The position numbers and the translations under genes were made by a program. 64,000 nt of DNA from an uncultured bacterium (GTDB taxonomy: Bacteria; Patescibacteriota; Minisyncoccia; Phycocordibacterales; PALSA-1337). The stretch is from NCBI GenBank assembly GCA_963701025.1, contig OY969557.1, positions 737,953-801,952 on the forward strand. Direction: 5' to 3'. Shown here one piece after another: positions 1 to 64,000 of the stretch (its first letter is position 1; every line of letters starts with the position of its first letter). The notes under the pieces are model-generated. The model made no database searches. It saw nothing but the letters and a program-made list of their open reading frames with translations, and was not told the origin of the DNA.

Positions 1-537
1 AAAGAGCTGTACGGCCTGGCTTATCGCACCGATTTCGACTTGAAACAGCACTCTGATTTCAGCAAGGTCGATCTCTCATATTACGACGAAGAGACAAAAG
101 AGCGCTTCATCCCGCATTGCATTGAGCCGTCATTCGGCCTAGACCGCACTGTCTTGGCCATATTGTGCGACGCGTACACCGAAGACGAGATGGGCGGCGA
201 AAAGCGCACGTACCTCAAGCTCGCCCCGTCCGTCTCCCCTTACAAAGTCGCCGTGTTTCCGTTGCTCCGAAATAAGCCGGAACTGGTTAAAAAGGCGCAG
301 GAGATATTCAATATGATCAAAAAAGAGATTCCCGCCGCAGCCTTCGACGACAATGGCAATATCGGCAAGCGCTACCGCCGCCAGGACGAGATCGGCACTC
401 CGTATTGTGTGACCATCGATTTTGATACGTTAGAAAAAGATGCCGGCGTGACCGTGCGCGACAGGGATACGGGCAAGCAGGAGCGAGTGGGGGAAGGTAA
501 AGACCTACTTGACTTTTTGGGTAGAAAGGTGGTATAA
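1..537 (+). CDS. glyQS: Glycine--tRNA ligase, C-terminal anticodon-binding part. The 5' end lies outside the window.
   Basis: The ORF is open from position 1 in the same frame as the listed 40..537 ORF. The C-terminal motifs 'IGKRYRRQDEIGTPYCVTIDFDT' are typical of class II GlyRS. Confidence 0.8.
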   Translation, partial: KELYGLAYRTDFDLKQHSDFSKVDLSYYDEETKERFIPHCIEPSFGLDRTVLAILCDAYTEDEMGGEKRTYLKLAPSVSPYKVAVFPLLRNKPELVKKAQEIFNMIKKEIPAAAFDDNGNIGKRYRRQDEIGTPYCVTIDFDTLEKDAGVTVRDRDTGKQERVGEGKDLLDFLGRKVV

Positions 538-628
538 TACCGCCGTAAGCTCCTTGTAAGTGCTAAAGGAACCGACCGCAACCCGGAGCGTATCCGGCCA
601 ACAATGTATGTGAAAGGATGATAACGGT

Positions 629-1012
629 ATGAAACCGATTACATCAGGACAGAAAGAACAGGTCACTAACTTCATCAAAGACGCCGCCCGCAAGGGTGCG
701 GAAGAGGCGACCGCCGAACTGGAAGCAAACGGTGCTCTCAACGGTGATAACGTCCAGCGAGTCATTGAATCGAAGCAGTTGACTGCGCGGATCCATGACT
801 TCGTAAAGGGACAGCTTGCCGAGCTTGCGGAATTGATCTCCGGCTTCGTCAAACTCATCTCCGGCGCCAAAACGCTGACCCTTGTCAAAATTTATTTTGG
901 CAAATCAGAGGGATTTTTGTATACTGTGACTGCATGCATGAACGTGCGGCGGTCACGGCTTCCGTGTCATGGTCTTAGGACATCTTTCTCGAGAGTCAGC
1001 GCAAGCGCTTAA
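629..1012 (+). CDS. Hypothetical small protein
   Basis: A 127-aa ORF with an RBS-like 'aaaggatgataacggtATG' upstream. No recognisable domain. The C-terminal third looks low-complexity, so the true stop is uncertain. Confidence 0.3.
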   Translation: MKPITSGQKEQVTNFIKDAARKGAEEATAELEANGALNGDNVQRVIESKQLTARIHDFVKGQLAELAELISGFVKLISGAKTLTLVKIYFGKSEGFLYTVTACMNVRRSRLPCHGLRTSFSRVSASA

Positions 1013-1049
1013 CACAGTTTCAATCCTATGCTAAGCTACAACTATAAAC

Positions 1050-1349
1050 ATGATTAACCCAATCAAAAACTTCACGCTGGCGGTCAATTTCATAAAAGAA
1101 GGGAGATCTTTTATTGCATATTCTCCTGCTTTGGACCTATCTACTTCGGGGAAGACGGAGGCCGAGGCACGGAGCAGATTCGAGGAAATAGTTCAGATGT
1201 TTTTCGATGATATCGTTGACCGTGGAGTCTTTGCAGAAGTTTTGACGGAACTTGGTTGGAGTAATAACAAAACATCTTCGCACGCCGGGTGGAGGCCTCC
1301 CATCGTCAGACAGAGGTCTATCGATATAAAAGTCCCTGTGCCGGCATGA
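1050..1349 (+). CDS. hicB: HicB-like antitoxin (UPF0150 family, short form)
   Basis: The motif 'FIAYSPALDLSTSGKTEAEARSRFEE' is typical of HicB/UPF0150. Its stop overlaps the next gene's start (ATGA at 1346-1349). Confidence 0.55.
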   Translation: MINPIKNFTLAVNFIKEGRSFIAYSPALDLSTSGKTEAEARSRFEEIVQMFFDDIVDRGVFAEVLTELGWSNNKTSSHAGWRPPIVRQRSIDIKVPVPA

Positions 1350-1570
1350 AGATTGGTGCGACGAGTTGGCAGAAGTTTGAAAGATTCCTCCTTTCGAACG
1401 GGTGTGAATTTGTGAAGCAAGAAGGAGATCATCGGAAATATCATAAGAAAGGTATATTACGTCCTATAATCATCCCTCGAATAAAAGACATACCGGTTTT
1501 TATCATCTTAAACAATCTAAGGATACTAGGCGTCAAGCGGGAAGAGTATCTTAAGTCGATCAATAAATAA
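1346..1570 (+). CDS. hicA: HicA family toxin (YcfA-like mRNA interferase)
   Basis: The internal Met of the listed 1289..1570 ORF gives a 74-aa product. The motif 'GDHRKYHKKG...RPIIIP' matches the HicA signature (G-x-H-x-K... P-x-H). It overlaps hicB by 4 nt. Confidence 0.6.
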   Translation: MKIGATSWQKFERFLLSNGCEFVKQEGDHRKYHKKGILRPIIIPRIKDIPVFIILNNLRILGVKREEYLKSINK

Positions 1571-1578
1571 GAACACGT

Positions 1579-2229
1579 ATGCACATCAAGAAACTCAAAC
1601 ACTGCTGTCTCGTCATCGACCTCAAAGGCAAAGACGGCAAGAGCAAGCGAATCCTGGTGGACCCGGGTTCTTATAGCGTGGAAGAGCATGACAAAGTGAA
1701 GCATGCCGATATCGTTCTCATCACCCACGAGCACGCGGATCATTTCCATATAGAATCATTGAAAGCTCTGATCAAACGCGCGCCGGACGCGACGATCATC
1801 ACCGATATCGGAGTCGGGGCGATCCTCGCCAAAGAAGGCATAGAGCATCGCGTCATGGAGCACGGCAATGCCATCGATTTGAAAGGAGTCCATATAGAAG
1901 CGTACGGCAAAGATCATGCTTTTCTGCATGAGTCTCTGCCGCTCATGTCAAATATCGGATTTTTCATAGAAAATAAGTTCTTCTTTCCCGGCGATGCTTT
2001 CACCGATCCGAAGAAACCGATAGATGTTCTGGCCCTGCCGGTCGCGGGGCCGTGGATGAAGATTTCGGAAGCCGTCAATTACGCGCTGAAAGTGAAGCCG
2101 CGCGTGGCTTTTCCCGTGCATGACGGAGTCGCCTTTTCCTCGGCGCATCGCATACCAGAGATGGTCTTGGGAAAAAATGGTATCGAGTTCGTCAAGTTGG
2201 AAGAAGGAGGGGAGATTGATTTAGGTTAA
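1579..2229 (+). CDS. MBL-fold metallo-hydrolase
   Basis: The 'HEHADH' (HxHxDH) motif and further conserved His/Asp residues indicate the beta-lactamase-fold metal-dependent hydrolase family. Confidence 0.7.
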   Translation: MHIKKLKHCCLVIDLKGKDGKSKRILVDPGSYSVEEHDKVKHADIVLITHEHADHFHIESLKALIKRAPDATIITDIGVGAILAKEGIEHRVMEHGNAIDLKGVHIEAYGKDHAFLHESLPLMSNIGFFIENKFFFPGDAFTDPKKPIDVLALPVAGPWMKISEAVNYALKVKPRVAFPVHDGVAFSSAHRIPEMVLGKNGIEFVKLEEGGEIDLG

Positions 2230-2265
2230 TTAGGTCAATTAGAAATTTTCTGTTACATTAAAGCA

Positions 2266-3534
2266 ATGAAATTTAGTAAGACCACTCTGTCGAATGGTTT
2301 GCGAATCATCACTGTGCCCATGGCGGATAATCCGTCCGTGACGATCCTCGTCATGGTCGAAGCCGGTTCGAAGTACGAGACCAAGGAGCAAGGCGGCCTT
2401 TCGCATTTCATCGAGCACATGCTATTCAAAGGTACGCCCAGGCGGCCGAAGGCCACCGACATCTCGCGCGAATTTGACGGGCTCGGAGCGCAGTCGAACG
2501 CTTTCACTTCGCAGGAGTTCACTGGCTACTACGCCAAGGCTGATGCCCGTCATGCCGACGCCATCCTGGATATCCTGTCCGACATGTATCTCGATCCGTT
2601 GTTCGACGAGGCCGAAATGAAGAAAGAGAAAGGCGTCATCGTCGAGGAGATAAAGATGTACCAGGATCGGCCGCAGGCCCGCGTCCATGATCTATTCATG
2701 GAGCTTGTCTACGGCGATCAGGCCGTGGGCAGGAATATCGCCGGCACGGAAGAGTCGGTCAGGTCATTAAGCCGAGAACAGCTCATCAGTTACCGAGCCG
2801 AGCACTATGTGAGCGGCGCCACGACCGTCATCGTCGGCGGGTCATTCGACGAGAAGAAGATGGTCAAGAAGATAGAAGCGGCATTTTCCGCTTTGCCTAC
2901 GGGCCCTAAACGAGCCAAGCCGCCAGTCTCCGAATCCCAATCGGCACCTGCCGTCGCCGCCATGTTCAAGGAGACCGACCAGACCCATCTCGTCATCGGT
3001 GTTCGCACCTTCTCCGTGACTGATCGGCGCGACCCCGCTCTATCGATCCTATCGACCGTCCTCGGCAAAGGAATGAGCTCTCGCCTCTTCTCCAAGATGC
3101 GCGACGAGCTCGGCATCTGCTATTACATAAGGACGAATCCGGACTCTTTCACCGACCACGGCGTCCTGACCATCTCGGCCGGCGTGGATAACTCGCGAGT
3201 CGAGGAAGGCATCAAGGGCATATTGGGGGAATGCGCGCGGCTCAAAACGGAGCTCGTTTCCGAGGCCGAACTGAAGAAGGCCAAAGACTATATCGCCGGA
3301 ACGACCATGCTCGAGCTCGAGACGTCCGACGCCAGAGCCGAATTCTGCGGATACCAGGAGGTATTGAAAGGAAAGATCGAATCGCCCGACGAGGCTATCA
3401 GGAAGACGAACGCGGTGACCGCGGCGGACGTGCAGGAATTGGCCCGTGAGATATTCACGGACGAAAGCTTGAACATGGCCATAGTGGGCAGATTCAAAGA
3501 CGGCTCGGCTTTCAAGGATTATTTCAAATTCTAG
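2266..3534 (+). CDS. M16 family zinc peptidase (insulinase/pitrilysin-like)
   Basis: The inverted zinc motif 'HFIEH' and conserved 'LFKGT' are present. A length of 422 aa is typical for this family. Confidence 0.8.
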   Translation: MKFSKTTLSNGLRIITVPMADNPSVTILVMVEAGSKYETKEQGGLSHFIEHMLFKGTPRRPKATDISREFDGLGAQSNAFTSQEFTGYYAKADARHADAILDILSDMYLDPLFDEAEMKKEKGVIVEEIKMYQDRPQARVHDLFMELVYGDQAVGRNIAGTEESVRSLSREQLISYRAEHYVSGATTVIVGGSFDEKKMVKKIEAAFSALPTGPKRAKPPVSESQSAPAVAAMFKETDQTHLVIGVRTFSVTDRRDPALSILSTVLGKGMSSRLFSKMRDELGICYYIRTNPDSFTDHGVLTISAGVDNSRVEEGIKGILGECARLKTELVSEAELKKAKDYIAGTTMLELETSDARAEFCGYQEVLKGKIESPDEAIRKTNAVTAADVQELAREIFTDESLNMAIVGRFKDGSAFKDYFKF

Positions 3535-3571
3535 GCTTTAAATCCTAGCCATCTGGTGCTATACTCTCGAC

Positions 3572-4645
3572 ATGCCCAGTCCTATCGGCGGTTCGACTTC
3601 CATATCGACCGGTACCATCGTGAGGTTTTTTCTCGTGGTCATCATCCTCGCCGCGCTCTACTACCTGCGCGACGTCCTACTGGTCGTGATCGCCGCTGTC
3701 GTCATCGCCTCGGCTTTGGAGCCGATCGTCCGGCGCCTCGGCCGCTATCGCATACACCGGGTCATCGCCGCCGTGCTCATCTATGTCGTGATCGCCGCCG
3801 CGGTCGCCCTCATCCTGATATTCTTCCTGCCGCTCCTCGTCAATGACGCGGTATCGTTCCTGTCCAACCTGCCACGCACCATATCTCTCGACGATGTCTG
3901 GAACCCCATCAGGGATATCGGCATCAATATCGTGCCGTCGTCGGTGGGATCAGGCCAGAACATCTCCGTGGCCGACTTGGTGAGTGGCCTGCAATCGGCC
4001 ATCACCGGCACGACCGCTGGCGCTTTCAAGACGGCCTCGTTCCTCTTCGGCGGCGTCTTGTCCTTCATCCTCATCGTCGTCCTGTCGTTCTACCTCGTCG
4101 TCCAAGAGGACGGCGTGGAGAACTTCATCCGCCTGGTAACGCCATCGGCCAGGCACGACTACGCCATCAATCTCTGGGGACGGGCTCGTAGGAAGATCGG
4201 CTCCTGGCTCCAGGGGCAGATCCTTCTCGGCATCATCGTCGGCGTCCTGGTCTATCTCGTGCTCATGGTCGTGGGCATCCCTCACGCGCTCCTGCTCGCG
4301 GTCTTGGCCGCCGTCTTCGAGCTCATTCCCGTCTTTGGCCCTGTCATAAGCTCGGTGCCCGCCATATTCATCGCCTTTGTCGACCGGGGCCTCGGCACGG
4401 GGCTACTCCTCATCGGCCTCTACATCATCATATATCAGTTCGAGAGCCAGCTGTTCTACCCGCTGGTGGTCAAGAAGATCGTCGGCATATCGCCCATCAT
4501 AGTCATCTTGGCCTTGGTCATCGGCGCCAAGCTGGCCGGCATATTGGGCGCCGTCATCGCTGTGCCGCTCTCGGCCGCCCTCATGGAGTACGTCCATGAC
4601 GTGGAGAAGCGCAAAAAAGAGGAGCATCCGACGACGGCCATTTGA
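3572..4645 (+). CDS. AI-2E family transporter (UPF0118/PerM-like membrane protein)
   Basis: A multi-pass hydrophobic profile and the conserved C-terminal 'YQFESQLFYPLVVKKIVGISP' block, typical of AI-2E/TqsA-like proteins. Confidence 0.7.
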   Translation: MPSPIGGSTSISTGTIVRFFLVVIILAALYYLRDVLLVVIAAVVIASALEPIVRRLGRYRIHRVIAAVLIYVVIAAAVALILIFFLPLLVNDAVSFLSNLPRTISLDDVWNPIRDIGINIVPSSVGSGQNISVADLVSGLQSAITGTTAGAFKTASFLFGGVLSFILIVVLSFYLVVQEDGVENFIRLVTPSARHDYAINLWGRARRKIGSWLQGQILLGIIVGVLVYLVLMVVGIPHALLLAVLAAVFELIPVFGPVISSVPAIFIAFVDRGLGTGLLLIGLYIIIYQFESQLFYPLVVKKIVGISPIIVILALVIGAKLAGILGAVIAVPLSAALMEYVHDVEKRKKEEHPTTAI

Positions 4646-4724
4646 GTAAAATTACTAATTAACCTAACTAACCTAATTTCTAAACATTTAGGTCAATTAG
4701 GAATTAGGTTAATTTGATTATGAC

Positions 4725-6191
4725 ATGAAAAAGCCTTTCTACATAACGACAACCTTGCCGTACGTCAATGCAGAACCTCACATCGGCTTCGCCATGGAGA
4801 TCATCCGCGCCGACATGATTGCTCGGGCACAGAAGCTGGCTGGACGTGAGGTCTTTTTTAATACCGGGACCGATGAGCACGGGATCAAGATATACCAATC
4901 GGCCAAAGCAATGAATCTGCCGTCACAGGCGTACGTCGACAGCCTTGCGAAGAAGTATAAAGAGCTGTTACCGCTTCTCGACATAATGCCGGAGATAAAT
5001 TTCATCCGCACGACTGACGATCATCACAAGCAGGCCGCACAGGAATTCTGGAAGATCGTCGATCGGAACGGCTTTATCTATAAGAAGCATTATGAGACGA
5101 AATATTGCGTCGGTTGCGAATTGGAAAAGACCGATTCCGAGCTGGTGAACGGCCGCTGTCCGCTCCACCCCATCCAGGAATTGGAGATCATCGAAGAGGA
5201 GAATTATTTCTTCAAATTCAGCGCCTTTCAGCAAAAATTGCTGGATCTGTACAAAGAGAATCAGTCTCTCGTCATACCGGATTTTCGCTTCAACGAGGCC
5301 AAGAAGCTTGTCGAAGGCGGTCTTGAGGATTTCAGCATCTCGCGTCTTGCGTCGAAAATGTCATGGGGGATCCCAGTGCCGGGCGATGCGGATCATGTCA
5401 TGTACGTATGGTTCGACGCGCTGGTCGACTATATCTCGGCTATCGGTTGGCCAGATGACACGGAAAAATTCGACAAATGGTGGATAAAAACCGGAGGCAT
5501 TGTCCAATATTGCGGCAAGGACCAGATCCGTCAACAGGCGGTAATGTGGCAAGCGATGCTCATGGCCGCTGGCCTGTCACAGTCGCAGGCGATCGTGGTC
5601 GACGGTTTCATTACCGGCGATGGCGGTCTCAAGATGTCCAAATCTCTGGGTAATACGATCTGTCCATTCGAAATAGTCCGTGAATACGGCGCCGATGCCC
5701 TCCGGTATTATTTCGCCCGCGAAGTACCGCCTTTCGAAGACAGCCCATTTACCATGGAACGTTTCAAAGAGGCCTATAACGCCCATTTAGCCAACGGCTT
5801 GGGGAATCTGACGAGCCGCGTGCTGAAGATGGCCACGAGTAACGGCATCGTTTTCGATGAGCATGTCGCGAAGGAATTCGCCGCTTCGGCCGAGACAAAA
5901 GATCTATGTGCCCGTCAGACGGCAGGCTTCGAAGCTTATGACCTGCAAAAAGCGGCCAATGCGGTTTGGGATCTCATAGGTTCGACGGACAAGATCGTCC
6001 AAGAGCGCCAGCCCTTCAAGAAGATCAAGACCGATAAGACCGGAGCCGGAAAAGACATCAAGGAGCTTCTCGCCCGTCTGCACATGATCGGCACCATGCT
6101 TTTGCCGATCCTCCCGCAGACGGCCGAGACGATCGTTTCCTTGGTCGAAAAGAACGAGATGCCGGCAGAACCGCTCTTCATGAGAAAATGA
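4725..6191 (+). CDS. metG: Methionine--tRNA ligase (short form)
   Basis: The class I motif 'KMSKS' appears as 'KMSKSLGN', with N-terminal 'PYVNAEPHIGFAMEII' and zinc-knuckle Cys residues. Confidence 0.9.
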   Translation: MKKPFYITTTLPYVNAEPHIGFAMEIIRADMIARAQKLAGREVFFNTGTDEHGIKIYQSAKAMNLPSQAYVDSLAKKYKELLPLLDIMPEINFIRTTDDHHKQAAQEFWKIVDRNGFIYKKHYETKYCVGCELEKTDSELVNGRCPLHPIQELEIIEEENYFFKFSAFQQKLLDLYKENQSLVIPDFRFNEAKKLVEGGLEDFSISRLASKMSWGIPVPGDADHVMYVWFDALVDYISAIGWPDDTEKFDKWWIKTGGIVQYCGKDQIRQQAVMWQAMLMAAGLSQSQAIVVDGFITGDGGLKMSKSLGNTICPFEIVREYGADALRYYFAREVPPFEDSPFTMERFKEAYNAHLANGLGNLTSRVLKMATSNGIVFDEHVAKEFAASAETKDLCARQTAGFEAYDLQKAANAVWDLIGSTDKIVQERQPFKKIKTDKTGAGKDIKELLARLHMIGTMLLPILPQTAETIVSLVEKNEMPAEPLFMRK

Positions 6192-6231
6192 CGAGGATGC
6201 GGGTCTTGAAACATAGCACAAGCTTTTCAAT

Positions 6232-7065
6232 ATGAAACTGACCTATTTCGACATCCACGGCCACGTGAACTTCGCGGCCTATGACACGGACAGGGAAGAG
6301 GTCATAAAACGCGCGCAGGATGCAGGTGTCGGCATGATCACAGTCGGCACGCAGATAGACACGTCGAAGAAGGCAGTAGAACTGGCGGAGACTTATGAGA
6401 ACATGTGGGCAATTATTGGTCTGCATCCCATCCACACGTCGAAATCTCACCACGATGAAAAAGAGCTTGGCGAGAGAGGCAAAGAATTCACTTCACGCGG
6501 AGAGGTTCCTGACATTGAAGCATATAAGAAGCTGGCCAAGCATCCGAAAGTCGTGGCCATCGGCGAATGCGGGCTTGATTTTTATCATCTCGACGAAGAT
6601 TCGCGGGCCACGCAAGTAAAAGTATTCGAAGCCATGATAGATCTGGCAAATGAGGTCAATAAGCCTCTGATGCTTCATATCAGAAATGGTTCTGGGCGCT
6701 CCGCCTATAATGATGCATACGACATATTGAAGAACCGGGCCAAGGTCAAGGGCGATCTGCACTTCTTCGCCGGAAGTATAGAAGAGGCGAAGCCGTTCCT
6801 TGAGCTTGGATTCTCATTCTCGTTCACGGGCGTAGTGACGTTCACGCGCGATTACGATGAGATCGTGAGATATCTGCCGCTTGAGCGGATCATGTCCGAA
6901 ACTGATTGCCCGTATGTCACGCCAAAACCTAACAGGGGAAAGAGGAATGAGCCGGCGTATGTCGTCGAAATCGTGAAGGCCATCGCCCGCATCCGCGGCG
7001 AGGATGAAGCCGTCGTTACCCGCCAATTGGCCGAAAATGCTCGGCGTTTCTTTGGACTCGCCTAA
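6232..7065 (+). CDS. TatD family hydrolase / DNase
   Basis: Motifs 'DIHGHVNF', 'IGECGLDFYH' and the C-terminal 'ETDCPY' are present. The position right after metG is conserved synteny in many bacteria. Confidence 0.85.
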   Translation: MKLTYFDIHGHVNFAAYDTDREEVIKRAQDAGVGMITVGTQIDTSKKAVELAETYENMWAIIGLHPIHTSKSHHDEKELGERGKEFTSRGEVPDIEAYKKLAKHPKVVAIGECGLDFYHLDEDSRATQVKVFEAMIDLANEVNKPLMLHIRNGSGRSAYNDAYDILKNRAKVKGDLHFFAGSIEEAKPFLELGFSFSFTGVVTFTRDYDEIVRYLPLERIMSETDCPYVTPKPNRGKRNEPAYVVEIVKAIARIRGEDEAVVTRQLAENARRFFGLA

Positions 7066-7103
7066 ACTCTTCGGACTCGCCTAAGCTACGCCCCCGTGGA
7101 CAG

Positions 7104-7174
7104 ATCTTCATCGAAAATTTATCGGATCTTCATCGTTTCTTGAGGCTTTCTTGAGCGTTTCTTTATCTCGCTCT
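7104..7174. repeat. Intergenic repeat copy A (~70 nt), between tatD and rpsF
   Basis: It carries the internal direct repeats GATCTTCATCG x2 and TTTCTTGAG x2. See copy B at 37220. Confidence 0.6.
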
Positions 7175-7362
7175 GGTATCCTGCAGGCACGCCTCGGAAT
7201 CCGCCAGCCGGTTGACAGGCCATTGCGGGGCGGCCAACGTCATGGTAGGCTCATGTCATTAACAAGTAATCGCAGTTAGTCCCTGGCGACAGGGTTCCGC
7301 GAAAAGCTTGCCTCCGTCAGTCGACGGATGGCGGACCGAAACGGACCACTGGCTGCAACAAA

Positions 7363-7893
7363 ATGACTGAAACTACCCATGAAGACCGCCCGGCGGTCTA
7401 CGAGATCGGATACCTCATCGCCCCTTCCATTCCGGAGGAGAAAGTTCCGGCTGAAGCGGACGCGGTGAGCAAGATCATACGCGATGCCGGAGCGTCGACT
7501 ATAGCCGAAGAGGCGCCGCACCGGATGAAGCTCGCCTACGAGATGCGCCGAAAGACGGTGTCAGGCTCGTACGACAAGTACGATGAGGCCTATTTCGGCT
7601 GGATCAAGTTCGAAGTCGGTTCGGAATCCATCGAGACTGCCAAGAAGGCCATCGAGGCCCACCCGTCGGTCTTGCGAATGCTCCTCATCACGACCACGCG
7701 CGAGAACACCTATCTAGGCAAGCGCGCGCCGGCCATAGCCGCGGAGATCGCCGGAAGAAAATCAGCCGAGGCTTCCGGAGACAGGCAACCTCCGAAAGGT
7801 GTCGGCAAAACGACCGAGGCCAAGAATGAAGCCGCCCCCGCTTCCATCGAAGAGATGGACAAGTCCATTGACGCTATGGTCAAAGAGGCATAG
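7363..7893 (+). CDS. rpsF: 30S ribosomal protein S6 with a C-terminal extension
   Basis: 'YEIGYLIAP...RMKLAYEM' matches the S6 core. It is the first gene of the conserved rpsF-ssb-rpsR order. Confidence 0.8.
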   Translation: MTETTHEDRPAVYEIGYLIAPSIPEEKVPAEADAVSKIIRDAGASTIAEEAPHRMKLAYEMRRKTVSGSYDKYDEAYFGWIKFEVGSESIETAKKAIEAHPSVLRMLLITTTRENTYLGKRAPAIAAEIAGRKSAEASGDRQPPKGVGKTTEAKNEAAPASIEEMDKSIDAMVKEA

Positions 7894-7932
7894 CGGGAAA
7901 AGTAGATATTAAAAAGTAAACAGCAAAAATCC

Positions 7933-8409
7933 ATGTATCTAAATAAAGCATTGATCATAGGAAACCTCACCCGCGACCCGGAGGTGAAGGCCCTGCCTTC
8001 GGGCAACAAGGTCTGCACCTTCAGTCTGGCAACGAATCGCAATTACAAGGACAAGGACGGCAACCGCCAAGAGTCTGCCGAGTTCCACAATATAGTCGTC
8101 TTCGGACGCACCGCCGAGCTCGTGGGCCAGTATCTGAAGAAGGGCTCGCAGGCATGCGTCGAAGGACGCCTCCAGACCCGTTCATGGGATGACAAGCAGA
8201 CCGGAGCTAAAAAGTACCGCACCGAGATCGTGGCCGAGACCGTGCAGTTCGGCAACCGGCCGGGAGCGGGCGCGTCATCTGGAGCATCTGCCGCAGGAGC
8301 TTCGGGCAAAGGCCCCGAGGAAGTCTCGGGAGACGCCGGTCCTGGCGAGAAAGGCGACAAGATAGAATATCCGCAGGAAGAGATCAATCCTGACGACATA
8401 CCTTTCTAG
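7933..8409 (+). CDS. ssb: Single-stranded DNA-binding protein
   Basis: An OB-fold core 'LIGNLTRDPEV...FSLATNR' and the acidic C-terminal tail ending 'DDIPF'. Confidence 0.9.
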   Translation: MYLNKALIIGNLTRDPEVKALPSGNKVCTFSLATNRNYKDKDGNRQESAEFHNIVVFGRTAELVGQYLKKGSQACVEGRLQTRSWDDKQTGAKKYRTEIVAETVQFGNRPGAGASSGASAAGASGKGPEEVSGDAGPGEKGDKIEYPQEEINPDDIPF

Positions 8410-8457
8410 CCACTCTTATCATTCGGACATTATCATTAGATTCGCATTATAACCATC

Positions 8458-8661
8458 ATGAAAAAGCAATGCTACTTTTCACAGCATAATATCAGGCACA
8501 TCGACTACAAGGACACGGAGCTCCTGAAGAAATTCATCAACCCGCACGGCCGCATGATTGCCCGGAAGCGCACCGGCATCAGCGCAAAATACCAGCGTCA
8601 GCTGGCCGCCGCCGTCAAGCGCGCCAGATTCATGGGGCTCCTGCCGTATGTCGCGAGCTAG
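8458..8661 (+). CDS. rpsR: 30S ribosomal protein S18
   Basis: '[13 protein letters not shown]...[10 protein letters not shown]...[19 protein letters not shown]' is the S18 signature. Confidence 0.9.
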
Positions 8662-9233
8662 TAGTTGTTTACTCTCTCACGATATTCCCCGGTCTCCGTG
8701 TTGATCCTGATAACGTCGCCCTCGTTGACGAATAGAGGAACGTTGATGGTGGCGCCGTTCTCCAGAGTGACCGTCTTTGATCCGCCGGTCACCGTGTCGC
8801 CCTTCACGGCCGGCTGTGCTTCGGTCACCTTGAGGTCGGCGGTTATCGGCAGGCGGAATCCCATAGGCTGGTCTTTGAAGAGGAATTGGCCGACGACGGT
8901 GTTCGGTTTCAGGAATTTTCCTTGCGGTCCGACCTGTTCCTCGGTCACCTTGAAGCGCTTTGACGGATCTTCCGCTTCGGCGAACCACCACTCGCCGCGG
9001 TTGTTATAGAGGTATTTTACTTCTCTCTCCTCGATCTCTGCCTCTTCTACCTTGTCGGAAACATGGAATGAGTATTCCGTGACTTTGCCGGTCATGAGAT
9101 TCTTCAGCTTTGTGGCATTGACCGGCTTGCGCTGCTGTTTGCGGAAAACGTGGGCGGATATGACCTCGTACGGAGTGCCATCCATGACGATGTATTTCTT
9201 CTCGGTGATGTCGCTGTATTCGAGGAGGGACAT
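8658..9233 (-). CDS. efp: Elongation factor P
   Basis: The conserved C-terminal block '[45 protein letters not shown]' matches EF-P domain III. Confidence 0.9.
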
Positions 9234-9303
9234 GAGGAATTGGTTATTGTCCGCCGGTTGGCGGATTGATAATTAAGGATTGGCCTAGTCTATAGGGTTT
9301 TCG

Positions 9304-9347
9304 GGGAAAAAGCAAAAAAGAGACGGTGTCTTTTAGTCTACCGTCTC
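9304..9347 (-). terminator. Rho-independent terminator (minus strand) downstream of the small ORF
   Basis: The hairpin agagacggtgtctttt...accgtctct is followed by a T-run on the minus strand (the '+' strand reads ggaaaaagcaaaaaag). Confidence 0.6.
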
Positions 9348-9359
9348 TGGTGTTCAAAT

Positions 9360-9557
9360 TCATTGGCCACCTCTTTGTTGCTCGATTTCTCGAAGCAAAG
9401 CAAGCGCTCGGTCACTTGTTTCGACGGTCATGGTTCTTTTAGTCGCCGTGTTAAACGCGCTTGATGGTATATGGCATGAAAATCCCGAGCCGTCTGGATG
9501 ATGGTCGTCGTAATGGCCGCTGTGATAAAGTGCTTCTGGTGCTAATGATCTTTTCAT
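9360..9557 (-). CDS. Small hypothetical His-rich protein (65 aa)
   Basis: A strong Shine-Dalgarno 'AAAGAGGAG' lies 4-5 nt upstream of the ATG. The gene has its own terminators up- and downstream. The product is His-rich ('HSGHYDDHHPDG'). Confidence 0.4.
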   Translation of the reverse strand: MKRSLAPEALYHSGHYDDHHPDGSGFSCHIPSSAFNTATKRTMTVETSDRALALLREIEQQRGGQ

Positions 9558-9600
9558 AACTCCTCTTTCGTTGTTTATCTCAATGATAACATATTAATCA

Positions 9601-9630
9601 TAAAGCAAAAACCCGCCGAAGCGTGGTTTT
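9601..9630 (-). terminator. Rho-independent terminator (minus strand) ending the recA transcript and its 3' structured region
   Basis: The hairpin aaaacccgccgaagcgtggtttt is followed by a T-run on the minus strand. Confidence 0.5.
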
Positions 9631-9872
9631 GCTGGATGTACCATCGTGGACGGTCCCTTCCTCGTCAGTTGTGCTACAAATGTACTCTTGTGGAGTTGTA
9701 AAGTCAAGTCAAAGAGTCATCTTGGTACTTGAGGACAATCGCTTCACCCTGTGGACCTTACGGGAGTCGAATCCGCACACCCTAGCTGACGAGGAAGGAT
9801 GCCAAACCACTTGGAAGGCCCACAGGCAAAAGCGATCATCCAGTGATGACCGACTTTTGTTGTAAACTGCGA

Positions 9873-10967
9873 TTACTCCTTCAACTTCGCCTTTATCTGT
9901 TTCAGTATCTCATTCCTGACGGGTGCATTCTCCTTGAGGAATTGCCTTGTAGCATCATATCCTCGGCCGAGCTTAACATCGCCATAGGCATATGAAGATC
10001 CTGACTTCTGAAGGATCTCATACTTTTCGCCCAGGGCGATGATCTCGCCTTCTTGGCTGATGCCTTCGTTGTACATGAGGTCGAATTCGGTCTGGCGGAA
10101 CGGCGCGGCTACTTTGTTCTTGACCACTTTGACGCGGACGCGGCCACCCATGACCTCGTCGCCTTTCTTTATCTGGGCTATGCGACGGATGTCGAGGCGG
10201 ACGGATGCGTAGAACTTGAGAGCCTTGCCGCCAGGGGTGGTTTCTGGATTGCCGAACATGACGCCTATCTGCATGCGAATCTGATTGATGAATATAACTA
10301 TGGTCTTGGATTTGGCGACGATAGCGGTCAACTTGCGCAGTGCCTGGGACATGAGGCGGGCTTGAGTACCGACATGAAAGGCACCCATGTCACCCTCTAT
10401 TTCAGCCCGTGGCGTTAGCGCCGCCACAGAGTCGATAACCACCACATCCATCTTGCCGGTCCTGATGAGGCTGTCTACTATTTCGAGTGCTTGTTCGCCC
10501 GCATCCGGCTGGGAAATGAGCAGCTCATCGACTTTCACGCCGAGGCGTTTGGCATATTCCGGATCCATAGCGTGCTCGGCGTCTATGTAGGCGCAGACGC
10601 CGCCGAGCTTTTGGGCTTCGGCGACAACATGCAAAGCGAGAGTCGTCTTGCCGGATGATTCTGGCCCGAATATTTCGATGATACGGCCACGAGGCATACC
10701 ACCGATGCCGAGCGCGGCATCCAATCCTAGCGAGCCCGTCGGCACCGCGTCTACGCCGACTTTCGGCTTATCGCCGAGCTTCATGATCGACTCATCGCCG
10801 AACTTCGTGCGGATGGCGTCTATGGCGTCGGCTATGCCGCCGGAAGTGCCCTTCATCTTTGTCGCGGCTCTCTCGGCTTTTTCAGCCTTTTCCGCGGCCT
10901 CTTCTTTCGCTTGATTCTCTTTCTCCTCTTCTAAGCGAGGATTCTTCACTTTTTTGGTAATAGACAT
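9873..10967 (-). CDS. recA: Recombinase RecA. The N-terminal KE-rich extension may or may not be translated.
   Basis: Walker A '[12 protein letters not shown]', the L1/L2 loop regions and 'IDSVAAL' are present. An internal Met at about 10856 would give a canonical-length RecA. Confidence 0.9.
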
Positions 10968-11030
10968 ATCTTTCTAACAGTTTGGGTGATGATAATACAG
11001 GCAGTAGGGGTATTGTAGCATGAAAAATCC

Positions 11031-11321
11031 TTACTCTCTAAACTGCATATAATCTGTCACTATTTCGATGATCTTTTGTACAGTATTGTTACAGTTTTTG
11101 AAATGAATCTTCTCCAAGACATCAGCGCCATAATGTCTAATCAATTGGCTAATGAGAGCATGGATGAATGATTGTGTAGTTGAATCAACACCGTCAAAGT
11201 CGAGTTCCACATCCTCGCCTTTTTTCAGGGTAGGGTTTATTTTTTTTATGCGTATATTTTTCGCTTTATCTTTATTCTCAGCGAAAGACCCTGTAACCAG
11301 TTTTAATTTTATTGTTATCAT
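11031..11321 (-). CDS. DUF4325 / STAS-like domain protein (internal-Met start of the listed 143-aa ORF)
   Basis: 'VELDFDGVDSTTQSFIHALISQL' resembles the STAS-like DUF4325 signature. The ATG overlaps the stop of the upstream GHKL gene (ATGA at 11318-11321). Confidence 0.5.
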   Translation of the reverse strand: MITIKLKLVTGSFAENKDKAKNIRIKKINPTLKKGEDVELDFDGVDSTTQSFIHALISQLIRHYGADVLEKIHFKNCNNTVQKIIEIVTDYMQFRE

Positions 11322-12286
11322 GTGAATTTTGGTTTTCTGTATTTTTCTTTGCGTCTCTCTCTTATAGAGGTAGAGTACGTCTTGCGGATAAGATCTAACA
11401 GTATCGAGAATTCTTTGGTGTTGTCGAGGGCAATATCGATTCCGACAACAGTCCCGTTCCAATAGGGAAGGGCTTTCTCTTTGGAGTGTCTATCATCAAT
11501 GGGGTCTGATTGTAAGGTTATATCTTTTTCAGGGGACCTTTTCAGTAATTTATACATTGCTTTACCGCTATATATTAAAAAGAAATCTCGGTTTACATGT
11601 GCTATTGATTTGATGAAAAAAAGCCCAGCTCCAGCATTTTCCGCCGTGCCACCTTCCTTTTTTGTTGTACCTGTTATACCTGGCATTAGAGCAAGCCTGA
11701 TGGCTTCGAAGTCGTCCATAGCAGCATGGGACTGAGTAATCGTCTTTTTGATACCTACTCCTCCGTCGACGATTCCGATTCGAATGGTATTGCTTTTCTT
11801 ATAATATTGAGCACAGACTATAGCCCCGTCTCTCGCTTGAGAATGTTCGATCACGTTTCTTACCAGTTCACCAACGATATATTGTATAGGTTGTGCTTGT
11901 TTAGGATTATCTATCAGATGCAAAAGAGGGATCATCTCAGTAAGGAATTTGCTTTGTTGGGTAGAGTTCTTAATTCGTGTCAGGGGGATGAAGCGTCCCG
12001 AAGAATCGTGCCTTGTTATCGAGATACCTGAATCTATACCTAAAAACTTGAATAAGCCTATTCTTTCGAAGTAGTGCTTTGATCTTGCCTCAAAAGCCTT
12101 GAACGTGAGCTTATTCGGAGAAATATTTTTACCAAGTGCCGCAACCATCGCTATGACCATCGGATGCACTGATACCCACTTATTATTTGAACTGATAATT
12201 AATTCATCTGGCCTAGACGGATCAAAACTCCTTAAAAAAGGGTCTATGTTACCTAAGAAGGCACTATTTGGTAAATGTATTTTCAC
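11318..12286 (-). CDS. GHKL-superfamily (histidine-kinase-like) ATPase with extra N- and C-terminal regions; GTG start
   Basis: Bergerat-fold motifs are present: N box 'ELVRNVIEHS', G1 'IVDGGVGI', G2 'NAGAGLFF'. The start codon reads GTG on the minus strand. Confidence 0.55.
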   Translation of the reverse strand: MKIHLPNSAFLGNIDPFLRSFDPSRPDELIISSNNKWVSVHPMVIAMVAALGKNISPNKLTFKAFEARSKHYFERIGLFKFLGIDSGISITRHDSSGRFIPLTRIKNSTQQSKFLTEMIPLLHLIDNPKQAQPIQYIVGELVRNVIEHSQARDGAIVCAQYYKKSNTIRIGIVDGGVGIKKTITQSHAAMDDFEAIRLALMPGITGTTKKEGGTAENAGAGLFFIKSIAHVNRDFFLIYSGKAMYKLLKRSPEKDITLQSDPIDDRHSKEKALPYWNGTVVGIDIALDNTKEFSILLDLIRKTYSTSIRERRKEKYRKPKFT

Positions 12287-12296
12287 AACCGAATAT

Positions 12297-12340
12297 TACC
12301 GGGAATTTGATTTTTATGCAAATAATGATAATTCCCGGTA
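12297..12340. promoter_or_regulatory. 10-bp perfect inverted repeat (ACCGGGAATT ... AATTCCCGGT) with a 22-nt spacer, 11 nt upstream of the GHKL ATPase start
   Basis: Seen directly in the sequence. Either an operator-like site or a 5' UTR hairpin. Confidence 0.4.
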
Positions 12341-12404
12341 GGAAATAAGGATTTTTTGACAAAAGATGCTGAATAATATAAGGATTATGTCATCATTCGA
12401 TCCT

Positions 12405-12764
12405 CTAAATCACCCCCACCAGCTCCAACTCCTTTTTAGTTTCGCGCCCGAATTGGTCATGCGCGTCAAAGGTCAAGATGTTCACTCCCGGAAAGACTAT
12501 GAGCGTCTCGCTAAAATTACCGGCCTGGTCGATGAAGACAGTCTTGCCGTTCAGTGAAAGGGAATTGACCCGTAATGCCTGGCCGATGATCTTCACGGTG
12601 GAAGTGGCTACGGCGGAACCGTTCAAAGGCTGGAAGATATTGATAGCCGGACCGCGGGCGTAGGAGAACGAACGCCAGATAGCATAAGCGATGATGATGA
12701 CAGCGACGAGGAAGATGGCCGCAATGCGGATCATTTTCAAGGTCTTTGTGCGGCTATTGAACAT
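12405..12764 (-). CDS. Hypothetical membrane-anchored protein
   Basis: An N-terminal TM helix 'IAAIFLVAVIIIAYAIW' followed by a ~90-aa beta-rich domain. No family recognised. Confidence 0.4.
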   Translation of the reverse strand: MFNSRTKTLKMIRIAAIFLVAVIIIAYAIWRSFSYARGPAINIFQPLNGSAVATSTVKIIGQALRVNSLSLNGKTVFIDQAGNFSETLIVFPGVNILTFDAHDQFGRETKKELELVGVI

Positions 12765-12865
12765 GGGAAGAGAATTTCTAATTAATCTAATTACCTAATT
12801 GACCTAAGAAAATCCCAATTAGGAATGATTGAAGCTTGGTGATTTCTTAGAAATTAAAAATTAGG

Positions 12866-15241
12866 TTAATTAGGAATTTCTTCATCAGTGCCTTCGCTTG
12901 CCTCTGTTGGACCGCCCTGCTCCACGCCTGTTCCAACCCCTATAACCTCTCTCGGTTTTGACCCATTAGCTGGCCCTATGACGCCGCGCTCTTCGAGCAT
13001 GTCCATGAGCTTGGCCGCTCGGGAATAGCCGACACCGAGCTTGCGTTGGATGTATGAAGTAGAGGCCTTGCCTGCGGCCGTGACGGCTTCGCGGGCTGAC
13101 TCGTACATATCATCATCTTCATCGAGGCTGTCGTTGTCGAGACCCATGTCCGCGCTAAAAGCAGAAGTGCCTCCAGGCTCTGAACCGGCCGTAGGCGCGC
13201 TCAAAGTGATCTCGCTCATGATCTCGTCCTTGTATTGGTCGTGGAGGAATTTGACCACGCGCTTGACCTCGGACTCGGAGATGAAAGCGGATTGGAGACG
13301 CACCGGTTTGGACATTTCGCCGCCCAGGTAGAGCATGTCGCCGGCACCGAGGAGCTTCTCCGCCCCAGGCTGGTCGAGAATAGTGCGCGAGTCTATCTGC
13401 GAGGCTACCTGGAGGGCCACACGGGACGGTATGTTTGCTTTAATCAGACCGGTGATGACGTTCACACTCGGACGCTGTGTAGAGATGATGAGGTGTATGC
13501 CTACGGCTCGGCTCATCTGGGCCAAGCGGACGATAGCGGATTCCAGCTCGCGCGGATAAGCTGACATGATATCAGCTAACTCGTCGATGACGACGATGAT
13601 GTAGGGCATAGTCTCAGGAAGAGAGGGTGTAGGGTTTAGGGTATAGTCCGCTTTTTTCTCTACCCTATACCCTATACCCTTTTTATACTTCTCTACTGCT
13701 GGTGCCAGCACGCTCTTGTGATACGACTCGATATCGCGGGCTGAATTTCTCTCCAGGACGTCATATCGGCGGCTCATCTCTTTGCCGGCCCATTTTAGGG
13801 CTAGAATGGCCTTCTTTGGGTCGGTGATGACAGGCGTCAAGAGATGCGGGATCTTGTTATATAGGGTGAGCTCGACGCGTTTAGGATCTATCATGATGAA
13901 GCGCAGATTCTCCGGCGAATTCCGGTAGAGCAGGGAAGTGATGAGAGAATGTATGGAGACAGATTTGCCCGAACCGGTGGCACCGGCGATGAGAGTGTGC
14001 GGTGCCTTGGCCAGGTTGGAGAAATGGGCTCGTCCGGTGATGTCCTTGCCTAAGGACATGAGAAGAGGCTTCTCCGACTCCTGGAAATCGGGTGAAGCGA
14101 GGAGGGTGGCCAGGCCGACGGTCGTCTTGGCGGTATTCGGCACTTCTATGCCGACGAGGGATTTGCCGGGGATGGGCGCTTCGATGCGGATCGGGTGCGC
14201 GGCGAGCGACAGGGCAAGATCGTTGTTGAGCGCCACGATCCTCGAGAGCTTGACGCCTTCGGCGGGCTTCAGAGCGTAGCGGGTGACGGACGGGCCGATG
14301 GATATCTCATCCATCTCCACGGTGATGCCGAAATTCTGGAGAGTCCGCTTGATGATATTGGCATTGGCCTTGATGTCGCCGGTCTCCGGTTTGCCTCGAT
14401 CTTTCTCGAGGAGGGACAAGGGCGGGGGAGTGAACGGCTTCAAAAGCGGCACCTGGACGGCCGCGGCCATGCCTGCCGGCAGGCTGGCGAAAGCACCTTC
14501 TTCTTCGTCGCCGAAGTCCATTTTTTGGGTCTTTTTCGCTTTAACGGAGTCTATTTGTTTTGCGCCTCCTCCTTTCTCCTTTCTCCCTGCTTCCTGTTCC
14601 TCTGCCGCCGCCACGGCCTCCTCGACCATAGCTTCTTCGTCTTCATCCATCTCCGCGTCCCGTCCTTTCATTCCTTTATTCCTCCCTTCCCCTATTCCTT
14701 TTCCGAACCACTTCCAGAATTTCAACTGTTCGGCGGTGATATGCATCTCGAATAGGATGAATACCGACGCTATTATCAGAACGACGAGAAGGGCCGTAGT
14801 CGCCCAGACATCCATGATCTTGACCAGGGGCGCTCCCACCCAACGGCCGAATACGCCTCCCGCCCGGCCGCCAGCGATGCCGAAGAGTATATCGGCCACA
14901 TATATAAGACCGAGTGCGGACAGGAAAAAGACGATGGCACCCACGGTCTTGGAAAGCTTGAATCTTTTCTCCATGCCATGGAGGAGGGCGATGCCGATCA
15001 TGGCGAAGACGAGCGGGATGAGGAAATAGCCTATGCCGAAGAATCTGGTGAAGAAAAGATACCCATAAGCGCCGAGCGGACCGGCCAAGTCACTGCCGTC
15101 GCCGCGATGGAAAGCGGCCAGAAGGGAAATGAGAGTGATAAGGAATGAGAATATGGCCAATACCGCCTGGACCGTCTCGTCTCTCATTTCGCGCCAGAAT
15201 TTCGCCTTTTCGACGATGTCAGAGTCTTTTTTCTTTGCCAT
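12866..15241 (-). CDS. ftsK: DNA translocase FtsK/SpoIIIE, starting at the internal Met 'MAKKKDSD'
   Basis: The N-terminal TM segments, Walker A 'GATGSGKS', Walker B 'IVVIDELAD', 'TQRPSVNVITG' and the C-terminal gamma domain are present. The longer 15421 start would run through a terminator hairpin at 15314-15343, so the 15241 ATG is preferred. Confidence 0.85.
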   Translation of the reverse strand: MAKKKDSDIVEKAKFWREMRDETVQAVLAIFSFLITLISLLAAFHRGDGSDLAGPLGAYGYLFFTRFFGIGYFLIPLVFAMIGIALLHGMEKRFKLSKTVGAIVFFLSALGLIYVADILFGIAGGRAGGVFGRWVGAPLVKIMDVWATTALLVVLIIASVFILFEMHITAEQLKFWKWFGKGIGEGRNKGMKGRDAEMDEDEEAMVEEAVAAAEEQEAGRKEKGGGAKQIDSVKAKKTQKMDFGDEEEGAFASLPAGMAAAVQVPLLKPFTPPPLSLLEKDRGKPETGDIKANANIIKRTLQNFGITVEMDEISIGPSVTRYALKPAEGVKLSRIVALNNDLALSLAAHPIRIEAPIPGKSLVGIEVPNTAKTTVGLATLLASPDFQESEKPLLMSLGKDITGRAHFSNLAKAPHTLIAGATGSGKSVSIHSLITSLLYRNSPENLRFIMIDPKRVELTLYNKIPHLLTPVITDPKKAILALKWAGKEMSRRYDVLERNSARDIESYHKSVLAPAVEKYKKGIGYRVEKKADYTLNPTPSLPETMPYIIVVIDELADIMSAYPRELESAIVRLAQMSRAVGIHLIISTQRPSVNVITGLIKANIPSRVALQVASQIDSRTILDQPGAEKLLGAGDMLYLGGEMSKPVRLQSAFISESEVKRVVKFLHDQYKDEIMSEITLSAPTAGSEPGGTSAFSADMGLDNDSLDEDDDMYESAREAVTAAGKASTSYIQRKLGVGYSRAAKLMDMLEERGVIGPANGSKPREVIGVGTGVEQGGPTEASEGTDEEIPN
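13622..13680. repeat. G-tract palindromic repeat element (copy A), lying in-frame inside ftsK
   Basis: The left arm GGGTGTAGGGTTTAGGGTATAG and the right arm CTACCCTATACCCTATACCC are inverted. The pair encodes 'GIGYRV...TLNPTP' within a variable loop of the FtsK motor domain. Confidence 0.6.
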
Positions 15242-15305
15242 GATGGGATTGTGTTTGAATATTATGCGGTAATAATAACATTTGGCCGTTTTTTCTGCTT
15301 GGAGA

Positions 15306-15348
15306 GTAAAACAAAATACCGTAACCAGTTGGCTACGGTATTTTGCTA
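15306..15348. terminator. Hairpin terminator between the NYN gene (minus strand) and the ftsK promoter region
   Basis: A 13-bp stem aaataccgtaacc/ggctacggtattt flanked by A/T runs; it reads as a terminator on the minus strand. Confidence 0.5.
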
Positions 15349-15485
15349 AGGCTTGCGAACCCGGTTGGAACCCTTCCTTGCTAGTACTACAATTATAATC
15401 TGCCGATATTTCGGAAGTCAAGTCTTGACTTTTTGCTTACGACACGCTAGGATATGCGTATTACGACGAAAGAGGTTCCGAACGG

Positions 15486-15914
15486 CTAACTGCCTAAGGA
15501 GCCTTTTTCATTTCCCTCTATCTTGGCCCGGATATCAACAGAATCTAAAGCATCGAAATAAGCCGCTCCGATCTTTTTATACAAAGAAGATGCTCTGTCC
15601 CGATCAGGAAATAGCATCTTTGCAAATCTCTTTTCCTCGATCAGAAAATCAACCACCAGTTTGTAATCACCATCTCCAGATACTATAACGACCTTCTCAA
15701 AATTCTCCTTTTTGTACATTTTCTTCATTATATGAAAAATGATATCGGAATCTACATTGCCTTTCTTTTTTCCAATCATTGCAGGGTTGTGCTCACGAAA
15801 AATCAGCACAAAACCTGCATTTTGGATTTCCTCATACAACTCCTGATTTGTTTCCTGCACATAGCCCAAGAAATAATACGCCTTGTCGACAGCGTATTTT
15901 TCCTTGAGATACAC
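15486..15914 (-). CDS. NYN-domain (LabA-like) ribonuclease. The N-terminus may be longer than annotated.
   Basis: 'KGNVDSDIIFHI...VVIVSGDGDY' matches the NYN/PIN-like signature. The upstream frame stays open, so the start is uncertain. Confidence 0.55.
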   Translation of the reverse strand: MYLKEKYAVDKAYYFLGYVQETNQELYEEIQNAGFVLIFREHNPAMIGKKKGNVDSDIIFHIMKKMYKKENFEKVVIVSGDGDYKLVVDFLIEEKRFAKMLFPDRDRASSLYKKIGAAYFDALDSVDIRAKIEGNEKGSLGS

Positions 15915-16049
15915 ACGAAATCTCGCAAGATTGATTCCGTATGTTCAAATATGTCACGGACAAAGGCGATAAAGAAACGATGAAGATTTCACAGGCGCTT
16001 GCAATGCGTCAGCTTTGTCCTATAATGGAATCGTTTAAGACATGCCAAT

Positions 16050-16778
16050 ATGAACCCAAAAGACATGAACAATTCGCCGTCCTTAAATGATCCGATAGAC
16101 TGGAAGTCTCTCGGCTTTTTCTCCGGGGACGATTATCTCGTCTATGTTTTCAAAAAGACAGAGAAGATAACCGCCGCCCTGTATCTCATTTCCGGCCTGC
16201 TCAAAGATGATGAGCCGATGAAATGGGAATTGCGCGATCGGGGTATCGATATGCTCACTTCGTCCTTTACGGCGTCTAGTTCTCTGCCTGGAGACAAGAA
16301 CGCCGTCATCCAGTCGCTTTTCACCGCCACCCTGGAAACCATATCCCTCCTCAATGTGGCCCGGATATCGAACCTAGTTTCCGAGATGAACCACGTCCTC
16401 CTGGTGCGCGAGATAGATAGCATCGTCTCTTTGCTCCGGGACCGGCTGGTCGCCAGCGCCGAGAACGCAGGCTATGTCCTTTCCGAGAAATTCTTTAAGA
16501 CAGAACAGGAAGCGGGTAGAAGGGAGAAAGTAGAAAGTAGTAACCAAAATATAGCTATTTCTCAAGGACATGCTATGACTCAGCATAAAAAATCTCAAAG
16601 ACAGGAACATATCATCTCTATCCTTAAAGGACAGAGCAATATCACCATAAAGGACTTCTCTAAGGTGATCAGGGACTGCAGTGAAAAGACCATTCAGCGG
16701 GAGCTGTCAGAATTGGTCGATAAAGGCGTCATAAGGAAAGAAGGCGAGCGGCGCTGGAGCAGATACTCGTTAAAATAG
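16050..16778 (+). CDS. Hypothetical protein with a C-terminal winged-helix DNA-binding domain
   Basis: The C-terminal 'ITIKDFSKVIRDCSEKTIQRELSELVDKGVIRKEGERRWSRY' resembles DeoR/MarR-type wHTH domains. The N-terminal domain is unknown. Confidence 0.4.
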   Translation: MNPKDMNNSPSLNDPIDWKSLGFFSGDDYLVYVFKKTEKITAALYLISGLLKDDEPMKWELRDRGIDMLTSSFTASSSLPGDKNAVIQSLFTATLETISLLNVARISNLVSEMNHVLLVREIDSIVSLLRDRLVASAENAGYVLSEKFFKTEQEAGRREKVESSNQNIAISQGHAMTQHKKSQRQEHIISILKGQSNITIKDFSKVIRDCSEKTIQRELSELVDKGVIRKEGERRWSRYSLK

Positions 16779-17146
16779 CGAATCCGTTGACTTTTGGGCC
16801 GGAATGGCTTAATATGGCCTAGTTATCCACATTGAGCCGTATTTGCGGGTGAAGTCGTATATAGGCTATAATGTTCTGCAACGAACGCGTAATCGCATTT
16901 TATTGCTATTGCGCGCTCGTCCCAGAGCAATTACCATAAAAAGCTCTCGGAAACGGACTTTGACAATTCCATAAGAAAGAATCGTTAAGGTTTGTTTTGT
17001 CTGCCACAAACTCTTGCGTCTCGCGTGCCGATACACGCGTGATGGAAGATGTGGAAATCGCGGTACGGTCGAACCGTTTCGGAGAGATCCGGCGCGGATA
17101 CGTACTGCACTGTTTATCAGTTTACTCAATTAATTAATAAAAAATA

Positions 17147-19073
17147 ATGAAACTTCAGAAAGTTCTTCTCGCAACAGGCATCGCCGCTTTGGCTTTCGCC
17201 AGCGTTGCGGCAGCGGCTACGTTCAACGTCAACCTCACGGTTGGCTCGACTGGCGCTGATGTCTCCGCTCTCCAGAATGCTCTCATCGCCGCTGGATACA
17301 GCATCCCGGCTATCCAGTCCGGCGCGGCTAACACCGGTTACTTTGGTTCGCAGACAAAAGCTGCGGTCATGAAGTATCAGGCTGCCAATGGCATCCCGAA
17401 CACTGGCTTCGTCGGTCCCCTTACTCGCGCGTCTTTGAATGGTTCGGCTCCGGTGGCATCAAACTGCCTCGCAGGCTGGTCCTCGGCTTCCTATCAGGGT
17501 ACGATGTACTGTGTACCTCCGGGAGCTATGCTTCCGCCTGGTAGCACACCGACTCCATCGGCACCCGGTACCGGCATCACCACTCCGGGCGTTCCTGGAA
17601 CCCTCGCGGTATCGCTCTGGTCTTCTCCTTCTGACGGCACCGTCGTCTACAAGGGTCAGTCCTACGATGTCGTAGCCTACAAAGCCCAGGCTGCCGCTTC
17701 GGACATGGCTGTCCAGAGCGTTGGTCTTGACTTCAACACCCGCCTCTGGCTCTATGCCTGCTGCGATCACCCTCAAGGATGACACAGGTGCAATCGTCGG
17801 CCAGGTCAGCAACTTGAACTCGAGCAACTTCAGCGAGCTCACGGTCGGTTCCGACTATCGCATCACCGTCCCGATCAGCAACTACGTCGTCAAGGCGACT
17901 CAGACCCGTTACCTCACGGTTAACGTCACCTTCCTCGCAGTCTCTGATCGTGCGACTGGCAACATCGGCGTTACCGCGGTCCAGGTCCGTTCAATCGACG
18001 GCACTGGCGTCACTGACACCGAGCCTACGACTGCTGTAGCTACTCGTACCTTCAGCTATCAGGGCAGTGGAGCCGGATCGGTTGTCGTTACGGTTGACAG
18101 CTCGTCTCCTCTCGCAGGCCTCGTCCAGATCTCGACTGGCGGTCAGACTTCAGGTGTTCCCCTTGCTGTCTACGACATCAAGTCCCAGAACGCCCCGTCT
18201 AACCTCCGCGCGATCAGCTTCGTGATCTACACTACTGGCGGCAAGACTCCTCAGGATCTCTTCACCCAGTACAACCTGAAGATCAATGGACAATCTATCG
18301 GAGCTCAGACAGTGACCCCGAACACGACCGTCTCTGGTCAAGCTTCGACAACGGTCACCTTCACGAACTTCGGTACGATCCAGCTCGCGGCCGATACTTA
18401 CCTCCCGCTCACCCTTTCTGCGAACGTCCAGCAGGATACCAACAATGCTCTTGATGGTACGATCGCTTCGACGACTCTCGTAGTCTCCGGTTCAGCAGGC
18501 GGTTCGTCGAACAACCCGGATGTTGAGGACAACAGCTACAGCTCTCTGTCCGTCAACTCTGGTACGTTCACTTCGAGCAACCTGACCTTCTCCGGTTCGA
18601 GCGCTACTTTGAGCGGCCTCTCGGCTGTTCTCGGTTCGCCGATCACGAGCAGCGTCGGTAGCGTCGCCATCACTACTGGTTATAACGTGACCTTCGGATT
18701 CACCCTCACGGCAGGCAACAACACCCTGTACTTGAGCTCCGATCCGAGCCAGGCTCTCGGTACGACCAGCACGGGCTTCGCTTCAACGGCTTCGTCTACC
18801 TTGACGGTCGGCGGTGTTATCACTAACCCGGGCAATCTCTCGGGCGACACGAATATCACTGCTTTGAACGGCTACTATGTCGTTCCTGCCGGTTCATCCC
18901 GCCAGTTCACCTTCCAGGGTACGATGGACAACCACAATGGTGCCCAGAGCTTCAAGACCTTCAGCATTACCCAGGTCAACTATGCTACGTCGACCACTAA
19001 GCTGAATGTTGCGGCTGGCGCCTCCGTCATCAACTACAACCTGCAACCTCTCAAGGTCTCTGCTACGTTCTAG
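17147..19073 (+). pseudogene. Surface protein paralogue 1: signal peptide + peptidoglycan-binding-like domain + Thr/Ser-rich beta domain. A 1-nt insertion near 17759 splits it into ORFs 17147..17782 and 17721..19073.
   Basis: Paralogue 2 reads straight through the equivalent site ('LWLYASTITLKDD'). Here 'gccTgctgcg' shifts the frame. This could be a genuine pseudogene or a sequencing error. Confidence 0.5.
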
Positions 19074-19118
19074 TTGATCGGGTCCGCTCTCCTCTCTCGC
19101 AAGGGATTGGAAACACAA

Positions 19119-19165
19119 AGACCGCCCGCCATCCGTCAGTTGACGGAGGCGCGGCGGTTTTTGTG
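19119..19165 (+). terminator. Rho-independent terminator after surface protein paralogue 1
   Basis: A GC-rich hairpin accgcccgcc...ggcgcggcggt followed by TTTTT. Confidence 0.6.
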
Positions 19166-19282
19166 TTGGCGGGCTTTGGTTTCGCGCCTTTTCAGGAATG
19201 TTGATAACCGACGCTTTTCATTATGATATGGGTGATATAATTCTCTTGCTACAAGTAAAGAAGCCATAACATCAATATATAC

Positions 19283-21142
19283 ATGACTTTTAAAAGATCA
19301 CTTATCGTATCAGCCATCATTTCGCTTTCGGCCATATCAGTCGCCTTCTTATTTTCAGGAGTTTCAGTCATGGCCGCGACAGGAGGCGCGTTTTCGACCG
19401 ACATGGGCGTCGGCGCGACCGGACCGTCTGTTTCGGCTCTGCAGACCCTGCTCATAAGCGGTGGTTTCCATATTCCTTCGATAGAGAACGGACTTAATCC
19501 GAAAGGCCGTTTTGGTAGTCAGACCAAGAAAGCCGTACAGCAGTACCAGATCGCTCACAAGATCTCAGCCACAGGCTTCGTCGGCCCGATAACCAGGGCG
19601 TCTTTGAATGGGATCACATCCTCAAGCGCCACGAGCACGCCTATGATCGTTTCCCATATCCTCGTCGTGGCCAGCACATCCACTTCTCCCGCCTCGGTCA
19701 TAACCACCATAGGTACCGCCGGAACCCTCGCTACATCTCTCTGGTCTTCTCCTTCTGACGGCACCGTCGTCTACAAGGGTCAGTCCTACGATGTCGTAGC
19801 CTACAAGCTCCAGGCTGCCGCTTCGGACATGGCCGTTCAGTCCATCTCCCTCGACTTCAACACCCGCCTCTGGCTCTACGCCAGCACCATCACCCTCAAG
19901 GATGACACCGGTGCCGTCGTTGGTCAGGTCAGCAACTTGAACTCGAGCAACTTCAGCGAGCTCACGGTCGGTTCCGATTACCGCGTGACCATCCCGATCA
20001 GCAACTACGTGGTCAAGGCGACTCAGACCCGTTACATCACGGCTAACATCACCTTCCTCGCCGTCTCTGATCGCGCAACAGGCAACATCAGCGTCACTCA
20101 AGCTCAAATCCGTGCTGTTGACGGCACCGGCGTGACTGACACGGAGACACTCGCTTCAACCCGCACCTTCAGCTATCAGGGCAGTGGCGGTCTCATCGTG
20201 TTCACGGTCGACGCCCAATCTCCTCCGAACATGCTCGTACCCATCTCCACTTCAGTCCCCACGGATAATATTCCTCTGGGAGTCGTTGATATCACATCGC
20301 AGGGAAGGGATTCCACCATGACCGACATGACGCTCTATGTGAATACGAGCGTCGATACGACCACGAATATCTCGAATGTATTGAGGGATATCAAAGTCCA
20401 ATCAGGCGCTCTCATCTATTCGGCAGACTCGATAATCTACACCACTGCCGGGTCCGTGGTCACATTCAATAACATGCATATTCCTCTCGCCAAGGACCAA
20501 GGAGTCCCGGTCGCCATCCTGGTCGACGTGAACCCGGACACGAATCATTCTCTCGACGGCATCAGCGCTTCGACGACGCTGGTCGCGAGCGGTACCACGG
20601 GCGGCGCGGACAACAATCCCGTCATCGTCGATTCGAGCTTCACGACGGTGGACATCAATGACGCACCCCTCCTCTCGAGCGATATCACCTTCTCCGCCAG
20701 CGATAGCCACATAGACTACCTGGCGACCTCTAGCATGACCTTCGGCGCGCCGACCATGAACAACAACATAGCCACCGCCTACCCGGTGACGGCCGTGTTC
20801 ACCTTAGTCGCCGGGGATAACACTCTGTATGTGAGCGCGTCGGCTAATACCGCTCTGGCGACTAGTTCGATCGGACTTTCCTCTAACTCGAACGCTCAAC
20901 TAGTGGATACTACCGCCAATCCAGGCACGCTGGCTGGCGATACGTCGACATACTTCGTCATCCCCGCCGGTTCTTCGCGCCAATTCACTTATCGCGGATT
21001 TCTCTCGAATACCGGCGGTACGAGCGGGCTTAAGACCTTAGAGATAAATGGCATACGCTATGGAACCGACGCCGGAAACTTGAGCGCCGATACGGTCGTC
21101 TATTATAACTACGCGACCCTTAAAGCCTCCATCGGCTTCTAG
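19283..21142 (+). CDS. Surface protein paralogue 2 (intact): signal peptide + PG-binding-like domain + beta-rich domain
   Basis: The 'VSALQTLLISGGFH...GSQTKKAVQQYQIAHKISATGFVGPITRASL' block matches the PG_binding_1 signature. Long stretches are >90% identical to paralogue 1 at the nucleotide level. Confidence 0.65.
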   Translation: MTFKRSLIVSAIISLSAISVAFLFSGVSVMAATGGAFSTDMGVGATGPSVSALQTLLISGGFHIPSIENGLNPKGRFGSQTKKAVQQYQIAHKISATGFVGPITRASLNGITSSSATSTPMIVSHILVVASTSTSPASVITTIGTAGTLATSLWSSPSDGTVVYKGQSYDVVAYKLQAAASDMAVQSISLDFNTRLWLYASTITLKDDTGAVVGQVSNLNSSNFSELTVGSDYRVTIPISNYVVKATQTRYITANITFLAVSDRATGNISVTQAQIRAVDGTGVTDTETLASTRTFSYQGSGGLIVFTVDAQSPPNMLVPISTSVPTDNIPLGVVDITSQGRDSTMTDMTLYVNTSVDTTTNISNVLRDIKVQSGALIYSADSIIYTTAGSVVTFNNMHIPLAKDQGVPVAILVDVNPDTNHSLDGISASTTLVASGTTGGADNNPVIVDSSFTTVDINDAPLLSSDITFSASDSHIDYLATSSMTFGAPTMNNNIATAYPVTAVFTLVAGDNTLYVSASANTALATSSIGLSSNSNAQLVDTTANPGTLAGDTSTYFVIPAGSSRQFTYRGFLSNTGGTSGLKTLEINGIRYGTDAGNLSADTVVYYNYATLKASIGF

Positions 21143-22170
21143 TGGGCTTTGATCGAAAAACATACATGTCCAAGAATCGGCTCATCCCGTCTATAGCCCT
21201 TATTTTCCTCGTCGGTGGGCTTTGTGGGTGGATGGCACGCGACTGGCATCTATTTCTGCCGCGAGCAACGCCCATGCCGACCGTCCAGATAAGGGCGGAT
21301 CTGCCGACGTACAGATTCATCAACCCGCTTCTTTTCTCCGAGAGCCCTAAGGACTCATCGGCGCAGTTCAGACAGCTCTCATCCGCTATCGGCGACTTTG
21401 TCGCCTTGGAAGAGAAGAACACCGACGCGAGCGACATATCGGTTTATTTCCGCGATCTGAACGGCGGGCGATGGACGGGGGTGAATGAAGACGACACATA
21501 CCGGCCGTCGAGCATGCTCAAGGTCATCGCCATGATGGCGGCCTTGGAGATCGCGCAGAATGATCAGGAATTCCTGTCGAAACAGCTCGATTATCAGAGC
21601 TCCGATCACACTGATCAGTATTACAAGCCGGGAGACTCTTTGTCGACCGGACAATACAGCGTCCAGCAACTGATCAATGCCATGATCGTATATTCCGATA
21701 ACGACGCTTTGAGCGCGTTGCTCGCGGATCAGGACGTGCAGGACCGCTTCAACAGTCTCTACGCGCTTTTCCGCTTGCCGGTATACTCGACGAGCACGCC
21801 GGATTTCATGTCGCCGAAATCCTACTCGGCGGTATTCAGGACGCTCTATAATTCTGCCGTATTCCCTTGGGACCTTTCGGAACAGATACTCCATCTCCTT
21901 TCCGAGACGACATTCGACAACGGCATCGTGGCCGGCGTGCCAGCCGGTACGGTCGTGGCTCACAAATTCGGCGAAAATACCGCCGTAGAAAACACGGGCA
22001 CCATCGTCGATCGCGAGCTCCACGATTGCGGCATTATCTATTATCCAGGTCACCCGTATCTTCTCTGCGTCATGACCAGAGGTTCTAATTTTCCCAAGCT
22101 GGAAGGCGTCATATCCGGTATTTCCAAGATCGCCTATAGTTTTGTCAGCGGCGGCAATCTCGGTCAGTAA
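21142..22170 (+). CDS. Class A beta-lactamase-fold serine hydrolase (penicillin-binding / DD-peptidase-like)
   Basis: 'SSMLK' (SxxK), 'YSDN' (SDN) and 'HKFG' (a KTG-like triad) are present, with an N-terminal TM anchor. Confidence 0.6.
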   Translation: MGFDRKTYMSKNRLIPSIALIFLVGGLCGWMARDWHLFLPRATPMPTVQIRADLPTYRFINPLLFSESPKDSSAQFRQLSSAIGDFVALEEKNTDASDISVYFRDLNGGRWTGVNEDDTYRPSSMLKVIAMMAALEIAQNDQEFLSKQLDYQSSDHTDQYYKPGDSLSTGQYSVQQLINAMIVYSDNDALSALLADQDVQDRFNSLYALFRLPVYSTSTPDFMSPKSYSAVFRTLYNSAVFPWDLSEQILHLLSETTFDNGIVAGVPAGTVVAHKFGENTAVENTGTIVDRELHDCGIIYYPGHPYLLCVMTRGSNFPKLEGVISGISKIAYSFVSGGNLGQ

Positions 22171-22215
22171 AAATGATGTATACTTATAGTATATTAACAT
22201 CATCTATCTAGCATA

Positions 22216-23725
22216 ATGAAAAAAATATCATCCGCATCATTAGTGTCAGCCATCTTCTCTCTGACCATTTTCGCCTGCTCTTATACGTTTTGTGTGCCGA
22301 ACGCCAGCGCCTCGTCATTTCCGTCGCTCACCCTGTCGAGCAACGGTTCGATAGTCCAGGCCATCGTATCCAACGCTGATCCCAACGCGACCGTCACGTT
22401 CTTCTATCCGTCAGGGTCGTCGAATGCCTCGGTCAATATAGGCACGACCGATTCGAACGGCTATCTCACAGCACAGATTAATCCGGGCTCGTACAGCATA
22501 TCTACGGGCAATCCGGTATACGTGCGGGTCAATAGCGGGCAATCCCCGACCGCCACCTGGCCCTCCGTCTCAAGCGGTTCCTCCGGTTCCGGCGTAAGCT
22601 TGTATCTCACCCAGACGAGCGTCTCGCTCAATGTTGGCCAGAGCGTCAACATCACTGCCTCCAATGTCATAGGATCATTGTCCGTGCCGGGCAATAGCAA
22701 CCCTTCCGCGGCTAGCGCTTCGGCGAACGGCAACATCATCACGGTCTCCGGTCTGGCGAACGGCACTAGCGCCATAACGGTCTGCGCTTCGTCGAGCGGC
22801 TGTTCCACCATCAATGTCACCGTCCAGCCTTCCAATCTGACGTCCCCGGCCATATATCTAAATCCGAACAGTCTGAATCTTTCCTCGGGCCAAAGCCAGA
22901 CCGTTTCCATCACCGGCTACGCCTCCGGGCCGTATTATATTTCGGGGAATACCGGCTCGAATGCCGTGAGCGCGGCGGTCAGCAACAGCAGTCTTATCCT
23001 GACCGGGCTCGCAGTGGGCAATTCGAACATAACCGTCTGCGCCACGGGCGGCCAGTGTGGCACGATGTTCGTCAACGTCTCCTCCGGCTCGGCGTCAGGG
23101 AATACCGGTTTGCCGCCGGTCCTGTCTTCGGTGAGCATTTCATCGAGCGGAAATAATAATAATAATTCATTTGTCAGCGCGGGAACGGCGATCACTATAT
23201 CATTCACCGCCAATCAGCAGGTGGTCAATCCCCAAGTCAGAGTGAACGGATCCCAGATCCTGACGAACGGCTCCGGTGCGGGCCCTTACACAGCCACCTA
23301 CACGGTGACGGGCGCTGAAAGCATGCCCATACCGATAGTCATAAGCTTCGCTAGCCTGTCCGGATCCTCCGGCCAGACGTACTTCTGGTTCGGCAATTCT
23401 CCTACGGCCCCGTCGGTCAGTTCCGCGACGATAACGGCCGTTTCCGGCGTACAAACGCCTATCTCTCAAACGCCTGCTCCTTCTGGTTCCTATTCCTTCA
23501 CCAAGTATCTTTACATAGGCATGACCAAATTGGGCGTATCCGACCCGGACGTCACCGCCCTCCAACGGCGTCTGAAGGCCGACGGCATATATTCCGGTCC
23601 GGTGACCGGATATTTCGGTTCCCAAACTAAAGTAGCCGTCGAGACGTATCAGAAAGAAGCACGGATTGAGTACTCTCGGAGTGGTCGGACCGGGCACCCG
23701 CAATCTGCTCAATCAGGGGATATAG
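22216..23725 (+). pseudogene. Ig-like (Big_2) repeat surface protein with a C-terminal PG-binding-like domain. An apparent 1-nt deletion near 23651-23660 runs it into the next gene as a 946-aa ORF.
   Basis: In the +1 frame the C-terminus reads 'KHGLSTLGVVGPGTRNLLNQGI*'. That completes the PG-binding domain by analogy with the paralogues and stops at 23723-23725, just before the next ATG. Confidence 0.5.
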
Positions 23726-23730
23726 ATTTC

Positions 23731-25056
23731 ATGATAATGAAAGAAAACATCCGGCGCGTCTCGATCGCCGCGCTGTTCCTTATCCCGTTATTCCCGCTCG
23801 TCGTCACTCCTTTTCTGGCCTCGCCGTTCATAACCGGCCAAGCCTTCTTTTTCAGGATCCTGGTAGAGATCGCTTTTACCGGTTGGGTCATCCTGACTTG
23901 CGTCGACGCGACATATCGACCGAAATGGACTCCGATGACGATAGCGGTCTGCGCGTTCACGCTCATCGTCCTCGTTGCCGACCTTGCCGGAGTAGATCCT
24001 CTGCGCAGTCTTTGGTCTAACCTAGAGCGTATGGAAGGATGGATCGATATAGTCCACCTCTGGGCGTTATACATGGTGATGGCCAACATGTTCGACAGGC
24101 GCCTCTGGCATCGGTGGCTCGGTGTCTCTCTTGCGGTGGCGGCAATCGTCGCCGTATACGGATTATGCCAGCAATTCGGCCTTGCCCCCTATCATTACCA
24201 GATCGGCAGATTGGACGCGTCCTTCGGCAATCCGACTTATCTGGCTGAATATCTGCTCGCGCACATTTTTATCGCCGGTTATTTATTCTTTGTCGCCAAG
24301 CGGCTCGGCGATGCCGTCGTCCGGCCGTCTGTGTGGCGATGGGCATATCCGATCTTGGCCGCATTGTTTGCTTTTGACATCTTCGAGACGGCCACTCGCG
24401 GCGCCATCATCGGGTTGATCGTGGGGATCCTCGCCGCCCTGGCATGGTATGCCGTTTTCGGCACGGGAGAGTCAAGGAAATGGCGCGCGATCTCCGGCGG
24501 TATCGTCGGTTTTATCGTCATTATCGGGATGATCTTCTTTTTGACGAGGAGCGCTCCTATCTATCAGAAAAACTATACCTTGAGCCGTCTCGCTTCCATC
24601 TCGTGGAGCAATACCGGCGATCAGGCCCGGCAATATATATGGCCGATAGCGTTGAAGGGGATAGCGGAGCGGCCGATCCTCGGCTGGGGCCAGGAAGATT
24701 TCAATTACGTGTTCAATGCTGGCTATGATCCGGCCATGTATGGGCAGGAGCAATGGTTCGACCGGGCGCACGATTCATACCTTGATTGGGCGATCGCGTC
24801 GGGCATCGTCGGTTTGATGGCATATCTCGCCTTGTATGTCCTGTTCCTCTTGGCTGTTTGGAGATCAGCCTTAGACGTCCCCGAGAAAAGCGTCCTTATC
24901 GGGCTCATTGCCGGATACGCCGTATTCAACATATTCACTTTCGACACTTTGGCGAGCTATGTCTTTTTCTTCGCCTTGCTCGCTTACGCTAATTCATTGA
25001 AGGGACGAAATTTTCCGAGGGATAGACTTTCCCCGCCTCGCATCGCGGGAAGATGA
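23731..25056 (+). CDS. O-antigen ligase / Wzy_C-domain polytopic membrane protein
   Basis: Multiple TM segments and a 'WGQEDFNYVF...DRAHDSYLDWAIASGIVGL' periplasmic loop typical of Wzy_C (RfaL-like) proteins. It starts at the 'MIMKEN' Met, which has an AGGGGA RBS upstream. Confidence 0.55.
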   Translation: MIMKENIRRVSIAALFLIPLFPLVVTPFLASPFITGQAFFFRILVEIAFTGWVILTCVDATYRPKWTPMTIAVCAFTLIVLVADLAGVDPLRSLWSNLERMEGWIDIVHLWALYMVMANMFDRRLWHRWLGVSLAVAAIVAVYGLCQQFGLAPYHYQIGRLDASFGNPTYLAEYLLAHIFIAGYLFFVAKRLGDAVVRPSVWRWAYPILAALFAFDIFETATRGAIIGLIVGILAALAWYAVFGTGESRKWRAISGGIVGFIVIIGMIFFLTRSAPIYQKNYTLSRLASISWSNTGDQARQYIWPIALKGIAERPILGWGQEDFNYVFNAGYDPAMYGQEQWFDRAHDSYLDWAIASGIVGLMAYLALYVLFLLAVWRSALDVPEKSVLIGLIAGYAVFNIFTFDTLASYVFFFALLAYANSLKGRNFPRDRLSPPRIAGR

Positions 25057-25913
25057 GCGTTGGCGCGGGCAATGCCGAAGTGATCGTCGCTCTCGCGGGG
25101 CTTGCCGTCATCATCTACGTCTTCAACATCCGGCCGATCGAGGCGAGCGCGGCATCGATCGCGGCCTTCGATACGTGCTCGAAAAATGATCCGAACATTG
25201 TCTTATTCCAAAGAGCCTTAGACACGAAAGCGACCATGGCCGATCAGGACATACAAGAGCGATTATTGTCATGCGCGCTCAATGTCATAAGCAATCCATC
25301 GGTATCCGAAGAGACCAAGCGGGACTTTCTGGACTTGGCGATAAGGGGAAATGAAGACGAGATAGCTTCCGCTCCGGCCGATGCCCGTCCGTATGCTTTG
25401 GGCGGAGCATTTCTGGATCAAGTCGGAGATTTCATACGCGCGGCGCCGCTCCTGGAGACGGCGCACGCGCTCATGCCGGCTAAGGAGACTATCAGTTTTG
25501 AGCTCGCCATCAATTATCTGCAACAGGACAAGAAAGATCAGGCATTGGCCTTGTTGAAGAGAGTATACGAATCGGCTCCCGGATACGGTAAGGCCCAGTC
25601 CGCGTATGCGGTAGGTCTTGTCATCGTCGGAGAGGACGCGCAAGCAAGTCAGATATTCGGCGCCGACCAGAGCGCCATCTCTTCGGCACAAGCGTATATG
25701 TCGTCGGGACAGTACTCAAAGGCCATGGATTTGATCCAAAGCATTGTCGCAAGCCAACAAAACGACGTGAGCGCGCGCATACAGCAGGCCCAGATATTAT
25801 ATTCGTCCGGCATGGTGTCCGAAGCGATCCAGACCATGCGTTCGATCGAGAACGACCATCCGGAATTGACCGGCCAAATAGAGGCGGCGATCAGGGAAGT
25901 GCAGAATCGATAA
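25053..25913 (+). CDS. TPR-like repeat protein with an N-terminal TM anchor
   Basis: Helical repeat character ('ALALLKRVYESAPGYGKAQSAYAVGL'). The start overlaps the preceding stop by 4 nt. Confidence 0.4.
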   Translation: MSVGAGNAEVIVALAGLAVIIYVFNIRPIEASAASIAAFDTCSKNDPNIVLFQRALDTKATMADQDIQERLLSCALNVISNPSVSEETKRDFLDLAIRGNEDEIASAPADARPYALGGAFLDQVGDFIRAAPLLETAHALMPAKETISFELAINYLQQDKKDQALALLKRVYESAPGYGKAQSAYAVGLVIVGEDAQASQIFGADQSAISSAQAYMSSGQYSKAMDLIQSIVASQQNDVSARIQQAQILYSSGMVSEAIQTMRSIENDHPELTGQIEAAIREVQNR

Positions 25914-27135
25914 GGTCAAGATACTTTCTTGTCTCAACCGACCGGGAGAATAGCTTCACGAGCGTCGAACGGCCGTTTGCGCCCAGTCGCGCCGCCAAGG
26001 CCTGGTCTTTCTTCAGGCGCAGGATGGCGGAAGCGAGAGATTTGCCGTCAGCCGCTCCTATGCCGATATCGTTATCCTCGACGAGACGATAGAGCTCATT
26101 GCCTTTTTCGGTGACGGCGATGATCGGCCTTCCCGCGGCCATGTAGCTGTACGTTTTGACGGGGAAACCGAAACGGTCCATGCCCGGCTTCAAGGCCACA
26201 ATGCCGCAATCGGCGGTCGCCAGGAGATCGTTGTAGCTTTCCGTCGGCACATAGCCTATGAATGATATGTTATCAAGACCTCTTTTCCTCGCTTGTTCCT
26301 GAAGATAGAGTTTTTTTCCTCCTTCCCCGGCGAACAGAAATACGATGTCTTTGCCGTCCGTCGATCCTCTTTTGTCCTTCAATATTTCCGCCGCCTCAAG
26401 TACGGGATCGAGATCTTGTATCAGGCCTATGTTGCCGGCGTAGAGAGCCACGAATCTTCGGTCATATCCGGTGAGCCTTGACCAGGCATTGTCTTTAGCC
26501 GCGGGGAAGACCTGTTCGGGATCCTCCCAGTTGGCGATGACGACGGACTTACCGGCCCATGCGCTATAGTGTGGATCATCGGAGAAATACCTCCGCATGG
26601 CCTCGCCCAAAACGACGATCTTCTCCGCGCGCCTGAATCCGGAGCGGTTGAGGCCGTACATGGCGCGGGCCATGACGCCGCCGGGGGAGGCATATCCCAG
26701 ATGGATGGCCAAGTCGGGATACAGATCCTGGATCATGAAATAGACGGGTTTGCCGAATATCAGGTGAACGGCCGCGCACAAGCCGGAGAGGGTCGGCGGA
26801 TTGGACACGACGATGACTTTGTCGGCCCAGCGGAAGAGCCGGAATTGCAGCATGGCGGCGGCGGTGAACAGGAAATAGCTCGATATTCTGCCGAAAACAC
26901 TGTCTTTGTTCAGGGCTCCCGGTCCCACTCTTTTTACCTTGATCGGGCTGTCGTATGTGCCGTACGGGCACTCGCTATAATAGCGCGTGCGGCCGGCTAT
27001 CACTCTGACTTCCTTGCCGTATGAGACGAGATCAGCGGCCAATTCCGCCATGACCTGCCCGGTCGAGGCCATGTCCGGAGAGAAATACTGCGAAACGATG
27101 AGGATCTTCTCTCTCTTTTCGGCCGGGATTTCCAT
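25891..27135 (-). CDS. Glycosyltransferase family 4 (GT-B, group 1)
   Basis: The C-terminal 'GYVPTESYNDLL...DRFGFPVKTYSYMAAGRPIIA' block (EX7E-like region) identifies GT4. Confidence 0.75.
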   Translation of the reverse strand: MEIPAEKREKILIVSQYFSPDMASTGQVMAELAADLVSYGKEVRVIAGRTRYYSECPYGTYDSPIKVKRVGPGALNKDSVFGRISSYFLFTAAAMLQFRLFRWADKVIVVSNPPTLSGLCAAVHLIFGKPVYFMIQDLYPDLAIHLGYASPGGVMARAMYGLNRSGFRRAEKIVVLGEAMRRYFSDDPHYSAWAGKSVVIANWEDPEQVFPAAKDNAWSRLTGYDRRFVALYAGNIGLIQDLDPVLEAAEILKDKRGSTDGKDIVFLFAGEGGKKLYLQEQARKRGLDNISFIGYVPTESYNDLLATADCGIVALKPGMDRFGFPVKTYSYMAAGRPIIAVTEKGNELYRLVEDNDIGIGAADGKSLASAILRLKKDQALAARLGANGRSTLVKLFSRSVETRKYLDLIDSALP

Positions 27136-27220
27136 TATTCGTTTATCCTAACACAATTTGTACTTTGAAATACATTTTGTCGTGCAGAGCCTTTTGTCCA
27201 CAGGGGACTGGACTTTTTGA

Positions 27221-27244
27221 CAGTTTTAAGTATACTTAAAACTG
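27221..27244. promoter_or_regulatory. Perfect 24-bp palindrome CAGTTTTAAGTATACTTAAAACTG, with a third TTTTAAGTA half-site abutting the ATG at 27272
   Basis: Seen directly. A related TAAGCATACTTA motif lies upstream of the paralogous ATPase at 29349-29360. Confidence 0.5.
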
Positions 27245-27271
27245 TTTAGCAAACATTAACTGATTTTAAGT

Positions 27272-28480
27272 ATGGATAAAACATATCAAAAACGCCCATA
27301 TTATATAGACAAGATCAGGCCTTTTATAGGTTCGGATCTTATAAAAGTCATCATTGGTCAGCGCAGAGTGGGCAAGAGCTATATCCTGTTTCAGTTGATG
27401 GATGAGATCAAGGCACAAGACAAAAAGGCCAACATAGTCTATATAAATAAAGAGGAGAATGAATTTGAGGCCATAGTAAATTACCGGGATTTGATAGTCT
27501 ACGTCGAAAAGCGTGCCATTGACGGAGTTAATAATTATCTGTTCATAGATGAGATCCAGGACATAGAGAATTTTGAAAAGGCTTTGCGTCATTTGGCGGC
27601 CAAAAAGACCTTCGATCTGTATTGCACCGGCAGCAATGCCAGACTGCTTTCCTCGGAGATCGCGACGGGATTCTCCGGCCGTTATATCGAGATTCCCATA
27701 CACACGTTGTCCTATCGGGAATTTCTAAGTTTTCAAAATCTGGAGGCCAATGAAGATACGCTTTTAAAATATATCCGCTACGGCGGCCTGCCGTATATCG
27801 CCCATTTGGAATTGAATGATGAGATCGTATACGGTTATCTGCGTAGCATCTACAGCACCATAATACTGAAAGACGTCGTGGTGCGTTTCAGGATAAGGAA
27901 TGTGAATTTTCTAAATAGGCTTCTGGAATATTTAGCTCTAAACATAGGATCGTTGGTATCCGCCAACCGCATCAGCGATTTTCTGAAATCGCAGAAGATC
28001 AAGACGACGCCTAACATAGTCTTGGATTACTTGTCCTACCTTTCCTCCAGTTTCATCATCCATGAAGTCAATCGCACCGACATAAGGGGCAAGAAGATAT
28101 TCGAGATCAACGAAAAATATTATTGGGAAGATCTGGGGCTTCGGAATTCCCTCGTCGGCTATAAGGCGGCAGAGATAGGGCAGATGCTCGAGAATCTGGT
28201 TTTTTCGCATCTGGCGCGCCTCGGGTTCAAGATCAACGTTGGCCAATTGGAGGACAAGGAGATAGATTTCGTCGCGGAAAAGGATGGCCGAAAGATATAC
28301 ATCCAAGTAGCTTATTTGATCGGAGACCAAGCCGTTAAAGACAGGGAGTTCGGAAATCTTCTCGCCATCCATGATAATTATCAGAAGTTGGTCATATCGA
28401 TGGACAGATTGATAGGAGACGATTATCAAGGCATCAAGCATTACGGAATCGTGGATTTTTTAAGGAATGATATACTTTAG
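27272..28480 (+). CDS. AAA+ ATPase of the AAA_14 + DUF4143 (COG1373-like) family, paralogue 1
   Basis: Walker A 'GQRRVGKSY', Walker B 'LFIDEIQ' and a DUF4143-like C-terminal half. Confidence 0.65.
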   Translation: MDKTYQKRPYYIDKIRPFIGSDLIKVIIGQRRVGKSYILFQLMDEIKAQDKKANIVYINKEENEFEAIVNYRDLIVYVEKRAIDGVNNYLFIDEIQDIENFEKALRHLAAKKTFDLYCTGSNARLLSSEIATGFSGRYIEIPIHTLSYREFLSFQNLEANEDTLLKYIRYGGLPYIAHLELNDEIVYGYLRSIYSTIILKDVVVRFRIRNVNFLNRLLEYLALNIGSLVSANRISDFLKSQKIKTTPNIVLDYLSYLSSSFIIHEVNRTDIRGKKIFEINEKYYWEDLGLRNSLVGYKAAEIGQMLENLVFSHLARLGFKINVGQLEDKEIDFVAEKDGRKIYIQVAYLIGDQAVKDREFGNLLAIHDNYQKLVISMDRLIGDDYQGIKHYGIVDFLRNDIL

Positions 28481-28489
28481 GTATCTTTT

Positions 28490-29269
28490 ATGACCAAAAG
28501 CCACGAAAACTACCGGGAATTGGTCATGCGCATAGCCAAGACCGACTTCAAGCTCCGCTATCACGGCAGCGTCCTCGGCTATGTCTGGGTGATCCTGAAG
28601 CCGCTCCTCATGTTCGCCATCCTCAATTTCGTCTTTTCATCCCTGTTCAATTTCCGCAATTCCGGCACGCCGTATTATCCTCTGGAGCTCTTGACCGCCT
28701 TGCTCCTGTTCCAATTCTTCTCCGAAGCGACCATGACCGGTCTGACTTCGCTCGTCACCAAAGCCCAGTTGGTGACCAAGATATATGTGCCGAGATGGAC
28801 TATCGTCTTGGGATCAACCATGAACGCTTTGTTCATCTTCGGCATGAATCTGATCGTCCTCGCCCTGTTTTTTTTCTATTATCATAAAATGCCGACTCTT
28901 TCCGGAGCGGCCATGTTCGTCATATATTCACTGCTCCTGTACATACTGGCGGTGGCGTTCTCTTTCCTGACGGCTCCGCTCTATGTCCGTTTCCGCGATC
29001 TGTCTACCATTTGGGAAGTGCTGCTATCGGTCATCATGTACGCGTCGCCGATCATATATCCATTGACCATTATGCCCGTCCACATACGGTCTATTCTCAT
29101 GCTTGATCCGTTCGCCTTCATTGTCAATTATGCCAAGCAAGGATTGATCAACGACCAATTCGCCGCCGGCTGGCATTTCGCGGTTTTGTTTTTCGGCATC
29201 ATCATCGCGGTCATCCTGGCCTTCCTGGTCTTCAGGAAATACGAGAAGACCGTGGCTGAACTGATATGA
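28490..29269 (+). CDS. ABC-2 type polysaccharide exporter permease (Wzm/TagG-like)
   Basis: Six TM segments and the N-terminal 'DFKLRYHGSVLGYVWVILKP' signature of ABC-2 permeases. Confidence 0.7.
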   Translation: MTKSHENYRELVMRIAKTDFKLRYHGSVLGYVWVILKPLLMFAILNFVFSSLFNFRNSGTPYYPLELLTALLLFQFFSEATMTGLTSLVTKAQLVTKIYVPRWTIVLGSTMNALFIFGMNLIVLALFFFYYHKMPTLSGAAMFVIYSLLLYILAVAFSFLTAPLYVRFRDLSTIWEVLLSVIMYASPIIYPLTIMPVHIRSILMLDPFAFIVNYAKQGLINDQFAAGWHFAVLFFGIIIAVILAFLVFRKYEKTVAELI

Positions 29270-29291
29270 AGAACAAAGTCGTAGAACATAG

Positions 29292-29320
29292 TTGACATTT
29301 ATATGAACTTAGACTATGAT
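29292..29320 (+). promoter_or_regulatory. Sigma70-like promoter: TTGACA, 17-nt spacer, TATGAT
   Basis: The -35 sits at 29292-29297 and the -10 at 29315-29320, upstream of the second ATPase gene. Confidence 0.5.
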
Positions 29321-29399
29321 ATACTAATGTTTTAGATTAGATTTTACATAAGCATACTTATAGTCTAGTGAATATAAGTAAAATACGCCTTAAAATAAC

Positions 29400-30596
29400 A
29401 TGTTTATAGAACGACAGATTCACAAAAAGGTACGAAATTACCTAAAAGAGAGGCAAATCATCGTCATAACCGGCATGAGAAGGGTAGGAAAAACCACTCT
29501 TGTTAAGGAACTACTCAAGGAGATAGGGTCCGCCAACAAGCTATATATCGATTTACAGCAGGTTGAAAATAGGGAACTGTTCAATGACAAGAACTATGAC
29601 AATATCTTGCTCCAACTGAAGAATAAAATGGGCCTAGACTTGAATCAAAAGATGTTTATCGCCATTGACGAGATTCAGCTTGTCCCCGAATTACCGGGGA
29701 TCATCAAGTATCTCTATGACCACAACGACATCAAGTTCATCATTACGGGGTCTAGTTCCTACTACATGAAGAATCTTTTCACTGAATCTTTGTCAGGAAG
29801 GAAGATCATATTCGAATTGTATCCTCTGGATTTCGACGAGTTTCTGGATTTCAAGAATATAAAGCACGACAATAAAGATGATCTTCTCGATACTATCGCT
29901 TCGGGATCGGGGTATTCCGCTTTCAAGGTCTACTATGAAGAATTCATAGAATATGGGGGATTTCCGGAGGTGGTTCTCGCGCATTCCACGGAAGTAAAGA
30001 AGGAAATGCTCAAAGATATCATCAATTCTTATATCAATATCGACGTGGAGACCCTTTCCGATTTCAAAAAGAAAGACGATTTTTATAGACTAGTTAAAGT
30101 GTTGGCGGAACGGGTCGGTTCAAGATTGGATTACGCCAAATTATCGAAGATCGTCGGAATAGCCGATGTCACGCTGAAGAATTATTCAAAGTTCCTCGAA
30201 GATACCTATCTGATCCACAGAATCTCCGTGTTTACAGAAAGCAGGGAGAAGGAGATAACCAAGGCCCAGAAGCTTTATTTTTCCGATACGGGCATCGCTA
30301 ATATACTGGCTGATCTGAGCGGAGGGGCTAAATTTGAGAACACGGTTTTTAACCAACTGAAGCATCATGGCGAAATCAGGTACTATGCCTTGAAAACTGG
30401 TAGGGAAATAGATTTCGTGCTTACAAGGGAAAAAGAAAACCCCGTGGCTGTGGAAGCAAAAGAAACGCCTACGCATTTCGACGTCGAAAATCTGGTGAAA
30501 CTGTCTAAAGTCGCAGGCATAAGCAGGTCGGTGGTTGTCGGAAGGAATTTGACTCCGAATTTTACGGATTATATATGGGGAGGGGATATAAGATAA
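29400..30596 (+). CDS. AAA+ ATPase of the AAA_14 + DUF4143 family, paralogue 2
   Basis: Walker A 'GMRRVGKTT' and Walker B 'IAIDEIQ'. The architecture matches the protein at 27272. Confidence 0.65.
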   Translation: MFIERQIHKKVRNYLKERQIIVITGMRRVGKTTLVKELLKEIGSANKLYIDLQQVENRELFNDKNYDNILLQLKNKMGLDLNQKMFIAIDEIQLVPELPGIIKYLYDHNDIKFIITGSSSYYMKNLFTESLSGRKIIFELYPLDFDEFLDFKNIKHDNKDDLLDTIASGSGYSAFKVYYEEFIEYGGFPEVVLAHSTEVKKEMLKDIINSYINIDVETLSDFKKKDDFYRLVKVLAERVGSRLDYAKLSKIVGIADVTLKNYSKFLEDTYLIHRISVFTESREKEITKAQKLYFSDTGIANILADLSGGAKFENTVFNQLKHHGEIRYYALKTGREIDFVLTREKENPVAVEAKETPTHFDVENLVKLSKVAGISRSVVVGRNLTPNFTDYIWGGDIR

Positions 30597-30603
30597 AATC
30601 AAG

Positions 30604-31401
30604 ATGACAGAACAAAAAACCAGAACAGCCATTCGCGTTGAAAACGTCTATAAGCAATTCGTCATTCCGCATGAAAAGACGAGCACCCTGAAAGGCGCCT
30701 TCATAAATATCTTCCGGAAAAAAACGTATGAAAAGTTCTACGCGCTGAAAGACGTCTCATTCGAGGTCAGAAAAGGCGAATTCTTCGGCATCCTTGGCCG
30801 CAACGGCAGCGGGAAGTCGACTTTACTGAAGATCCTGGCCGGCGTCTATACCGCCAACCAAGGATCGGTGAAGATAGACGGTCTGGTCTCGCCGTTCCTC
30901 GAATTGGGCATAGGTTTCAATCCGGAGCTTTCCGGCCGTGATAACATCTATCTAAACGCCACCGTGCTCGGCCTCTGTGAAAAAGAGATCGACACCAAGT
31001 TCGATTCCATAGTGGCGTTTTCCGAGCTGGGGAGGTTCATCGACCAGAAGATCAAGAATTATTCCTCCGGCATGCAGGTCAGACTAGCTTTCGCCGTGGC
31101 CATCCATGCCAACAGGGAAATTCTGCTCATGGACGAAGTATTGGCGGTCGGCGACACGAACTTCCAGGCGAAATGCCTTCGCGAGTTCGAGCGATACAAA
31201 GAGGCGGGGAAGACCGTGGTCCTAGTCACGCATGATATCGACACCGTGCGGAAGTATTGCGACCGAGCCATGCTCCTGCGCGCTGGCGAAGTGGCCAAGA
31301 TAGGCAGCGCCGAGGAGGTGGGGAATGAGTATGCGCGACAGAATATGGCTGATGAGGATAGGAGAGCGGCGGATGACAGAAAACAACCGGAGAATGAGTA
31401 A
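30604..31401 (+). CDS. ABC transporter ATP-binding protein (Wzt/TagH-like, short form without a C-terminal carbohydrate-binding domain)
   Basis: Walker A 'GRNGSGKST', the ABC signature 'YSSGMQVRLAFA' and Walker B 'LLMDE'. Confidence 0.8.
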   Translation: MTEQKTRTAIRVENVYKQFVIPHEKTSTLKGAFINIFRKKTYEKFYALKDVSFEVRKGEFFGILGRNGSGKSTLLKILAGVYTANQGSVKIDGLVSPFLELGIGFNPELSGRDNIYLNATVLGLCEKEIDTKFDSIVAFSELGRFIDQKIKNYSSGMQVRLAFAVAIHANREILLMDEVLAVGDTNFQAKCLREFERYKEAGKTVVLVTHDIDTVRKYCDRAMLLRAGEVAKIGSAEEVGNEYARQNMADEDRRAADDRKQPENE

Positions 31402-31406
31402 ATAAG

Positions 31407-34400
31407 ATGAAAACAAATAACGCTTTTTGTTCGATATGCACGGTGAGCCATTCCGCTTACGCCGCCACGTTGAATGATTCTTTGAAGAAAGCGGGACACA
31501 GTGAACCGCATTATGTTTTGATCGTGGACTATGACCAAAAATACAAGGACATCATCGACGGATTTAAGTTTACTCCGGTCTTCTTGAGCGAGCTCAACAT
31601 ACCGAGAATCGATGAGCTTATCAGGAAATATTCCGCGTTCGAGCTGTGCAATGTTTTACGGCCATTCTTCATGGAATGGTTATTGAAGAACAATCCTACA
31701 ATGACAAGTTTGATATTTTTAGACACTGATATATACGTTTATTCTCCCTTGACCGGTGTATTCGACCGTATCAGAAAAGATCCGAATACCAGCGTGATCC
31801 TGACTCCGCACTTGAGCGACTACGACGCATACGCCACGGCGCGAGATTATCGTCTTGAGAAGGCGTTTTTCGCGCACGGGCTCTATAACAGCGGTTTTTA
31901 CGTCCTGAAGAATGACGGGAATTCGCTGCGATTTCTTGAATGGCTTAAAGATAAGCTGTTCGATCATTGTTACAACGCTCCTTACATGCATATGTTCGTG
32001 GATCAGAAGATCTTGGACCTCGCCCCCGTGCTTTTTGATTTTGTGAATATATACAAGGATAGGGCCTATAATGTCGCTCACTGGAACTATTCCCAGGGCT
32101 TGATTGAAGAAGATAGCGGAATGTATCGCGTCGGAAAAAACAGACTGGTTTTCTTTCATTTCTCCCAGCTTAGAACGGATCCGTCGGACATGACCGGAAA
32201 CTTCTATCTCGACATATCTCCAGAGGACAGGCGCATCTTCGAAAAGATGGCATCCGGATATCTTGCCTGTTTGAAGAGGAATAACCATGATGAGATAAGG
32301 AAAATACCTTATGGGTACGAAAGAGCGTATGTTCCGCCGGAACTATCGTCTATAGATCCACTTCTGTCAAAATCGGCTGAACTGGCTTCGGTCAAAGCGG
32401 CGCTTGATTCGGCTGAAGGCATGCTGGTCTACAAGACGACTGAATTGAACGACGCCTATCATTCCCGCGGGTGGAGATTCGTCGTATATGTGCGCAAAGT
32501 CCTGAATGTCATTATCCCGCGCGGAAGCGCGCAGAGAAGAGTGACGGCATCAATATACGAGTATTCCAAAAAAGGCGCGAAATTTTATATAGGGACGAAG
32601 CAGAGATTGTCCGGATCGTTATCAGAGCTCAAAAGCGGTTTTGTCAGCTTTAAACCGCGGGCGAAGAGAAGGATAAATAAACAATCAAAAAAGATCGTTT
32701 TCATAGGCCACTATTACCATGATAAGACGAAATCCTCGGCATTCCTGATAGATTATCTACGACAGCACTATGAGGTAAAGGTGATACTGGACGAAAGCTA
32801 TATCGGAAAGGAGTTTCCCGACCTGTCCTTCGTCGATCGGAGCTACCTAGCGGTCGTATTCTTCCAGTCTTTGCCTTCCCGAAAGATCATAGACAAGATA
32901 GATAACGACAACATCATACATTTTCCCATGTATGATGCCGCGGTCGGCCGCGGCCGGGGTTACTGGAACGAATATCGGTCGCTGAAAATGATCAACTTTT
33001 CCAGTACCTTGCACAAGGACTTCGTCAAATGGCGCTTCGAGTCGGTGTATACCCAATATTTTCCAGAACCGGAAGCATTCAGTCCGGGGAATGTCGGCGA
33101 GGCCTTCTTTTGGCAAAGGCTGGATAGCATCAACATCAATACGGTCGCGTGTCTCCTAAAAGGAGAGGAAATCAAGGTCCATGTCCACAGAACGGTTGAT
33201 CCTTGGCACAAATTCATCCAGCCGAGTAAGGTCTTGGAGGACACATTCCACATAGGGTATTCAGACTGGTTCAAGACCAAGGAAGAGATGCTTGATATAG
33301 TCCGATCGAAGGGGATCTATATAGCTCCGCGGGAATATGAAGGGATAGGCATGTCTTTCTTGGAAGCCATGGCTATGGGCAAGGCGGTGATAGCGGTCAA
33401 TCATCCGACAATGAACGAGTATATCGAGGACAAAAAGACAGGATACTTATTTGATCTCAAAAATCCTCGGGAGATCTGCTTCGGCAATATCGAAGAGGTG
33501 CAAAGAAACGCGCACGAATACATGAAAATCGGTTATCAAAAATGGATGGCGGAAAGGAGGCGGATAATCGATTTTATCGTCGCGGGCGAGGACCTGATCG
33601 ATCCGGTTGTGGATAGAAAAGTCGGGCGGAAGACGTTAAAGATGCAGGCATCGCACCAATTGCCCTTGTATTATAAAAAAGATCCTCTGTATGACAGGGC
33701 TTTGCCGCGAATCGCCAAGATGCTCTCCGGGATAGACGGACATCTGACATGCATAGATGTTGGGGCGAATATAGGCGACACCGTGTCTTTGATCACGGAT
33801 GAGGTGAAAGGATCTTTTCTGTGTGTGGAGGGCGACAGAGAATTCCTGCCTTTCCTGAAAGATAACACGCGCGGCCTCGATGGCAACGTCATAGTCATAG
33901 AAGATTGTTACTGCGCCGAAGACGGCGAAAAAGACAGAAAGGTAAAAGTCCATAGAAAGAACGGGACGGCGTGGCTCGAATATGAAAACAAGGCGGGAGA
34001 ATCAGGCGGCGTAACATTCAAAAAATTGGACGATATCGTCGAGAAATATCCTCTATTCAAAGGAGTTAACCTGTTAAAGATCGATACTGACGGGTTTGAT
34101 TTCGATGTGTTAAGGGGAGGTCGCGTATTGCTCAAAGAAGCGACGCCCCTCCTGTATTTTGAATTCGATCCGGAATCATATTCGCGTCATATCGATCATC
34201 CTCTGTCCGTCTTCGATCTCCTTTACCAGAGCGGCTATCAAGACGCCCTGGTGTATGATAATTTCGGGGTTCCGCTTAAGATCATAAAGACGTCCGACAC
34301 GGCCGAAATCAAAAGACTGATGGGCAGCATAGACAAGAGAAATATCTATTATTTCGATATCCTGACGCTTCATCATAGCAAGAAAGACAAGTATGGAAAG

Positions 34401-34433
34401 ATTATCGAGAATGAGCTATTGGAAAAACGCTGA
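31407..34433 (+). CDS. Three-domain glycan-synthesis enzyme: GT-A-like nucleotide-sugar transferase, then a GT-B (GT4-like) glycosyltransferase, then an FkbM-family methyltransferase
   Basis: N-terminal DxD 'LDTDIYV'. Middle domain 'EGIGMSFLEAMAMGKAVIA...DKKTGYLFD'. C-terminal domain 'IDVGANIGD...LLKIDTDGFDFDVLRGG'. Confidence 0.6.
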   Translation: MKTNNAFCSICTVSHSAYAATLNDSLKKAGHSEPHYVLIVDYDQKYKDIIDGFKFTPVFLSELNIPRIDELIRKYSAFELCNVLRPFFMEWLLKNNPTMTSLIFLDTDIYVYSPLTGVFDRIRKDPNTSVILTPHLSDYDAYATARDYRLEKAFFAHGLYNSGFYVLKNDGNSLRFLEWLKDKLFDHCYNAPYMHMFVDQKILDLAPVLFDFVNIYKDRAYNVAHWNYSQGLIEEDSGMYRVGKNRLVFFHFSQLRTDPSDMTGNFYLDISPEDRRIFEKMASGYLACLKRNNHDEIRKIPYGYERAYVPPELSSIDPLLSKSAELASVKAALDSAEGMLVYKTTELNDAYHSRGWRFVVYVRKVLNVIIPRGSAQRRVTASIYEYSKKGAKFYIGTKQRLSGSLSELKSGFVSFKPRAKRRINKQSKKIVFIGHYYHDKTKSSAFLIDYLRQHYEVKVILDESYIGKEFPDLSFVDRSYLAVVFFQSLPSRKIIDKIDNDNIIHFPMYDAAVGRGRGYWNEYRSLKMINFSSTLHKDFVKWRFESVYTQYFPEPEAFSPGNVGEAFFWQRLDSININTVACLLKGEEIKVHVHRTVDPWHKFIQPSKVLEDTFHIGYSDWFKTKEEMLDIVRSKGIYIAPREYEGIGMSFLEAMAMGKAVIAVNHPTMNEYIEDKKTGYLFDLKNPREICFGNIEEVQRNAHEYMKIGYQKWMAERRRIIDFIVAGEDLIDPVVDRKVGRKTLKMQASHQLPLYYKKDPLYDRALPRIAKMLSGIDGHLTCIDVGANIGDTVSLITDEVKGSFLCVEGDREFLPFLKDNTRGLDGNVIVIEDCYCAEDGEKDRKVKVHRKNGTAWLEYENKAGESGGVTFKKLDDIVEKYPLFKGVNLLKIDTDGFDFDVLRGGRVLLKEATPLLYFEFDPESYSRHIDHPLSVFDLLYQSGYQDALVYDNFGVPLKIIKTSDTAEIKRLMGSIDKRNIYYFDILTLHHSKKDKYGKIIENELLEKR

Positions 34434-34438
34434 AATAT

Positions 34439-36223
34439 ATGGAAAAATACAAGCTCTCCATAGTGACCATAACGCACAATGATCCGGGTCTGAAAAGAAC
34501 CCTGGATTCTGTTTTGGCCCAGAAGAACATACGCTCGGATATGGAACATATCATAGTCGACAGCCTTTCGGATGACGGTACTGAAGACATGGTCATGGCC
34601 TATATTGAAAAAGCGCCTTACAGAGTCAACTACATAAGGGAAAAAGACGCCGGCAGGTGCGATGCCATGAATAAGGGGATCGTGGCCGCCAAAGGCAAGT
34701 ATCTGTCTTTCATGAATGCCGGGGATCATTTTTATGATGACACGGCGGTGGAGAGCATCATGAGCGGTAATAACGACAGCGATATAGTCTATGGAAACTT
34801 GCATGTGGTGGATCAAGGAGTTGAGTCGGTCTACTGCCCGCCGGATGCGGTTGACTTCAGTTATTTTCTCAACGGCTACGCTCTGCCGCACCAGGCCTCG
34901 ATAATAAAGAGGGATCTCTTCGATAAAATCGGCCTGTATGACGATTCCTTGAAAATCGTCTTTGATTGGAAGTTCTTTTTGGTGGCGATTTGCAAATACA
35001 AATGCTCATATGTCCATCTTAGCAAGACTATCGCCACTTTTTACACCGGTGGGAACAGCTCAAAAAACCCTCGGCAGGTCGAACTTGAAAAAAGTCGCGT
35101 ATATAACGATGATTTCTCTGAATTCGTGACAAGGAAGATCACGACAGATCGATCCACGAACGGAGCAAAGCTTGAAACCCCGGTCTTGTTCATGGTTTTC
35201 AATCGTCCCGAAACGACCGCTCGGGTTTTCAGCCAAATCAAGAAAGCCAGACCCTCAAAGCTGTATATAGCTTCAGACGGTCCGAGAATGAATAAACTCC
35301 AAGAGGTCGAAGTCGTCAAGAGAGTGAGAGATCTCGTTCTGGACGGCATCGATTGGAACTGCGAAGTCAGAGCTATTATGAGGAGTGAGAATCTGGGCTG
35401 CGGCAGGTCCGTGTCAAGCTCCATCAATTGGTTCTTTGGCCAGGAGGAAGATGGCATAATCTTGGAAGACGACTGTTTGCCCGATGAGACTTTCTTCCCG
35501 TACTGCGCGGAACTGCTTGAAAAATACCGTGACGATGAGCGCGTGACGCACATAAGCGGGACCGCTACCATTACCAGAGAAGATGCCGAAGACACCTATT
35601 ATTATTCGAAATATTTCAATATCTGGGGATGGGCCACGTGGCGCAGAGCATGGAATCAGTATGATTTTGCCATGACGGATTACCCGGTTTTTCGTTCATC
35701 GAATAGGATCGCTGACATCTTTCGTCACATGAGCGTCCAGAAATTCTGGTTGGATTGTTTCGACGCGATATACTCGAAAAGAAACGACACCTGGGATTAC
35801 CAGTGGTCTTACGCCAATTTTATAAATAATACCCTTGCGATAACCCCGTATACCAATTTGATCAAGAATATAGGCTTTGGAGATGATGCCACTCACACGC
35901 CGAATACTGAAGATAAGAGCGCTAATAGGATCACGGGCAAGATAAAAAAGACGGTTCACCCGTTATTCATCATCCACGACGTGTCCATGGATGATCTGAT
36001 CTACTCGGATCATCACGGATTGTCATTGGGGCACCACCCGGTAGGAGATCGTCCGGACATATACCCGGCGTTTGATATAAAAGCCTATCGCAACAAGCGG
36101 TTAGGCTCATTCAATCCGAGACAATTCATGAAGAAACACGTTGACGGATTATTCGGTGGCAGATTGAGTCGCCCCCTAAGGAAGGTCTATCGTTTTGCGA
36201 AGGACAAAAGACTAACCAAATAA
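34439..36223 (+). CDS. Two-domain glycosyltransferase: an N-terminal GT2 and a second nucleotide-diphospho-sugar-transferase-like domain
   Basis: GT2 motifs 'LSIVTITHND', 'IVDSLSDDGT' and DxD 'NAGDHF' in the first half. The second half carries 'VLFMVFNRPETT...LYIASDGPR'. Confidence 0.6.
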   Translation: MEKYKLSIVTITHNDPGLKRTLDSVLAQKNIRSDMEHIIVDSLSDDGTEDMVMAYIEKAPYRVNYIREKDAGRCDAMNKGIVAAKGKYLSFMNAGDHFYDDTAVESIMSGNNDSDIVYGNLHVVDQGVESVYCPPDAVDFSYFLNGYALPHQASIIKRDLFDKIGLYDDSLKIVFDWKFFLVAICKYKCSYVHLSKTIATFYTGGNSSKNPRQVELEKSRVYNDDFSEFVTRKITTDRSTNGAKLETPVLFMVFNRPETTARVFSQIKKARPSKLYIASDGPRMNKLQEVEVVKRVRDLVLDGIDWNCEVRAIMRSENLGCGRSVSSSINWFFGQEEDGIILEDDCLPDETFFPYCAELLEKYRDDERVTHISGTATITREDAEDTYYYSKYFNIWGWATWRRAWNQYDFAMTDYPVFRSSNRIADIFRHMSVQKFWLDCFDAIYSKRNDTWDYQWSYANFINNTLAITPYTNLIKNIGFGDDATHTPNTEDKSANRITGKIKKTVHPLFIIHDVSMDDLIYSDHHGLSLGHHPVGDRPDIYPAFDIKAYRNKRLGSFNPRQFMKKHVDGLFGGRLSRPLRKVYRFAKDKRLTK

Positions 36224-36227
36224 GGGC

Positions 36228-37019
36228 ATGTTCAAAGGGATATTCAAGAAGATTGCCAGAAAGATAGCCGGGACAAATGAGATAGTACCGGAATCCTCGA
36301 CCGACTATAACGCCATCAACGCGAATTGGGCATTGTCATACTGCGACGTGCGCAGAGCCAGGGTTCTTGTAGTCGGATGCAATACCGGAAAAGAATGCTC
36401 CTATTTTGTGACCGCCGGAGCACAGCATGTCACCGGCGTAGATGTGTTGGAAGAGACGGGGAGAGATTACAAGCACGAGAAAGCATCTTATCTCATAGAG
36501 AATGCTGAAGATATGCCGTCTTTGAAAGAAAGCCAGTTCGATCTGGTCTATTGTCACGCGACATTGGAGCATATTCCCGATATCAATGCCGCTTTCAAGG
36601 AAATGGTCCGAGTATGCAGAAAAGGCGGCATGATCTGTACGATAGCCGCTCCGCTTTGGCATTCGGCATACGGCCATCATAAGAAAGAATTCTTTGAAGG
36701 ATATCCCTGGATCCACCTTTGTCTGTCCAAGGACAGGATAAAGGATTGGTTTATCGATAATATGTCGGAAAAGTATCCACCCGGCACGATGGATATCATG
36801 AGCCACATAGATTACATGTTGGATCGCAGGAATATGAATCAGAGAGGGGCTTCAGAATATCTGAAGGTCTGCAATGATCTTGGAGTCAAAATAATCGTTA
36901 ATCAGATTGAAAAAGACCCGACATGTCCATTATTCGGCGAAACGAGGAAAAAGCTTCTGCCAATGTTCGGCGAAGATGAGCTTTTGGGGATGACGCATAG
37001 GTTTGTTGGCATAAAATAG
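36228..37019 (+). CDS. Class I SAM-dependent methyltransferase
   Basis: Motif I 'VLVVGCNTG' and a post-I acidic residue, plus 'DLVYCHATLEHI'. Confidence 0.6.
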   Translation: MFKGIFKKIARKIAGTNEIVPESSTDYNAINANWALSYCDVRRARVLVVGCNTGKECSYFVTAGAQHVTGVDVLEETGRDYKHEKASYLIENAEDMPSLKESQFDLVYCHATLEHIPDINAAFKEMVRVCRKGGMICTIAAPLWHSAYGHHKKEFFEGYPWIHLCLSKDRIKDWFIDNMSEKYPPGTMDIMSHIDYMLDRRNMNQRGASEYLKVCNDLGVKIIVNQIEKDPTCPLFGETRKKLLPMFGEDELLGMTHRFVGIK

Positions 37020-37219
37020 CCGACCCAATCGGCCATGGTATACTATCCATGATATGGTCAATCCTTTCGACCGCAATTTCTTCAGATTCTTCGTCGGCTT
37101 CGTCTGCATCCTGGCCATATCCTTCGCCATCCTCTATGTCGTGGGCCAATGGGGCAATTCTCTGGATAGACAGACGGCCTCCATGTTCAAATAACCCGCC
37201 CTGCGAACCCCAGGCAAAA

Positions 37220-37288
37220 ATCTTCAGCGAAAATTTATCGGATCTTCATCGTTTCTTGAGACTTTCTTGAGCGTTTCTTTATCGCTCT
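37220..37288. repeat. Intergenic repeat copy B (~70 nt), near-identical to 7104-7174
   Basis: ATCTTCAGCGAAAATTTATCGGATCTTCATCGTTTCTTGAGACTTTCTTGAGCGTTTCTTTATCGCTCT, with 3-4 mismatches to copy A. Confidence 0.6.
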
Positions 37289-37328
37289 CCTGATAGTCTG
37301 TGGGCATTATCAGCTCATCGACTATATT

Positions 37329-40241
37329 ATGCGTACAAAACCTCTTGCGTGTTTCGCGATTGCGGTTATCGGAAGCTTGTCATTATTCACTGTCGTTCCA
37401 TGCGTGGCTCACGCCGAGACGCGCGTCGCCGGCGGCTATCTCCCGGATGACGCCGTCTGGACGGCGAGCTCGAGCCCTTATATCCTCGAGGATTCCGTGA
37501 CTGTGCCGTCGGGCGGCACGCTCACCATCGAACCCGGCGTGACGATCGACACCGCCGATCCGACCATAGACCCGAATTACGCGCCGGAAATATCCGTGAA
37601 CGGCTCTCTCATCATGAGCGGCGCTCCCGACGCGCATATAACCGTGAAGGGCATATGGGGAATAGCCGTCTCCCAAGCGACGGCGACCATCGCCTACGCT
37701 GATTTTTCAACTATTCAAGGATTGTATCTCAATAATGCTTATACGACAGTCTCAAGCTCTACATTTTCCGGCGCCTATCAGGCCATATACGTCCGGTCGG
37801 GCTCTCTCGACGTGGAAGGAAGCCGCATCGAAGGGAATACGTACGGTATATATGTAAAGAAATACATTCCAGTCTTCCAGGCGACGGCCGATCCTCGGCA
37901 TATCGCCTCCACGGACATTCATTTTGGCGCCCGCGATTTTGGCGCCGGCGTCTTTGACGCACGCGTCGCACTCGGGAATTCTCTGCCTCCCGCGGCCGTG
38001 ACGATCTCGAATTCTTCGCTCGCGGGCAATTCTTCCGCCGCCATAAATAATACGGAAACCGACCCGGCCGGAATAGTGCAAGCCGGCGGCAATTGGTGGG
38101 GAAGTCCTGACGGGCCGAATGGCATTGAAGGCCTAGTTGCTTACGAGCCGTGGCTCGACCATGACCCGACGCGTCTGCCGTCAAAACCACCCTGTTGTTC
38201 CAATATCCTTTTCCTTCCCGGCATCGAGTCGAGCCGGCTCTATCGCGACGAGAAAGGCATATTCGGTTCCGGCATCGGGCCGGGCACGAGCACGAACATG
38301 CTCTGGGAGCCGAACAGGAACGACGACGTGCGCAAACTGTTTCTGAATCCGGACGGTTCGAGCACCGATCCGACGGTATATTCCGGCGGGGCCATAGACA
38401 GCGCTTGGGGCTACGGCGTATACGGAAAATTCATGGGATTCCTCGACGGATTGGTGGCGCAAGGGAATATCAACGAATGGTTGCCGTTCGGCTATGATTG
38501 GCGCAAGCCCATAGCGGACGTGGTTGCGGGGCCCGAAAAGAAAGCCACGACGACGGTTTCGCTCATACAGACTCTCGAAGATCTGGCGGCGCGGTCGAAG
38601 ACGGGCAAAGTGACGCTCATCGCCCATTCGAACGGCGGTCTGGTGGCGAAATATCTGACCAAGACCTTGGCCGACATGGGAAAAGATGGTCTGATCGATT
38701 CGGTCATATCGGTGGCGGTGCCGTATCTCGGCACGCCGGAAGCCGTGGGCGGCATCCTCCACGGCGACGACGAAGCTCTCGCCGGCGGATGGCTTCTGAA
38801 ACAAAGCGTGGCCAGACAGCTCGGGCAAAATATGTCGAGCGCCTATTCGCTCCTGCCTTCAGCCATGTATTTCGCTGGCGCGGCCGCCGGTCCGGTCATC
38901 ACATTTTCATCGACGACTCCGCGAACCGTGAATAACGGTTCTTATCCGACTACGATCTCTTCTTTCTCTGGCGAATCCTCCTTTATGACCGACGCCAAGA
39001 ATATCCGATCCGCACCGGCGGCATCGGATACGGAAAGCCCGATAGAAGGAAATAAGGCCCTCATGGCTGGAGCCGGATCGCTCCACGACATGCTCGATCT
39101 TTTCTCCTGGCCGGCGCACATCGCTCGCTGGGCTATAGTGGGTTGGAATGCGTTGACGACGAAGGGCATTTCTTATCACGCGAGCAAAGCCGATCCCAGT
39201 CTTCCCGCGCACGATGCTATTCAAACGAATATGGGAGATGGCACGGTTGTCAGCCGGAGCGCCTCGTACGACGATGGGACGACGACATCGATCGATTTGC
39301 AACAGAGTGGAATAAAAGGAACCCTTCACGGCAACATATTGGAATCAGCAGCTACGCAAGGAATCGTTCGCGATTTATTGGAGGACAGTCCTGCCGCGGC
39401 AAAGGAACGGGCCATCGCTTCAATTCCCGGCGTGACCATAGGTCCCTTGGATTACAGCAAAGAGAGAACATACATAGTCATATCGACTCACTCGCCGATA
39501 CAGCCGCATGTATATGACGCGCAAGGCAATCATACGGGGGAAATACCGCCGCCGCCAGGCACGGAGCCTGGACTGTGGATCGGCCGTGAGCAGAATATTC
39601 CCGGCAGTTCATTCAGCATTCAGGCGCACGACAATGAAACAGACTATGACACTACTATATATGTCCCCGACGATGGCACGAAGTATTCGGTCGTCTTGAA
39701 CGGCACGGGCGTGGGCTCATTCACCTATGACGTCGAGCGCATCCGCGGCGGCGTGACGTTCGATCACGCCGAATACGCCGGTCTGCCGGTGACGCCGCTC
39801 ACCGTCGCCACGACGACCATCCAATTCTCTCCGACGGATATCCCGATGCCGCCGGGCGTTCCATTCGGTATCGCCTCTTCCACTTTCATGGCCACGATAC
39901 AACCGTTGTCTGTTGACGTAGACGGCGACGGCGCTCCTGACATAAAGGCCGTGCAAGGCAGTACGACTGATCAGATCACGTATTGGGAATCATTGAAGAG
40001 ATCTTGCGGCGCCATATTCGCTCCAGACAAACACGGCGCCATAGATCCGCATTGCAAAAGCATTTCCAGCCGCATCGATCATATCGAAGACTTGATCAAG
40101 AAGAAAAAATTCAAGAAGACTCACGATTTCGGCGAAAAAATAGGACAATACCTGAAGCATCGGCGTGCGAACAGCATGTCAGACGATGATAAACGGCAAA
40201 TGGGGGACATGTTGGATGAATATATCTCGCAGTATGAGTAA
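37329..40241 (+). CDS. Secreted 970-aa protein: signal peptide, right-handed beta-helix repeats, and an alpha/beta-hydrolase (lipase/PGAP1-like) domain
   Basis: A signal peptide, PbH1-like repeats ('NNAYTTVSSSTFSG...'), 'FLPGIESSRLY' and a nucleophile-elbow-like 'IAHSNGG'. The many overlapping antisense ORFs reflect the high GC content. Confidence 0.55.
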   Translation: MRTKPLACFAIAVIGSLSLFTVVPCVAHAETRVAGGYLPDDAVWTASSSPYILEDSVTVPSGGTLTIEPGVTIDTADPTIDPNYAPEISVNGSLIMSGAPDAHITVKGIWGIAVSQATATIAYADFSTIQGLYLNNAYTTVSSSTFSGAYQAIYVRSGSLDVEGSRIEGNTYGIYVKKYIPVFQATADPRHIASTDIHFGARDFGAGVFDARVALGNSLPPAAVTISNSSLAGNSSAAINNTETDPAGIVQAGGNWWGSPDGPNGIEGLVAYEPWLDHDPTRLPSKPPCCSNILFLPGIESSRLYRDEKGIFGSGIGPGTSTNMLWEPNRNDDVRKLFLNPDGSSTDPTVYSGGAIDSAWGYGVYGKFMGFLDGLVAQGNINEWLPFGYDWRKPIADVVAGPEKKATTTVSLIQTLEDLAARSKTGKVTLIAHSNGGLVAKYLTKTLADMGKDGLIDSVISVAVPYLGTPEAVGGILHGDDEALAGGWLLKQSVARQLGQNMSSAYSLLPSAMYFAGAAAGPVITFSSTTPRTVNNGSYPTTISSFSGESSFMTDAKNIRSAPAASDTESPIEGNKALMAGAGSLHDMLDLFSWPAHIARWAIVGWNALTTKGISYHASKADPSLPAHDAIQTNMGDGTVVSRSASYDDGTTTSIDLQQSGIKGTLHGNILESAATQGIVRDLLEDSPAAAKERAIASIPGVTIGPLDYSKERTYIVISTHSPIQPHVYDAQGNHTGEIPPPPGTEPGLWIGREQNIPGSSFSIQAHDNETDYDTTIYVPDDGTKYSVVLNGTGVGSFTYDVERIRGGVTFDHAEYAGLPVTPLTVATTTIQFSPTDIPMPPGVPFGIASSTFMATIQPLSVDVDGDGAPDIKAVQGSTTDQITYWESLKRSCGAIFAPDKHGAIDPHCKSISSRIDHIEDLIKKKKFKKTHDFGEKIGQYLKHRRANSMSDDDKRQMGDMLDEYISQYE

Positions 40242-40279
40242 TATTTTCGAAGCCGATAGATGGGTGTGAGCCGGTGGAC

Positions 40280-40299
40280 TTGACACGCATGGTATAATT
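40280..40299 (+). promoter_or_regulatory. Extended -10 promoter cassette TTGACACGCATGGTATAATT (copy 1)
   Basis: It carries a TGnTATAAT extended -10 and is identical over 20 nt to 44436-44455. Confidence 0.5.
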
Positions 40300-40313
40300 A
40301 CAAATATAAAACT

Positions 40314-40601
40314 ATGAATCTTATGAATTTATTGAACCTGATAAATGCCACTATAGTCATGTTGGGGATACCTACCATAGTGGCCGCGTCTATGTACTTG
40401 GGAAGAAAGCTTCAAGTGCTAGACAATCTCGTCTACACAGTCAATAATCAGATACTACCGAAACTTCAGGAAATAGAGCTAAGGCTGACCGAGGTCGAGA
40501 GAAAATTGACGGTAATGGGAAGTAAACTGGATATATTATGGAGCTGGTTCTCGCAGAACGTATTGCCTTCAGCGAAGCTTGACATTGCGTCAAAAGAATA
40601 A
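40314..40601 (+). CDS. Hypothetical small membrane-anchored coiled-coil protein
   Basis: A 95-aa ORF with an N-terminal TM segment followed by heptad-like repeats. Confidence 0.35.
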   Translation: MNLMNLLNLINATIVMLGIPTIVAASMYLGRKLQVLDNLVYTVNNQILPKLQEIELRLTEVERKLTVMGSKLDILWSWFSQNVLPSAKLDIASKE

Positions 40602-40726
40602 GCGTGTTAGCCTATCGGCAAGGCTCAAGACAGAAGGCGCGCCCCGATGTACATCGGGACAATAAGACCTTCCGAGGTACTCTATCTCAATCGTCAAGGC
40701 CTGATAAAGGTCGAAAAATAACACAA

Positions 40727-40795
40727 GGGTTTAGGGTGTAGGGTAGAGGGCGCAGTAAATTGTAGCCTACACCCTCTACCCTGAACCCTGCACCC
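40727..40795. repeat. G-tract palindromic repeat element (copy B), immediately upstream of rplJ
   Basis: GGGTTTAGGGTGTAGGGTAGAGGG ... CTACACCCTCTACCCTGAACCCTGCACCC. One arm has four G3 tracts; the other is C-rich. Confidence 0.6.
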
Positions 40796-40800
40796 TCACT

Positions 40801-41286
40801 ATGGCTCGCACAAAAGCACAGAAGAAAGAGGTCGTGGAGAAGCTCCAGACCATCATGAAGGGAGCGCAATCGCTCGTCTTCGTCAATGTCCACGGACTGA
40901 AAGTCGGAGATACGACCGTCATGCGCCGCAAGCTGAAAAGCGATGGCGTGGGGTTCTTCGTGGCCAAGAAGACCCTGACCGCGCTGGCTCTCGCCGACGG
41001 CAAGTACCAAGGCACCATGCCGGAGCTCTTGGGAGAGCTCGGCCTGGCCTATGGTGCCGACCTGGTGGCGCCGGCCCGTGGCATATATGAGTTCGAGAAG
41101 AAGCACAAAGGCCAGATCGCCATCGTAGGCGGAGTCTTTGAGTCGAAATACATGAGCAAAGAGGAGATGCTGGCCATCGCGGCCATACCTCCGCTCGCCA
41201 CGCTTCACGGCATGTTCGTCAATATCATCAATTCGCCGATCCAAGGCCTTGTTATGTGTTTAGATCAGATGAGCAGGAAAAAGTAA
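40801..41286 (+). CDS. rplJ: 50S ribosomal protein L10
   Basis: An L10 profile ('KAQKKEVVEKL...VFVNVHGLKVGDTTVMRRKL') followed directly by rplL. Confidence 0.85.
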   Translation: MARTKAQKKEVVEKLQTIMKGAQSLVFVNVHGLKVGDTTVMRRKLKSDGVGFFVAKKTLTALALADGKYQGTMPELLGELGLAYGADLVAPARGIYEFEKKHKGQIAIVGGVFESKYMSKEEMLAIAAIPPLATLHGMFVNIINSPIQGLVMCLDQMSRKK

Positions 41287-41350
41287 AGAATTGACCTAGT
41301 TTTTAATTAGTCTAATTAGGTCAATTAGAAATTATTAAATTATCACCACA

Positions 41351-41740
41351 ATGGAAAATACAACCATCGAAGTTCCAGCGAAGTTTAAATCAATCGTTGA
41401 GTCAATAGAAAAAATGCCGGTCATCGACCTTTCGGAGCTGGTCAAGCTCCTGGAGAAGAAGTTCGGCGTCTCGGCCCAGGCCGTCGCCGTGGCCGCCCCG
41501 GTAGCCGCCGGAGCCGCCGCGGACGAAAAGAGCGCCTTCGCCGTGCACTTGGCCGACGCCGGAGCCCAGAAGATCGCCGTCATCAAGGTGATCAAGGAAG
41601 TCCTCGGCCTAGGGCTTAAAGAAGCCAAGGACCTCGTCGACGGAGCCCCGGCCCTGATCAAGGATGGCGTCAAGAAAGAAGACGCGGAAGACATCAAGAA
41701 GAAAGTCGAAGCCGCAGGCGGGAAAGTCGAACTCAAATAA
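41351..41740 (+). CDS. rplL: 50S ribosomal protein L7/L12
   Basis: An Ala-rich hinge and the C-terminal '[26 protein letters not shown]...[12 protein letters not shown]'. Confidence 0.9.
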
Positions 41741-41746
41741 TCTGGA

Positions 41747-42349
41747 GTGTGCTACAATCAACCTTGTAGTACCATCATGGAAACCCTGACAGCCCTCTTC
41801 GGCAGTGCCGCGAAAGTGAAATTGCTCCGTCTCTTCCTCTTCAACGGAGGGATGGCTTTTTCCGTGCGCGACATCGCTCGTCGCACCAAGGTGAAGGGCG
41901 GGGCCGTGGGTAAAGAATTGAATCTCCTGGTCAAAGCCGAGATCATCCGCAAGCGCCGCGGGCCGAAAGGCGCCACATACGCCTTGAACGACAAATTCCC
42001 GTACCTCGAGCCCCTGAAGAATCTGCTCACCGTCGTATCCATCCAGGCCGACGACTCGTTGGCCAAGCGCTTTAGCGGCGCCGGCAAGATCAAGCTGATA
42101 GTGGCCGCCGGGGTTTTCATCCAGAACTGGGATTCCCGGGTCGACCTGCTCATCGTCGGGGATGACCTGAACATACGCAAGATCGAGTCCGCCATCAAAG
42201 TCGTGGAATCCGAGATAGGCAAAGAAATAGCCTATTCGGCCTTTGAAACCCATGATTTTGAGTACCGCGTCGGCATCCATGACCGTCTGATCAGGGATAT
42301 CCTCGACTATCCCCATGTGGCCCTTTTGGACCGCTTGGGGGTGGTATAA
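41747..42349 (+). CDS. Putative winged-helix transcriptional regulator with a C-terminal domain. The start may be the internal Met at 41777.
   Basis: The N-terminal 'LLRLFLFNGGMAFSVRDIARRTKVKGGAVGKELNLLVKAEIIRKRRG' is ArsR/PadR-like wHTH. Confidence 0.4.
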   Translation: MCYNQPCSTIMETLTALFGSAAKVKLLRLFLFNGGMAFSVRDIARRTKVKGGAVGKELNLLVKAEIIRKRRGPKGATYALNDKFPYLEPLKNLLTVVSIQADDSLAKRFSGAGKIKLIVAAGVFIQNWDSRVDLLIVGDDLNIRKIESAIKVVESEIGKEIAYSAFETHDFEYRVGIHDRLIRDILDYPHVALLDRLGVV

Positions 42350-42394
42350 TAGGTCCGTTACAAAGAGTCGTTATTAATTAAGTCATAAATCATT

Positions 42395-43084
42395 ATGATG
42401 TTTATACAAAATTGGGGCGATGTCTTCACTCAATCGCTCCAGGGGGTATGGTACGGAGTGGCGAGCTTCGTGCCGGAACTGGTCATAGCTCTTATCATAT
42501 TCGCCATCGGCTGGGTCCTCGCCTCCCTCATCGAGAAGCTCGTCGAGAGCATTTTCAAGGCCCTTAGGATCGACGCCGCCCTACGGAGCGCCGGCATGGA
42601 AGATGTGGTCAAGCGCGCCGGCTATAACCTGAATTCCGGCATATTCGTCGGAGCCCTGGTCAAATGGTTCATCATCATCGTCTTTCTGATGGCCTCATTC
42701 GGCATCCTCGGCCTCAATCAGGTCAACGCCTTCCTCGGCGAAGTGGTCAACTACATCCCGCAGGTCATCGTCGCCGTCCTTATCCTGATGGTCTCGGTCC
42801 TGGTGGCGAGCGCCCTCCAGAAGCTGGTCATAGCGAGCGCCAAGGCCGGTCACGTCAAATCCGCGGAGCTCCTCGGCCGCGTGACCAAGTGGGCCATCTG
42901 GATCTTTGCCATCCTAACGGCTCTGATCACCCTCGGCATCGCACCTTCCTTGATCCAAATGCTCCTCACGGCCATCTTCGCCGGCGGCGCTTTGGCTCTC
43001 GGTCTCGCCTTCGGCCTCGGCGGCAAGGAAGTGGCGGCACGTCTTATCGAGAGGACCGCGCACGCAGTTTTGGAGAAGGAGTAA
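42395..43084 (+). CDS. Membrane protein with repeated TM-helix units (mechanosensitive-channel-associated 'TM_helix'-like)
   Basis: Four to five hydrophobic helices with repeated 'ALIIFAIGWVLASLIEKLV' and 'AIWIFAILTALITLGIAPSLIQ' units. Confidence 0.4.
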   Translation: MMFIQNWGDVFTQSLQGVWYGVASFVPELVIALIIFAIGWVLASLIEKLVESIFKALRIDAALRSAGMEDVVKRAGYNLNSGIFVGALVKWFIIIVFLMASFGILGLNQVNAFLGEVVNYIPQVIVAVLILMVSVLVASALQKLVIASAKAGHVKSAELLGRVTKWAIWIFAILTALITLGIAPSLIQMLLTAIFAGGALALGLAFGLGGKEVAARLIERTAHAVLEKE

Positions 43085-43157
43085 GGAGAAAGGAGAAAGG
43101 AGAAAGAAGCAGGAAGTTTTTCAATTGATCTAATTTCTAATTGGTCTAATTGACCTA

Positions 43158-43184
43158 AAGCGGCCCGAGAGGGCTGCTTTTGGT
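43158..43184 (+). terminator. Rho-independent terminator
   Basis: A gcggcccgagagggctgc hairpin followed by a TTTTGG run. Confidence 0.5.
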
Positions 43185-43225
43185 ATGGGGTTGAGACCTT
43201 ATAAAAGTGTTAGAATGATATTGTA

Positions 43226-44374
43226 ATGAAAAAACTTCTCGTGAATTTTGTCTACTATAATCCAGTCGGCCATGTGGCTGAGGCCTTAAAATATGCCAGG
43301 AGTTTCTATGAGGCCAATAAAAATTTAGAAGTGCACCTCGCTCTCAATAGTCAATCATCGACGGAGCTCGTACATGGGTGCTCGTGGGTTAAAAAGATGT
43401 ATTTGATCGATCCAAAGGAGATATTGAAAAAAGGAGATAAGGCCAATTGCTTGCGATCACTTCCCAAGAAGTGGGACTTTGTCGTCTATGATAATCGGGT
43501 TATGAATGATTATAAGACGCCTTTAGGGCTGGATAGATTTGAAGATGCGCTTTTCCGTTATTATAGATATTGTGATCAGTCATTGAAATCTCAAATTGGA
43601 AAAGCAACTCTTTTTCCACGGATCCTGCCTAGGGGTCTAAAATATAAGATTGATACAAGAGTTGACATAAAATTACCGGTATCAGCTACTAGATTCGCGA
43701 GGAGATTTAATTACTCTGGAAAGAAAATTTGTTTGATGCTAGGAGGCTCTGCCGGATACAGATATTATCCCTCGATAAAAAGCTGGTCTAAAATAGTGGG
43801 GGCGATTTTATCGGAATTTCCTGATTCGAGGATATATCTTACGGGTGTAACAAAAAAGATCAGAGGGAGGACGTATTCCAAAGCTTATTCGAAAAAGAAT
43901 ATCAATAGCTTGCTAAAAAGGTTCAAGAATAATATCGTTGATTGTTACGACATAGGACTTTGGAATCAGCTCGCTCTTGTCAAGAATTGTGATGTTTTTA
44001 TAGCGCCGCATACCGGTTTTGGAATGACAGTGTTATGCGTGGGAACCCCGTGGCTCGCTCTCTCAGGAGGTGATTGGGCTGAGGGATTATTCAACAAAGT
44101 GCCTTTCTACTCTGTTCTGCCTGATGATCGAGACTATCCATACTGTGGCGGGACGAAACTCTCAAAGCACACAGGTAGATTTTTCAGCAGGAATGGCAGA
44201 ATACCGTCTTATGAGTCCCATAGGTTAGAGAAGAAGATACCTGAAATAGTAAAAGCTACGGGTCTTTTGATTGGCGGGAGTCTTACGTATAAGAAGGCCC
44301 TGAAGATTCATTTTGACAAGATCAGACGCGCAAATATAAATAAAAAACTAATGCCGAAAAGACCATGGTATTGA
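43226..44374 (+). CDS. Glycosyltransferase family 9-like (heptosyltransferase-like) protein
   Basis: 'KKICLMLGGSAG' and 'CDVFIAPHTGFGMTVLCVGTPWLALSGG' resemble the GT9 C-terminal motifs. Confidence 0.45.
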   Translation: MKKLLVNFVYYNPVGHVAEALKYARSFYEANKNLEVHLALNSQSSTELVHGCSWVKKMYLIDPKEILKKGDKANCLRSLPKKWDFVVYDNRVMNDYKTPLGLDRFEDALFRYYRYCDQSLKSQIGKATLFPRILPRGLKYKIDTRVDIKLPVSATRFARRFNYSGKKICLMLGGSAGYRYYPSIKSWSKIVGAILSEFPDSRIYLTGVTKKIRGRTYSKAYSKKNINSLLKRFKNNIVDCYDIGLWNQLALVKNCDVFIAPHTGFGMTVLCVGTPWLALSGGDWAEGLFNKVPFYSVLPDDRDYPYCGGTKLSKHTGRFFSRNGRIPSYESHRLEKKIPEIVKATGLLIGGSLTYKKALKIHFDKIRRANINKKLMPKRPWY

Positions 44375-44435
44375 GTATCGGCAGTGATTATTTGTCTACA
44401 TCTTATCCATCTTTGAGATATAAAAGTCTATCTTA

Positions 44436-44455
44436 TTGACACGCATGGTATAATT
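44436..44455 (+). promoter_or_regulatory. Extended -10 promoter cassette TTGACACGCATGGTATAATT (copy 2)
   Basis: It is identical to 40280-40299 over 20 nt and sits 6 nt upstream of the 44462 ATG. Confidence 0.5.
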
Positions 44456-44461
44456 GCGGTT

Positions 44462-45292
44462 ATGAAAGAAAAAGCTATAGCCTTATTTGAAGGCCGTGAG
44501 ATACGCCGGCACTGGGACGCTGACAAGGAACTGTGGTATTTTTCCGTGGTTGATATCGTCCGTGCTCTGACGGGTAGTGAAGACGCACGGACTTACTGGA
44601 AAGTTCTCAAGCACCGGCTCATAGAAGAAGGGAGTAGTCAAACGGTTACAAATTGTAACCAGTTGAAATTAGAAGCCGAGGACGGCAAAATGCGCCTTAC
44701 TGACGTGGCCGATACGGAAACTATGCTTCGTTTGGTTCAGTCAATTCCATCTCCCAACGCCGAACCATTCAAGCTCTGGCTGGCTCGTGTCGGTTACGAA
44801 CGGCTAGAAGAAACGGCTGATCCGGAATTGGCCATCAATCGCGCGCTCAAAACATATTTGAGGAAAGGATATACTCCAGAATGGATCAATCAAAGGTTAA
44901 AGAGCATTGAAATCAGAAAAAATCTTACTGATGAATGGGAAAAACGAGGAGTTAAACAAGGACGAGAATTCGCGATCTTAACTGACGAGATCACTCAAGC
45001 TTGGGCTGGACTTACAACCAAAGAATACAAAAATTTTAAGGATCTCAAGAAAGAAAATCTTCGAGATAACATGACCAACTTGGAATTGGTCCTGAACATG
45101 CTAGCTGAAACCGCAACGACAGAAATATCTGACAAGCGCGAGCCAAAGGATTTTCATGAGAATAAGCAAGTTGCTCAAGAAGGGGGAACTATTGCCGGGA
45201 ATGCCCGCAGAGAGATTGAATCAAAAACCGGGAAGAAGGCTATTAGCGGTTACAATTTTAGAAAAGAGCAGGAAAAAAAGAGGTTGAATTAG
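44462..45292 (+). CDS. Bro-N domain / DNA-damage-inducible protein D (DinD)-like protein
   Basis: The N-terminal 'IRRHWDADKELWYFSVVDIVRAL...ARTYWKVLK' resembles the Bro-N/KilA-N-related fold seen in DinD and phage antirepressor-like proteins. Confidence 0.5.
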   Translation: MKEKAIALFEGREIRRHWDADKELWYFSVVDIVRALTGSEDARTYWKVLKHRLIEEGSSQTVTNCNQLKLEAEDGKMRLTDVADTETMLRLVQSIPSPNAEPFKLWLARVGYERLEETADPELAINRALKTYLRKGYTPEWINQRLKSIEIRKNLTDEWEKRGVKQGREFAILTDEITQAWAGLTTKEYKNFKDLKKENLRDNMTNLELVLNMLAETATTEISDKREPKDFHENKQVAQEGGTIAGNARREIESKTGKKAISGYNFRKEQEKKRLN

Positions 45293-45519
45293 TGTTCGGG
45301 AATTGTCGACATCTGGAACTCGGTTCATTTCCACCATTTGAACCGAGTTGGTGGCATGACCTTGGGCCGCTGTCCCCAGGCTATCCCCAACAGGGCATAT
45401 ACGCCCAACCCATTGACTTTATTCCGGCTTCATATATACTAGCCTGCACACAGAATGATTATGAAAAGCCTTAATTTCCCACAGCGGCCATAGCCATACC
45501 CCAGCGATGGAGTGTTGCT

Positions 45520-45552
45520 CGTGCCGCTCAACGAAGCGGTTTTTCTTTTTTC
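45520..45552 (+). terminator. Rho-independent terminator after the DinD-like gene
   Basis: A ccgctcaacgaagcgg hairpin followed by tttttcttttttcc. Confidence 0.5.
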
Positions 45553-46241
45553 CGGCGAGAATCGGAATATCCCGGACGATCGCAGATTTACAATCTCATA
45601 CCTCAAAGTAATGCAAGCAATGTAGGTAATTTTCTCGCAAGAGAAAATAAAAGTGATATTAAGTAGCGGTTCTTAGATTTCCTGATGGGAAATTAAGGGC
45701 GTATGGTGGATGCCTTGGCTAGAAAAAGCGATGAAGGACGCGGCGTGGCGGCGATACGCTTCGGGGAGGTGCCGAGCAACCTTTGATCCGAAGATGTCCG
45801 AATGGGGAAACCCCGTCGAGCGAACCTCGACGACCTTTCCAGTTACTCTGGTAAGGAGCGTACCCTGGGAAGTAAAACATTTCAGTACCAGGAGGAATAG
45901 AAACAAACATGCATTCCGTCAGTAGCGGCGAGCGAACGCGGAGGAGACTAAACTTATCCAAAATCGTAGGGCGAATTCCGCCTTACGGCCGTTTATTCGG
46001 TTGGAAGCGGAAACGCTTTGCGATTTTGGATGAGGGTTGCAAGGTGAGGACGTGCCATTTATGGCAGAGAAGTCAAAAAATCTTTCATTAACCGAACGAT
46101 CTGGAAAGATCGGCCCTAGAGGGTGATAGCCCCTTAGGTGAAAATAGAAGATCTTCTTTGTTCTCATTCTTAAGTACCCCGGGAAACGAATAGCTCGGGG
46201 GAATCCGCCGGAACTAACCGGCAAGTCTAAATATTTTTCTA

Positions 46242-46281
<40 letters not shown>

Positions 46282-47046
46282 CAGCCCGAAAGGGCGGTGA
46301 AATAGACCTGAAACCATATGCCTACAAGGAGTCAGAGCGGGCGGAACAAAGGTATACAAGTCGCAAGTAGCAAGAGGAACAAGTTTTCTACTGTTCTTCC
46401 TGTCACTTGTCGCTTGCTACTTTTTTTCCGTCCGTCATGGCGTGCCTATTGAAGAATGAGCCAACGAGTTTTAGCAAGCTGCTCGACTAAGCCCGAGAGG
46501 GCGGAGTCACAGGGAAACCGAGTCTGAACAGGGCGCTCGTAGTTTGCTAAAGACCCGAAGCCAGATGAGCTTGCCACGCGCAGGGTGAAGTTCGCCGAAA
46601 GGCGGATGGAGGCCCGAACCGGTGAGCCGTGCAAAACTCTCGGATGACGTGTGGTAAGGAGTGATAAGCTAATCGAATCTGGTAATAGCTGGTTCTCTCC
46701 GAAAGAACTTTTGGGTTCGCGTCGCGATGTACCCCTGCGGGGTAGAGCACTGGAAGGTCTCGAACGGGCGAAAGCTCACGAGACCTATCAAACTCCGAAT
46801 ACGCAGGGTCATTATGCGGCAGTTAGTCTGTGGGGGCTAAGCTCCATTGGACAAAAGGGAAACAGCCCGGATCTCAATTTAAGGTCCCTAAATCGACATT
46901 AAGTGCGCGTAAGGTGGTGGAATTTCTCCGACAATGAGGATGTAGGCTTAGAAGCAGCCATCATTCAAAAATAGCGTAACAGCTTACTCATCGAGAAATT
47001 CCGCGCCGCAGATAATCGGGGCTCAAATGTCGTACCGAAACTGAGG

Positions 47047-47251
47047 GCTTGCGGACTTCACAGAGGAAAATTATTTTGTTCTTTAGAAGATTTTGGGTCG
47101 GGGCGTGGCGTAGCCCGGTAGCGCGCTCGCTTTTTGTGCGAGAGGTCGTGAGTTCAAATCTCACCGCCCCGCCCACTCTTTTTCCGGCATTTTTCGCATA
47201 AAAATGCCACAGGCGATCAAATTGCTCGCCTCCTCTGTGAAGTCCGCAAGC
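47047..47251 (+). other. 23S helix-45 intervening sequence: 20-bp stem GCTTGCGGACTTCACAGAGG / CCTCTGTGAAGTCCGCAAGC enclosing a 165-nt insert
   Basis: A perfect inverted repeat replaces the short helix-45 hairpin. The conserved 'GGTAGG.GAGCGTT' resumes right after the 3' arm. Confidence 0.6.
47099..47175 (+). tRNA. tRNA-like cloverleaf (anticodon UUU, Lys-like) with an encoded CCA, nested inside the 23S intervening sequence
   Basis: A 7-bp acceptor stem (CGGGGCG/CGCCCCG), a 4-bp D stem with a 9-nt loop containing GG, a 5-bp anticodon stem with loop TTTTTGT, a 5-nt variable loop, a 5-bp T stem with TTCAAAT, discriminator C and CCA. Atypical points are C1-G72 and G37. Confidence 0.5.
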
Positions 47252-47974
47252 GGTAGGAGAGTATTCGCATCGCGTTGAAGCTGAAGGGGTGACCCGCAGT
47301 GGAGCGTTGCGAAGTAAGAATGTTGGCACAAGTAACCGCAATGCGGGTGAGATTCCCGCACGCCGAAAAACCAAGGTTTCCTTGGCAATGTATATCAGCC
47401 AAGGGTTAGTCGGTCCTAAGGGGATGGCGAACGCCGCACCCGATGGATACACGGTTAATATTCCGTGACTTGCGTGAAATGCGATGGAAGGACGAAGCGT
47501 AGTATGTTCTGCGCACTATTGGATCTGACGTTCGTGGTGTAAGGGTGTGTCCCGGCAAATCCGGATGCTGGCTTCAAGGCCGAACTCAAGCACAGCGAAA
47601 ATGGCCGCAAGGCTAAAATAGAGCAAAGCACGCTTCCAAGAAAATTTTCTAAGCATAATTTCACGTAAACCGTACCGCAAACCGACACAGGTGGTTAGGT
47701 CGAGTAGACCTAGGCGAACGAGTGAGAGGTCTCCAAGGAACTCGGCAAAAAAGCAGCCGTAACTTCGGAATAAGGCTTGCCCTTTTTTAACTAAAGGGGC
47801 CGCAGCTAAAGTATCTCTGGCAACTGTTTAACAAAAACACAGCTCCCTGCGAACTCGCAAGAGGATGTATAGGGGGTGACACTTGACCAATGCCAGAAGG
47901 TCAAATAACGGCGTTGTATGTCGCAAGATATATGGTGACTGTTATAAGCCCTGGTGAATGTCGGTCGTAACTAT

Positions 47975-48885
47975 AGACTTGATCGTTGTAGTTACGATAA
48001 TAAATCTTGCCATATGCTGGAAACTCTGTGTATCTCGGGCTACTATGGTATAATTACACCATAGTAAAAATGCCATGAGTGCAGACAATCAGCAGGAAAG
48101 ATCAAAAATTGAAGCTTGGGTTCTCGGTTTCACGGACGGAGAAGGATGTTTTTCAGTTAGTTTTATCAAAAATAAGACTACAAAGGCTGGATGGCAGATC
48201 TTCCCGGAATTCGTGATAACCCAAGGAGCCAAAAGCTTGCCGGCGCTTGAAATAATCAAGGATTATTTTAGGTGCGGTAGATTGTTCATCAATAAGCGAT
48301 ACGATAATCATAGAGAACATCTCTACAGATATTGTGTCCGCTCGATCGCTGATTTGGAAAAGGTAATTATCCCGTTCTTCAAGAAGAATGAGCTCAAAAC
48401 ATACAAAAGAAATGATTTTCAGATCTTCTCTGAGATAGTTTCATTGATGTCAAAGGGTGTTCATTTGAAAGGAAATGGAATGAAGAAAATTGCTAAATTA
48501 GTGGAGAAGATGAACAGGAAAAAGAAATCTCGATTTCTGAAATCCTCAGAGACTATACGCAAGACGCTTTCTATTCACAAATTGGAACCGACGAATAGAG
48601 AATGATGATATAGTCCGATCTTTACAGCGATGTAAAGTTAACAAAGACTTCTTAAGGTAAGAAGAAAAATGAACGATCCTAAGGTGGAATAAGCTGCCTT
48701 AGTAAAATCTAGCTATATCGGTGAACATCTTGAAAACTTATCAAGAAAATACCGAGGCAACCTCCGCAAGGAGAGAGTCCGTAGAGACTAATACGCTAGA
48801 CTCCATTTACTTGGAGAAGATAGAGTCCGATCTCATGGGTGACTATGAGAATCTGGTAGAAATATCAGATCGCCCGCAAGGGTAG
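47975..48885 (+). mobile_element. Group I intron in 23S (E. coli position ~1917-1931 region) carrying a LAGLIDADG homing-endonuclease ORF. Boundaries are approximate.
   Basis: Exon 1 ends at '...GTCGGTCGTAACTAT(A)' and conserved 'GCGCAATTCCTTGTCGGGTAAGTTCCGAC' resumes after ~910 nt. The ORF lies within the insert. Confidence 0.6.
48075..48605 (+). CDS. LAGLIDADG homing endonuclease (intron-encoded)
   Basis: 'WVLGFTDGEGCFSVSF' is the LAGLIDADG motif. The ORF is embedded in the 23S intron and preceded by the ATGGTATAATTA extended -10-like motif. Confidence 0.8.
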   Translation: MSADNQQERSKIEAWVLGFTDGEGCFSVSFIKNKTTKAGWQIFPEFVITQGAKSLPALEIIKDYFRCGRLFINKRYDNHREHLYRYCVRSIADLEKVIIPFFKKNELKTYKRNDFQIFSEIVSLMSKGVHLKGNGMKKIAKLVEKMNRKKKSRFLKSSETIRKTLSIHKLEPTNRE

Positions 48886-49527
48886 TAACATAGCTCGAGC
48901 GCAATTCCTTGTCGGGTAAGTTCCGACGCGTTGAATAGTGTAATGACTGGAGAACTGTCTCGGAGACTTGCTCGGTGAAAATACAATACCGGTGAAGATG
49001 CCGGTTACCTGCAGTTAGACGAAAAGACCCTAGAAGCTTTACTGTAATTTTGTATTGACCGTACGTGATTCATGCGTAGCGTAGATGGGAGGATTTGAAG
49101 TTTTTCTTTCGGGAAAGATGGATCCGTCGATGAAACACCATTCTTGAATTTTGTACGTTCTAACCTCGGCGGCATAAACGCCGGGAGACAGTATATGATG
49201 GACAGTTTTAGTGGGGCGCTATCCTCCTAAAGAGTAACGGAGGAGCCTATTAAGGTCAGCTAGCCGCGAATGGAAACCGTGGCGATAGTGTATGGGCACA
49301 AGCTGGCCTGACTGAAAGTCGTACGTGACGATCAGACGCGAAAGCGGAGCCAAGTGAACCGACCGTTCGCATTAGATGCGGCGGAAGATTATCGGACAAA
49401 AGCTACTCTAGGGATAACAGGCTAGTTCCGCCTAAGAGTTCATATCGACGGCGGAGTTCGGCACCTCGATGTCGGCTCACCACATCCTGGGGGTGGAGAA
49501 GCTCCCAAAGGTTTGGCTGTTCGCCAA

Positions 49528-49559
<32 letters not shown>

Positions 49560-49974
49560 AAAGAAGTTACAAGCAGAAAGTAGCAAGAGGAACAGGAGAA
49601 ACATGCGTTTGTTCCTCTTGTCACCTACGACTTGTGACTTTTCTACAGTCTGAATCACTTCGAGAATTTTCGTTTTATTGAACATATTTCGCGCGGAAAT
49701 GCGGAATATGATGTAAAGAGAGAGGAATGACTAATCAACCACGGCGGTCACTTCATTTAATTGAAGTGATGAAGTCGATTTATATCGGAGGAATCCTCAC
49801 AAAAGGGGACAATTCCGAGGGAATGTTATGTTATAGTATCTGTACTTATGGATGGAGAATAAATAACAGCCCGTAGAGACTAAACATCGACCATCCGACA
49901 TCTAATATTGAATCTCAATCTTAAATGTTGTGATGAAGCTATAGTCCAATGCACTTAGTAATAAGTGATACCAT
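49560..49974 (+). mobile_element. Second group I intron in 23S (E. coli position ~2593-2596 region), without an ORF
   Basis: Exon 1 ends '...GGGTTCAGACCGT' (U before the splice site) and the insert ends in G before 'CGTGAGACAGGTTGGTC'. It is 415 nt long. Confidence 0.5.
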
Positions 49975-50358
49975 GCGTGAGACAGGTTGGTCTCCTATCT
50001 ACTGCAGGCGTTGATGCTTGAGGGGATTTGATTCTAGTACGAGAGGACCGAATTGAACGAACCTCTGGTCTACCTGCTGTCGTGCCAACGGCACCGCAGG
50101 GCAGCTATGTTCGGATCGGATAAGCGCTGAAAGCATATAAGCGCGAAGCCGGCCCCAAGATTAGGCATCGTTGAGACCCGTGAGAGATGATCACGTTGAT
50201 AGGCGTTAGGTGTACGCACCGCAAGGTGTTGAGCCGTGACGTACTAATCCGTCGATCTCATCAGGAACTCTACGAATCGCGCTTGATATCAGGTTTTCCA
50301 GCATGGGAAAATCGCCGGCATTGTTTGCATTACTTTGAGGTATGAATTGAATCCTCCG

Positions 50359-50468
50359 TTCTGGTGGTTCGGCGCTGTGGCACCACCCGTTCTCATTCCG
50401 AACACGGCAGTGAAACGCAGTTGCGGCGATGATAGTCCTTCGGGGCGAAAGTAGCTTGCCGCCAGAAC
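50359..50468 (+). rRNA. rrf: 5S ribosomal RNA
   Basis: 'CCGTTCTCATTCCGAACACGGCAGTGAAACGC' with terminal helix pairing ttctggtgg / ccgccagaa. Confidence 0.75.
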
Positions 50469-50498
50469 AGAGCATTCAAGCATGATATAATTAAGCCG

Positions 50499-51254
50499 AT
50501 GACCTCTTGGTCGCAGCGCAGGAAACTCATATATGGCGGCATCGCCGCCCTCGTCGTATGCGCGGCTATTTTCCTGCTGGCTTTCTTCTTTTTCTATAAA
50601 GCGCCGACGTGCTTCGACGGAGTCAGGAATGGCAATGAGCAGGGGGTAGACTGCGGCGGCTCATGCCAAAGGCTGTGCCCGAGCGCATTTCTCGCTCCCT
50701 CCGTCTCCTGGACGCGGCTCGAACAGGTTGCTCCCGGCCTCTACAATGTGGCCGCCTACGTCATCAACCCGAATCCGACCGCCGGCGCCGCCCTAGTGCC
50801 GTATCATGTCATCCTGTACGACGACCAGGGCGTCGAGATCACGGAGTACGACGGAACCATGACTCTGCCGCCGCACCGGAACGCCCTCGCTTTCAACGGA
50901 GCCGTCTCGACGGGCAAACGCATCCCTTCGCGCGCGCTGTTTGAGCTCACCGCCGCGCCGAACTGGCTCTCGGAAGCCGATCCGCTCGCGGCTCTCTCCG
51001 TCGGCGACAAAACCTATTCCGAAGACGCTTCCGGAGCGTCGCTATCGGTCGTTCTAAAGGATACCGCGGTCGATCCCGTAGGCCGGACATCCGTCTACGC
51101 CGTGCTCTACGACAAAGACGGCAATGCTCTCGGCTTTTCAAAGACGATCCTCGATGGCATACCGGCGTATGGTTCGGCAGTTGCTCCATTCACCTGGCCT
51201 TCATCGTTCGGCGGAGCCGTTATTTCCATAGAAGTCCTGCCTGTGGCGGAATGA
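50499..51254 (+). CDS. Hypothetical membrane-anchored protein with a Cys-rich N-proximal segment
   Basis: An N-terminal TM helix, then 'CFDGVRNGNEQGVDCGGSCQRLC', then a beta-rich domain. Confidence 0.4.
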   Translation: MTSWSQRRKLIYGGIAALVVCAAIFLLAFFFFYKAPTCFDGVRNGNEQGVDCGGSCQRLCPSAFLAPSVSWTRLEQVAPGLYNVAAYVINPNPTAGAALVPYHVILYDDQGVEITEYDGTMTLPPHRNALAFNGAVSTGKRIPSRALFELTAAPNWLSEADPLAALSVGDKTYSEDASGASLSVVLKDTAVDPVGRTSVYAVLYDKDGNALGFSKTILDGIPAYGSAVAPFTWPSSFGGAVISIEVLPVAE

Positions 51255-51287
51255 AAAGCCGCGCTCCTCGCGTGTTAGAATAGAGCG

Positions 51288-52427
51288 ATGCAGCAAAAAG
51301 CCACGGGCGTGGGGCGTTTCTTCAATATCGATTGGGTCCTTTTCTTGGCCATCCTGCCTCTGCTCGCCGCCGGGCTCGCCACCATGCACTCATTCACCGG
51401 GGATAATTCCCTGGCTCTGCACCAATTCCTCTGGATCGCCGTTTCGATCGCCGCCTTCTTCGCCGTAAGCGGCATCGACGTCCGCTTCCTACGCCTGCGG
51501 TCGGTCTCGGCGGCCCTTTTTATCGGCTCGCTCGCTTTGCTCGGCGCCCTCTTCGTCGTGGGCAAAGTCTCGCACGGTGCCGCCAACTGGTTCGACTTTG
51601 GCGCCTTCTCTTTCCAGCCGTCCGATTTCGCCAAGCTGGCACTCATCATCATCCTAGCCAAATATTTCTCCCGCCGGCACATCGAGATCGCCAATATCCG
51701 CCACATCATCGTCTCCGGAACTTACGCTCTGGCCTTCTTCGTCCTCGTCCTCCTGCATCCGGACCTCGGCTCGGCCATGATCATGTTCTTCATCTGGCTA
51801 GGCATGGTCCTCGTCTCCGGACTGTCCAAGAAGCACCTCTTCGGCCTCATCGCCCTGGTCGCCATCGGCTTCGGCCTCCTTTGGTCAGTCGCTTTCAAGC
51901 CGTACCAAAAAGATCGCATCATCAATTTCATCCATCCGCTCTCCGACGTTCGCGGCGCCGGCTACAACGCCTATCAATCAGAGATCGCCGTCGGCTCTGG
52001 CGGCCTTTGGGGCAAAGGTCTCGGTTACGGCACCCAGTCGCGCCTCAAGTTCCTGCCCGAGTACCAGACCGACTTCATCTTCGCCGCTTTCGCCGAGGAA
52101 TGGGGCTTCGCCGGCGTTTTCATGTTCTTCGTCCTCTACGGCGTCATCGTCTGGCGGGTCATAGCGAATGCCTCCCGCGGCGCCACCAATTTCGAGATCC
52201 TCTACGGCGCCGGCGTGGCCGTGTTCTTCATCATCCATCTCGTCATCAATGTCGGCATGAACATTCATCTTCTGCCGGTGACCGGCACGCCGCTACCCTT
52301 CATGAGTTACGGCGGGACGCACATCATGACGGAATTCCTGGCCTTGGGCGTTCTCATGGCCCAGCGCCGCTACGCCCGTCCGGCGCACAAGGACGCGGCC
52401 AAGAACGAGTTCCTTGGGCCGCAGTAG
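51288..52427 (+). CDS. SEDS-family peptidoglycan glycosyltransferase (RodA/FtsW)
   Basis: 'GSGGLWGKGLGYGTQSRLKFLPEYQTDFIFA' and 'LLPVTGTPLPFMSYGGTHIM' are FtsW/RodA signatures. Confidence 0.85.
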   Translation: MQQKATGVGRFFNIDWVLFLAILPLLAAGLATMHSFTGDNSLALHQFLWIAVSIAAFFAVSGIDVRFLRLRSVSAALFIGSLALLGALFVVGKVSHGAANWFDFGAFSFQPSDFAKLALIIILAKYFSRRHIEIANIRHIIVSGTYALAFFVLVLLHPDLGSAMIMFFIWLGMVLVSGLSKKHLFGLIALVAIGFGLLWSVAFKPYQKDRIINFIHPLSDVRGAGYNAYQSEIAVGSGGLWGKGLGYGTQSRLKFLPEYQTDFIFAAFAEEWGFAGVFMFFVLYGVIVWRVIANASRGATNFEILYGAGVAVFFIIHLVINVGMNIHLLPVTGTPLPFMSYGGTHIMTEFLALGVLMAQRRYARPAHKDAAKNEFLGPQ

Positions 52428-52498
52428 GGGGGTGGGGCTTTTCTTCCTTGCCTCATTTAATCGCCACCCTCGGTGTCTTCAAAAACATCGAATATTGC

Positions 52499-52572
52499 AA
52501 ATGAGAATTAAGAGCAATTTGGAGTTATGGCATGGCTAACTCTCGTGGAGAATTGAGCTTAATTCTCATTTA
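52499..52572. repeat. 14-bp perfect inverted repeat AAATGAGAATTAAG / CTTAATTCTCATTT with a 46-nt spacer
   Basis: Seen directly in the intergenic region after the RodA/FtsW gene. No T-run follows on either strand. Confidence 0.5.
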
Positions 52573-52666
52573 GAAAAACCTAGGGAAAAGAGGTACCGCT
52601 CCCCGTCAAGAAAACGAGAAAAACACGCCATCGGTCCTCTTTTTGGGATATGCGATAAAATTTGAC

Positions 52667-53827
52667 TTACTTCTCCCCATACACCCCCTCCGTCTCCCTG
52701 ACCATCTTCTCGAGCGAGAAATCCCTAAGCACTTTCTCGCGCAGAGCCGCGCCGTAAGCGCGCCGCTCGTCGGGATGCTCGATCATGAATGCGATGGCAT
52801 GCGCCAACTCGCGGTGGTCTCGCGGCCGGACGAGGATGCCGGAAGACATATCGTCGATGATCTCGGGGATGCCGCCGACGGCGGTCGCCACGACGGGGAC
52901 CCCCGCGGCGCCGGCTTCCAGGAGGACATAGCCGAGGCCTTCGGACAGGGAAGCGAGCAGGAAGGCATCGAATGCATTCGCGTATTGGGCGGCGCCATCG
53001 ACATGGCCGAGCAGCAGGATGTGCTTTTCCATGCCGAGCTCCTTGATCAGAGCTTCGAGGTGTGGCCGTTCCGTTCCTTCGCCGATGATGGCGTAAAGGA
53101 TCTTTTTGCGGGTATTGAACGAGCGGACGCAATCGGCGATAGCCCTGATGGCATACGCATAGCCCTTGATGGGATGCAACTCGGCGATAGTGCCGACGAG
53201 GAATGCAGCGCTCTCGGAAGCTCCTTCAAGGGCCCTTTTCAGCTCCGGCTTCAGCCGGGTCAATTCGAGGCGGGCATTGGCTTTGGAAAAGCCGGTCTCA
53301 TGGGCGATGCCGTTGTGGATTACAGTCAGCCTGCCCTTTATCCATGGCCAATTTCGAGTCTGTTGCCTTACTGCTTCTGACACAGCGATAGTCTGGTCGC
53401 ATGCCAAGATAGCCAGCCAATAAAATAATCGTAGAAGCGCCTTGATGGTGAATGACCTGTCTTCATTGAATGCCCAGCCGTGAATGGTGAAGACGATCCG
53501 CGGCACTCGCGCCAATCGTCCTGCGAGCGATCCCACGATGCCGATCTGCGAGCTATTCAGATGGAGCACATCCGGCCTCTGTTTGCGGAGCAACGAGTAA
53601 AGCTTGAAGAAGGACCTGACGTTCTCGGAGATGCTGATGTTATTGCGCACTGGCAATGATCCTTCGGCGTGTATGCCGGCATCCCATAGCTTCTGAGTGA
53701 GCGGCCCTTCGCCGCCGGCCATGACTTCCACCTTGTATGATTCCTTGGGCAGGCTCGTGGCGAGCTCATAGACGTATTTTTGGGCCCCGCCCCAGTTCGG
53801 CTTGGTGATGAGATAGAGTATTCTCAT
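52667..53827 (-). CDS. Glycosyltransferase family 4
   Basis: An N-terminal 'ILYLITKPNWGGAQKY' and C-terminal GT4 motifs ('EGLGYVLLEAGAAGVPVVAT'). Confidence 0.75.
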   Translation of the reverse strand: MRILYLITKPNWGGAQKYVYELATSLPKESYKVEVMAGGEGPLTQKLWDAGIHAEGSLPVRNNISISENVRSFFKLYSLLRKQRPDVLHLNSSQIGIVGSLAGRLARVPRIVFTIHGWAFNEDRSFTIKALLRLFYWLAILACDQTIAVSEAVRQQTRNWPWIKGRLTVIHNGIAHETGFSKANARLELTRLKPELKRALEGASESAAFLVGTIAELHPIKGYAYAIRAIADCVRSFNTRKKILYAIIGEGTERPHLEALIKELGMEKHILLLGHVDGAAQYANAFDAFLLASLSEGLGYVLLEAGAAGVPVVATAVGGIPEIIDDMSSGILVRPRDHRELAHAIAFMIEHPDERRAYGAALREKVLRDFSLEKMVRETEGVYGEK

Positions 53828-53859
53828 AATGGGTATTTTATTGTAGAGTAGAGCATACT

Positions 53860-55200
53860 ATGGCAATAGTCAATAAAAAGGAGCCCATAATCCTCGGTTT
53901 CGTGGATATTTTCATCTTGGCGGCTTCTTTGCTGGTTACTTTGGCTCTGCGCTACCACACGGTGCCCTCGAATGGCCTCATCGACCAGCACGTATTGCCG
54001 TTCAGCATCATTTTCGTCTATTCCATTGTCATCTTCTATATATCCGGCTTGTACGGCAGGACCATATCCCTGGCCCGCTCGTCTGTGCCCGGTATCGTCG
54101 TCAAGGCCCAGATCGCCAACGGCCTCATCGCGGTGGCGCTGTTCTACTTCATCCCGAGCTTCTCAGTCACGCCGAAAGTGACGCTCTTCGCGTACCTATT
54201 CCTTTCTTCGGCTCTCGTCATCCTTTGGCGTTTCAGCACATACTCGCTTTTTTCACTCCGTCGTAAATTCCCGGCGCTCGTCATCGGTTCCGGTCCTGAA
54301 GCCGAAGAGCTCATCCATGAGATGAACACCAATCCGCGGGTGGGCTTGTCCTGCCGCAAACGCATCGACCCCGGTGCCTCTGCCGGAGAGCTACTCGCAT
54401 CCATGGAGGATAACGGATCGACCTTCCAGTATATCGTGGCTGACGTCAGTGACCCGCGCATCGAGGCTCTCCTGCCCGAGCTCTACCGCAAATTCTTTTC
54501 CAAAGCCGCCATCATAGACATCCACGACCTCTATGAGAGCGTCTTCAACCGTATCCCGCTCTCCTGCATGAACTACGCCTGGGTCATGAGCCACGTCACC
54601 CCGGTATCCACCGGCGTCTATGATTTTATGAAGCGCCTTATAGACATTTGTTTCGGCCTGATCATCGGCTTGGTTGCTCTCATCTTCTATCCCTTCGTGG
54701 CTCTGGCCATCAAGATCGAAGACAAGGGGCCGGTCTTCATCCTGCAGGAGCGCATCGGCAGGAACGGTGCGCCGATCCATTATTATAAATTCCGCAGCAT
54801 GCTCCGGAATGAGACGGGAAAATGGGTCGCCGAGAGCGCCAAAGGCGCCAACCACGTCACCCGGGTGGGGAGGTTCATCAGGAAGACCCGCATCGACGAA
54901 TGGCCGCAAGGCCTGGCCATCCTCAAGGGAGACATGTCCCTCATCGGGCCTCGCGCCGATATCGCCGGCCTCGACGGCCGCCTCGCCGCGGAGATACCCT
55001 ATTATTCCGTCCGCACCATCGTCAAACCGGGACTGACCGGCTGGGCCCAAATCAGTCAGAACAAGCCGCCGCAATCAGTGGAGGAGAATAAATTGCGCAT
55101 GTCCTACGACCTCTACTACATCAAGCACCGCTCGTTCGGTCTCGATCTCCAGATCATCCTGCACACCATCCGGACATTATTGTCGCGGGAGGGGATGTAA
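53860..55200 (+). CDS. Polyprenyl-phosphate sugar phosphotransferase (WbaP/WcaJ-like initiating enzyme)
   Basis: The C-terminal 'KRLIDICFGLIIGLVAL...GPVFILQERIGRNG...FYKFRSM...DEWPQGLAILKGDMSLIGPR' is the bacterial sugar-transferase signature. Confidence 0.8.
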   Translation: MAIVNKKEPIILGFVDIFILAASLLVTLALRYHTVPSNGLIDQHVLPFSIIFVYSIVIFYISGLYGRTISLARSSVPGIVVKAQIANGLIAVALFYFIPSFSVTPKVTLFAYLFLSSALVILWRFSTYSLFSLRRKFPALVIGSGPEAEELIHEMNTNPRVGLSCRKRIDPGASAGELLASMEDNGSTFQYIVADVSDPRIEALLPELYRKFFSKAAIIDIHDLYESVFNRIPLSCMNYAWVMSHVTPVSTGVYDFMKRLIDICFGLIIGLVALIFYPFVALAIKIEDKGPVFILQERIGRNGAPIHYYKFRSMLRNETGKWVAESAKGANHVTRVGRFIRKTRIDEWPQGLAILKGDMSLIGPRADIAGLDGRLAAEIPYYSVRTIVKPGLTGWAQISQNKPPQSVEENKLRMSYDLYYIKHRSFGLDLQIILHTIRTLLSREGM

Positions 55201-55232
55201 GGAGAATTTCTAATTAACCTAATTCCTAAAAA

Positions 55233-56309
55233 ATGAGCGATCAGAAACACACGATTTTCATCACGGGCGGAGTCGGCTATGTCGGCGCCATGCTCATCGA
55301 CTTGTTCTCGCGCCGCGACGATGTGGCGCGCATCGTCGCCGTGGACAAGGAGCCGCTGCCTGACCTCATCAAGGACGCGCCGAATCTGACCTATATCGTC
55401 GCGAATACGGCAGATGGAACGTGGCAAAAGCAGGTCGCAGAGGCGAAACCTGATATCGTCATCCACACTGCCTGGCAGATTAGGGAGATGTACGGCAAGA
55501 AAGCACTGCAGTGGAAATGGAATGTCGACGGGTCCGATAAAGTCTTCGATTTCGCATTTTCCACTCCGTCAGTCAAAAAACTCATCCATTTTTCCACGGT
55601 CGCTTCATACGGCGCATATCCGTCGAATACCTTCGAGCACAGATTTACCGAGGCCGAAGGATTCAGGAAGACCGACTATCTGTATGCGGAAGAGAAGCGT
55701 ATCGTCGAGGAGCATCTTGAAGAACGGTATCAAAAAGCGCTCACAGCCAAGGGTGGCAGCACGAGCATGATCCCGCAGGTCGCTATCATCCGTCCTGCAG
55801 CCATCACTGGCCCGCGCGGCCGCTATATGCGCATACGCTTCGGCCTACAGGCGGCCCTCTCCGGCCAACTCAAGGAGTCATTCATCCACCGTGTCATCTC
55901 CGCCATGGTCTCGTTCGTGCCTGTCACGCCCAAGTGGTGCCGCCAATTCATCCACGAGGACGATATCGCCGACGTCGTGACGCTCTTCGCCTTCAGCCCG
56001 CTCACGAGCGATTACGAGGCATTCAACGCCTGCCCGCCCGGCCCGGTTGTCGTCGGAAAGGACATGGCTGCCGCCGTGGGGAAGCGCATGTTCGTCGTAT
56101 TGCCGTGGATGGTGCGCATCGTCTTCTTCTTCGCCTGGAACCTCACCCGCGGTCGTGTGCCGACTTCCAAGGGCGGTTGGAAGTCATACAGCTATCCCAT
56201 AGCCGTCGACGGTTCCAAGCTGACGCGCATGTATGGATATCAGTACAAATGGCAACCTAAAGATGCATTTATAAAAAAAGAGGGTAGATATGCAAAATAC
56301 GCAAAATAA
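55233..56309 (+). CDS. NAD-dependent epimerase/dehydratase family protein
   Basis: An N-terminal Rossmann motif 'ITGGVGYVGAML' and a C-terminal region with the short-chain dehydrogenase architecture. Confidence 0.65.
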   Translation: MSDQKHTIFITGGVGYVGAMLIDLFSRRDDVARIVAVDKEPLPDLIKDAPNLTYIVANTADGTWQKQVAEAKPDIVIHTAWQIREMYGKKALQWKWNVDGSDKVFDFAFSTPSVKKLIHFSTVASYGAYPSNTFEHRFTEAEGFRKTDYLYAEEKRIVEEHLEERYQKALTAKGGSTSMIPQVAIIRPAAITGPRGRYMRIRFGLQAALSGQLKESFIHRVISAMVSFVPVTPKWCRQFIHEDDIADVVTLFAFSPLTSDYEAFNACPPGPVVVGKDMAAAVGKRMFVVLPWMVRIVFFFAWNLTRGRVPTSKGGWKSYSYPIAVDGSKLTRMYGYQYKWQPKDAFIKKEGRYAKYAK

Positions 56310-56324
56310 TATATACTAGCCCCC

Positions 56325-57695
56325 ATGTTCAAACAGCGCGTCAAAGCCGTCTATGTGGTCATATTCGCCCTCCTAGTCGGCTTTTTCGTTTATGCCTCGC
56401 AGACTCCCGGATCGTGGGCAGGCTTCCGCCCATTTCGCCTCGGCCTCGACCTCTCCGGCGGCACGCATCTGGTCTATTCGGCTGACGTATCCAAGCTGGC
56501 TTCATCCGATATATCCGATTCCATGGCCTCGCTCCGAGACGTCGTCGAGCGCCGGGTGAACGCTCTCGGCGTCTCCGAGCCCCTGGTCCAGACCCAGGTC
56601 GGCGGCTCCCTCTCGAGCGGCGCCGGCGCCTACAAGCTCATCGTCGAGCTTCCGGGCGTGACCGACGTCGATCAGGCCGTTCAGGAGATCGGCGCCACGC
56701 CGGTCCTCGACTTTCGCTTGGCCACGGCCGCCGAAGTCAAGGCATTCGAGGCTTCGACCACGGTCATCGATGAGTCAACCACCACCCAGGCCGCCGGATA
56801 TGCCTCTATGTTCAAGGACACCGGTCTCACTGGTCGTATGGTCAGCCGTGCCAGCGTCATCTTCGACCAGACCACCGGCGCGCCGCAGGTCGGCCTCAAC
56901 TTCACCAGCCAGGGCGCGGCCCTTTTCGCTTCGACCACGGCCAACAACATAGGCAACTACATCGGCATATTCCTCGACGGCACCCTCATCTCCGCCCCGG
57001 TGGTCCAAGCCGCCATCACCGGCGGACAAGCCCAGATCACCGGCACCTTCACTCTTCCCGAAGTCCAAACCCTCGTCCGCGACCTCAATTTCGGCGCTCT
57101 GCCCGTGCCCATATCGCTCCTATCCACCGAGACCATCGGTCCTACTCTCGGACAGGAGGCCGTCCATGGCGGCATATACGCCGGTCTGGTGGCATTCGTC
57201 ATCATCGCCCTCTTCCTCATCGCCTGGTACCGCCTGCCGGGCTTGGTGGCCGTCGTGGCTCTTCTCGTCTATACCGCGCTCATGCTCGCTCTCTTCAAGC
57301 TCATTCCCGTCACTCTCTCGGCCGCTGGCATCGCCGGCTTCATCATCACCATCGGCATGGCCGTCGATGCCAACATCCTCATCTTCGAGCGCATGAAGGA
57401 GGAGCTCCGCGCCGGCCGCGGCATATCAGACGCCATGCACGAGGGCTTCGCCCGAGCCTGGACCTCCATCCGGGATTCCAATATCTCGTCTATCATCACC
57501 GGCGCCATCCTCTACTATTTCGGCTCGACCGCCATCATCACCGGCTTCGCCTTGGTCTTCGTCATCGGCGTCTTGGTGTCCATGTTCACCGCCATCACCG
57601 CGTCACGCCTGTTCCTGTACGCCGTGGCTCCGTCGAAGACGACAAAGTTGAGCACATTCCTTATCAGCAACGGGTTTAGAAAATTTAAAAATTAA
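56325..57695 (+). CDS. secD: Protein translocase subunit SecD
   Basis: The conserved C-terminal TM bundle 'IIALFLIAWYRLPGLVAVVALL...AGIAGFIITIGMAVDANILIFERMKEE' and the periplasmic P1 domain. Confidence 0.9.
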   Translation: MFKQRVKAVYVVIFALLVGFFVYASQTPGSWAGFRPFRLGLDLSGGTHLVYSADVSKLASSDISDSMASLRDVVERRVNALGVSEPLVQTQVGGSLSSGAGAYKLIVELPGVTDVDQAVQEIGATPVLDFRLATAAEVKAFEASTTVIDESTTTQAAGYASMFKDTGLTGRMVSRASVIFDQTTGAPQVGLNFTSQGAALFASTTANNIGNYIGIFLDGTLISAPVVQAAITGGQAQITGTFTLPEVQTLVRDLNFGALPVPISLLSTETIGPTLGQEAVHGGIYAGLVAFVIIALFLIAWYRLPGLVAVVALLVYTALMLALFKLIPVTLSAAGIAGFIITIGMAVDANILIFERMKEELRAGRGISDAMHEGFARAWTSIRDSNISSIITGAILYYFGSTAIITGFALVFVIGVLVSMFTAITASRLFLYAVAPSKTTKLSTFLISNGFRKFKN

Positions 57696-57700
57696 CTACA

Positions 57701-58669
57701 ATGTGGGTCATCAATAACAGAAAATACCTCTACGCGTTTACCGGCATCCTCGTGCTTATTTCCCTTGCCTCGCTCGCCGTCTGGGGTTTGAAGCCCGGCA
57801 TCGATTTCGCCGGAGGCACCCTCATAGAGATATCATATTCCGCCGCGGCCACCAGCACCCCGACCCAATCGGCCATAACCGCCGCTCTCGTCTCCATCGA
57901 TTCCGCGGTTTCCGTCCGTCCGTCAGGCACATCAGGCACGACCGCTTCCTCGGGCTCGGCCGGTTCTCCCGCCTCTACCGGATACATCATCCGCATGAAG
58001 GCCATAGACCAGACGGAGAAAGCCGCCGTCATGAGCGCTCTCTCCTTCGGCGGCGCCGCGCCATCCATAGACAGCTTCGATTCCATCGGTCCCGTCCTCG
58101 GCGCAGAGGCCCTGCGCCGCGCGGTCGTCTCCATCATCCTGGTCATCCTCGGCATCGTCCTCTACATCACTTTCGCTTTCCGCAAGGTCTCCGAGCCCGT
58201 AAAATCATGGAAATACGGCCTGATCGCCATCGCTTCCCTGGTCCACGACATCATCATACCCCTCGGCGCCTTTTCCATTCTCGGTCATTACGCCGGCTAT
58301 GAGGTGGACACCCTATTCGTCACGGCGCTCCTCGTCATCCTCGGCTTCTCCATTCACAATACTATCGTCGTCTTCGACCGCGTGCGCGAGAATCTCTCAC
58401 ACCTGCCTGTCGGTCAGGCGGGCGCCCGCGCCAGCAATACATTCGACGCCGTCGTCGGCCAGAGCGTCAATCAGACTCTGACCCGTTCCATCAATACGTC
58501 CTTGACCGTGCTCATAGCCCTTATCGCCCTTTATATCTTTGGCGGCTCATCTACCGAACACTTCACCTTGACCCTCATCATCGGCGTCGTCGCCGGAACG
58601 TATTCGTCCGTCTGCTTCGGCTCGTCCCTGCTCGTCACCATAGAGAAGTGTGGAAGGAAGGGGAAATAA
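57701..58669 (+). CDS. secF: Protein translocase subunit SecF
   Basis: 'ILGFSIHNTIVVFDRVREN' and the TM layout; it follows secD directly. Confidence 0.9.
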   Translation: MWVINNRKYLYAFTGILVLISLASLAVWGLKPGIDFAGGTLIEISYSAAATSTPTQSAITAALVSIDSAVSVRPSGTSGTTASSGSAGSPASTGYIIRMKAIDQTEKAAVMSALSFGGAAPSIDSFDSIGPVLGAEALRRAVVSIILVILGIVLYITFAFRKVSEPVKSWKYGLIAIASLVHDIIIPLGAFSILGHYAGYEVDTLFVTALLVILGFSIHNTIVVFDRVRENLSHLPVGQAGARASNTFDAVVGQSVNQTLTRSINTSLTVLIALIALYIFGGSSTEHFTLTLIIGVVAGTYSSVCFGSSLLVTIEKCGRKGK

Positions 58670-58681
58670 AAGCCAGCAAAT

Positions 58682-58709
58682 AAAAAAGACCCGCATATCC
58701 AGATGCGGG
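58682..58709 (-). terminator. Hairpin terminator between secF and the convergent gene
   Basis: A cccgcat...atgcggg hairpin with a T-run on the minus strand (AAAAAA on '+'). Confidence 0.5.
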
Positions 58710-58725
58710 CCTCGCGGGCAGTTCT

Positions 58726-59178
58726 TTAGGCGAATTCGCCTCTCGGAGGTTCCGGCTCCATGAAGCGGCGATGTACGGCATACAAGGGGTCGAACCCCAG
58801 AGGTCTCATGTATACGCCGCTATCCTCGAAGCCATTCTTCTCGAAGAATCGCACGTAGAAGAACGCGTTTTCCCCCAAGTCCTGCAGGAAGAATATGTCG
58901 CCAGTTTCGGTCTCGTACGGCCCGAAGAAGTATTCCAACATGTTCGGGCCGAAATCATGGACGTATCCGTCTTCTCGCGTCCATTTCCTAGTCTTCGGGT
59001 TCCATAACCTTCCTTCTGCCAGCTGGAGCTGCCGGATATGTCCCACAGGCCACCAGAGAGTGCCGATGACCTTTCCCACGAATATGTCTTTGCCGACATA
59101 CGGCACTTCAGCCATCATTCCATCCAGCCTGTACATATCGTCGCTTAGATCATTGAATGTGATCATTCTTTCGCTCAT
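58726..59178 (-). CDS. Hypothetical protein
   Basis: A 150-aa ORF, aromatic-rich, with no recognised family. Confidence 0.4.
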   Translation of the reverse strand: MSERMITFNDLSDDMYRLDGMMAEVPYVGKDIFVGKVIGTLWWPVGHIRQLQLAEGRLWNPKTRKWTREDGYVHDFGPNMLEYFFGPYETETGDIFFLQDLGENAFFYVRFFEKNGFEDSGVYMRPLGFDPLYAVHRRFMEPEPPRGEFA

Positions 59179-59292
59179 AAGTTACCTTGTCTCTTTATTT
59201 CAACCGTTTCCGCTAAGACTAACTCGGTATGGTGGGGGAGTCAATATCCGTTCATAATGCGCCGGTCTTTTGTCATGCTCCCTAATAAGCGA

Positions 59293-59324
59293 ATAAAAAG
59301 AGCCACTTGCACGTATGCGGCTCT
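59293..59324 (-). terminator. Rho-independent terminator downstream of purS
   Basis: An agagccac...gcggctct hairpin with a T-run on the minus strand. Confidence 0.5.
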
Positions 59325-59351
59325 CGACCTTCTCTCAAATTGAACGACGCG

Positions 59352-59615
59352 TCAGGCTGACAATTGTTTTACTTCGACCACTTTGAATTCCTCGACCACC
59401 AGATTGACGAGGAATTTATTGCACATGGCCGTGGCTTGCTCCTTGGCGTCGGTCTCGTTCGCGGCTTCGATCGTGAGGATGAAGCACCTGCCTATAGTGA
59501 CCTTCGAGACTATTTTGAATCCCAGATCATGGAGTCCGTGGAGGACGGGCCCTTCTTCCGGGTTCAAAACGGCAGGTTTCCTGAATGAATAGACCGTTAC
59601 TTGGAATTTCAGCAT
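59352..59615 (-). CDS. purS: PurS-like protein (the small subunit of phosphoribosylformylglycinamidine synthase), standing alone
   Basis: 'KFQVTVYSFRKPAVLNPEEGPVLHGLHDLGF...ANETDAKEQATAMCNKFLVNLVVEEFKV' matches the PurS fold signature. No purL or purQ lies nearby. Confidence 0.65.
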   Translation of the reverse strand: MLKFQVTVYSFRKPAVLNPEEGPVLHGLHDLGFKIVSKVTIGRCFILTIEAANETDAKEQATAMCNKFLVNLVVEEFKVVEVKQLSA

Positions 59616-59854
59616 ATATTTCCTTTTCGTTTTTTGCTGGACTGCCTATACATTACTCATTTCCAGTAAAATGGCAAGTATATAGATTTTTCTTGCCAAA
59701 AATAATGGTGAGAGTACAATTGTCCCATTGTACGTACAGCCAGTTAGCAGTTGGAGGTTGTGCGAAGCTAAAGAATCTAGGAATTAAGCCGTTTATCCGG
59801 GTATTTGTTTGTCCACAGAGTACCCGACTTATCAGTCTGAACAAAGGTATAATT

Positions 59855-60349
59855 ATGAACAATATGGCCTTATCATCGGTGCTTAGAGCGCAGAATATCG
59901 CCGAGTATTTTCTATGGAAAGGGCAGGTTGAAAAGGAGCCTGTCACCAATAAGAAGCTGCAAAAATTGCTTTACTATGCTCAGGCATGGTCACTTGTTAT
60001 GCGCGACAAAAAACTTTTTAATGATAAGATCGAAGCTTGGGTGCATGGTCCTGCTATACGCGAAGTATATTTGGAATACAAGAATTTTGGTTTCAATCCG
60101 ATCGAGAAGAAGATAAACGAGAAGACGATCGAGTCTGTGCCTGCTGATGTAAAGAAATTTCTGGATGAAGTATGGTCTGTCTATGGCAAACGCGATGCGG
60201 CGTATTTGGAACATCTCACTCATTCGGAAGAGCCGTGGCGAAAGGCTCGCGCGGGCGTTGAGCCTCACATAGGTTCAGAAAATGAGATCTCCTTGGAGAG
60301 CATGAAGGAATTCTATTCCTTGAAATTAGAAGAAGCCAAAAAGATCTAG
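59855..60349 (+). CDS. Panacea-domain (DUF4065, SocA-like) putative antitoxin (internal-Met start of the listed 254-aa ORF)
   Basis: 'KKLQKLLYYAQAWSLVMRDKKLFNDKIEAWVHGPAIREVYLEYKNFG' is the DUF4065/Panacea signature. An RBS-like AAAGG sits 9 nt upstream. The stretch upstream of this Met overlaps purS on the other strand. Confidence 0.6.
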   Translation: MNNMALSSVLRAQNIAEYFLWKGQVEKEPVTNKKLQKLLYYAQAWSLVMRDKKLFNDKIEAWVHGPAIREVYLEYKNFGFNPIEKKINEKTIESVPADVKKFLDEVWSVYGKRDAAYLEHLTHSEEPWRKARAGVEPHIGSENEISLESMKEFYSLKLEEAKKI

Positions 60350-60352
60350 TCC

Positions 60353-60823
60353 ATGGAGATTCCTGATTCCAATAATAAGGAGGCATCTCCTGACGCTGTA
60401 CCGAGCGCGGTTGCAGAATTGCCGCAGGCTGAAGAAGCGCCTGAAATATCGCCGTATAAAATTTCGTTCGCTGAATATAAAGGCAAAGAGTGCCAGATGG
60501 ATGGTATGACTGGATATAATGCGAAGGCTACCCTCATGATCTTGAGAGATGTCGGTGTTTACTATACAAGTGCAGAGAATTTCTGGTCCAAGACTTCCAT
60601 ACAAACGAAGCCGATAATCCGAGAAGGTGATTACAGGTTTCTCTATAAGGGTTTAGCCGAAGATTCAGAGCTAAAAGAAATAAAATACCAGCACGCACGT
60701 AAAGGCGTCGATATAAGATTATTCTTTTTTACTCTTGAAAAAGAAAGGACATTCTATTTAGTAGCTGCAAAACAAGATCATATTGATACCAGTAAAGGAG
60801 GTTTTCGTAGAAGAAATCGATAG
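60353..60823 (+). CDS. Uncharacterised partner of the Panacea protein; candidate toxin with a possibly RelE/ParE-like C-terminal region
   Basis: It starts 4 nt after the Panacea gene's stop. The C-terminal 'DIRLFFFTLEKERTFYLVAAKQDH' resembles the terminal strand pattern of RelE/ParE-fold toxins. The N-terminal 35 residues are acidic and low-complexity. Confidence 0.35.
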   Translation: MEIPDSNNKEASPDAVPSAVAELPQAEEAPEISPYKISFAEYKGKECQMDGMTGYNAKATLMILRDVGVYYTSAENFWSKTSIQTKPIIREGDYRFLYKGLAEDSELKEIKYQHARKGVDIRLFFFTLEKERTFYLVAAKQDHIDTSKGGFRRRNR

Positions 60824-60899
60824 TGCCATATTAAATCCGAGCGTAAGAAGATGGCTAAGTTATTCGTGGAGATTCGTGATAAAATAAATCATTGATTCC

Positions 60900-61230
60900 A
60901 TGCCCACCCCTCGCTCCAAGATCGTCGTCTATGTCCCTCTCACTCACGCCGATGCGGTGCGTGACGCCATCGGCGCGGCGGGCTCCGTCAGCTGACGGAG
61001 GAAAGCTGGGGAGGTATTCATATTGCATATTTTCGGTGCGCGGCGTCGGGCGATTCAAGCCAGAGAGAGGCGCCATGCCCCATATCGGCACGGTCGGCAA
61101 GCTGGAAGCGGTCGAGGAAGAGCGGATCGAAGTCACTTGTGAGGATGGCGCGGTCGAACACGTCATTGCCGCCATCAAGAAAGCGCATCCGTATGAGGAG
61201 GTGGCACTCGATGTGTATAAGCTGGAATAA
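60900..61230 (+). pseudogene. NIF3 (YqfO/YbgI) family C-terminal-domain remnant with a frameshift near 60975-60990
   Basis: Frame A reads 'MPTPRSKIVVYVPLTHADAVRDAIGAAGSVS*'. The next frame continues 'GKLGRYSYCIFSVRGVGRFKPERGAMPHIGTVGKLEAVEEERIEV...KKAHPYEEVALDVYKLE', matching the NIF3 C-terminal half. No N-terminal half is present. Confidence 0.45.
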
Positions 61231-61242
61231 AAACACCGCAAG

Positions 61243-61572
61243 CTATGCTTGCGGTGTCGAGCGATGAGTCGATCTGTTTCGACGGAAGTGTCCCTGGGTG
61301 GAGAAAGTGATTTGACCTCCATCGTTCACCAATCCTTCCCGCACCTCGTCGGAAGTGCGGATGATCTCGGAAGACCCGATCTTGCCGCCGACGGTGCCGA
61401 CCGTTCGGGTCAGGACCCACGTGTCCGTTTCCGGAACTGGCTCTTTGACCCTGAATCTTTCGCCGTCTATCGTGGCGTACTCGCCAGGCTTTATCGGTTT
61501 CGGACGCTTTAACTTGATGTCGACGCGCTTCAAAGCGGCAGCGATTTCGGCCTTATGACAAAATACTCCCAT
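61243..61572 (-). CDS. Hypothetical protein
   Basis: A 109-aa ORF, possibly a small OB/beta-barrel domain ('GEYATIDGERFRVKEPV'). Confidence 0.3.
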   Translation of the reverse strand: MGVFCHKAEIAAALKRVDIKLKRPKPIKPGEYATIDGERFRVKEPVPETDTWVLTRTVGTVGGKIGSSEIIRTSDEVREGLVNDGGQITFSTQGHFRRNRSTHRSTPQA

Positions 61573-61598
61573 TTGGCTGAAATGCTATACTATTTTCC

Positions 61599-61883
61599 AT
61601 GTCCGATCAACCCCAACATCAGTCCCACATCGATAAGCTGCGCGAAGAGCAACGCCGTCTCCGCGCGGAAGTGCGTGAGCGAACGGTCGGATACATCCTG
61701 GCCGCACTCGGCTTAGTGGCTGGACTAGCCTGGAACAATGCCGTCATGGCCCTCATCAAAGCGGTCTTTCCCGGCACAGGTTCCGGAGTCCTTGCCCAAT
61801 TCATATACGCTGTCGTCCTGACCGTTATCGTTGCTATTGCCGTCTATTATATATCCAAGTTCTTTGCCGCGAAGAAAAAGTAA
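61599..61883 (+). CDS. Hypothetical small membrane protein
   Basis: Two predicted TM helices after a charged N-terminal helix. Confidence 0.4.
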   Translation: MSDQPQHQSHIDKLREEQRRLRAEVRERTVGYILAALGLVAGLAWNNAVMALIKAVFPGTGSGVLAQFIYAVVLTVIVAIAVYYISKFFAAKKK

Positions 61884-61907
61884 ATAGTGAATCCCGGATC
61901 TATTTTT

Positions 61908-62294
61908 CTACTTAGCCTTTTCCCAAAGGCCTAAGGCGTTACCGTCGGGATCCGTGAAGTCAGCCATGAAGCCCCATTCGCCGATAGGATGCTTGGGGTT
62001 GGTCACGGTGCCGCCGGCCTTCTCGATGGCTTTGGCCGTTTCGTCTATGGAATCCGTCTCGATCACGACCGAAGGAGCGTCCTTCTTAGACTTGCGCTTA
62101 TAAAAGCCGCCGTTGATATTGCCCGGTTCGCTCGGACTGCCATCCTCTTTGGCCGGGCCGGCTGTGGCCATCAGGTACTCTCCGCCGTCCCCTTCGATGC
62201 TCATCTTCCAGCCGAAAGCCCTCTCATAGAACGCCTTGGACTGCCCGGCATCGGACATCGGTATCTCGAAATGCACTACTTTGTGTTTTGACAT
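61908..62294 (-). CDS. VOC-family (glyoxalase/bleomycin-resistance fold) protein
   Basis: 'HFEIPMSDAGQSKAFYERAFGW' and the C-terminal 'DPDGNALGLWE' are typical. Confidence 0.65.
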   Translation of the reverse strand: MSKHKVVHFEIPMSDAGQSKAFYERAFGWKMSIEGDGGEYLMATAGPAKEDGSPSEPGNINGGFYKRKSKKDAPSVVIETDSIDETAKAIEKAGGTVTNPKHPIGEWGFMADFTDPDGNALGLWEKAK

Positions 62295-62307
62295 ATGTTT
62301 ATTTAGA

Positions 62308-62460
62308 TTAAGCTATCGGATTCCTACCTTGTATGAGCCTGATGAGGATCATAATGATAGCGACAATGAGTAATATGTGTATGAACCAGCCTATAGTGTA
62401 AACGCCGACGACGCCTAATACCCACAAAACTATGAGAATTATAGCAATGGTCATTAACAT
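62308..62460 (-). CDS. lmo0937-family small membrane protein (~50 aa). It is absent from the ORF track because it is too short.
   Basis: Translating the minus strand gives 'MLMTIAIILIVLWVLGVVGVYTIGWFIHILLIVAIIMILIRLIQGRNPIA*'. That matches the conserved lmo0937/YjcZ-like signature (LWxxGxxG...H.LLV.AII...I.L.RGR). No clear SD sequence is present. Confidence 0.45.
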   Translation of the reverse strand: MLMTIAIILIVLWVLGVVGVYTIGWFIHILLIVAIIMILIRLIQGRNPIA

Positions 62461-62715
62461 GGTTTTTTGTTATTTATTGATTATTTTTTATTTTACCGCT
62501 TCTGCCCGTACGCAGACTGCCGTGCTTGTACTCTCTCACGGCTTCGGCTACCTCCTCTTTGGCTTTTGGTCCGTATTTTCGCATACGCCGTTAATGACGC
62601 ACGTGCACCCAAATCGTTACATCGTCCTCATTTTTTAAATCGATATCGGCGGTCAACTAAAATAAAAAGGAGCCACGGGGCCCCTCTAAGTACGGCATAT
62701 TGTTTTGTCCGGCGA

Positions 62716-63018
62716 TCAAACAGGAAAACTTCTCCGAAACTCCTCGATATAGGCGTGAGTGAGCGCAAGCCGCTGTTCGATCCTTACGGATCTGATCGCC
62801 TCGTCCGGATTCCTGGGCGGAGTGCAAGGAAATCCTTCGAACCAGACGGCGGACGTACGGCAAGCGCGGGCGAATATTCCCTCGTCCAAGTATATGCCAT
62901 CCACTTCGGCCAACATCGCTGAACATTTTTTCTGCACTTCGTGATCCTGGTCCGTTCTGGTCTGACCGGATCCCGTTGTCTTAGTCGGTATCATATTATG
63001 GCCCTCCACGGTTGTCAT
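62716..63018 (-). CDS. Hypothetical protein
   Basis: A 100-aa ORF just upstream of the 16S promoter. No recognised family. Confidence 0.3.
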   Translation of the reverse strand: MTTVEGHNMIPTKTTGSGQTRTDQDHEVQKKCSAMLAEVDGIYLDEGIFARACRTSAVWFEGFPCTPPRNPDEAIRSVRIEQRLALTHAYIEEFRRSFPV

Positions 63019-63084
63019 TTTTGCTTTGGTTGAACCGCTTTTTACTGTCTTTATATGCTATCTGACGATATTTGTCAATATAGC

Positions 63085-63112
63085 TTGACTTCCGTCCGCC
63101 GTGCTGTAAGAT
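63085..63112 (+). promoter_or_regulatory. Candidate rRNA promoter: TTGACT, 16-nt spacer, TAAGAT
   Basis: The -35 is at 63085-63090 and the -10 at 63107-63112, about 150 nt upstream of the 16S 5' end. Confidence 0.4.
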
Positions 63113-63260
63113 AGCACCTACGTCCCATAACAAGCTATAAACGCCTTGTTGAACGGGGCGGGGTCTTTGAAAATTGAAATATGAGAATAGTGCAAGTTTC
63201 CAAGCGAAACATAAAATAAAAAGTTAGCGCTTTCTATTTTGTTCCGTTCGCTTATAGTTA

Positions 63261-64000
<740 letters not shown>

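Follow-up and report, generated by a model that had tools for sequence, protein, structure and literature searches.

Panacea proteins are experimentally validated antitoxins that bind directly to many unrelated toxins (PMC8832971; PMC10440598). A stand-alone Panacea protein can neutralise directly, in one case via the unstructured N-terminal region of the toxin (Ernits et al., 2023, PMC10440598). The PanAT systems formed in this way have been sorted into 88 published T-clusters of PanT toxins (Kurata et al., 2022, PMC8832971). As described in Dataset S1 of the same work, clusters T14, T28, and T59 combine Panacea with RelE/HigB2/YoeB/ParE-like toxins (PMC8832971). SocA, the founding Panacea-domain antitoxin, belongs to the type VI toxin–antitoxin (TA) system SocAB of Caulobacter, in which the toxin SocB is a replication-clamp inhibitor.

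The window, i.e., the whole stretch of 64,000 nucleotides analysed here, contains a two-gene cassette, panA–panT (Table 1), which shares the following features with described PanAT systems: a Panacea domain above the Pfam threshold; the antitoxin gene in first position; genes that overlap or lie only a few nucleotides apart; a chromosomal location; a two-gene architecture kept across taxa with varying flanks; and a stand-alone Panacea protein. It differs from them in a PanT family that has no Pfam, NCBIfam, or PADLOC model and is centred on CPR/Patescibacteria, a group hardly covered by the RefSeq-based survey. The partner of Panacea is RelE-like here, unlike SocB. As its predicted fold matches the well-known RelE/ParE family, PanT appears to add a new toxin family to a known kind of system. 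Pairings of Panacea with RelE-like toxins have already been published (Kurata et al., 2022). We consider it reasonably probable that the locus is a horizontally acquired, bicistronic type II PanAT module with a divergent RelE-superfamily protein as its toxin. No paper was found in the literature on Panacea together with Patescibacteria.

Table 1. Positions of the panA–panT cassette and of its predicted features in the window.
Feature	Position	Strand	Basis and remarks
Low-GC accessory patch with the cassette	59616..60890	.	GC profile; edges approximate
Promoter-like site TTGCCA-16-TACAAT	59693..59720	+	Consensus scan, 10/12 matches; ~135 nt upstream of panA; candidate only
panA, stand-alone Panacea (DUF4065) antitoxin, 164 aa	59855..60349	+	Pfam PF13274 SocA_Panacea; ATG 59855, stop TAG 60347-60349
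panT, putative toxin of unannotated family, 156 aa	60353..60823	+	No family-library match; ATG 60353, stop 60821-60823
panT residues 1-33, acidic, probably disordered tail	60353..60451	+	pLDDT and alignment columns
panT residues 34-148, RelE/ParE-like core	60452..60796	+	AlphaFold2 model and Foldseek
Codon for E109, strand beta2, candidate general base/acid	60677..60679	+	E in 136/144
Codon for R122, strand beta3, candidate transition-state-stabilising Arg	60716..60718	+	R in 141/144
Codon for H143, three residues past strand beta4, candidate catalytic His	60779..60781	+	H in 143/144

PanA contains the string 'LQKLLYYAQAWSL...EAWVHGPAIREVY', in which the earlier note had recognized a Panacea/DUF4065 signature. 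This recognition holds: residues 35–128 match PF13274 with an E-value of 2.2e-21 and 77.3 bits, well above the Pfam cutoff of 25.7. The protein also matches phrog_1281 over residues 11–163 (E 9e-47) and has 2480 homologues at E<=1e-5. The stop-to-stop reading frame of panA reaches upstream to position 59585, and one gene caller chose a start giving 214 aa. Since the homologues are 156–169 aa long, the start at 59855 is the likely one. No HTH match was obtained for the N-terminal 34 residues, and Panacea was the only Pfam domain found in the protein. There is no evident autoregulation of the kind usual in type II systems, given that PanA lacks a DNA-binding domain and that the search upstream of panA revealed no operator-like repeat.

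Both open reading frames occupy the plus-strand positions reported before. Three nucleotides (TCC) separate the panA stop codon from the panT start codon, so that the partner gene indeed starts 4 nt after this stop; panA and panT share one reading frame. panT is probably translationally coupled to panA. PanT had no usable match when searched against Pfam, NCBIfam, PADLOC, PHROGs, and PDB sequences. Relatives were retrieved in 13 clusters at 90% identity by a word-indexed search, and in 267 clusters at 50% identity by a profile search (E<=1e-3), mostly from CPR/Patescibacteria. PanT is therefore not an orphan. Its earlier description as a possibly new toxin stands at the level of the sequence family, given the missing match to Pfam, NCBIfam, PADLOC, or PDB sequences, but not at the level of the fold, which is a classic one.

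The broad PanT alignment (A2) includes 144 sequences with a mean column identity of 21%. Seven residues, Y42, C47, Y94, E109, R122, F124, and H143, are each kept in at least 90% of these sequences. The C-terminal string quoted in the earlier note is present and represents the best-conserved part of the family. One homologue (P0009) bears the JGI name 'IscX/YfhJ'; this name was rejected as a spurious transfer, as no member of the PanT family matches such a family.

The N-terminus of PanT is acidic, as had been claimed, with 8 D/E and one K in residues 1–33. Low AlphaFold confidence (pLDDT block means of 62–67) over residues 1–30 and the lack of any secondary structure predicted before residue 30 suggest that this tail of ~33 residues is probably disordered. 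It nevertheless carries an 'AELP' stretch and two conserved [ILV]-P motifs, I3-P4 and V16-P17. Among the 144 aligned sequences, I/L/V and P occur 130 and 120 times, respectively, at positions 3–4, and 130 and 108 times at positions 16–17.

A Panacea gene was located directly upstream of the PanT homologue in 22/22 non-redundant loci (28 loci in all), while a survey in the reverse direction, starting from PanA homologues, revealed the same PanT family downstream in 4/4 loci. The survey of conserved adjacency proposed earlier thus gave the same answer from both sides. The gap between the two genes was measured in 20 pairs, i.e., the one in the window (3 nt) and those in 19 other non-redundant loci, and lies between -4 and +8 nt. 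The 19 other loci originate from at least 10 CPR lineages, in a taxon list biased towards close relatives by the use of alignment A1 in the genome scan for PanT homologues. The pair is also present in an Ignavibacteria MAG, where the toxin frame is split. The genes flanking the pair differ in every context examined (CPR lineages and this one Ignavibacteria MAG), and no conserved operon of more than three genes surrounds it. Thus, a Panacea domain, conserved adjacency, and the absence of a longer conserved operon, by which PanAT systems are delimited (Kurata et al., 2022), were all found in silico.

The mean pairwise identity among the 20 PanA proteins paired with members of the PanT family is 62%. 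The identity matrices of PanA and PanT are correlated with r=0.68, a value reached in 0/2000 Mantel permutations. A natural PanA–PanT fusion of 306 aa (P0092/NGX32563.1) occurs in a Ca. Anoxychlamydiales MAG and is present on two contigs. Two MAGs combine an intact PanA with a broken toxin frame. The pairing is far beyond chance, as PanA and PanT each belong to a large conserved family and their adjacency is invariant.

An initial model of PanT, built from only 13 close homologues, was poor (pLDDT 54) and was replaced by an AlphaFold2 model based on the 144-sequence alignment. The latter has a pLDDT of 86.8 and a pTM of 0.75, with residues 31–140 mostly above 90. The core is predicted to comprise five strands (residues 36–38, 84–87, 107–114, 119–128, and 133–140) and three helices (54–70, 74–80, and 92–98). 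This corresponds to the RelE-type fold, in which an N-terminal strand and helices are packed against a C-terminal antiparallel sheet of three strands. Of the ten best PDB matches in Foldseek, nine are RelE-superfamily chains. The top matches include RelE (1wmi_A, 2khe, 4fxe_E, and 4fxh_B), HigB2 (8a0x_D and 5ja8), and M. tuberculosis RelE2 (3g5o); ranks 11 and 14 are taken by YoeB (7v5y_E) and PfiT (9w3a_A). The probability for 1wmi_A is 0.99, and the TM-scores normalised on the target are 0.60 for this chain, 0.65 for 4fxe_E, and 0.60–0.65 across the RelE and YoeB chains. NTF2-like and other non-toxin matches have probabilities of <=0.21. The E-values are modest (0.02–0.2), and the TM-scores normalised on the PanT query are low (0.35–0.39) because of ~40 extra residues in PanT.

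Sequence similarity to the RelE/ParE clan is faint. No member of the PanT family reaches the curated Pfam or NCBIfam threshold for any family of this clan. Gp49 of Pfam is the commonest weak match (5/144 members, best E 0.0066) and the only one obtained with the family consensus (E 0.92). The alignment of PanT with Vibrio cholerae HigB2 by hhalign, for which the HigB2 profile was shallow, covers 26 columns with a P-value of 1.1e-4 and a probability of 56%. The A2 profile gave no significant match to the single YoeB and RelE sequences of E. coli. The structure prediction suggested in the earlier note has thus yielded a RelE-like model, and this model, the fold search, and the HigB2 profile alignment agree with the loose RelE/ParE resemblance noticed there at the C-terminus. 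PanT is best read as a divergent member of the RelE/ParE superfamily. Together with the PF13274 match and the adjacency found in 22/22 and, in reverse, 4/4 loci, the RelE-like fold supports the original proposal of a Panacea antitoxin and an uncharacterised toxin candidate.

A published PanAT cluster that appears close is the HigB-2-like T14, which includes Ca. Saccharimonas aalborgensis and, by its description, also joins Panacea to a RelE-superfamily toxin in Saccharibacteria. According to this description, the T14 representative matches HigB-2 with an HHpred probability of 99.7%, as compared with 56% in hhalign for PanT, and the PanA proteins from Saccharibacteria carry an N-terminal HTH, whereas the PanA studied here has no N-terminal domain. 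PanT is further distinguished by its N-terminal tail and an insert of ~40 residues. As T14 is described, the pair would fall outside this cluster: its PanA lacks an HTH and its toxin lacks a match to PF06296/Gp49 above threshold.

Comparison with characterized toxins offers candidates for the active site. HigB2 (PDB 5ja8/5ja9; PF06296) and Gp49-like proteins (PF05973) are among the nearest of these. The beta3–beta4 hairpin 'IRLFFFTLEKERTFYLVA' of PanT has its counterpart in 'SRIIYYFLDEKRRFYLLT', and hhalign places R122 on Arg64 of HigB2. This arginine is catalytically important and equivalent to Arg61 of E. coli RelE (PMC5416850). The RelE-type sheet is common to both proteins, strand beta2 being LKEIKY in PanT and LRKIRV in HigB2. 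A low-confidence extended hhalign alignment superimposes these two strands and brings K111 onto the catalytic Arg51. K111 is located two residues past E109 in PanT. HigB2 relies on Arg51, Arg64, Tyr82, and Lys84 and has no Glu–His pair (PMC5416850), in contrast to the near-invariant Glu109 and His143 of the PanT family. Other differences are the antitoxin of HigB2, which is HigA2 and not Panacea, and the lack of an N-terminal tail.

YoeB of the E. coli YoeB–YefM system, represented by 7v5y among the fold matches, also shares the RelE fold. Its catalytic set consists of Glu46, Arg65 on beta3, and the C-terminal His83. These residues would parallel E109, R122, and H143 of PanT in their position along the fold. 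The location of H143 after beta4 would be analogous to that of YoeB His83 and HigB2 Lys84, judging from an alignment register in which no match is significant. By the same register, Glu, His, and Arg are candidate catalytic residues of PanT. YoeB differs from PanT in its lack of a significant sequence match, its length of 84 aa without extensions, and its antitoxin Phd/YefM, which is unrelated to Panacea.

By analogy with these toxins, PanT is probably a ribosome-dependent mRNA endonuclease. Free PanT would enter the ribosomal A site and cleave mRNA, which would result in translation arrest. Its catalytic set would be YoeB-like, with Glu109 and His143 as the acid–base pair and Arg122 and Lys111 binding phosphate. 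PanA would bind PanT directly and keep it inactive until lost or sequestered, e.g., when a phage infects the cell or the cassette is lost, whereby PanT would be freed. The toxicity of PanT and its neutralisation by PanA are assumed here from the analogy with described systems. We infer direct PanA–PanT binding, a role for the tail, and a biological role in addiction or abortive infection. The natural fusion and the co-divergence of the two proteins support a PanA–PanT complex indirectly.

The near-invariant residues Tyr42, Cys47, and Tyr94 of PanT are not part of the canonical RelE active site. They may point to another substrate or another chemistry on the RelE scaffold in CPR bacteria, and/or the conserved tail may act as a handle by which a stand-alone Panacea domain holds or senses PanT, although we regard this extension as unlikely. 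If true, the tail would be a transferable docking peptide and would help to explain how a single antitoxin domain can be combined with so many toxins.

With the PanAT module and the fold unchanged, the toxin could also be something other than an mRNase, namely a ParE-like gyrase poison or a protein with another target. Proteins of the RelE/ParE fold act by RNA cleavage or gyrase inhibition (PMC10440598), and the ParE-family protein PfiT (9w3a) is among the fold matches. Also, similarity of the PanT sequence to characterised RNases is marginal, and RelE active sites offer no obvious equivalent of the near-invariant Cys47, Tyr42, and Tyr94. The strongest matches by fold and by profile, however, belong to the RNase branch (RelE, HigB2, YoeB, and Gp49), and PanT keeps the beta3 arginine aligned with HigB2 Arg64 as well as near-invariant Glu and His, the acid–base pair typical of RelE-superfamily RNases. 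ParE toxins are not known for such a conserved catalytic set. A target other than mRNA is, therefore, quite unlikely.

It is very doubtful that the genes are not a TA system at all but a conserved two-gene operon, in which the RelE-fold protein has lost its toxicity and assists a 'phage-associated' Panacea protein in some other way, e.g., in regulation or structurally. The PanT family is outside all curated toxin models, and only about half of the DUF4065 proteins occur in TA-like loci (PMC8832971). This reading disagrees with an architecture that has all in silico traits of PanAT systems, the strong retention of a small set of polar residues, which is consistent with catalysis, the patchy, mobile distribution and low GC content of the cassette, the decay of only the toxin in two MAGs, and the occasional defence-island neighbours of homologous cassettes. 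Least credible, with hardly any weight in our view, is a SocAB-like type VI mechanism, in which PanA would not act by binding alone but as an adaptor passing PanT to ClpXP for degradation, with the tail as the degron. In its favour are a sub-threshold match of PanA to the NCBIfam SocA equivalog (NF047745; E 1.2e-17) and the degron-like combination of probable disorder and conserved short motifs in the tail. Against it, the score of this match is 64.1 bits, where the cutoff is 190, and PanT, which has no match in any family library searched, appears unrelated to SocB. Moreover, every validated PanAT pair that Kurata et al. tested forms a stable complex of the type II sort (PMC8832971), and the natural covalent fusion is hard to square with an adaptor that destroys its partner.

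With PanT as a divergent RelE-superfamily toxin, the PanAT repertoire would gain a sizeable unannotated family of at least 267 clusters at 50% identity. Once the family is placed in the RelE/ParE superfamily, annotation pipelines could name hundreds of gene pairs that are now 'hypothetical' in CPR/Patescibacteria genomes. These hosts have tiny genomes and are episymbiotic. A mobile growth-arrest module in them, in some cases adjacent to defence genes, would bear on their phage resistance or DNA stabilisation. The conserved tail and the natural fusion make this family a convenient model for toxin recognition by stand-alone Panacea proteins. The current picture of toxin–antitoxin biology is unchanged by the PanT family.

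The accessory patch with the cassette is flanked by purS (59352–59615, minus strand), whose presence was verified by a match to PF02700 (E 3e-18), and by a frameshifted gene that starts at 60901 on the plus strand. The frameshift agrees with the decay attributed to this 'NIF3 fragment' in the earlier note; more exactly, it is a stand-alone NIF3 insert-domain gene, the repaired product of which matches residues 162–260 of PDB 2gx8_A (E 3.5e-26). The GC content of the patch is 0.40–0.46, as compared with 0.55–0.65 on the left and ~0.56 on the right; that of the cassette is 0.423 versus 0.573 and 0.518 in its flanks. The contrast between 0.42 and 0.52–0.57 argues for mobility, and the best reading of the module, within the overall explanation that we favour with some caution, is that it was acquired horizontally and is chromosomal. 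A phage or plasmid origin is unsupported: tblastn searches of 50,697 phage records and 72,556 plasmids were negative, and no relative was found among IMG/VR viral contigs.

Neither a tRNA gene nor an integrase-family match among the open reading frames was found beside the low-GC patch. The scan of the region for promoters and terminators gave no more sites than shuffled sequence. The search for repeats at the cassette borders gave only short two-copy repeats, possibly due to chance. One of them, 14 nt long, occurs at both 60354 and 60867; another is imperfect and inverted, with 14-nt copies at 59861 and 60819. Among the homologous cassettes, only that of one locus (L007) has an HTH_3 gene upstream. 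Defence genes adjoin some of these cassettes, e.g., SIR2_2, DpnI, Fic, RhuM, and an E2/JAB/ThiF operon.

Both open reading frames proposed in the earlier note were found, and the first product carries the Panacea signature claimed for it. PanA, the putative antitoxin, matched its Pfam family over residues 35-128 with an E-value of 2.2e-21, well over the gathering score, and phrog_1281 with an E-value of 9e-47. The panA frame is open in the 5' direction as far as 59585, and one public gene call gives a product of 214 aa. Since PanA homologues are 156-169 aa long, the ATG at 59855 is the probable start. The stop codon of panA (TAG) and the start codon (ATG) of panT, the gene of the putative toxin, are separated by just TCC, and both genes share one frame. 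PanT had no match in Pfam, NCBIfam, PADLOC, or PDB sequences.

Features of the window and of homologous loci
Feature	Location	Strand	Details
panA	window, 59855-60349	+	164 aa; Panacea signature; Pfam PF13274 (SocA_Panacea)
panT	window, 60353-60823	+	156 aa; unannotated
NIF3 insert-domain (PII-like) gene, stand-alone	window, 60901-61230	+	single frameshift near 60985-61000
Near-copy of the initial panT codons, 14 nt	window, 60354-60367 and 60867-60880		TGGAGATTCCTGAT vs TGGAGATTCGTGAT; second just 3' of panT stop
Imperfect inverted repeat, 14 nt	window, 59861-59874 and 60819-60832		brackets the cassette
150-aa ORF	window, 58726-59178	-	secF-purS interval
16S rRNA match	window, 63262-63759	+	model positions 9-546 only
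PanA-PanT fusion ORF	L033, 2501-3421		306 aa; NGX32563.1 (P0092); Ca. Anoxychlamydiales MAG
Split PanT frame	L027, 2950-3395		Ignavibacteria MAG
Split PanT frame	L028, 678-1123		Doudnabacteria MAG
PanAT pair with flanking genes	L007, 849-7470		
Second, different Panacea pair	L003, 6379-7454 (also L004, 3419-4494)		contig of homologue P0005; 1.9 kb 3' of the first pair

PanT belongs to a real, sizeable family. A word-indexed search revealed 13 clusters of relatives at 90% identity and no more. The profile built from these clusters (A1), searched against 1.84 billion representatives, recovered 267 clusters (50% identity) at E<=1e-3, falling to 144 when the threshold was E<=1e-10. The resulting alignment of 144 sequences (A2) has a mean column identity of 21%; Y42, C47, Y94, E109, R122, F124, and H143 are almost invariant. 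Residues 1-33 are acidic and variable, yet contain two [ILV]-P motifs that are conserved. Gp49, a RelE-clan family, was the one Pfam entry with recurrent weak matches; it was found in 5 of the 144 members (best E-value 0.0066) and was the only match of the family consensus. One family member, P0009, bears the JGI label "Fe-S-cluster formation regulator IscX/YfhJ", which looks spurious because no member of the PanT family matches such a family.

The AlphaFold2 model of PanT obtained with 13 sequences was poor (pLDDT 54); with A2, pLDDT was 86.8 and pTM 0.75. Residues 1-30 form a low-confidence tail. The confidently modelled core comprises a strand (36-38), helices 54-70, 74-80, and 92-98, a short strand (84-87), and a C-terminal three-stranded sheet (107-114, 119-128, and 133-140). 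The loose RelE/ParE-like character ascribed earlier to the C-terminus agrees with this fold: nine of the top ten Foldseek matches in PDB were RelE-superfamily toxins, with modest E-values of 0.02-0.2. The matches included archaeal RelE 1wmi_A (probability 0.99, TM on target 0.60), Thermus thermophilus RelE 2khe, Escherichia coli RelE 4fxe_E (TM 0.65) and 4fxh_B, Vibrio cholerae HigB2, and Mycobacterium tuberculosis RelE2; YoeB and PfiT ranked 11 and 14, respectively. NTF2-like and remaining non-toxin matches had probabilities of <=0.21.

In hhalign comparisons, A2 matched the HigB2 sequence (identical to PDB 5ja9_C) with P 3.4e-4 and a shallow HigB2 profile with P 1.1e-4 (probability 56%). PanT 118-143 was thereby set on HigB2 60-85, so that R122 falls on Arg64, a catalytically important residue equivalent to E. 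coli RelE Arg61 (PMC5416850). HigB2 lacks a Glu-His pair (PMC5416850), whereas E109 and H143 are near-invariant in the PanT family. A relaxed, low-confidence alignment placed LKEIKY of PanT on LRKIRV of HigB2, with K111 on the catalytic Arg51. The catalytic residues of YoeB are Glu46, Arg65, and His83; E109, R122, and H143 of PanT appear to parallel them along the fold, in the expected register of a non-significant alignment.

We consider it reasonably probable that the two genes form a type II PanAT module with a RelE-superfamily toxin. PanA would bind PanT directly and hold it inactive, while free PanT would be toxic, most likely as a ribosome-dependent mRNA endonuclease using E109 and H143 together with R122 and K111. 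The conserved, probably disordered tail of PanT may serve as a handle for the stand-alone Panacea domain; a contact of this kind, with the unstructured N-terminal region of a toxin, was predicted and supported by mutagenesis by Ernits et al. (PMC10440598). The module may function in cassette addiction or abortive infection. A ParE-like or different activity could be carried by the same RelE/ParE fold, and we regard this as unlikely.

The Panacea gene lies immediately 5' of the PanT homologue in seven metagenomic or MAG contexts with differing flanking genes. A scan of GTDB species representatives revealed 17 further PanT loci, in Saccharibacteria, Kaiserbacteria, Paceibacterota, Zambryskibacteria, Kazan, Moraniibacteria, Portnoybacteria, Vogelbacteria, Doudnabacteria, and one Ignavibacteria MAG. 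The adjacency survey suggested in the earlier note gave a PanA ORF abutting PanT upstream in 28 of 28 loci (22 non-redundant), with gaps of -4 to +8 nt in the 20 pairs measured. Conversely, PanA homologues of 60-73% identity were followed by the PanT family in 4 of 4 loci. The two proteins co-diverge: their pairwise identities co-vary with r=0.68, a value reached in 0 of 2000 Mantel permutations. This invariant pairing and the RelE-like fold support the original interpretation as a Panacea antitoxin with a candidate toxin; a non-toxic two-gene operon is quite improbable. In the Ca. Anoxychlamydiales fusion, present on two contigs, PanA is N-terminal and the PanT family C-terminal (residues 172-305). 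One substitution would give the same fusion in the window, where only TAG TCC separates the two in-frame genes. A SocAB-like adaptor mechanism is very unlikely, since PanA scores 64 bits against the SocA equivalog, whose cutoff is 190 bits, and the natural fusion speaks against it. In two MAGs, the PanT frame is broken into a pair of overlapping ORFs downstream of an intact PanA, which could reflect toxin decay or assembly frameshifts.

Panacea is already known as a hyperpromiscuous antitoxin domain (PMC8832971). As far as the cluster descriptions of Kurata et al. (2022; PMC8832971) go, PanT clusters T14, T28, and T59 have HHpred matches to HigB-2, YoeB, ParE, or RelE, and T14 includes Ca. Saccharimonas aalborgensis with an HTH-PanA. 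In contrast to T14, PanA of the window has no N-terminal domain and its PanT is much more divergent. Given these published pairings and differences, the possibly new toxin of the earlier note is new as a sequence family, not beyond that level: by comparison with the T14 description, it is a new CPR-centred family of RelE-fold PanT toxins. Our literature search revealed no paper linking Panacea with Patescibacteria. The result would not surprise a specialist; its use lies in annotation and in providing a model for recognition by a stand-alone Panacea domain.

Defence genes (SIR2_2, an E2/JAB/ThiF/BubE operon, DpnI, Fic, and RhuM) adjoin some homologous cassettes. The surroundings of the L007 pair are defence-island-like: on one side is a Prok-E2/JAB-ThiF/BubE operon with a short HTH_3 gene, on the other a SIR2_2 gene followed by a 615-aa ORF. 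The second pair on L003 comprises a PanA of 176 aa and, overlapping it, a partner of 182 aa without a Pfam match; the two pairs are separated by a DpnI gene, and a Fic gene lies upstream, making this region a small toxin/defence gene island. The phage, plasmid, and viral-contig collections searched contained no PanT copy.

The cassette has a GC content of 0.42 vs 0.57 and 0.52 in its flanks; no tRNA and no ORF matching an integrase family were found beside it. The near-copy and the inverted repeat around it may be due to chance. The purS gene lies to the left, as noted earlier. The "decayed NIF3 fragment" is indeed a broken NIF3 gene, its form being a stand-alone insert-domain gene with one frameshift: the N-terminal part runs from ATG 60901 to TGA 60996 and the remainder lies in ORF 60892-61230. 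The repaired 108-aa product matched residues 162-260 of the NIF3-related protein 2gx8_A with an E-value of 3.5e-26. This gene could be a pseudogene or reflect an assembly error. The 150-aa ORF, without a Pfam or NCBIfam match, is conserved at least on Logan contig L011. The 16S rRNA match stops at model position 546 without being truncated by the window boundary, and the final 240 nt (to 64000) contain no continuation of the model. An insertion or intron in this gene is thereby suggested. Such elements are common in the 16S genes of CPR bacteria.
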